Source of the DNA: a virus
Length of the DNA: 9,409 bases
Strand: one strand, 5' to 3'
Virus genome (UHGV): UHGV-0216968
Position numbers and translations under genes: made by a program. Positions 1 through 9,409 of this stretch are shown here, one piece after another; positions within the stretch are counted from its first letter, which is position 1; each line of letters begins with the position of its first letter. A model generated the notes under the pieces. It saw only the letters and a list, made by a program, of their open reading frames with translations, was not told the DNA's origin and searched no databases.

Positions 1-120
1 AACAATAACGGTAAATACCGCACTTACAACTTACGTGGTGAAAGAGTGAAAGATGAAAAACCACAGTTAAGTTTGTTATTGCAAGTGCTGACAGACGAGA
101 AGCGTTTTATCGCTAACTGA
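1..120 (+). CDS. 3' end of flanking chromosomal gene (partial, last 39 codons)
   Basis: Frame 1 is open from the window edge to TGA at 118-120 (...LTDEKRFIAN*). A perfect 10-bp inverted repeat (113-122 / 130-139) overlaps the stop. Product cannot be identified from 39 residues. Confidence 0.35.
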   Translation, partial: NNNGKYRTYNLRGERVKDEKPQLSLLLQVLTDEKRFIAN

Positions 121-152
121 TTAATTATAAATCAGTTAGCAAAATATCTTAC

Positions 153-180
153 TTGCAATCGGTGTGGAAAACGGTAGTAT
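153..180 (+). promoter_or_regulatory. sigma70-like promoter for the tRNA
   Basis: TTGCAA (153-158), 16-bp spacer, TAGTAT (175-180), about 14 nt upstream of the tRNA 5' end. Confidence 0.4.
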
Positions 181-194
181 TAGCAGCCACGAGT

Positions 195-271
195 CGGCAC
201 GTAGCGCAGCCTGGTAGCGCACCGTCATGGGGTGTCGGGGGTCGGAGGTTCAAATCCTCTCGTGCCGACCA
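195..271 (+). tRNA. proL: tRNA-Pro (anticodon GGG)
   Basis: 77-nt cloverleaf: acceptor stem CGGCACG/CGTGCCG, D arm GCGC-AGCCTGGTA-GCGC, anticodon loop ATGGGGT, T arm GGAGG-TTCAAAT-CCTCT, encoded 3' CCA. Matches enterobacterial tRNA-Pro2 as I recall it. Confidence 0.85.
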
Positions 272-306
272 AATTGAATATCGGACAGCATCGGTAACCT
301 ATTGAA

Positions 307-339
307 AGCCCGTTAATTTACTGATTAACGGGCTTTTTT
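307..339 (+). terminator. rho-independent terminator after tRNA-Pro
   Basis: Perfect 11-bp stem AGCCCGTTAAT (307-317) / ATTAACGGGCT (324-334) with a 6-nt loop, followed by a T6 run ending at 339. Confidence 0.7.
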
Positions 340-394
340 GTTGTTTTCAGTCGCCGGATTGAATCGGTAAGATAGGGTTATAACCGGATTTTTT

Positions 395-463
395 AGCTAC
401 ACGTTTAGCTATACGGTCCAGCGTGTAGCTAAAGCCGTATAGCTACGACCAGGCATATAGCTA
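395..463. repeat. five copies of the palindromic hexamer TAGCTA upstream of int
   Basis: TAGCTA at 395, 406, 426, 440 and 458. The copies are arranged as interleaved inverted repeats (TAGCTACACG / CGTGTAGCTA and TAGCTATACGG / CCGTATAGCTA), ending about 18 bp before the int start codon. Confidence 0.6.
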
Positions 464-480
464 CCGATGGGTAAAAAAAC

Positions 481-1722
481 ATGGCACGAAAAACCACCCC
501 ACTAACCATTACGGAGATCAAAAACGCACGACCAGGGGAAAAGGAATACACCCTGCAGGATGGCGGAGGATTATTTCTTCTGGTGAAGCCCTCCGGATCA
601 AAAATATGGCGTTTTACGTACTACCGCCCGGCAGATAAAAAACGGACTATTATCAGCCTTGGATCGCTGAATGATGTTTCCCTGTCTGATGCCAGAGAGC
701 GACGGAATGAATACAGGTCACTAATAGCAAAGGGAACTGACCCACAGGACCATGAACGCCGGAAACGTGAAGCAGAGAGCCGGAAAAAGGGCAACACGTT
801 CGAAAAAGTTGCCTCGGACTGGTACGAGATGAAAAAAGGCCAGAATCTGGCTTACAACACGATTAAGGATATCTGGCGATCCCTGGAAAAATACGTATTC
901 CCGTACATCGGAAACACGCCAATAGATACCCTCACCGCTCGCCGCTTTGTTGAGATACTCACCCCCATTAAAGCACGCGGCAACCTGGAAACTCTGAAAC
1001 GCGTTTTGCAGCGCATCAATGAAGTGATGGATTTTGCCGCCAACAGTGGGCTGATTGACATCAACACCGCCGCGAACGTCCGCAAGGCATTCCCCTCACC
1101 CACCAAAAAGCACATGCCAACCATCCGACCGGAACAGCTACCGCAGCTAATGCACGATTTATCGGTCGCCAGCATAGAACGGCAAACCAGATTGCTGATT
1201 GAGTGGCAACTGCTGACCGTAGCACGCCCAGCCGAAGCAGCCGCCGCACGCTGGGAAGAAATAGATCTCGATGCCGAAACCTGGACGATTCCAGCCGGAC
1301 GCATGAAGATGCGCCGTGACCATGTGATCCCCCTTTGCGGTCAGGCTATGGCTGTACTGGAAACCATGAAGCCAATCAGCGCACACAGGGAACACGTTTT
1401 TCCCAGCCTTAAAAATCCGATGCTGCCAATGAGCAGCCAGACCGCTAACGCTGCATTACGCCGGATGGGTTACGCTGGTGTGCTGGTGTCTCACGGATTA
1501 CGCGCCATATTCAGCACAGCAGCGAACGAGGAAGGATTCGAACCGGACGTAATCGAGGCCGCACTCGCACACGTGGACACGAACGAGGTAAGGCGGGCAT
1601 ATAACCGAAGTAACTACCTGGAAAAGCGCGTGGTGCTTATGCGCTGGTGGGGTGAATTTGTGGAGGCTGCAGCTACCGGAGTGACCATAGCCAGCGGTAA
1701 AAGGGGTATCCGTGCCGTGTAG
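481..1722 (+). CDS. int: P4-family tyrosine integrase, 413 aa
   Basis: ATG at 481 preceded by an A-rich leader. The N-terminal region (LQDGGGLFLLVKPSGSKIWRFTYYR) is typical of the arm-binding domain of P4-like integrases. The C-terminal catalytic region carries RRDHVIPL, HGLRAIFST and RRAYNRSNY (putative catalytic Tyr). It lies immediately downstream of a tRNA gene. Confidence 0.93.
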   Translation: MARKTTPLTITEIKNARPGEKEYTLQDGGGLFLLVKPSGSKIWRFTYYRPADKKRTIISLGSLNDVSLSDARERRNEYRSLIAKGTDPQDHERRKREAESRKKGNTFEKVASDWYEMKKGQNLAYNTIKDIWRSLEKYVFPYIGNTPIDTLTARRFVEILTPIKARGNLETLKRVLQRINEVMDFAANSGLIDINTAANVRKAFPSPTKKHMPTIRPEQLPQLMHDLSVASIERQTRLLIEWQLLTVARPAEAAAARWEEIDLDAETWTIPAGRMKMRRDHVIPLCGQAMAVLETMKPISAHREHVFPSLKNPMLPMSSQTANAALRRMGYAGVLVSHGLRAIFSTAANEEGFEPDVIEAALAHVDTNEVRRAYNRSNYLEKRVVLMRWWGEFVEAAATGVTIASGKRGIRAV

Positions 1723-1820
1723 CTGTACAAAAAGCCAGTAAAAGCGATGCAAACCATGCCAAACCATCGTATAATTGCCACAAATTTAACGACAAGGCCG
1801 GAGTATATGAAAATTCTATT

Positions 1821-2051
1821 ATGCAAAATACCACCGCCTACGGCGAAGGGCTGCAACTGGCGTTAATGGCAAATCGTGAATTCTGGTCAACATACGATCC
1901 GGAAGACAAATCAACAGCCCCCACAAAACACGAGGTAGTCAGTTTTTTGCGCTCGCGTGGTGCATCGAAAAATCTGGCTGAAAGCATCGACAAGGTGCTG
2001 AGGCCCACCAGCCTTAAATGCGGTGGGCGACCTAAGAAGTGGAAACGGTAA
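1821..2051 (+). CDS. hypothetical small protein, 76 aa, basic C-terminal tail (GGRPKKWKR)
   Basis: ORF with ATG at 1821. A TATAAT box lies upstream at 1770-1775 and a terminator hairpin immediately follows the stop. No clear Shine-Dalgarno and no recognisable family. Confidence 0.35.
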   Translation: MQNTTAYGEGLQLALMANREFWSTYDPEDKSTAPTKHEVVSFLRSRGASKNLAESIDKVLRPTSLKCGGRPKKWKR

Positions 2052-2056
2052 TCACA

Positions 2057-2086
2057 ATAGCGGCCCTTTGCGGTCGCTATTTTTTT
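2057..2086 (+). terminator. rho-independent terminator
   Basis: Stem ATAGCGGCC (2057-2065) / GGTCGCTAT (2072-2080) with one G-U wobble, then T6 (2081-2086). Confidence 0.6.
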
Positions 2087-2122
2087 GCAGAAAGAAAAGC
2101 GTAATCAATGAGATAAAAAACA

Positions 2123-2156
2123 GTGGGTACCGTTTTAAAACGGTGGGTACTGTTTT
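2123..2156. promoter_or_regulatory. operator-like site upstream of alpA
   Basis: Direct repeat GTGGGTACCGTTTT (2123-2136) and GTGGGTACTGTTTT (2143-2156) enclosing a perfect 16-bp palindrome ACCGTTTTAAAACGGT (2129-2144), about 65 bp upstream of the alpA start. Confidence 0.4.
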
Positions 2157-2221
2157 TCCCGCCCTGCCCTGTTTTACCGTATTTATCACCGGAATACGCC
2201 GGATTAACGAGGTAAAACATA

Positions 2222-2428
2222 GTGGAAACAATCAGAAAAATACTTACCCGTCAGGAAGTAAAAAATATTCTGCGCATCAAGGCAGACAGTTCGCTACAGG
2301 ACATGATCAACGCCGGAAAATTCCCGAAAGGCTTCAAAATCGGTCTGCGTCGTGTTGGCTGGTATGAAGATGAAGTGCTGGCCTGGCTGAAAGAGCGCGA
2401 GGAAGAAGCGCGCGGAACGGCTGCGTAA
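2222..2428 (+). CDS. alpA: AlpA-family (MerR-like HTH) regulator/excisionase-like protein, 68 aa
   Basis: GTG start at 2222 with GAGG at 2208-2211. Translation METIRKILTRQEVKNILRIKADSSLQDMINAGKFPKGFKIGLRRVGWYEDEVLAWL has the characteristic AlpA pattern (R-VGW-E-EV-AWL). Position directly after int is typical for Gram-negative PICI/P4-like islands. Confidence 0.85.
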   Translation: METIRKILTRQEVKNILRIKADSSLQDMINAGKFPKGFKIGLRRVGWYEDEVLAWLKEREEEARGTAA

Positions 2429-2578
2429 TGGTGTGAGGCGTAACGCGATGAACATAACAAAAAGCGCCCCGTTGCCGGAGCGCCCTTGCGAACAATTAAC
2501 CTGCTGCGAAAAAAATGGATCAGTGCAGGGGAATTATATCAACCGTGTGGCGAAGCGCCACAATTGCCGGATAACGGG

Positions 2579-2607
2579 CAAAACAAAGGCGACCGGGGGC
2601 GGTCGCC
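2579..2607 (-). terminator. rho-independent terminator on the minus strand
   Basis: Perfect 8-bp inverted repeat GGCGACCG-ggg-CGGTCGCC (2588-2607). On the minus strand it is followed by UUUGUUUUG (plus-strand 2579-2587). Lies about 68 bp downstream of the minus-strand small ORF. Confidence 0.45.
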
Positions 2608-2674
2608 AATGGATATACACTAAACTTGAACGCATCACCAACAATGCCACATTTGCGGCTGGTGGGCAATGTGA

Positions 2675-2854
2675 TCAGTCAGATTTGGTTCGTTCCAAGG
2701 TTTGCAACGAGAGCTTTTTCCTGTGCTCTTTAAGGAATTTCTCAAGAGCAAACGAACAAGGTGCGAATCTTTCTGATTCATGTTCATGCGCTATATTTTT
2801 GCGTCGTCTCTTACGAGTTGGCGATGGTGTTTTGGTTGATTCTGTGTCGCTCAT
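2675..2854 (-). CDS. hypothetical small basic protein, 59 aa (MSDTESTKTPSPTRKRRRKNIAHEHESERFAPCSFALEKFLKEHRKKLSLQTLERTKSD)
   Basis: Hand-translated minus-strand ORF, below the size cut-off of the supplied ORF track. ATG at 2854-2852 with AGGA 7 nt upstream, TGA at 2677-2675. Sits 57 bp downstream of the RHH gene on the same strand and before a minus-strand terminator. No family recognised. Confidence 0.3.
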   Translation of the reverse strand: MSDTESTKTPSPTRKRRRKNIAHEHESERFAPCSFALEKFLKEHRKKLSLQTLERTKSD

Positions 2855-2911
2855 GGTGCTGTCCTGTAAAGCAATGCGCCTGCGTTCCTCAAACTATGGC
2901 GCTGATAGTGG

Positions 2912-3217
2912 CTATTCCTGCTCTTTGACCTTGCGTCGCTGGAGTTCTTCACGCGCGACGGTGACGAGTTGCCCGATCTCCTCGGCGGCTTTGACTCCGA
3001 TTTTTTCCACCTGCGCTAGGGCATCGAGCGAAGAAACCAGGAGGTTTTCTCCGCTTCCTTCTGCCTGGCGGCGGGCGATTTCACCGCGCATGGCGGTTAC
3101 TATGAATCCGGCGTTGCTTTCACCGTCCAGTTTTACGGATTCCATGCCTTCAATAACATCATGCGGGATCCGAGCTGTCAGTGATTGTGATTTTGCGTTT
3201 TTTGAACCTGTAGCCAT
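2912..3217 (-). CDS. ribbon-helix-helix-type DNA-binding protein, candidate island regulator, 101 aa
   Basis: ATG at 3217-3215 with GAGAGG about 7 nt upstream. The ORF-track start at 3232 is a TTG that contains this Shine-Dalgarno. N-terminal SLTARIPHDVIEGMESVKL fits the strand-helix pattern of Arc/CopG/MetJ RHH domains. Transcribed divergently from the downstream operon. Confidence 0.6.
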   Translation of the reverse strand: MATGSKNAKSQSLTARIPHDVIEGMESVKLDGESNAGFIVTAMRGEIARRQAEGSGENLLVSSLDALAQVEKIGVKAAEEIGQLVTVAREELQRRKVKEQE

Positions 3218-3238
3218 CTGTAATCCTCTCAATGAAAG

Positions 3239-3315
3239 TGTAAGACAATATACACATAAAAAGTCTTACATAAAAGCATTGACATGTAAGCCACCTATAA
3301 ATAAAGTTACTTACA
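3239..3315. promoter_or_regulatory. divergent promoter/operator region
   Basis: Rightward promoter TTGACA (3279-3284), 17 bp, TAAAGT (3302-3307). Leftward -10 candidate TATATT on the minus strand (3247-3252). Four copies of TGTAAG/CTTACA (3239-3244, 3265-3270, 3285-3290, 3310-3315) including the inverted repeat TGTAAGAC (3239-3246) / GTCTTACA (3263-3270). Hairpin CACCTTG-ttaatg-CAAGGTG at 3314-3333 in the rightward leader. Confidence 0.45.
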
Positions 3316-3413
3316 CCTTGTTAATGCAAGGTGCAGAAACGACGAAACCCCGCACTGTAGGAGCAGTAACGGGGCTTCTAACCACCAACGATAGCAAGAT
3401 TATCGAGGTAGCT

Positions 3414-3620
3414 ATGTTAAATCATACCACACACCCGCAAGGGCGGGACTCGCACAACCTGAATAAATACATCTGGCGTTTTATCGCCCTGAGCACGGCA
3501 CAACCGCGCGTGATTCACATCGTGGCCACCAGCGAACAGGAAGCCCGTCAACAATCACCGGCTGGCTGCGTGATGGTATTCGCCGCCCGTATTCGTCAGG
3601 AGGTGCACCATGTGCAATAA
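3414..3620 (+). CDS. hypothetical small protein, 68 aa
   Basis: ATG at 3414 with GAGG at 3405-3408. It is the C-terminal part of the implausible 395-aa track ORF. First gene after the rightward promoter and its stop overlaps the next start. Product unknown. Confidence 0.4.
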   Translation: MLNHTTHPQGRDSHNLNKYIWRFIALSTAQPRVIHIVATSEQEARQQSPAGCVMVFAARIRQEVHHVQ

Positions 3621-3846
3621 CACCTGTCCGGACGCAGCCGCCGAAGCTATCAAAACACTGATTGATGCGCTGATTGATATTTCTGTTATCGCGGACAGGG
3701 CGCATAAGCACGCTACCAGTGAAACAGAATATGCCGGGGCTTTCGTTCCTCACTCACTGGCTGTTATGCAATTTAGTGCTGATATGGCGCTGAATGAGGC
3801 AGGCAAAATTCTTACCGCAGATATTCAGGGGGCGCACCATGCATGA
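3610..3846 (+). CDS. hypothetical protein, 78 aa
   Basis: ATG at 3610 preceded by AGGAGG (3597-3602). Start overlaps the upstream stop (ATGTGCAATAA), indicating translational coupling. Confidence 0.5.
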   Translation: MCNNTCPDAAAEAIKTLIDALIDISVIADRAHKHATSETEYAGAFVPHSLAVMQFSADMALNEAGKILTADIQGAHHA

Positions 3847-4066
3847 TGACCGTTATTTTAAATCAATGAGCCATGCAGAAAATGCGCTGACTAACAGTGA
3901 ATGCTTGCGGCAAATATTGCTTATCTGGCTTGATGGTTTAAGTGATGCGCCGGAAGATGAACGTGAATCTAATCTTGCTGGTGCGTTTATTTCATTACTC
4001 GACACAGTAATCGTCGAATTAAATAAAGCGATCGAAATTCACGATAAAAAAATAAACGCGGAATAA
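3839..4066 (+). CDS. hypothetical protein, 75 aa
   Basis: ATG at 3839 with AGGGGG at 3825-3830, overlapping the upstream stop (ATGCATGA). The track ORF starts at an in-frame ATG at 3794 that has no Shine-Dalgarno and a 53-nt overlap. Confidence 0.45.
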   Translation: MHDDRYFKSMSHAENALTNSECLRQILLIWLDGLSDAPEDERESNLAGAFISLLDTVIVELNKAIEIHDKKINAE

Positions 4067-4071
4067 AAACC

Positions 4072-4371
4072 ATGAAACAGAAAATTTCTGGCTTTACTGC
4101 CAGCGGCCTCCCTCGGCCTGAAATCTGCCCCGGCGATATTTACCGGGATAAATACGGCAGCACGGTAATGATTAAAGGTGTTGCCGGACGGTGCGTTACT
4201 TACCGCCGTGAAGGTTATGAATATGACTGCGTGATGCCTGTTTATCAGTTCCGGCGTGATTTTTCTCTGGTACAGAACGCAACACGCGGTAAGCCCACCA
4301 GTTGGGAAAAAGCACGGGAAAATATTAAGAAAATAAAAAGCATGCTCAGCGCATCCAGAGGTAAAAAATGA
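4072..4371 (+). CDS. hypothetical protein, 99 aa
   Basis: ATG at 4072. Its stop overlaps the start of the replication gene (ATGA at 4368-4371). Basic C-terminus. No recognisable family. Confidence 0.5.
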   Translation: MKQKISGFTASGLPRPEICPGDIYRDKYGSTVMIKGVAGRCVTYRREGYEYDCVMPVYQFRRDFSLVQNATRGKPTSWEKARENIKKIKSMLSASRGKK

Positions 4372-5774
4372 AACTGGCACCGAACGTAAAACTGTTACCG
4401 AAAGATAAACACACTGAGGCGGTTATTTTTGCGGGTGATAATGCTCACTCCTTTGCAGAACATTACATGATTGCACAGGCCAAAAAAGCAGGCGATCCCA
4501 TCCCTCCGGTTTACCTGGGCCGTTATCAGTTAAGCGAACTGGACAATTTACAGATTGTTGATGAAGGACGATACAGAGCAAAGGTCATACGCGCCGGAAA
4601 CCTGGACGATATGCAGATGCTGACCATTGCCACCAAACTGGCGATCGCAGGTGTCCGGGAAGCGCGGTTACTTTCAGAGAATTTCGAACTACTGGAAGAC
4701 TGGAGCGAGCAACTACCGCGCCTTAAAGAAACCTGGGAACGTGGGGAAAGCCTGGTCATGAATGGTGGAAAGCGAAAAATCACACTTCCCATCTCATGGG
4801 GTTCTGAGGGATTCGACGCGCAGCAAAGCTACGTAATTAAGGGGCTTATTCCGGCTGAATCATTATGCAGCACCTACGGGGCCAGCGGCTCTTATAAATC
4901 GTTCCTGGCTATTTCCTGGTCGTGCCATGTTGCCACAGGTATGGCATGGGGAGGCCGCAGGGTCAGTAAGGGCGCGGTTATCTATATAGCTGGTGAAGGC
5001 AGCATGGGCGTAAAACGCCGCGTTAAGGCGTGGGAGATAACCCACGACAAGGTGGTTACAGATTTGTGCATCATTAACGCGCCTGTTTTCCCTGCATCGC
5101 CTGACTATGTGGAGCAGGTTATCAGAACTGCCGGACTTGTTAAGAGCAGAACGGGCGAAAATGTGCGGCTGATTGTGATAGACACGCTGGCCCGTTGCTT
5201 TGGTGGGAATGATGAAAATGATTCCCGTGATATGGGCGCATTTATCCAGGGGTGTGACGCGATAAAGCAGGCCACAGGGGCCACGGTGCTGGTGGTTCAC
5301 CATTCCGGCAAGGATGAAACAAAGGGGGCGCGTGGTTCCAGCGCATTCCGTGCCGCACTGGATGCAGAGTACCGAATCAGCCGGGAAAATTCAGACGTTA
5401 CAGCACTGGTGGCGGCGTGTACGAAGATGAAGGACGCAGAGGAGCCAAAAGAAAGCGCATACGACCTTAAAAGCGTGGAGGTGTTTACCGATACAGATGG
5501 CGAAGAGATTGTGTCCATGGTGGTGATTGACGTTCCCCGCGCCCCTGCTGAACTGGAACGCATCGAGGAGGCCGGGAACAAGACGGAAAATCACACGGCT
5601 TTATGGGGTTGTATCCGGTCACGTATACAGCATGGTGATAAATGCACGATCCCGCTGCTACGTGATGACATGAAAAAGCTGGGATATGACACAAAACACC
5701 TTAAACGATGGTTAGCCAAACTGGAAAAAGACGGCGTGATTTGCGTCGATGGGGATGATGTTCACCCACTGTAA
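4368..5774 (+). CDS. replication protein: RecA-superfamily RepA/DnaB-like ATPase, 468 aa
   Basis: ATG at 4368 with AGAGG at 4357-4361. Contains a P-loop-like YGASGSYKS, Walker B-like RLIVIDTL and a VLVVHHSGKD motif characteristic of RepA-type replicative helicases. The C-terminal ~60 aa look like a small DNA-binding domain. Iterons follow immediately downstream. Confidence 0.85.
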   Translation: MKLAPNVKLLPKDKHTEAVIFAGDNAHSFAEHYMIAQAKKAGDPIPPVYLGRYQLSELDNLQIVDEGRYRAKVIRAGNLDDMQMLTIATKLAIAGVREARLLSENFELLEDWSEQLPRLKETWERGESLVMNGGKRKITLPISWGSEGFDAQQSYVIKGLIPAESLCSTYGASGSYKSFLAISWSCHVATGMAWGGRRVSKGAVIYIAGEGSMGVKRRVKAWEITHDKVVTDLCIINAPVFPASPDYVEQVIRTAGLVKSRTGENVRLIVIDTLARCFGGNDENDSRDMGAFIQGCDAIKQATGATVLVVHHSGKDETKGARGSSAFRAALDAEYRISRENSDVTALVAACTKMKDAEEPKESAYDLKSVEVFTDTDGEEIVSMVVIDVPRAPAELERIEEAGNKTENHTALWGCIRSRIQHGDKCTIPLLRDDMKKLGYDTKHLKRWLAKLEKDGVICVDGDDVHPL

Positions 5775-5973
5775 AAAGTGGGCGTTAAAAGTGGGAATAG
5801 TGGGTAATTTAACTGGAATTTAACAAAATCGCCCACTTTCCCACATGTATACATCCCAAAAAGTGGGCACTAAAAAAATTCTTATGAAACAGTACGATAT
5901 AAAACCACAAAATCCCAGGTGGGACGAAGTGGGAAACCATGAAAAGTGGGTAGAAAAAGTGGGCACAGGTGGG
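5765..5973. repeat. iteron cluster, putative origin of replication
   Basis: At least 12 copies of GTGGG (consensus about AAGTGGG): plus-strand at 5778, 5791, 5800, 5863, 5919, 5929, 5946, 5959 and 5969, inverted at 5765-5769, 5832-5836 and 5840-5844. They flank an AT-rich stretch at about 5868-5915. Confidence 0.6.
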
Positions 5974-5976
5974 CGC

Positions 5977-6228
5977 ATGACCAGAAAAACCAGAGATAAG
6001 ACAGCACCAAAATATCGCGCATTAGACATGACAGAGCACGCCTTAAAGGTGGCAATCAGAACGATAGACCGCCACGCCGGAGAAGGATACGCGAAAGCAC
6101 ATCCCGAACTGATAAGCGCATTCATGACCACGACGGCGGCAAATTTTGCCACGCTGACAGAGCGGGAGATTGCCGAAGCGGAACAGGTAACAACAATCAA
6201 CGTTAAAACCGGAGAGGTGGAATCATGA
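5977..6228 (+). CDS. hypothetical protein, 83 aa
   Basis: ATG at 5977 preferred over the track start at 5845, because 5845-5976 is occupied by the iterons. Stop overlaps the SSB start (ATGA at 6225-6228). Confidence 0.4.
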   Translation: MTRKTRDKTAPKYRALDMTEHALKVAIRTIDRHAGEGYAKAHPELISAFMTTTAANFATLTEREIAEAEQVTTINVKTGEVES

Positions 6229-6647
6229 CAGCACAGATAGCGGCTTACGGGCGGCTGGTGGCTGACCCGCAGTTAAAGACCACCAGCAAAGGGACACAAA
6301 TGGCGATGGCGAGTATGGCGGTTCCCCTGCCGTGCAGCCAGGCAGATGACGGAACGGCGACGATGTGGTTATCTGTCCTGGCGTTTGGCAGACAGGCCGA
6401 CGCACTGGCAAAACACCACAAAGGCGAACTCCTGAGCGTGGCGGGTAACATGCAGGTGAGCCAGTGGACAGGCCAGAACGGCGAAACGCGGCAGGGCTGG
6501 CAGGTTATCGCAGACAGTGTAATCAGTGCCAGAACGGCGCGACCGGGCGGCAAAAAAGGTCAACAGGGCCAGGCCACTGACGCACTGAACAGGGCAAAAC
6601 AACAGTCAGGGAATGATGATCCGTACAGGGATGACATACCGTTTTAA
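6225..6647 (+). CDS. ssb: single-stranded DNA-binding protein, 140 aa
   Basis: GGAGAGGTGG (6211-6220) precedes the ATG at 6225. OB-fold-like N-terminal region (AYGRLVADPQLKTTSKG..., WLSVLAFGRQADAL...). Gly/Gln-rich linker and a C-terminal acidic tail DDPYRDDIPF, ending in the DDIPF-type motif that is the hallmark of bacterial and phage SSBs. Confidence 0.8.
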   Translation: MTAQIAAYGRLVADPQLKTTSKGTQMAMASMAVPLPCSQADDGTATMWLSVLAFGRQADALAKHHKGELLSVAGNMQVSQWTGQNGETRQGWQVIADSVISARTARPGGKKGQQGQATDALNRAKQQSGNDDPYRDDIPF

Positions 6648-6655
6648 GCAACGAG

Positions 6656-6687
6656 TGACAGAAGCCGGAGCAATCCGGCTTCTGTCA
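6656..6687 (+). other. very stable hairpin, possible terminator or attenuator between replication and capsid modules
   Basis: Perfect 14-bp stem TGACAGAAGCCGGA (6656-6669) / TCCGGCTTCTGTCA (6674-6687) with loop GCAA, 9 nt after the SSB stop. No U-tract follows. A second imperfect hairpin at 6717-6734 is preceded by A8 (6709-6716), so it is terminator-like on the minus strand. Confidence 0.4.
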
Positions 6688-6828
6688 GTTGAGTCCGTCA
6701 CACCACGCAAAAAAAAGGCCGGAATGTTCCGACCCCTTCATCACCAAAGAGAATAATTTATGTCTTTGAACTTGTAACGCTGCACAGAATGACACGTAAC
6801 GCCGGATAAATAAACGAAGATTGAAACT

Positions 6829-6858
6829 TTGCACACTATTGCATAGCAATGCATAAAG
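6829..6858. promoter_or_regulatory. phased TTGCA(C/T) repeats upstream of the capsid gene, candidate late promoter/activator site
   Basis: TTGCAC (6829-6834), TTGCAT (6839-6844) and ATGCAT (6849-6854) at exact 10-bp spacing, including the inverted repeat TGCAT-agca-ATGCA (6840-6853). Located about 65 bp upstream of the capsid gene start in an AT-rich intergenic region. Confidence 0.3.
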
Positions 6859-6919
6859 ATGCCGAACAAGGCTGATGATAAGATTAACGCGACACTTTTA
6901 CTAAGTATTAAGAGGTTGT

Positions 6920-7960
6920 ATGAGTGATTTATATTCGCCAGCTATGTTAATACAGGTTGTTAATGCCGAAGATATTCAATGGCAGATTAATTCTTTATTT
7001 ATAAACCTTTTTTTTAAGCGAGTCGTTACATTTGAGACGCGGGATATTGCGCTTGATATTATTGACGATCCAGACATCCCGATGGCTGCATTTTGTTCCC
7101 CTATGGTTGGTAGCAAAGTCTCACGCGATGAAGGCTACGAATCGAAAGTAATTCGTCCTGGCTACATGAAGCCAAAAAGTAGTATCGATCCAAATAAAAT
7201 AGCCGTTCGTCAACCAGGCGTATCACCGGAACAATTCAATGCATATTCATCACGCAGTTTCAAAATAAAGCGAGCGTTAGTAAGACAAGCGCAGGCAATT
7301 CGTGCGCGTATTGAGTGGCTTGCTGTTCAGGCGGTTACAACGGGGAAAAATATCATTGAAGGCGATGGAATTGAACGTTATGAACTGGACTGGAATATAA
7401 AACCACAAAATATTATCACGCAGTCCGGCGGTACGGAGTGGAGCGGTAGAGATTTATCAACATTTGATCCAAACGATGACATCGAAGAGTACGCAGAAAT
7501 CAGCGAAGGTACTACAAATATCATCGTAATGGGCCGCAACGTATGGAAAAAATACCGCGCCTTTAAAGCAGTAAAAGATTGCCTTGATACTCGACGGGGA
7601 TCTAATTCCGTTCTTGAAACGGCCCTGAAAAATCTTGGGGATTCTGTAAGCTTCAAGGGTTACGTTGGCGATGTTGCTATTGTGGTATATAGCGGACGTT
7701 ATACCGACGAGGACGGAACTGAAAGATATTTCCTTGATCCTGATTTGATGGTGCTTGGCAACACATCATTACAGGGCATCGTTGCCTACGGTGGCATTCA
7801 GGATCCTGAGTTAATCAGAATGGGGCTTACTAAAGCCGAACTTGCGCCGAAAAATTACATCGTACCAGGTGATCCGGCTATTGAGTACGTACAAACGCAC
7901 TCTGCACCACAGCCAATACCGGCCCGCATCAATCGTTTTGTTACCGTTCGCATTGGTTAA
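6920..7960 (+). CDS. major capsid protein, lambda gpE family, 346 aa
   Basis: AGAGG at 6911-6915 precedes the ATG. Blocks shared with lambda gpE as I recall it: NIITQSGGTEWSGRD, FDPNDDIEEYA, NIIVMG, FKAVKDCLDTRRGSNSVLETA, GDVAIVVYSG, MVLGNT, GDPA. Length is close to lambda E (341 aa). Confidence 0.92.
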   Translation: MSDLYSPAMLIQVVNAEDIQWQINSLFINLFFKRVVTFETRDIALDIIDDPDIPMAAFCSPMVGSKVSRDEGYESKVIRPGYMKPKSSIDPNKIAVRQPGVSPEQFNAYSSRSFKIKRALVRQAQAIRARIEWLAVQAVTTGKNIIEGDGIERYELDWNIKPQNIITQSGGTEWSGRDLSTFDPNDDIEEYAEISEGTTNIIVMGRNVWKKYRAFKAVKDCLDTRRGSNSVLETALKNLGDSVSFKGYVGDVAIVVYSGRYTDEDGTERYFLDPDLMVLGNTSLQGIVAYGGIQDPELIRMGLTKAELAPKNYIVPGDPAIEYVQTHSAPQPIPARINRFVTVRIG

Positions 7961-7969
7961 GGGGGAGCA

Positions 7970-8311
7970 ATGGCTACTCATTACACTGAACTCATGGCTG
8001 GCACTGAAGCACTGGTTACTACGTTGGGGATATTTTCAGCTAATAAAGGGGTAATTCCTGCATTTACGCCACTGATGCAAGAAGATGCAACTGGTGCACT
8101 GGTGGTATGGGATGGAACGAGCGCAGGCAAAGCTGTTTATGTTTCCGCTGTACAAATCGATACAGCGACAAAAACGCAGGCTCAGGTTTATAAAACCGGC
8201 GTCTTAAATGTTGATGCTCTGAACTGGCCTGAATCTGTAACACAACTATCAGCAAAAGTTGCTGCGTTTGTTGGCTCAGGTATTTCTGTTCAGCCGCTGG
8301 CACGTGTGTGA
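7970..8311 (+). CDS. head decoration protein, lambda gpD family, 113 aa
   Basis: Strong Shine-Dalgarno AAGGGGGAG before the ATG at 7970. Matches lambda gpD blocks: THY, TPLM, VVWDGT, YKTG...WPE, AAF.G.GIS. Size is close to lambda D (110 aa). Confidence 0.85.
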   Translation: MATHYTELMAGTEALVTTLGIFSANKGVIPAFTPLMQEDATGALVVWDGTSAGKAVYVSAVQIDTATKTQAQVYKTGVLNVDALNWPESVTQLSAKVAAFVGSGISVQPLARV

Positions 8312-8320
8312 GGTACGAGA

Positions 8321-8665
8321 ATGATTGAAAGAGATAGTCAGCTACGAGAGCTATTAGATATCGATGATAAAATGCGCTTAAGCGAGCGTCTTGTCGATAT
8401 GGATCAGGTAGTGGAGCTTACAACCCTTAGCCGTCGCACATTGCTAAACCTTGAGGCTCGCGGAGAGTTCCCCGAACGCGTACAGGTTACGAAAGGCCGC
8501 AAGGCATGGTATTTAAGCGAAGTTGTTGCGTGGATTAACAACATTCCGCGCGCATCAAATTATTGCCTTGTTCCCACCCCCGAAAAACCTGATGCGGCGT
8601 TATGCCTCAAGATTGAACGCGCCAGGCGTAATGCCCTGAAAGGGCGCAATAAGTTGATTGGTTGA
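8321..8665 (+). CDS. second AlpA/excisionase-like HTH protein, 114 aa
   Basis: GAGGT at 8311-8315 precedes the ATG. Central region VVELTTLSRRTLLNLEARGEFPERVQVTKGRKAWYLSEVVAWI is a MerR/AlpA-type HTH. Stop lies 26 bp before the cosQ-like sequence. Confidence 0.7.
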   Translation: MIERDSQLRELLDIDDKMRLSERLVDMDQVVELTTLSRRTLLNLEARGEFPERVQVTKGRKAWYLSEVVAWINNIPRASNYCLVPTPEKPDAALCLKIERARRNALKGRNKLIG

Positions 8666-8691
8666 TGAAATTAGGGCCCGTTCTGGCTGGC

Positions 8692-8756
8692 GGGTCCTTT
8701 CCGGCGATCCGGCAGGCTACGGGGCGGCGACCTCGCGGGTTTTCGCTATTTATGAG
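8692..8756 (+). other. lambda-type cohesive end site (cosQ-like, cosN, proximal cosB)
   Basis: GGGCGGCGACCT at 8722-8733 equals the lambda 12-nt cohesive end. Upstream CGGGTCCTTTCCGGCGATCCGGCAGGCTACG matches the lambda right end with 3 substitutions. Downstream CGCGGGTTTTCGCTATTTATGA matches lambda left-end nt 13-34. Comparison is from memory of the lambda sequence. Confidence 0.8.
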
Positions 8757-8866
8757 CCTTTTTCGGGTGCTGGTGGTGGTTTTGTTGTTCGCTCTATCTC
8801 TATGAATAAAAAGGAAAAGATAAAGCCAATACACCAACCTGAAACATTACTTAAGTGGGGATATTG

Positions 8867-9409
8867 ATGAAATCGCACCTGATGAACAAAAAAAACATGG
8901 CGCAAAGCTGCCGTGTAAGTGCGACAGCGTTCGACAAGTGGGGAGTGACTCCCGTTGAACGTAAAGGCCGCGAGGCGTTTTATGATGTTGCCAGCGTAAT
9001 AGACAATCGGGTTAGCAATGCAATTAACCAGATTACAGACGACAAAGGCGAGATTGATGATGATGAACTCCTACGAGTCAGGATCAGATTGCTGACAGCA
9101 CAGGCAGAGGCGCAGGAGCTTAAAAACGAGCGCGAACGCGGCGACGTTATTGATACAGCGTTTTGTATATACGTGCTTTCAAAATTGGCGAGTCAGATTT
9201 CTTCAATCATGGACAGCCTGCCGCTTGCCATGACAAGGAAGTTTCCCGACATGAAGCCGTCTATGCTGGATGGACTGAAAAAAGAAGTTATCAGAGCCTG
9301 TAACGCATGCGCAAAACTTGACGAAAACATACCGCTGATGCTGTCCGATTATCTGATGGAAACTGCCGGAAACGTACCGGATAAGTTGCAGCCGAATAAA
9401 GATAAGTAA
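8867..9409 (+). CDS. terminase small subunit, lambda Nu1 family, 180 aa
   Basis: ATG at 8867; alternative starts are GTG 8855 and ATG 8882. The N-terminus (MNKKNMAQSCRVSATAFDKWG...FYDVASVIDNR) parallels the Nu1 winged HTH (MEVNKKQLADIFGASIRTIQNWQ...LYDSAAVIKWY). The C-terminal half is strongly Nu1-like (RLLTAQAEAQELKNERERGDVIDTAFCIYVLSKLASQISSIMDSLPLAMTRKFPDMK). Stop falls at the window end. Confidence 0.88.
   Translation: MKSHLMNKKNMAQSCRVSATAFDKWGVTPVERKGREAFYDVASVIDNRVSNAINQITDDKGEIDDDELLRVRIRLLTAQAEAQELKNERERGDVIDTAFCIYVLSKLASQISSIMDSLPLAMTRKFPDMKPSMLDGLKKEVIRACNACAKLDENIPLMLSDYLMETAGNVPDKLQPNKDK

What the first reader, a model, noticed from the sequence alone, without database searches (positions are those of the whole stretch)
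8692..8756. Near-exact lambda cosQ-cosN inside the island, with divergent cosB
The 12-nt cohesive-end core and about 30 bp on each side are almost identical to the lambda genome ends, while the surrounding proteins are only about 40-50% identical to their lambda counterparts. This is nucleotide-level conservation of the terminase cleavage site only. From about 8757 onward the sequence no longer resembles lambda cosB. Instead it contains the direct repeats TTCGCTATTTATGA (8742-8755) and TTCGCTCTATCTCTATGA (8788-8805) and a GGTG-rich tract, which are candidates for island-specific small-terminase binding sites. The pattern fits exploitation of a helper large terminase (cuts cosN) combined with private recognition of cosB.
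Basis: partly seen in the sequence, partly recalled or inferred. Interest (0 to 1): 0.8.

Follow-up and report, generated by a model that had tools for sequence, protein, structure and literature searches.

The report
Satellite island's lambda-type cos site
This is the DNA-packaging (cos) site of a small E. coli phage-satellite island. It keeps the cutting site of lambda-like helper phages almost letter for letter, but pairs it with its own N15-type recognition site and its own small terminase, a little-studied variant of a known piracy strategy.

Summary
Window 8692-8756 matches the joined lambda cos at 61 of 65 bases, with cosN GGGCGGCGACCT at 8722-8733. It is the only part of the 2.5-kb late region with strong nucleotide similarity to any of 50,697 phage records. 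The flanking proteins are 38-42% identical to lambda Nu1, E and D.

The element is a ~9.7-kb island of the EcCICFT073 (Gram-negative PICI) family, inserted at tRNA-Pro. A lambda-like cosQ/cosN with a foreign cosB is already published for that family (Fillol-Salom 2018, 2019; Murialdo & Feiss 2022).

What differs here:
- Rpp is replaced by a full-length Nu1-family small terminase.
- Its DNA-binding domain is N15-type: 58% identical to N15 gp1, against 36% to lambda Nu1.
- cosB is a diverged N15/Monarch-class R3-spacer-R2 array: a GT tract at 8772-8789 and an inverted CAATACACCAAC at 8827-8838.
- In 80 of 80 evaluable loci the GT tract is followed by this TerS type, across nine cosN variants.
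- cosB+terS and cosB+rppA are alternative cassettes in an otherwise 95%-identical backbone.

No experiment supports the mechanism. I rate it a new variant of a known kind, of moderate interest.

The parts
195..271 (+). tRNA-Pro(GGG), the chromosomal attachment site at the island's left end
   Evidence: ARAGORN. The same tRNA-Pro/yejM context is seen in the 90%-identical island of strain 504239.
481..1722 (+). Island tyrosine integrase
   Evidence: Pfam Phage_integrase, Phage_int_M and Arm-DNA-bind_3.
6920..7960 (+). Island homolog of the lambda major capsid protein E
   Evidence: Pfam Phage_cap_E, E=2e-41; 42% identical to lambda gpE. It sits in the same module as EcCICFT073 c1499.
7970..8311 (+). 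Island homolog of the lambda head decoration protein D
   Evidence: Pfam HDPD; 41% identical to lambda gpD.
8321..8665 (+). AlpA-family HTH protein immediately upstream of cos
   Evidence: Pfam Phage_AlpA; PHROG 2790, excisionase/transcriptional regulator.
8692..8701 (+). cosQ-equivalent, GGGTCCTTTC, 30 bp upstream of the first cohesive-end base
   Evidence: Identical to lambda at the same distance from cosN. At least 95% conserved across 68 distinct island cos regions. The role in packaging termination is inferred from lambda (PMC6739421 introduction).
8722..8733 (+). cosN cohesive-end core GGGCGGCGACCT. Predicted nicks fall before 8722 on the top strand and after 8733 on the bottom strand.
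   Evidence: 12/12 identical to lambda; single copy in the window. The nick positions are inferred from lambda.
8734..8768 (+). cosN-to-R3 spacer shared with lambda-like phages.
   Evidence: 30/35 identical to lambda. Also shared with N15, phage 4 and EcCICFT073. Homology between the TerS-type and Rpp-type islands ends at about bp 41 of this spacer.
8772..8789 (+). R3-equivalent GT-rich tract GGTGGTGGTTTTGTTGTT (bp 51-68), the proposed primary binding site of the island TerS
   Evidence: It sits at the position of lambda R3 and N15 R3 (N15 R3 is bp 48-59, PMC4669245). Conserved in islands whose TerS is only 59% identical and whose cosN differs. 16/21 identical, in register, to the R3 region of an N15-type helper phage. 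In 80 of 80 evaluable loci it is followed by an [AS]FDKWG TerS.
8790..8826 (+). A/T-rich spacer between the two R-like elements, a possible bend or I1-equivalent.
   Evidence: Only TATC...ATGAWT is moderately conserved. No IHF consensus match here. 13/21 identical to the equivalent stretch of the N15-type helper (read).
8827..8838 (-). Inverted R2-equivalent, CAATACACCAAC on the top strand (GTTGGTGTATTG on the bottom strand), bp 106-117
   Evidence: An element fitting [CAG]A[AC][TC]A[CT]A[CGA][CA][CA]A[CT] is found in 67 of 68 distinct cos regions, and at exactly bp 106 in 65 of them. The search pattern did not impose it. 11/12 identical to the inverted R-like element AATACAACAACC of the N15-type helper phage.
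8867..9409 (+). Island small terminase (TerS, Nu1 family, 180 aa): an N15-type winged-HTH domain followed by a Nu1-like oligomerisation and C-terminal region
   Evidence: PHROG 57, full length, E=5e-51. Pfam Phage_Nu1 covers residues 66-148. 48% identical to N15 gp1 including the DNA-binding domain; 38% to lambda Nu1. No similarity to RppA. A GGGGA Shine-Dalgarno lies 5 nt before the ATG.
8658..8867 (+). ORF lying across cos, annotated 'hypothetical protein' in relatives; probably not a gene
   Evidence: The same reading frame is interrupted by stop codons in 6 of 7 other island types.

Best explanation
Window 8692-8838 is the packaging site of a helper-dependent phage satellite of the EcCICFT073 (Gram-negative PICI) family. 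It is built from two modules.

Module 1 is cosQ, cosN and the first ~40 bp to the right. It is kept nearly identical to lambda-like helper phages, so that the helper large terminase (gpA-type TerL) can nick cosN and terminate at cosQ.

Module 2 is cosB plus the adjacent terS gene. It is the island's own and belongs to the N15/Monarch specificity class, not lambda's. The island TerS uses an N15-like winged helix-turn-helix to bind the GT tract at bp 51-68 and probably the inverted element at bp 106-117. Its Nu1-like central and C-terminal parts then bring in the helper TerL. Island concatemers are therefore cut and packaged, terS end first, in preference to helper DNA.

Shown here:
- the sequence anatomy;
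- the homologies;
- the co-inheritance of cosB with terS;
- the absence of a TerL gene next to terS in 80 loci. In the relatives where the island's right end was seen, only a 93-aa ORF follows terS.

Inferred, not shown:
- DNA binding by TerS;
- TerL recruitment;
- actual cutting at cosN;
- discrimination against helper DNA.
For: 1. cosQ, cosN and the spacer are near-identical to lambda, and among the listed matches they are the only phage-like nucleotide stretch in the late region. On the cosQ side, 37/37 bases match a lambda-like prophage that hosts an island with a 100%-identical terS.

2. The gene after cos is a full-length Nu1-family TerS. Its DNA-binding domain is 58% identical to N15 gp1 but 36% to lambda Nu1. 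The predicted secondary structure is helix-helix-hairpin-helix, in a low-confidence model.

3. Phylogenetic footprint. Across islands from E. coli, Enterobacter, Citrobacter, Kosakonia and Superficieibacter, the GT tract and the inverted element stay fixed while the flanks and even cosN change. There are nine different cohesive-end 12-mers.

4. Association. All 8 island types found through the protein carry the tract. All 80 evaluable loci found through the DNA pattern carry the [AS]FDKWG TerS 100-220 bp downstream. None has a TerL next to it, and 76 of the 82 loci also carry the island MCP and Dec.

5. Domain pattern. Among island TerS, the DNA-binding domain is 74-94% conserved and the C-terminal 42 residues 36-62%. 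In 26 sequences, 30 of the first 51 residues are invariant, against 4 of those 42.

6. Cassette behaviour. An island at the phoQ site is 95% identical to EcCICFT073 up to cos bp ~41. It then carries cosB+terS where EcCICFT073 carries cosB+rppA. Homology resumes at the inverted cos2. The rpp identity of that ORF was confirmed against PDB 6HLK.

7. Experimental precedents in the literature. The N15 R3 is at bp 48-59, with bp 54-59 critical. A lambda hybrid with N15 cosB and the N15 TerS DNA-binding domain is viable with lambda TerL (PMC4669245). In EcCICFT073, cosB determines Rpp-dependent packaging (PMC6739421).
Against: - There is no experimental evidence for this island type. The two TerS-encoding E. 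coli PICIs tested in 2018 (IHE3034, 18098) were not mobilised on mitomycin C induction, and their helpers are unknown (PMC6092414).
- The C-terminal 42 residues, which in lambda Nu1 bind gpA, are only 40% identical to lambda's. N15 and lambda are about 80% identical there (read). Direct binding to lambda-type TerL is therefore uncertain.
- The same TerS (100% identical) sits in prophages whose TerL is 99.8% and 66% identical to gpA. There is no sign of partner co-variation.
- The R3 similarity is low-complexity. A local alignment to N15 alone is not significant: 204 of 2000 shuffles reach it.
- The helix/R3 co-variation (SATAFDKWG with TTTGTTGTT; GVTAFDKWG with GTTGTTGTT) separates two clades and is not a set of independent events.
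- The AlphaFold model has low confidence (pLDDT 57.5).
Confidence: 0.6

Rival explanations
1. Rpp-like heteromer. The island TerS does not replace the helper TerS. It co-assembles with it through the conserved central oligomerisation region. The mixed complex reads the island cosB, and the helper TerS supplies the TerL-binding tail. This would both block helper packaging and redirect it.
For: This is the demonstrated mechanism for the sister cassette rpp, where helper terS is strictly required (PMC6739421, PMC9026076). The central region (residues 93-125) is the part best conserved with lambda Nu1, at 52%. The C-terminal tail is poorly conserved with lambda, at 40%. E. coli islands carry a weak lambda-R2-like stretch at 8800-8820 (17/21; 14-20 of 2000 shuffles reach it) that could seat a helper Nu1 subunit.
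Against: Unlike Rpp (135-153 aa, no TerL-binding tail), this protein keeps the full Nu1 length and an alignable C-terminal region with the LDExIPxLLxxY pattern. The lambda-R2-like stretch is absent from the Enterobacter and Citrobacter islands. There is no sequence similarity to Rpp.
Confidence: 0.2
2. cosB is not private. The island mimics N15/Monarch-class helper phages, whose own TerS reads the island's GT-rich R3/R2. The helper holoenzyme then packages the island directly. The island TerS would be redundant, a backup, or mainly an interference factor.
For: One contig (L081) shows the same island embedded in a lambdoid phage whose TerS has the N15 recognition helix (ISVQAFDKWGV). That phage's cosB has GGTGGTTGTTGTTTAA at bp 48-63, plus inverted and direct GGTTGTTGT elements. 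The island is 16/21 identical to it in register over bp 48-68, and 11/12 in the inverted element. N15-type terminase is known to be permissive, since it also packages lambda DNA (PMC4669245).
Against: Within the hexamer critical for N15 (bp 54-59), the island reads GGTGGT, against TGTTGT in that phage and GTTGTT in N15. The recognition helix also differs at two positions, AT against VQ. Identical islands also sit in prophages with a pure lambda Nu1 and lambda cosB. In the 26 aligned island TerS, 30 of the first 51 residues are invariant, and all 80 evaluable loci keep an uninterrupted TerS reading frame through the recognition motif; this argues for function rather than redundancy. No phage among 50,697 records has a TerS more than 48% identical.
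Confidence: 0.12
3. Inert relic. The cos-terS segment is a captured left end of a lambdoid phage ('late gene capture') with no current role in island transfer.
For: Gram-negative PICIs are known to capture helper late genes (PMC10111431). The E and D homologs of EcCICFT073 are dispensable for transfer (PMC6092414).
Against: The segment is present in 765 of 5,426 complete E. coli genomes and in at least four other genera, with an intact TerS ORF. It shows block-wise conservation of exactly the functional sub-sites. cosN varies while cosQ, R3 and R2 are retained. The equivalent cos1 of EcCICFT073 is required for transfer (PMC6092414).
Confidence: 0.05

Closest known systems
EcCICFT073 (PICI-A) cos1 + rppA (Fillol-Salom 2018, 2019; Murialdo & Feiss 2022)
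   Same: Same island family and the same gene order: capsid E homolog, D homolog, small ORF, cos, specificity gene, 93-aa ORF. cosQ, cosN and the spacer are lambda-like and cosB is foreign. A TerS-type relative is 95% identical to EcCICFT073 up to cos bp ~41.
   Different: The specificity protein here is a 180-aa Nu1-family TerS, not a 135-153-aa Rpp. There is no detectable sequence similarity between them. cosB reads GGTGGTGGTTTTGTTGTT here and GGTGACACCACCACCAC in EcCICFT073. No second, inverted cos was seen in the window or in its 90%-identical relative.
Phage N15 cos / gp1 and the 'Monarch' group of N15-specificity prophages (Feiss et al. 2015)
   Same: N15 gp1 is the closest phage TerS (48% overall, 58% in the DNA-binding domain, shared AFDKWGV helix). 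The short form lacks the lambda insertions. The GT-rich R3 sits at the same distance from cosN. The inverted second element resembles the R3-I1-R2 layout described for Monarch (PMC4669245).
   Different: cosN and its flanks are lambda-type, not N15-type (GGGCGGCGTCCG). The critical hexamer is GGTGGT instead of GTTGTT. No TerL gene follows terS. No third, direct R element was seen before terS, and no rR2-like site is conserved inside terS.
Bacteriophage lambda cos (cosQ-cosN-cosB, Nu1/gpA)
   Same: 61/65 identical over cosQ-cosN-spacer. The distance from cosQ to cosN is the same, and cos lies directly upstream of the small terminase gene.
   Different: There is no lambda R3 (8/18) and no clear I1 or R1. 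TerS is 38% identical, with a different recognition helix.
SaPI-encoded TerS (pac-type staphylococcal islands)
   Same: The same logic: the satellite encodes its own small terminase, which partners with the helper large terminase and recognises a site only on the satellite (as summarised in PMC6092414 and PMC6739421).
   Different: SaPIs use headful (pac) packaging with an unrelated TerS family. Here packaging is cos-type with defined cohesive ends.
Helper-embedded PICIs (HE-PICI, e.g. 11capE; PMC10111431)
   Same: Relatives of this island, some with 100%-identical terS, are inserted in the capsid (E) or portal (B) gene of lambdoid prophages.
   Different: The window's copy is at a chromosomal tRNA-Pro. 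The described 11capE lacks terS.
Capsid-forming PICIs (cf-PICI)
   Same: Both carry capsid-related genes and a terS.
   Different: cf-PICIs encode a complete head and packaging module. Here only E-like, D-like and TerS are present. No portal, protease or TerL was seen.

Membership tests
Lambda-like cos site | 12-nt cohesive-end sequence (cosN) of the lambda family | tested here: met
   GGGCGGCGACCT at 8722-8733, 12/12 identical to lambda.
Lambda-like cos site | cosQ element about 30 bp upstream of cosN | tested here: met
   GGGTCCTTTC at 8692-8701, identical to lambda at the same spacing and conserved in 68 distinct island cos regions.
Lambda-like cos site | cosB with lambda-type R3-I1-R2-R1 sites | tested here: not met
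   8/18 identical at R3. No IHF consensus in 8757-8866. Only a weak R2-like stretch.
Lambda-like cos site | Staggered nicking by terminase, giving cohesive ends on virion DNA | not testable with these tools
   Requires sequencing or mapping the ends of packaged DNA.
Gram-negative cos PICI (EcCICFT073 family) | Small (~10 kb) island with int, alpA and a replication module, lacking lysis, tail and TerL genes, at a site of its own | tested here: met
   int, AlpA, RepA-type helicase, SSB and the tRNA-Pro att site. In the relatives whose right end was seen, only a 93-aa ORF follows terS: yejO follows it at the yejM site and phoQ at the EcCICFT073 site.
Gram-negative cos PICI (EcCICFT073 family) | Helper-like cosQ/cosN combined with a cosB different from the helper's | tested here: met
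   In a natural island-in-prophage pair, the island and prophage cosB are unrelated while the cosQ side is 37/37 identical.
Gram-negative cos PICI (EcCICFT073 family) | Rpp protein encoded next to cos | tested here: not met
   The gene after cos has no BLASTP similarity to RppA and no PDB sequence match to RppC. The CFT073 ORF does match RppC, at E=5e-31.
Gram-negative cos PICI (EcCICFT073 family) | Induction, replication and high-frequency transfer by a helper phage | not testable with these tools
   Shown only for EcCICFT073 (PMC6092414). The TerS-encoding E. coli PICIs tested there were not transferred.
Nu1-family small terminase | Full-length match to the Nu1/TerS family, with an N-terminal winged HTH and a C-terminal Nu1 region | tested here: met
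   PHROG 57 over residues 1-176, E=5e-51. Pfam Phage_Nu1 over residues 66-148, above the curated cut-off. Alignable end to end with lambda Nu1 and N15 gp1. Secondary-structure topology fits a winged HTH, from a low-confidence model.
Nu1-family small terminase | Adjacent large terminase partner gene | tested here: not met
   None of the 80 loci has a gpA homolog after terS. In the relative L001, a 93-aa ORF and then chromosomal yejO follow terS.
N15/Monarch packaging-specificity class | TerS recognition helix of N15 type | tested here: met
   SATAFDKWGV here against SVQAFDKWGV in N15. The DNA-binding domain is 58% identical.
N15/Monarch packaging-specificity class | R3 matching the N15 R3 (GAGGTTGTTGTT, bp 48-59) | tested here: inconclusive
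   A GT-rich triplet tract lies at the same position: 9/11 identical with a 1-bp shift, and 16/21 in register to an N15-type prophage. The critical hexamer differs at 2 of 6 positions, and the local alignment to N15 is not significant on its own.
Capsid-forming PICI | Complete head module (portal, protease/scaffold, capsid, connectors) plus TerS and TerL | tested here: not met
   Only E-like, D-like and TerS genes are present.

The most novel reading that the evidence does not exclude
Enterobacterial cos PICIs have a second packaging-piracy route that is uncharacterised and apparently more common than the first. Instead of Rpp, the island carries a full-length Nu1-family TerS of the N15/Monarch class. 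Its recognition helix and its matched R3/inverted-R2 sites have been re-tuned (G for T in the critical hexamer). This TerS would replace the helper's TerS on the helper's TerL, and so could work with helpers of both lambda and N15 packaging specificity. The cosB+terS and cosB+rpp units would be interchangeable cassettes that recombine through the universally conserved cosQ-cosN sequence, which in some islands is present as two inverted copies.
Probability: 0.45. Interest if true: 0.6.

Novelty: new variant of a known kind. Interest (0 to 1): 0.45.

Why it matters
How satellites get themselves packaged in place of their helper is central to how virulence and defence islands spread.

For Gram-negative cos islands, the only mechanism worked out so far is Rpp. 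At megablast sensitivity, the TerS-type cassette is in 765 of 5,426 complete E. coli genomes, against 97 for rppA, and no paper found in the held library analyses its cos, cosB or TerS specificity; TerS-encoding E. coli PICIs are only catalogued there.

If the TerS really substitutes for the helper's TerS, three things follow:
- It gives a natural experiment on how lambda-family TerS-R site specificity is re-tuned: two helix residues against two base pairs.
- It would explain why identical islands sit in prophages with different packaging specificities.
- It offers a compact cos+terS module (about 0.75 kb) for building PICI-based delivery vehicles that are packaged without packaging the helper.

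Tried and rejected
The first copy is in the spacer shared with lambda, N15, phage 4 and EcCICFT073. The repeat finder did not report the pair.
- **ORF 8658-8867 across cos as a real gene: rejected.** It matches PHROG 11159, but the frame carries stops in 6 of 7 other island types.
- **A second cos in the window, as in EcCICFT073: not found.** The 2-mismatch match at 2022-2033 is at chance level.
- **A promoter or terminator inside cosB: none by consensus scan**.
- **An IHF site between the R-like elements: no match**.
- **An N15-like rR2 inside terS.** The inverted match 8884-8897 exists only in E. coli islands and falls on the NKKN codons, so it is probably a coding coincidence.
- **PDB sequence search for a Nu1 DNA-binding-domain or Rpp match: nothing**.
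- **Protein-pattern scan of genome contigs: no confirmed relative**, because the exact peptides were too strict.
- **Looking for phages with the Citrobacter-type cosN.** The best hit was Gifsy-1 at 80%. The idea that cosN tracks the helper therefore remains an inference. Its only support is the GGGCGGAAGGCG variant, which occurs both in a lambda-like prophage and in two islands.
- **AlphaFold model of TerS.** pLDDT was 57.5, too low for a fold search, so none was run.
- **Co-variation of the C-terminal domain with cosN or with helper TerL: not seen**.
Full report
**1. Observation**

GGGCGGCGACCT lies at 8722-8733 and is the only exact copy in the window. I number positions from the first cohesive-end base, so lambda bp N corresponds to window 8721+N.

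Against the joined lambda cos of prophage DE3, in register:

| Segment | Identical |
|---|---|
| bp -30..-1 | 27/30 |
| cosN (bp 1-12) | 12/12 |
| bp 13-47 | 30/35 |
| bp 48-65 (lambda R3) | 8/18 |
| bp 66-145 | 33/80 |

blastn against 50,697 phage records finds 95 lambda-like records. All match only 8690-8767, at 86-92% identity and E down to 2e-23. With the whole 6900-9409 region as query, the same 77-78 nt are the top-ranked nucleotide match in every listed record. A few records hold a second, weaker place that I did not inspect.

The neighbouring proteins are 38% (Nu1), 42% (E) and 41% (D) identical to lambda.

**2. What the element is**

The window is a small island at tRNA-Pro(GGG). Its genes, in order:
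- integrase and AlpA;
- a DUF4222 protein, a RepA-type helicase and SSB;
- homologs of lambda E and D;
- a second AlpA-like protein;
- cos;
- a 180-aa Nu1-family small terminase.

In a 90%-identical E. coli relative, only a 93-aa ORF follows terS before chromosomal yejO. There is no large terminase, portal, protease, tail or lysis gene.

The gene order is that of EcCICFT073, the model Gram-negative PICI. I located that island in CFT073: capsid, decoration protein, a 137-aa ORF, cos1, a 144-aa ORF and a 93-aa ORF. The 144-aa ORF matches RppC, PDB 6HLK, at E=5e-31.

**3. What is already published**

Fillol-Salom et al. reported that EcCICFT073 has cosQ and cosN like lambda and phi80 but no phage cosB. 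They also showed that Rpp binds the helper TerS and redirects it to the island cosB (PMC6092414, PMC6739421). Murialdo and Feiss proposed an R3-equivalent at bp 48-65 (PMC9026076).

The 2018 paper notes that some E. coli PICIs encode TerS (strains IHE3034 and 18098). Those were not mobilised and were not analysed further. My literature searches found no description of their cos, cosB or TerS specificity.

**4. What is different here**

The protein after cos is not Rpp. It has no BLASTP similarity to RppA and no PDB sequence match. It is a full-length TerS (PHROG 57, residues 1-176, E=5e-51).

Its closest phage relative among 50,697 records is N15 gp1, at 48% identity over 166 residues.

Identity of the window TerS to other TerS, by domain:

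| Compared with | DNA-binding domain (1-50) | C-terminal 42 residues (126-167) |
|---|---|---|
| N15 gp1 | 58% | 40% |
| lambda Nu1 | 36% | 40% |
| Other island TerS | 74-94% | 36-62% |

In 26 island sequences, 30 of the first 51 residues are invariant, against 4 of the 42 C-terminal residues.

An AlphaFold model is of low confidence (pLDDT 57.5). Its secondary structure is helix 8-14, helix 19-24, hairpin 29-39, helix 41-56, which is the winged-HTH order. I did not run a fold search on it.

**5. Anatomy of cosB**

I retrieved islands through the TerS protein, from E. coli at two other sites and from Enterobacter, Citrobacter and metagenomes. All carry the same capsid-decoration-HTH-cos-terS module.

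Aligning their cos regions shows conserved blocks:
- cosQ, GGGTCCTTYC;
- cosN;
- CGCTATTTATGA (bp 23-34);
- GGTGGTGGTKTTGTTGTT (bp ~51-68; window 8772-8789);
- a weak TATC..ATGAWT;
- CAATACACCMAC (bp 106-117; window 8827-8838).

I then ran a DNA-pattern scan for the lambda-type spacer plus the GT tract. It found 2 genome contigs (Superficieibacter, Kosakonia) and 109 viral contigs, of which 80 were fetched, giving 82 loci. The results:
- 80 of 80 evaluable loci have an ORF with the [AS]FDKWG helix starting 100-220 bp after bp 1.
- 76 of the 82 loci carry the island capsid and decoration genes.
- None has a TerL next to terS.
- Nine different cohesive-end 12-mers occur among them.
- An element fitting the bp 106-117 consensus is found in 67 of 68 distinct cos regions, and at exactly bp 106 in 65 of them. 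The search pattern did not require it.

**6. Relation to N15-class phages**

Published mapping puts the N15 R3 at bp 48-59 (GAGGTTGTTGTT). Scrambling bp 54-59 lowers yield about 100-fold. A 'Monarch' group has the N15-type R3 and helix but a three-R layout with an IHF site. A lambda hybrid with N15 cosB and the N15 TerS DNA-binding domain is viable with lambda TerL (PMC4669245).

One viral contig (L081) begins at a cos site and shows such a phage. Its TerS has the helix ISVQAFDKWGV, and its TerL is 66% identical to gpA. Its cosB elements are:
- GGTGGTTGTTGTTTAA at bp 48-63;
- an inverted AATACAACAACC;
- a direct GGTTGTTGT before terS.

An island whose terS is 100% identical to the window's is inserted in that phage's portal gene.

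In register, the island and this phage are 16/21 identical over bp 48-68 and 11/12 in the inverted element (read). The island cosB is therefore a diverged R3-spacer-R2 array of the N15/Monarch class.

It differs at 2 of the 6 critical positions: GGTGGT in the island, TGTTGT in that phage, GTTGTT in N15. The recognition helix differs at two residues, AT against VQ.

Within islands, the helix SATAFDKWG goes with ...TTTGTTGTT and GVTAFDKWG with ...GTTGTTGTT. This separates two clades, so it is not independent evidence.

**7. Modularity**

An island at the phoQ site (L019) is 95% identical to EcCICFT073 through the capsid genes and cos, up to bp ~41. It then diverges completely, carrying cosB+terS where EcCICFT073 carries cosB+rppA. 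Homology resumes at the inverted cos2. cosB and the specificity gene are thus inherited as one cassette, bounded by cos sequences.

On the helper side, the window's cosQ segment is 37/37 identical to that of a lambda-like prophage in strain CFSAN018748. That match includes bases lambda does not share. The prophage has a lambda Nu1 (one substitution) and a lambda cosB, and it hosts an island with a 100%-identical terS in its portal gene.

Other copies of the same island sit in prophages whose gpA is 99.8% identical to lambda's. Candidate helpers therefore include both lambda-specificity and N15-specificity phages.

**8. Mechanism**

Best explanation (confidence about 0.6):
1. The helper TerL nicks the lambda-type cosN and terminates at cosQ.
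2. The island TerS binds its own R3 and R2 through the N15-like domain.
3. The TerS recruits TerL through its Nu1-like body and tail, in the manner of SaPI TerS but for cos packaging.

The sequence relationships and associations are shown. Binding, recruitment, cutting and discrimination are inferred.

Weak points:
- The C-terminal tail is only 40% identical to lambda's.
- I see no co-variation with helper TerL.
- TerS-type E. coli PICIs failed to transfer in the one published test.

Rivals:
- an Rpp-like heteromer with the helper TerS (0.2);
- mimicry of N15-class helpers, so that cosB is not private (0.12);
- an inert captured relic (0.05).

**9.

The first repeat, 8742-8755, is in the spacer common to lambda, N15, phage 4 and EcCICFT073. 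It cannot give island specificity. The second, 8788-8805, overlaps the moderately conserved A/T-rich spacer between the two R-like elements. The GT tract and the inverted element are the better candidates.

**10. Verdict**

The finding is real and functionally meaningful, but its principle is published. What my searches did not find described is the TerS-for-Rpp variant, its N15/Monarch-class cosB, the cassette exchange and its prevalence: 765 of 5,426 complete E. coli genomes against 97 for rppA at megablast sensitivity. I rate it a new variant of a known kind, interest 0.45.

Noticed in passing
L004:2606-2621 (EcCICFT073 cos1 bp 48-63) compared with window 8772-8780: The R3 core proposed in the literature for Rpp-type islands, ACCACCACC (bp 55-63), is the exact reverse complement of the (GGT)3 in TerS-type islands (bp 51-59). 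The two specificity proteins show no sequence similarity. This could reflect an ancestral site that was inverted, or it could be coincidence.
   Followed up: partly
window 8772-8780; L017, L071, L001 and L019 at the same position: The number of GGT units in the tract varies from 2 to 4 between otherwise close islands, through 3-bp and 6-bp indels. This shifts the TTTGTTGTT part by up to 6 bp relative to cosN. In lambda, the cosN-to-R3 spacing tolerates only 1-2 bp of change.
   Followed up: partly
L027-L106, L014, L021 and L023, at cosN (window 8722-8733 equivalent): Nine or more different 12-nt cohesive-end sequences occur among islands that share the same cosB and TerS type, for example GGGCGTCAGGCG, GGGCGGAGACCT, GGGCGGCAGACG and AGGCGGCAGCGT. 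GGGCGGAAGGCG is found both in a lambda-like prophage (CFSAN018748) and in two islands. The island embedded in that prophage nevertheless has the lambda-type GGGCGGCGACCT.
   Followed up: partly
L007-L013, L022, L042, L047, L081, L094, L099: Close relatives of this island, some with identical terS, are inserted inside late genes of lambdoid prophages: capsid gene E in Enterobacter-type loci and portal gene B in E. coli. These are helper-embedded PICIs that carry terS, whereas the described 11capE lacks it.
   Followed up: partly
window 8800-8820: CTATGAATAAAAAGGAAAAGA is 17/21 identical to the lambda R2 region CTCTGAAAAGAAAGGAAACGA, a score reached by 14-20 of 2000 shuffles. It keeps the T, C, C positions that are critical in lambda R sites. 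It is present only in E. coli islands, not in the Enterobacter or Citrobacter ones.
   Followed up: partly
window 8647-8659 (- strand): A perfect match to the IHF consensus WATCARNNNNTTR (AATCAACTTATTG) lies at the 3' end of the AlpA-like gene, about 35 bp upstream of cosQ. No such match lies inside cosB.
   Followed up: no
window 8884-8897 compared with 8777-8790: GAACAAAAAAAACA, in codons 6-10 of terS, is 86% complementary to the GT tract TGGTTTTGTTGTTC. This recalls the remote inverted rR2 inside N15 gene 1. It is not conserved in the Enterobacter or Citrobacter islands and coincides with the NKKN codons.
   Followed up: yes
window 8658-8867: The ORF across cos matches PHROG 11159 over its full length (E=2e-48) and is annotated as a hypothetical protein in RefSeq relatives. 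Its frame is nevertheless broken in most other island types. A protein family seems to have been built on a non-coding cos region.
   Followed up: yes
window 6920-8311: The island keeps intact homologs of lambda capsid protein E and decoration protein D (42% and 41% identical) but has no portal, protease or scaffold gene. In EcCICFT073, the equivalent genes are dispensable for transfer and interference. Their role is unexplained; small-capsid formation is one possibility.
   Followed up: no
L019:4684-4760 and L004:3265-3340: Islands at the phoQ site carry a second, inverted cosQ-cosN copy (cos2) downstream of the specificity gene. The cosB+terS or cosB+rpp cassette is therefore bracketed by inverted cos sequences. 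The window and its tRNA-Pro-site relative show no second copy.
   Followed up: partly

What the first reader, a model, noticed from the sequence alone, without database searches (positions are those of the whole stretch)
8867..9409. Nu1-like small terminase with conserved large-terminase-interaction half and divergent DNA-binding half
The C-terminal half is highly similar to the lambda Nu1 region that I recall as the gpA-interacting and oligomerisation domain. The N-terminal winged-HTH region that reads the cosB R elements is much more divergent. Combined with the divergent cosB, this suggests a specificity-swapped small terminase that still docks to a helper gpA-type large terminase, which would be a packaging-redirection mechanism.
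Basis: inference. Interest (0 to 1): 0.65.

Follow-up and report, generated by a model that had tools for sequence, protein, structure and literature searches.

The report
Phage satellite's own small terminase
This gene is the small terminase of a phage satellite, next to the satellite's own packaging site; it most likely steers a lambda-type helper phage's packaging motor onto satellite DNA, a known strategy in an uncharacterised lambda-family version.

Summary
The ORF is real: 8867-9409, 180 aa, Pfam Phage_Nu1 E=3e-24. It is the last gene of a roughly 9-kb EcCICFT073-family phage satellite at tRNA-Pro.

It is misread, though.
- The DNA-binding domain is not novel. It is the phage N15 gp1 type (56% identity, no gaps), and divergence from N15 gp1 is uniform (47%/47%).
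- The last 41 aligned residues, the TerL-binding tail, are only 39% identical to lambda.
- Across 96 satellite homologs the DNA-binding domain is the conserved part (88%) and the tail the variable part (62%). The tail is under purifying selection and recombines.

The packaging-redirection idea is supported by context.
- The island has no large terminase.
- Its cosQ/cosN are lambda-like, followed by a satellite-specific cosB element (GGTGGTGGTTTTGTTGTT) where lambda R3 sits.
- terS fills the slot that rppA fills in EcCICFT073.
- The identical protein recurs in satellites embedded in prophages that encode lambda Nu1/gpA.

Docking to gpA is inferred, not shown. This is a new member of a known kind, of modest interest.

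The parts
8692..8755 (+). The cosQ-cosN block shared with lambda-type helpers. It comprises the GGGTCCT cosQ-like motif at 8692-8698, the 12-nt cohesive-end sequence GGGCGGCGACCT at 8722-8733, and the conserved cgcgggttttcgctatttatga that follows.
   Evidence: It aligns with the joined lambda and N15 ends and with the EcCICFT073 cos. The same 67 bp hit lambdoid cos sites in most E. coli genomes, for example DLP12 upstream of nohD.
8772..8789 (+). Candidate satellite cosB R element, GGTGGTGGTTTTGTTGTT, at bp 51-68 from the first base of cosN. This is the position of lambda R3 (bp 50-65).
   Evidence: It is conserved as GGTGGTGGT[T/G]TTGTT[G/A]TT in the E. coli satellites compared and in the Enterobacter/Citrobacter-type satellite loci from metagenome assemblies, while the flanks diverge. 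It shares GTTGTTGTT with N15 R3 and differs from the lambda and EcCICFT073 cosB. The R3 positions are taken from PMC9026076. Binding is inferred.
8867..9409 (+). terS, the satellite small terminase of the Nu1 family (180 aa plus stop).
   Evidence: RefSeq annotates homologs as 'terminase small subunit'. The start codon is supported by the conserved N-terminus M..HL.NKKNMA across genera.
8867..9034 (+). N-terminal winged-HTH DNA-binding domain (about aa 1-56), of the N15 gp1 type.
   Evidence: 56% identity to N15 gp1 with no gaps. A family profile hits lambda TerS 1-98 (PDB 6hn7_B) at E=0.003. Predicted secondary structure is helix-helix-hairpin-helix, from a low-confidence model. This is the most conserved segment in 96 satellite homologs, with 88% mean pairwise identity.
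9083..9244 (+). Central helical segment (aa 73-126), corresponding to lambda Nu1 87-140, the self-assembly region.
   Evidence: 56% identity to lambda and 54% to N15. Mean pairwise identity is 86% within satellites. The conserved GxVIDTxF at its N-terminal side is the recombination junction seen in mosaic homologs.
9245..9406 (+). C-terminal tail (aa 127-167, corresponding to the gpA-binding segment lambda 141-181) plus a 13-aa extension specific to the E. coli satellite TerS (aa 168-180).
   Evidence: 39% identity to lambda and N15. It keeps the [LI]PxxLxxY motif found in nearly all gpA-partnered Nu1 homologs examined. It is the most variable segment in satellites, at 62% mean pairwise identity. 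dN/dS is 0.11-0.36 and dS is up to 2.4.
481..8665 (+). The rest of the satellite, given as context: integrase 481-1722, AlpA 2222-2428, DUF4222 4072-4371, RepA-type helicase 4368-5774, SSB 6225-6647, gpE-like capsid protein 6920-7960, gpD-like decoration protein 7970-8311, AlpA-like regulator 8321-8665. tRNA-Pro lies at 195-271, to the left.
   Evidence: Pfam, ARAGORN, and synteny with the annotated islands L002, L015, L061 and L006.

Best explanation
The ORF encodes the small terminase of a phage satellite. The satellite is a Gram-negative PICI of the EcCICFT073 family, here integrated at tRNA-Pro.

The satellite keeps the cosQ and cosN of lambda-type helpers, so a helper gpA-type large terminase can nick it and terminate packaging on it. 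It replaces the helper's cosB with its own element, GGTGGTGGTTTTGTTGTT, at the R3 position.

The proposed mechanism has three steps.
1. The N15-type winged-HTH domain of the satellite TerS binds that element.
2. The helical C-terminal half self-assembles. Through its tail, which keeps the [LI]PxxLxxY motif shared by nearly all the gpA-partnered Nu1 homologs examined, it recruits the helper's TerL, because the satellite has none.
3. Satellite concatemers are then cut and packaged into helper-built heads.

The gene is the functional counterpart of rpp in EcCICFT073 and occupies the same slot.

Shown here: family membership, domain anatomy, the cos/cosB architecture, the absence of TerL, co-residence with lambda terminase, and the conservation pattern. 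Inferred: DNA binding to the cosB element, direct TerL docking, and any interference with helper packaging.
For: 1. Nu1 family: Pfam E=3.3e-24; BLASTP E=2e-36.
2. Satellite context without TerL. Relatives end 93 aa after terS.
3. In a scan of species-representative genomes, every homolog at 57% identity or more lies behind satellite capsid, decoration and AlpA genes with no gpA gene. All 40 loci at 46% or less have a gpA-like gene directly after terS, usually overlapping its end.
4. cosQ/cosN are conserved with lambda. The conserved satellite cosB motif at the R3 position co-occurs with the conserved DNA-binding domain across genera.
5. The O157:H7 island and EcCICFT073 lie at the same locus and are 94% and 90% identical on either side of a swapped cosB+terS or cosB+rppA cassette.
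6. The exact protein occurs in satellites embedded in the portal gene of prophages whose Nu1 is 180/181 and gpA 637/641 identical to lambda. Those prophages carry the lambda R3/R2/R1 cosB.
7. The tail is under purifying selection, with dN/dS 0.11-0.36, and keeps the family-wide tail motif.
8. Mosaic homologs show that the DNA-binding domain and the C-half behave as separable modules.
9. Precedents: SaPI TerS and Rpp (PMC6739421); TerS is listed as a PICI core gene (PMC10085698).
Against: - No experiment or complex model was possible.
- The tail is only 39-40% identical to lambda Nu1. In phages, tail identity tracks identity of the first 48 residues of gpA (Spearman 0.61, p=2.5e-4). At this level of identity, phage 21 TerS and lambda TerS are not interchangeable for TerL binding (PMC9026076). 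A match to lambda gpA therefore cannot be assumed.
- N15 terminase is reported to package lambda DNA (PMC9026076), so an N15-type DNA-binding domain need not give exclusive specificity.
- The monomer model is of low confidence (pLDDT 56).
- The helper of the tRNA-Pro island in this window is not identified.
Confidence: 0.68

Rival explanations
1. Rpp-like heteromer. The satellite TerS does not bind TerL itself. It co-assembles with helper Nu1 through the conserved central self-assembly segment. The mixed oligomer reads the satellite cosB, and helper Nu1 tails hold gpA. This would also poison helper packaging.
For: The central segment is the part most similar to lambda (56%), whereas the tail is only 39%. 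Rpp, encoded in the same slot of sister islands, works through a TerS heterocomplex and needs helper TerS (PMC6739421). The satellite-type C-half is a lineage distinct from every phage TerS.
Against: The tail keeps the motif shared by nearly all the gpA-partnered TerS examined and is under purifying selection. That would be unnecessary if helper tails did the docking. Unlike Rpp, the protein is a complete Nu1 homolog, and it has no similarity to RppA. SaPI TerS sets a precedent for direct use of helper TerL.
Confidence: 0.2
2. Passenger late gene. terS was captured from a helper together with the capsid and decoration genes. It is redundant or decaying and has no role in redirecting packaging.
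For: Satellites of this family capture helper late genes, and a PICI capsid gene was dispensable for transfer (bioRxiv 10.1101/2022.07.18.500453; PMC6092414). Some copies are frameshifted at an A6 run.
Against: Intact copies are present in 763 of 5426 complete E. coli genomes. dN/dS is 0.05-0.36. The gene is conserved across genera and always paired with the conserved cosB motif. It is not a copy of any known helper TerS: identity to phages is 48% or less. In the composites it differs from the resident helper Nu1 and from the helper cosB.
Confidence: 0.05
3. Interference only. The protein mainly sequesters helper TerL or binds the helper cos to block the helper, acting as a defence or decoy, and is not needed for satellite packaging.
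For: PICIs typically interfere with helper packaging, and Rpp does both jobs. An N15-type DNA-binding domain may also recognise lambda R3.
Against: The conserved pairing with a dedicated cosB element immediately upstream argues for a cis-packaging role.
Confidence: 0.05

Closest known systems
Phage lambda gpNu1 (TerS, PF07471)
   Same: It belongs to the same family and has about the same length. [quoted passage not shown] The gene lies directly downstream of cosN/cosB. The cosQ/cosN sequences are the same.
   Different: Overall identity is 38%, with 25-34% in the DNA-binding domain and 39% in the tail. No overlapping gpA gene follows. Its cosB is a single different element, not R3-I1-R2-R1. 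It has a 13-aa C-terminal extension.
Phage N15 gp1 (TerS)
   Same: This is the closest phage relative (47.6% identity). It has the same DNA-binding domain type (FDKWGV.PVE..GRE.F.DV). Its cosB is reduced to one R3-like element containing GTTGTTGTT.
   Different: N15 gp1 is followed by its own TerL, and its C-half is lambda-like (78% to lambda). The satellite C-half is only 47% identical. The satellite element lies 9 bp farther from cosN.
Rpp (RppA/B/C) of EcCICFT073-type PICIs
   Same: It occupies the same genomic slot, after the cos site in the same island family. It is allelic at the roxA-phoQ locus. The presumed outcome is the same: the helper lambda-type terminase is redirected to a satellite-specific cosB.
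   Different: There is no detectable sequence similarity. Rpp is 139-154 aa, lacks the Nu1 C-half, and works only as a heterocomplex with helper TerS.
SaPI-encoded TerS (pac-type satellites of Staphylococcus aureus)
   Same: Both are satellite-encoded TerS homologs that use the helper's TerL to package satellite DNA.
   Different: SaPI TerS belongs to a headful (pac) system and an unrelated TerS family, and it is assisted by Ppi. The protein here belongs to a cos system of the Nu1 family.

Membership tests
Nu1-type small terminase (Pfam PF07471 Phage_Nu1) | A significant match to the family profile, above the curated cutoff | tested here: met
   85.8 bits against a cutoff of 30, E=3.3e-24. Only aa 66-148 are aligned, to profile positions 80-162 of 164.
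Nu1-type small terminase (Pfam PF07471 Phage_Nu1) | An N-terminal winged-HTH DNA-binding domain homologous to the lambda Nu1 domain | tested here: inconclusive
   A family profile hits lambda TerS 1-98 (6hn7_B) at E=0.003 and 1J9I at only E about 1. Identity to the N15 gp1 N-terminus is 56%. The AF2 secondary structure fits, but pLDDT is 56, so no fold search was run.
Nu1-type small terminase (Pfam PF07471 Phage_Nu1) | A C-terminal tail that binds the N-terminus of a gpA-type TerL | not testable with these tools
   The [LI]PxxLxxY tail motif is retained. Identity to the lambda tail is 39%. No complex prediction or assay was available.
Nu1-type small terminase (Pfam PF07471 Phage_Nu1) | The gene lies just downstream of cosN/cosB and is followed by an overlapping gpA gene (the phage operon arrangement) | tested here: not met
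   The position after cos is met (cosN at 8722, ATG at 8867). No gpA gene follows in any satellite relative, whereas all 40 phage loci have one directly after terS. This is a feature of the phage operon, not of the protein family.
Gram-negative PICI / helper-embedded satellite (EcCICFT073 family) | int-alpA, a replication module, optional capsid genes, then cos plus a packaging-specificity gene; unidirectional; about 10 kb; no tail or lysis genes and no TerL | tested here: met
   Window gene content. Synteny with EcCICFT073 and the annotated relatives. The organisation matches that described in PMC6092414, PMC10085698 and bioRxiv 10.1101/2022.07.18.500453.
Gram-negative PICI / helper-embedded satellite (EcCICFT073 family) | Induction, replication and high-frequency transfer that depend on a helper phage | not testable with these tools
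   Only co-residence with lambda-terminase prophages is shown.
Rpp (redirecting phage packaging) proteins | Sequence homology to RppA/B/C, and a size of 139-154 aa | tested here: not met
   BLASTP finds no alignment with E up to 100. hhalign probability is 0.1%. The protein is 180 aa.
Rpp (redirecting phage packaging) proteins | Forms a heterocomplex with helper TerS | not testable with these tools
   Kept as a rival mechanism.

The most novel reading that the evidence does not exclude
The C-terminal half is a dedicated 'satellite-type' module. It is found joined to at least two different DNA-binding domain types, and it recombines at the conserved GxVIDTxF junction. It may let a satellite TerS capture lambda-type TerL in competition with, or insulated from, helper Nu1. 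terS+cosB and rpp+cosB would then be interchangeable cassettes in one island family, with the TerS form a plausible ancestor of Rpp. That would address the open question of where Rpp came from.
Probability: 0.25. Interest if true: 0.6.

Novelty: new member of a known kind. Interest (0 to 1): 0.35.

Why it matters
Satellites of this family are common. The cos+terS unit is present in 763 of 5426 complete E. coli genomes, including Nissle 1917 and an O157:H7 strain (Z1831), and such satellites are described in the literature as carriers of virulence, resistance and defence genes.

For cos-type Gram-negative PICIs, the only packaging-redirection mechanism characterised in the papers I found is Rpp. 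A Nu1-family TerS sitting in the same slot is a second, simpler solution in sister islands. It gives a natural system for asking three questions:
- how TerS DNA specificity and TerL docking are separated;
- how much tail divergence lambda gpA tolerates;
- whether Rpp evolved from such a TerS.

The general principle, a satellite TerS redirecting helper packaging, is already established, and the gene is routinely annotated.

Tried and rejected
- Is the N-terminal domain Rpp-like, making the protein an Rpp-DBD/Nu1-CTD chimera? Rejected. There is no BLASTP or hhalign similarity to RppA, and the domain is N15-type.
- Does some phage or prophage TerS share the window's C-half, which would reveal the cognate helper? 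None was found. The best match in the phage collection is 47.6%. Nothing above 47% lies outside satellites among 1.84 billion representatives.
- PDB sequence search with the single protein found no TerS hit. Only the family profile reached lambda TerS 1-98.
- AlphaFold2 with a 13-sequence alignment gave pLDDT 56, too poor for a fold search, so none was run. A complex with gpA cannot be submitted with these tools.
- Rfam found only the tRNA. The promoter and terminator scan around cos and terS was at background level.
- The short cos-like hit in K-12 turned out to be the DLP12 cos upstream of nohD.
- Literature searches for a characterised Nu1-type PICI TerS found only general statements that some PICIs carry terS.
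- I could not test at scale whether tail alleles co-vary with helper gpA N-termini. The flank limits do not reach the helper TerL in most composites.

Full report
**The object.** Window 8867-9409 is an intact 180-codon ORF. It starts at ATG 8867, preceded by GGGGA at 8857-8861, and its TAA stop is the last triplet of the window. Pfam assigns it to Phage_Nu1 (PF07471) at 85.8 bits, E=3.3e-24, but only residues 66-148 align to the profile. BLASTP against lambda Nu1, taken from NC_001416, gives 38% identity, E=2e-36. RefSeq annotates close homologs as 'terminase small subunit'.

- *Against lambda Nu1.* A global alignment gives 18/72 (25%) identity for window aa 1-72 and 46/95 (48%) for aa 73-167. 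The difference is significant (Fisher p=0.002). Within the C-half, the central segment (lambda 87-140) is 56% identical. The last 41 aligned residues (lambda 141-181) are only 39% identical. That region is the TerL-binding tail according to the literature summarised in PMC9026076 and PMC6739421.
- *Against N15 gp1.* The nearest phage relative is N15 gp1, at 47.6% identity. Against it the N-terminal 50 residues are 56% identical without gaps, and the two halves are equally diverged (47% and 47%, p=1.0).
- *Conclusion.* The DNA-binding domain is not a novel divergent domain. It is the N15 type. The asymmetry against lambda is the ordinary difference between two DBD types within the Nu1 family. 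N15 against lambda shows it more strongly (36% against 78%). So do the 35 phage loci with this DBD motif that could be scored against lambda Nu1.

**Context.**
- *Gene content.* The window is a phage satellite. It carries tRNA-Pro (195-271), an integrase, AlpA, DUF4222, a RepA-type helicase, SSB, a gpE-like capsid protein, a gpD-like decoration protein and an AlpA-like regulator. These are followed by a cos site and terS.
- *No TerL.* Annotated relatives at tRNA-Pro (strain 504239 and Nissle 1917) and at roxA-phoQ (O157:H7) end with terS, a 93-aa ORF and then chromosomal genes. tblastn with lambda gpA and N15 gp2 finds no TerL in the window or in any satellite relative.
- *Same slot as rppA.* The architecture is that of EcCICFT073, with terS in the position of rppA. 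The O157:H7 island and EcCICFT073 lie at the same chromosomal locus. They are 94% identical from the capsid gene to about 35 bp past the start of cosN. They are unrelated across cosB plus terS or rppA, and 90% identical again afterwards. terS+cosB and rppA+cosB are therefore alternative cassettes.
- *No similarity to RppA.* RppA shows no sequence similarity to this protein.

**The cos site.**
- *Shared with lambda.* GGGCGGCGACCT at 8722-8733, the upstream GGGTCCT-containing cosQ region and the following 22 bp match lambda. After that the sequence departs from the lambda cosB.
- *Satellite-specific element.* I aligned the cos-to-ATG intervals of E. coli satellites with those of Enterobacter/Citrobacter-type satellite loci recovered from metagenome assemblies. 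One conserved element emerges, GGTGGTGGT[T/G]TTGTT[G/A]TT, at window 8772-8789. This is bp 51-68 counted from the first base of cosN, which is where lambda R3 (bp 50-65) lies. The flanks are not conserved.
- *Relation to N15.* The element shares GTTGTTGTT with the mapped N15 R3 (bp 48-60 according to PMC9026076), which fits the N15-type DBD. In N15 the motif is 9 bp closer to cosN.
- Binding of TerS to this element is an inference.

**Family-wide pattern.**
- *Conservation by segment.* Among 96 full-length homologs, mean pairwise identity is 88% in the DBD, 86% in the central segment and 62% in the tail. The DBD is more conserved than the tail in 87.5% of pairs.
- *Selection and ancestry.* The tail is not decaying: dN/dS is 0.11-0.36. 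Its synonymous divergence (up to 1.8-2.4) far exceeds that of the DBD (0.14-0.27) in the same gene pairs. This indicates old tail alleles brought in by recombination.
- *Mosaics.* A Superficieibacter satellite TerS has a satellite-type DBD (86-90% to the Enterobacter/Citrobacter-type satellite TerS) joined to a lambda-like C-half (81% central, 63% tail). Protein P0122, from another TerL-less island with a phage-21-like three-R cosB, has a 21-type N-part (68-89%) joined to a satellite-type C-half (78-100% to a satellite allele).
- *No phage source for the C-half.* A search of 1.84 billion representative proteins with the window's C-half found nothing above 47% identity outside satellites.

**Satellite versus phage homologs.** A scan of one genome per species returned 42 loci. 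The two at 57% identity or more, like the other satellite loci tested alongside them, lie behind satellite capsid, decoration and AlpA genes with no gpA gene. All 40 loci at 46% or less have a gpA-like gene directly after terS, usually overlapping its end. In those phages, TerS-tail identity to lambda correlates with identity of gpA residues 1-48 (Spearman 0.61, p=2.5e-4). Nearly all of them share a [LI]PxxLxxY tail motif. The satellites keep this motif, and the phage-21-type TerS lacks it.

**The helper.** The exact window protein is very widespread (5609 index blocks). All ten places shown are satellites embedded in the portal gene of a lambdoid prophage.
- In APEC O2-211 the embedding prophage encodes a Nu1 two residues from lambda's and a gpA 638/641 identical to lambda's (its last 297 residues are identical). 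It also carries a canonical lambda R3/R2/R1 cosB.
- In L066 the helper Nu1 is 180/181 and the helper gpA 637/641 identical to lambda.

The most likely partner TerL is therefore lambda-type gpA. Helper and satellite differ exactly in cosB and in the TerS DBD. This arrangement is the 'helper-embedded satellite' described by Tommasini et al..

**Mechanism.**
- *Best explanation (confidence about 0.68).* The satellite TerS reads the satellite cosB through its N15-type wHTH domain and brings the helper's gpA-type TerL to the shared cosN, so that satellite DNA is packaged.
- *Main open point.* Either the tail binds gpA directly, or the protein co-assembles with helper Nu1 as Rpp does. Direct binding is favoured by the retained motif, by purifying selection and by the SaPI precedent. 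Co-assembly is favoured by the better-conserved central segment and by the 39% tail identity.
- *Caveat.* N15 terminase is reported to package lambda DNA, so the DBD may not be strictly exclusive.
- The structure model was too poor to use.

**Novelty.** That PICIs can encode a TerS that redirects packaging is established. SaPI TerS is the precedent. Fillol-Salom 2018 notes that some Gram-negative PICIs carry terS. SatelliteFinder treats terS as a PICI core gene. My searches found no functional study of this Nu1-type cos TerS.

The following appear to be new details:
- the N15-type DBD paired with a conserved cosB element;
- the distinct, recombining satellite-type C-half;
- the allelic relation to rpp.

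They do not amount to a new kind of system.

Noticed in passing
L061 12047-12838 against L006 2600-3263 (relatives of window 8756-9409): cosB+terS in an O157:H7 island and cosB+rppA in EcCICFT073 are alternative cassettes at the same chromosomal locus (roxA-phoQ). The flanks are 94% and 90% identical.
   Followed up: partly
L015 11873, L061 12873, L006 3298 (downstream of terS or rppA; beyond the end of the window): In the EcCICFT073-like subfamily a second cos copy, in inverted orientation, brackets the cosB+terS/rpp cassette. This is the 'cos2' of Fillol-Salom 2018. It is absent from the window's closest relatives L002 and L014. It may mediate exchange or inversion of the cassette.
   Followed up: partly
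window 8772-8780 against L006 about 2604-2620: At the same distance from cosN, EcCICFT073 (the Rpp type) has CACCACCACCAC where TerS-type satellites have GGTGGTGGT. The two are reverse complements of the same triplet repeat. This is unexplained.
   Followed up: no
L018 10001-10504; P0122 = L060 8001-8585: Two mosaic satellite TerS proteins were found. One joins a satellite-type DBD to a lambda-like C-half. The other joins a phage-21-type DBD to a satellite-type C-half, in an island with a 21-like three-R cosB and a different cosN (GGGCGGCAGACG). The junction is at the conserved GxVIDTxF.
   Followed up: yes
window 9278-9283: An A6 run lies in the tail-coding region. Several database homologs (P0078, P0082, P0085, P0098) are frameshifted exactly here, which gives truncated tails.
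   Followed up: partly
window 6920-8311: The satellite carries its own lambda gpE-like major capsid gene and gpD-like decoration gene. They are about 41-43% identical to those of N15-like prophages found in the genome scan and 80-84% identical among satellites. Their role is unknown. The equivalent EcCICFT073 genes were reported not to account for its interference with lambda, and a PICI capsid-gene knockout is reported as tolerated.
   Followed up: no
window 8658-8867: A 69-codon TTG ORF spans the cos site. Its equivalent is annotated as a hypothetical protein in a RefSeq relative (L002 14663-14872). It is probably not a gene.
   Followed up: no
window 1-9409 against L002, L014 and L062: The island itself is mosaic. 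The integrase (100%) and RepA (95%) match the tRNA-Pro island of strain 504239. The cos-terS unit is 99.9% identical to that of portal-embedded satellites, which have a different integrase and a D5-type primase.
   Followed up: partly
L015 6897: An additional forward copy of the 11-mer GGGCGGCGACC lies inside the primase gene of the Nissle 1917 island.
   Followed up: no
window 8700-8767: The cosQ-cosN block matches sequences in most of the E. coli genomes searched (4666 of 5426 had a match to the query). In K-12 the match is the DLP12 cryptic-prophage cos upstream of nohD.
   Followed up: yes
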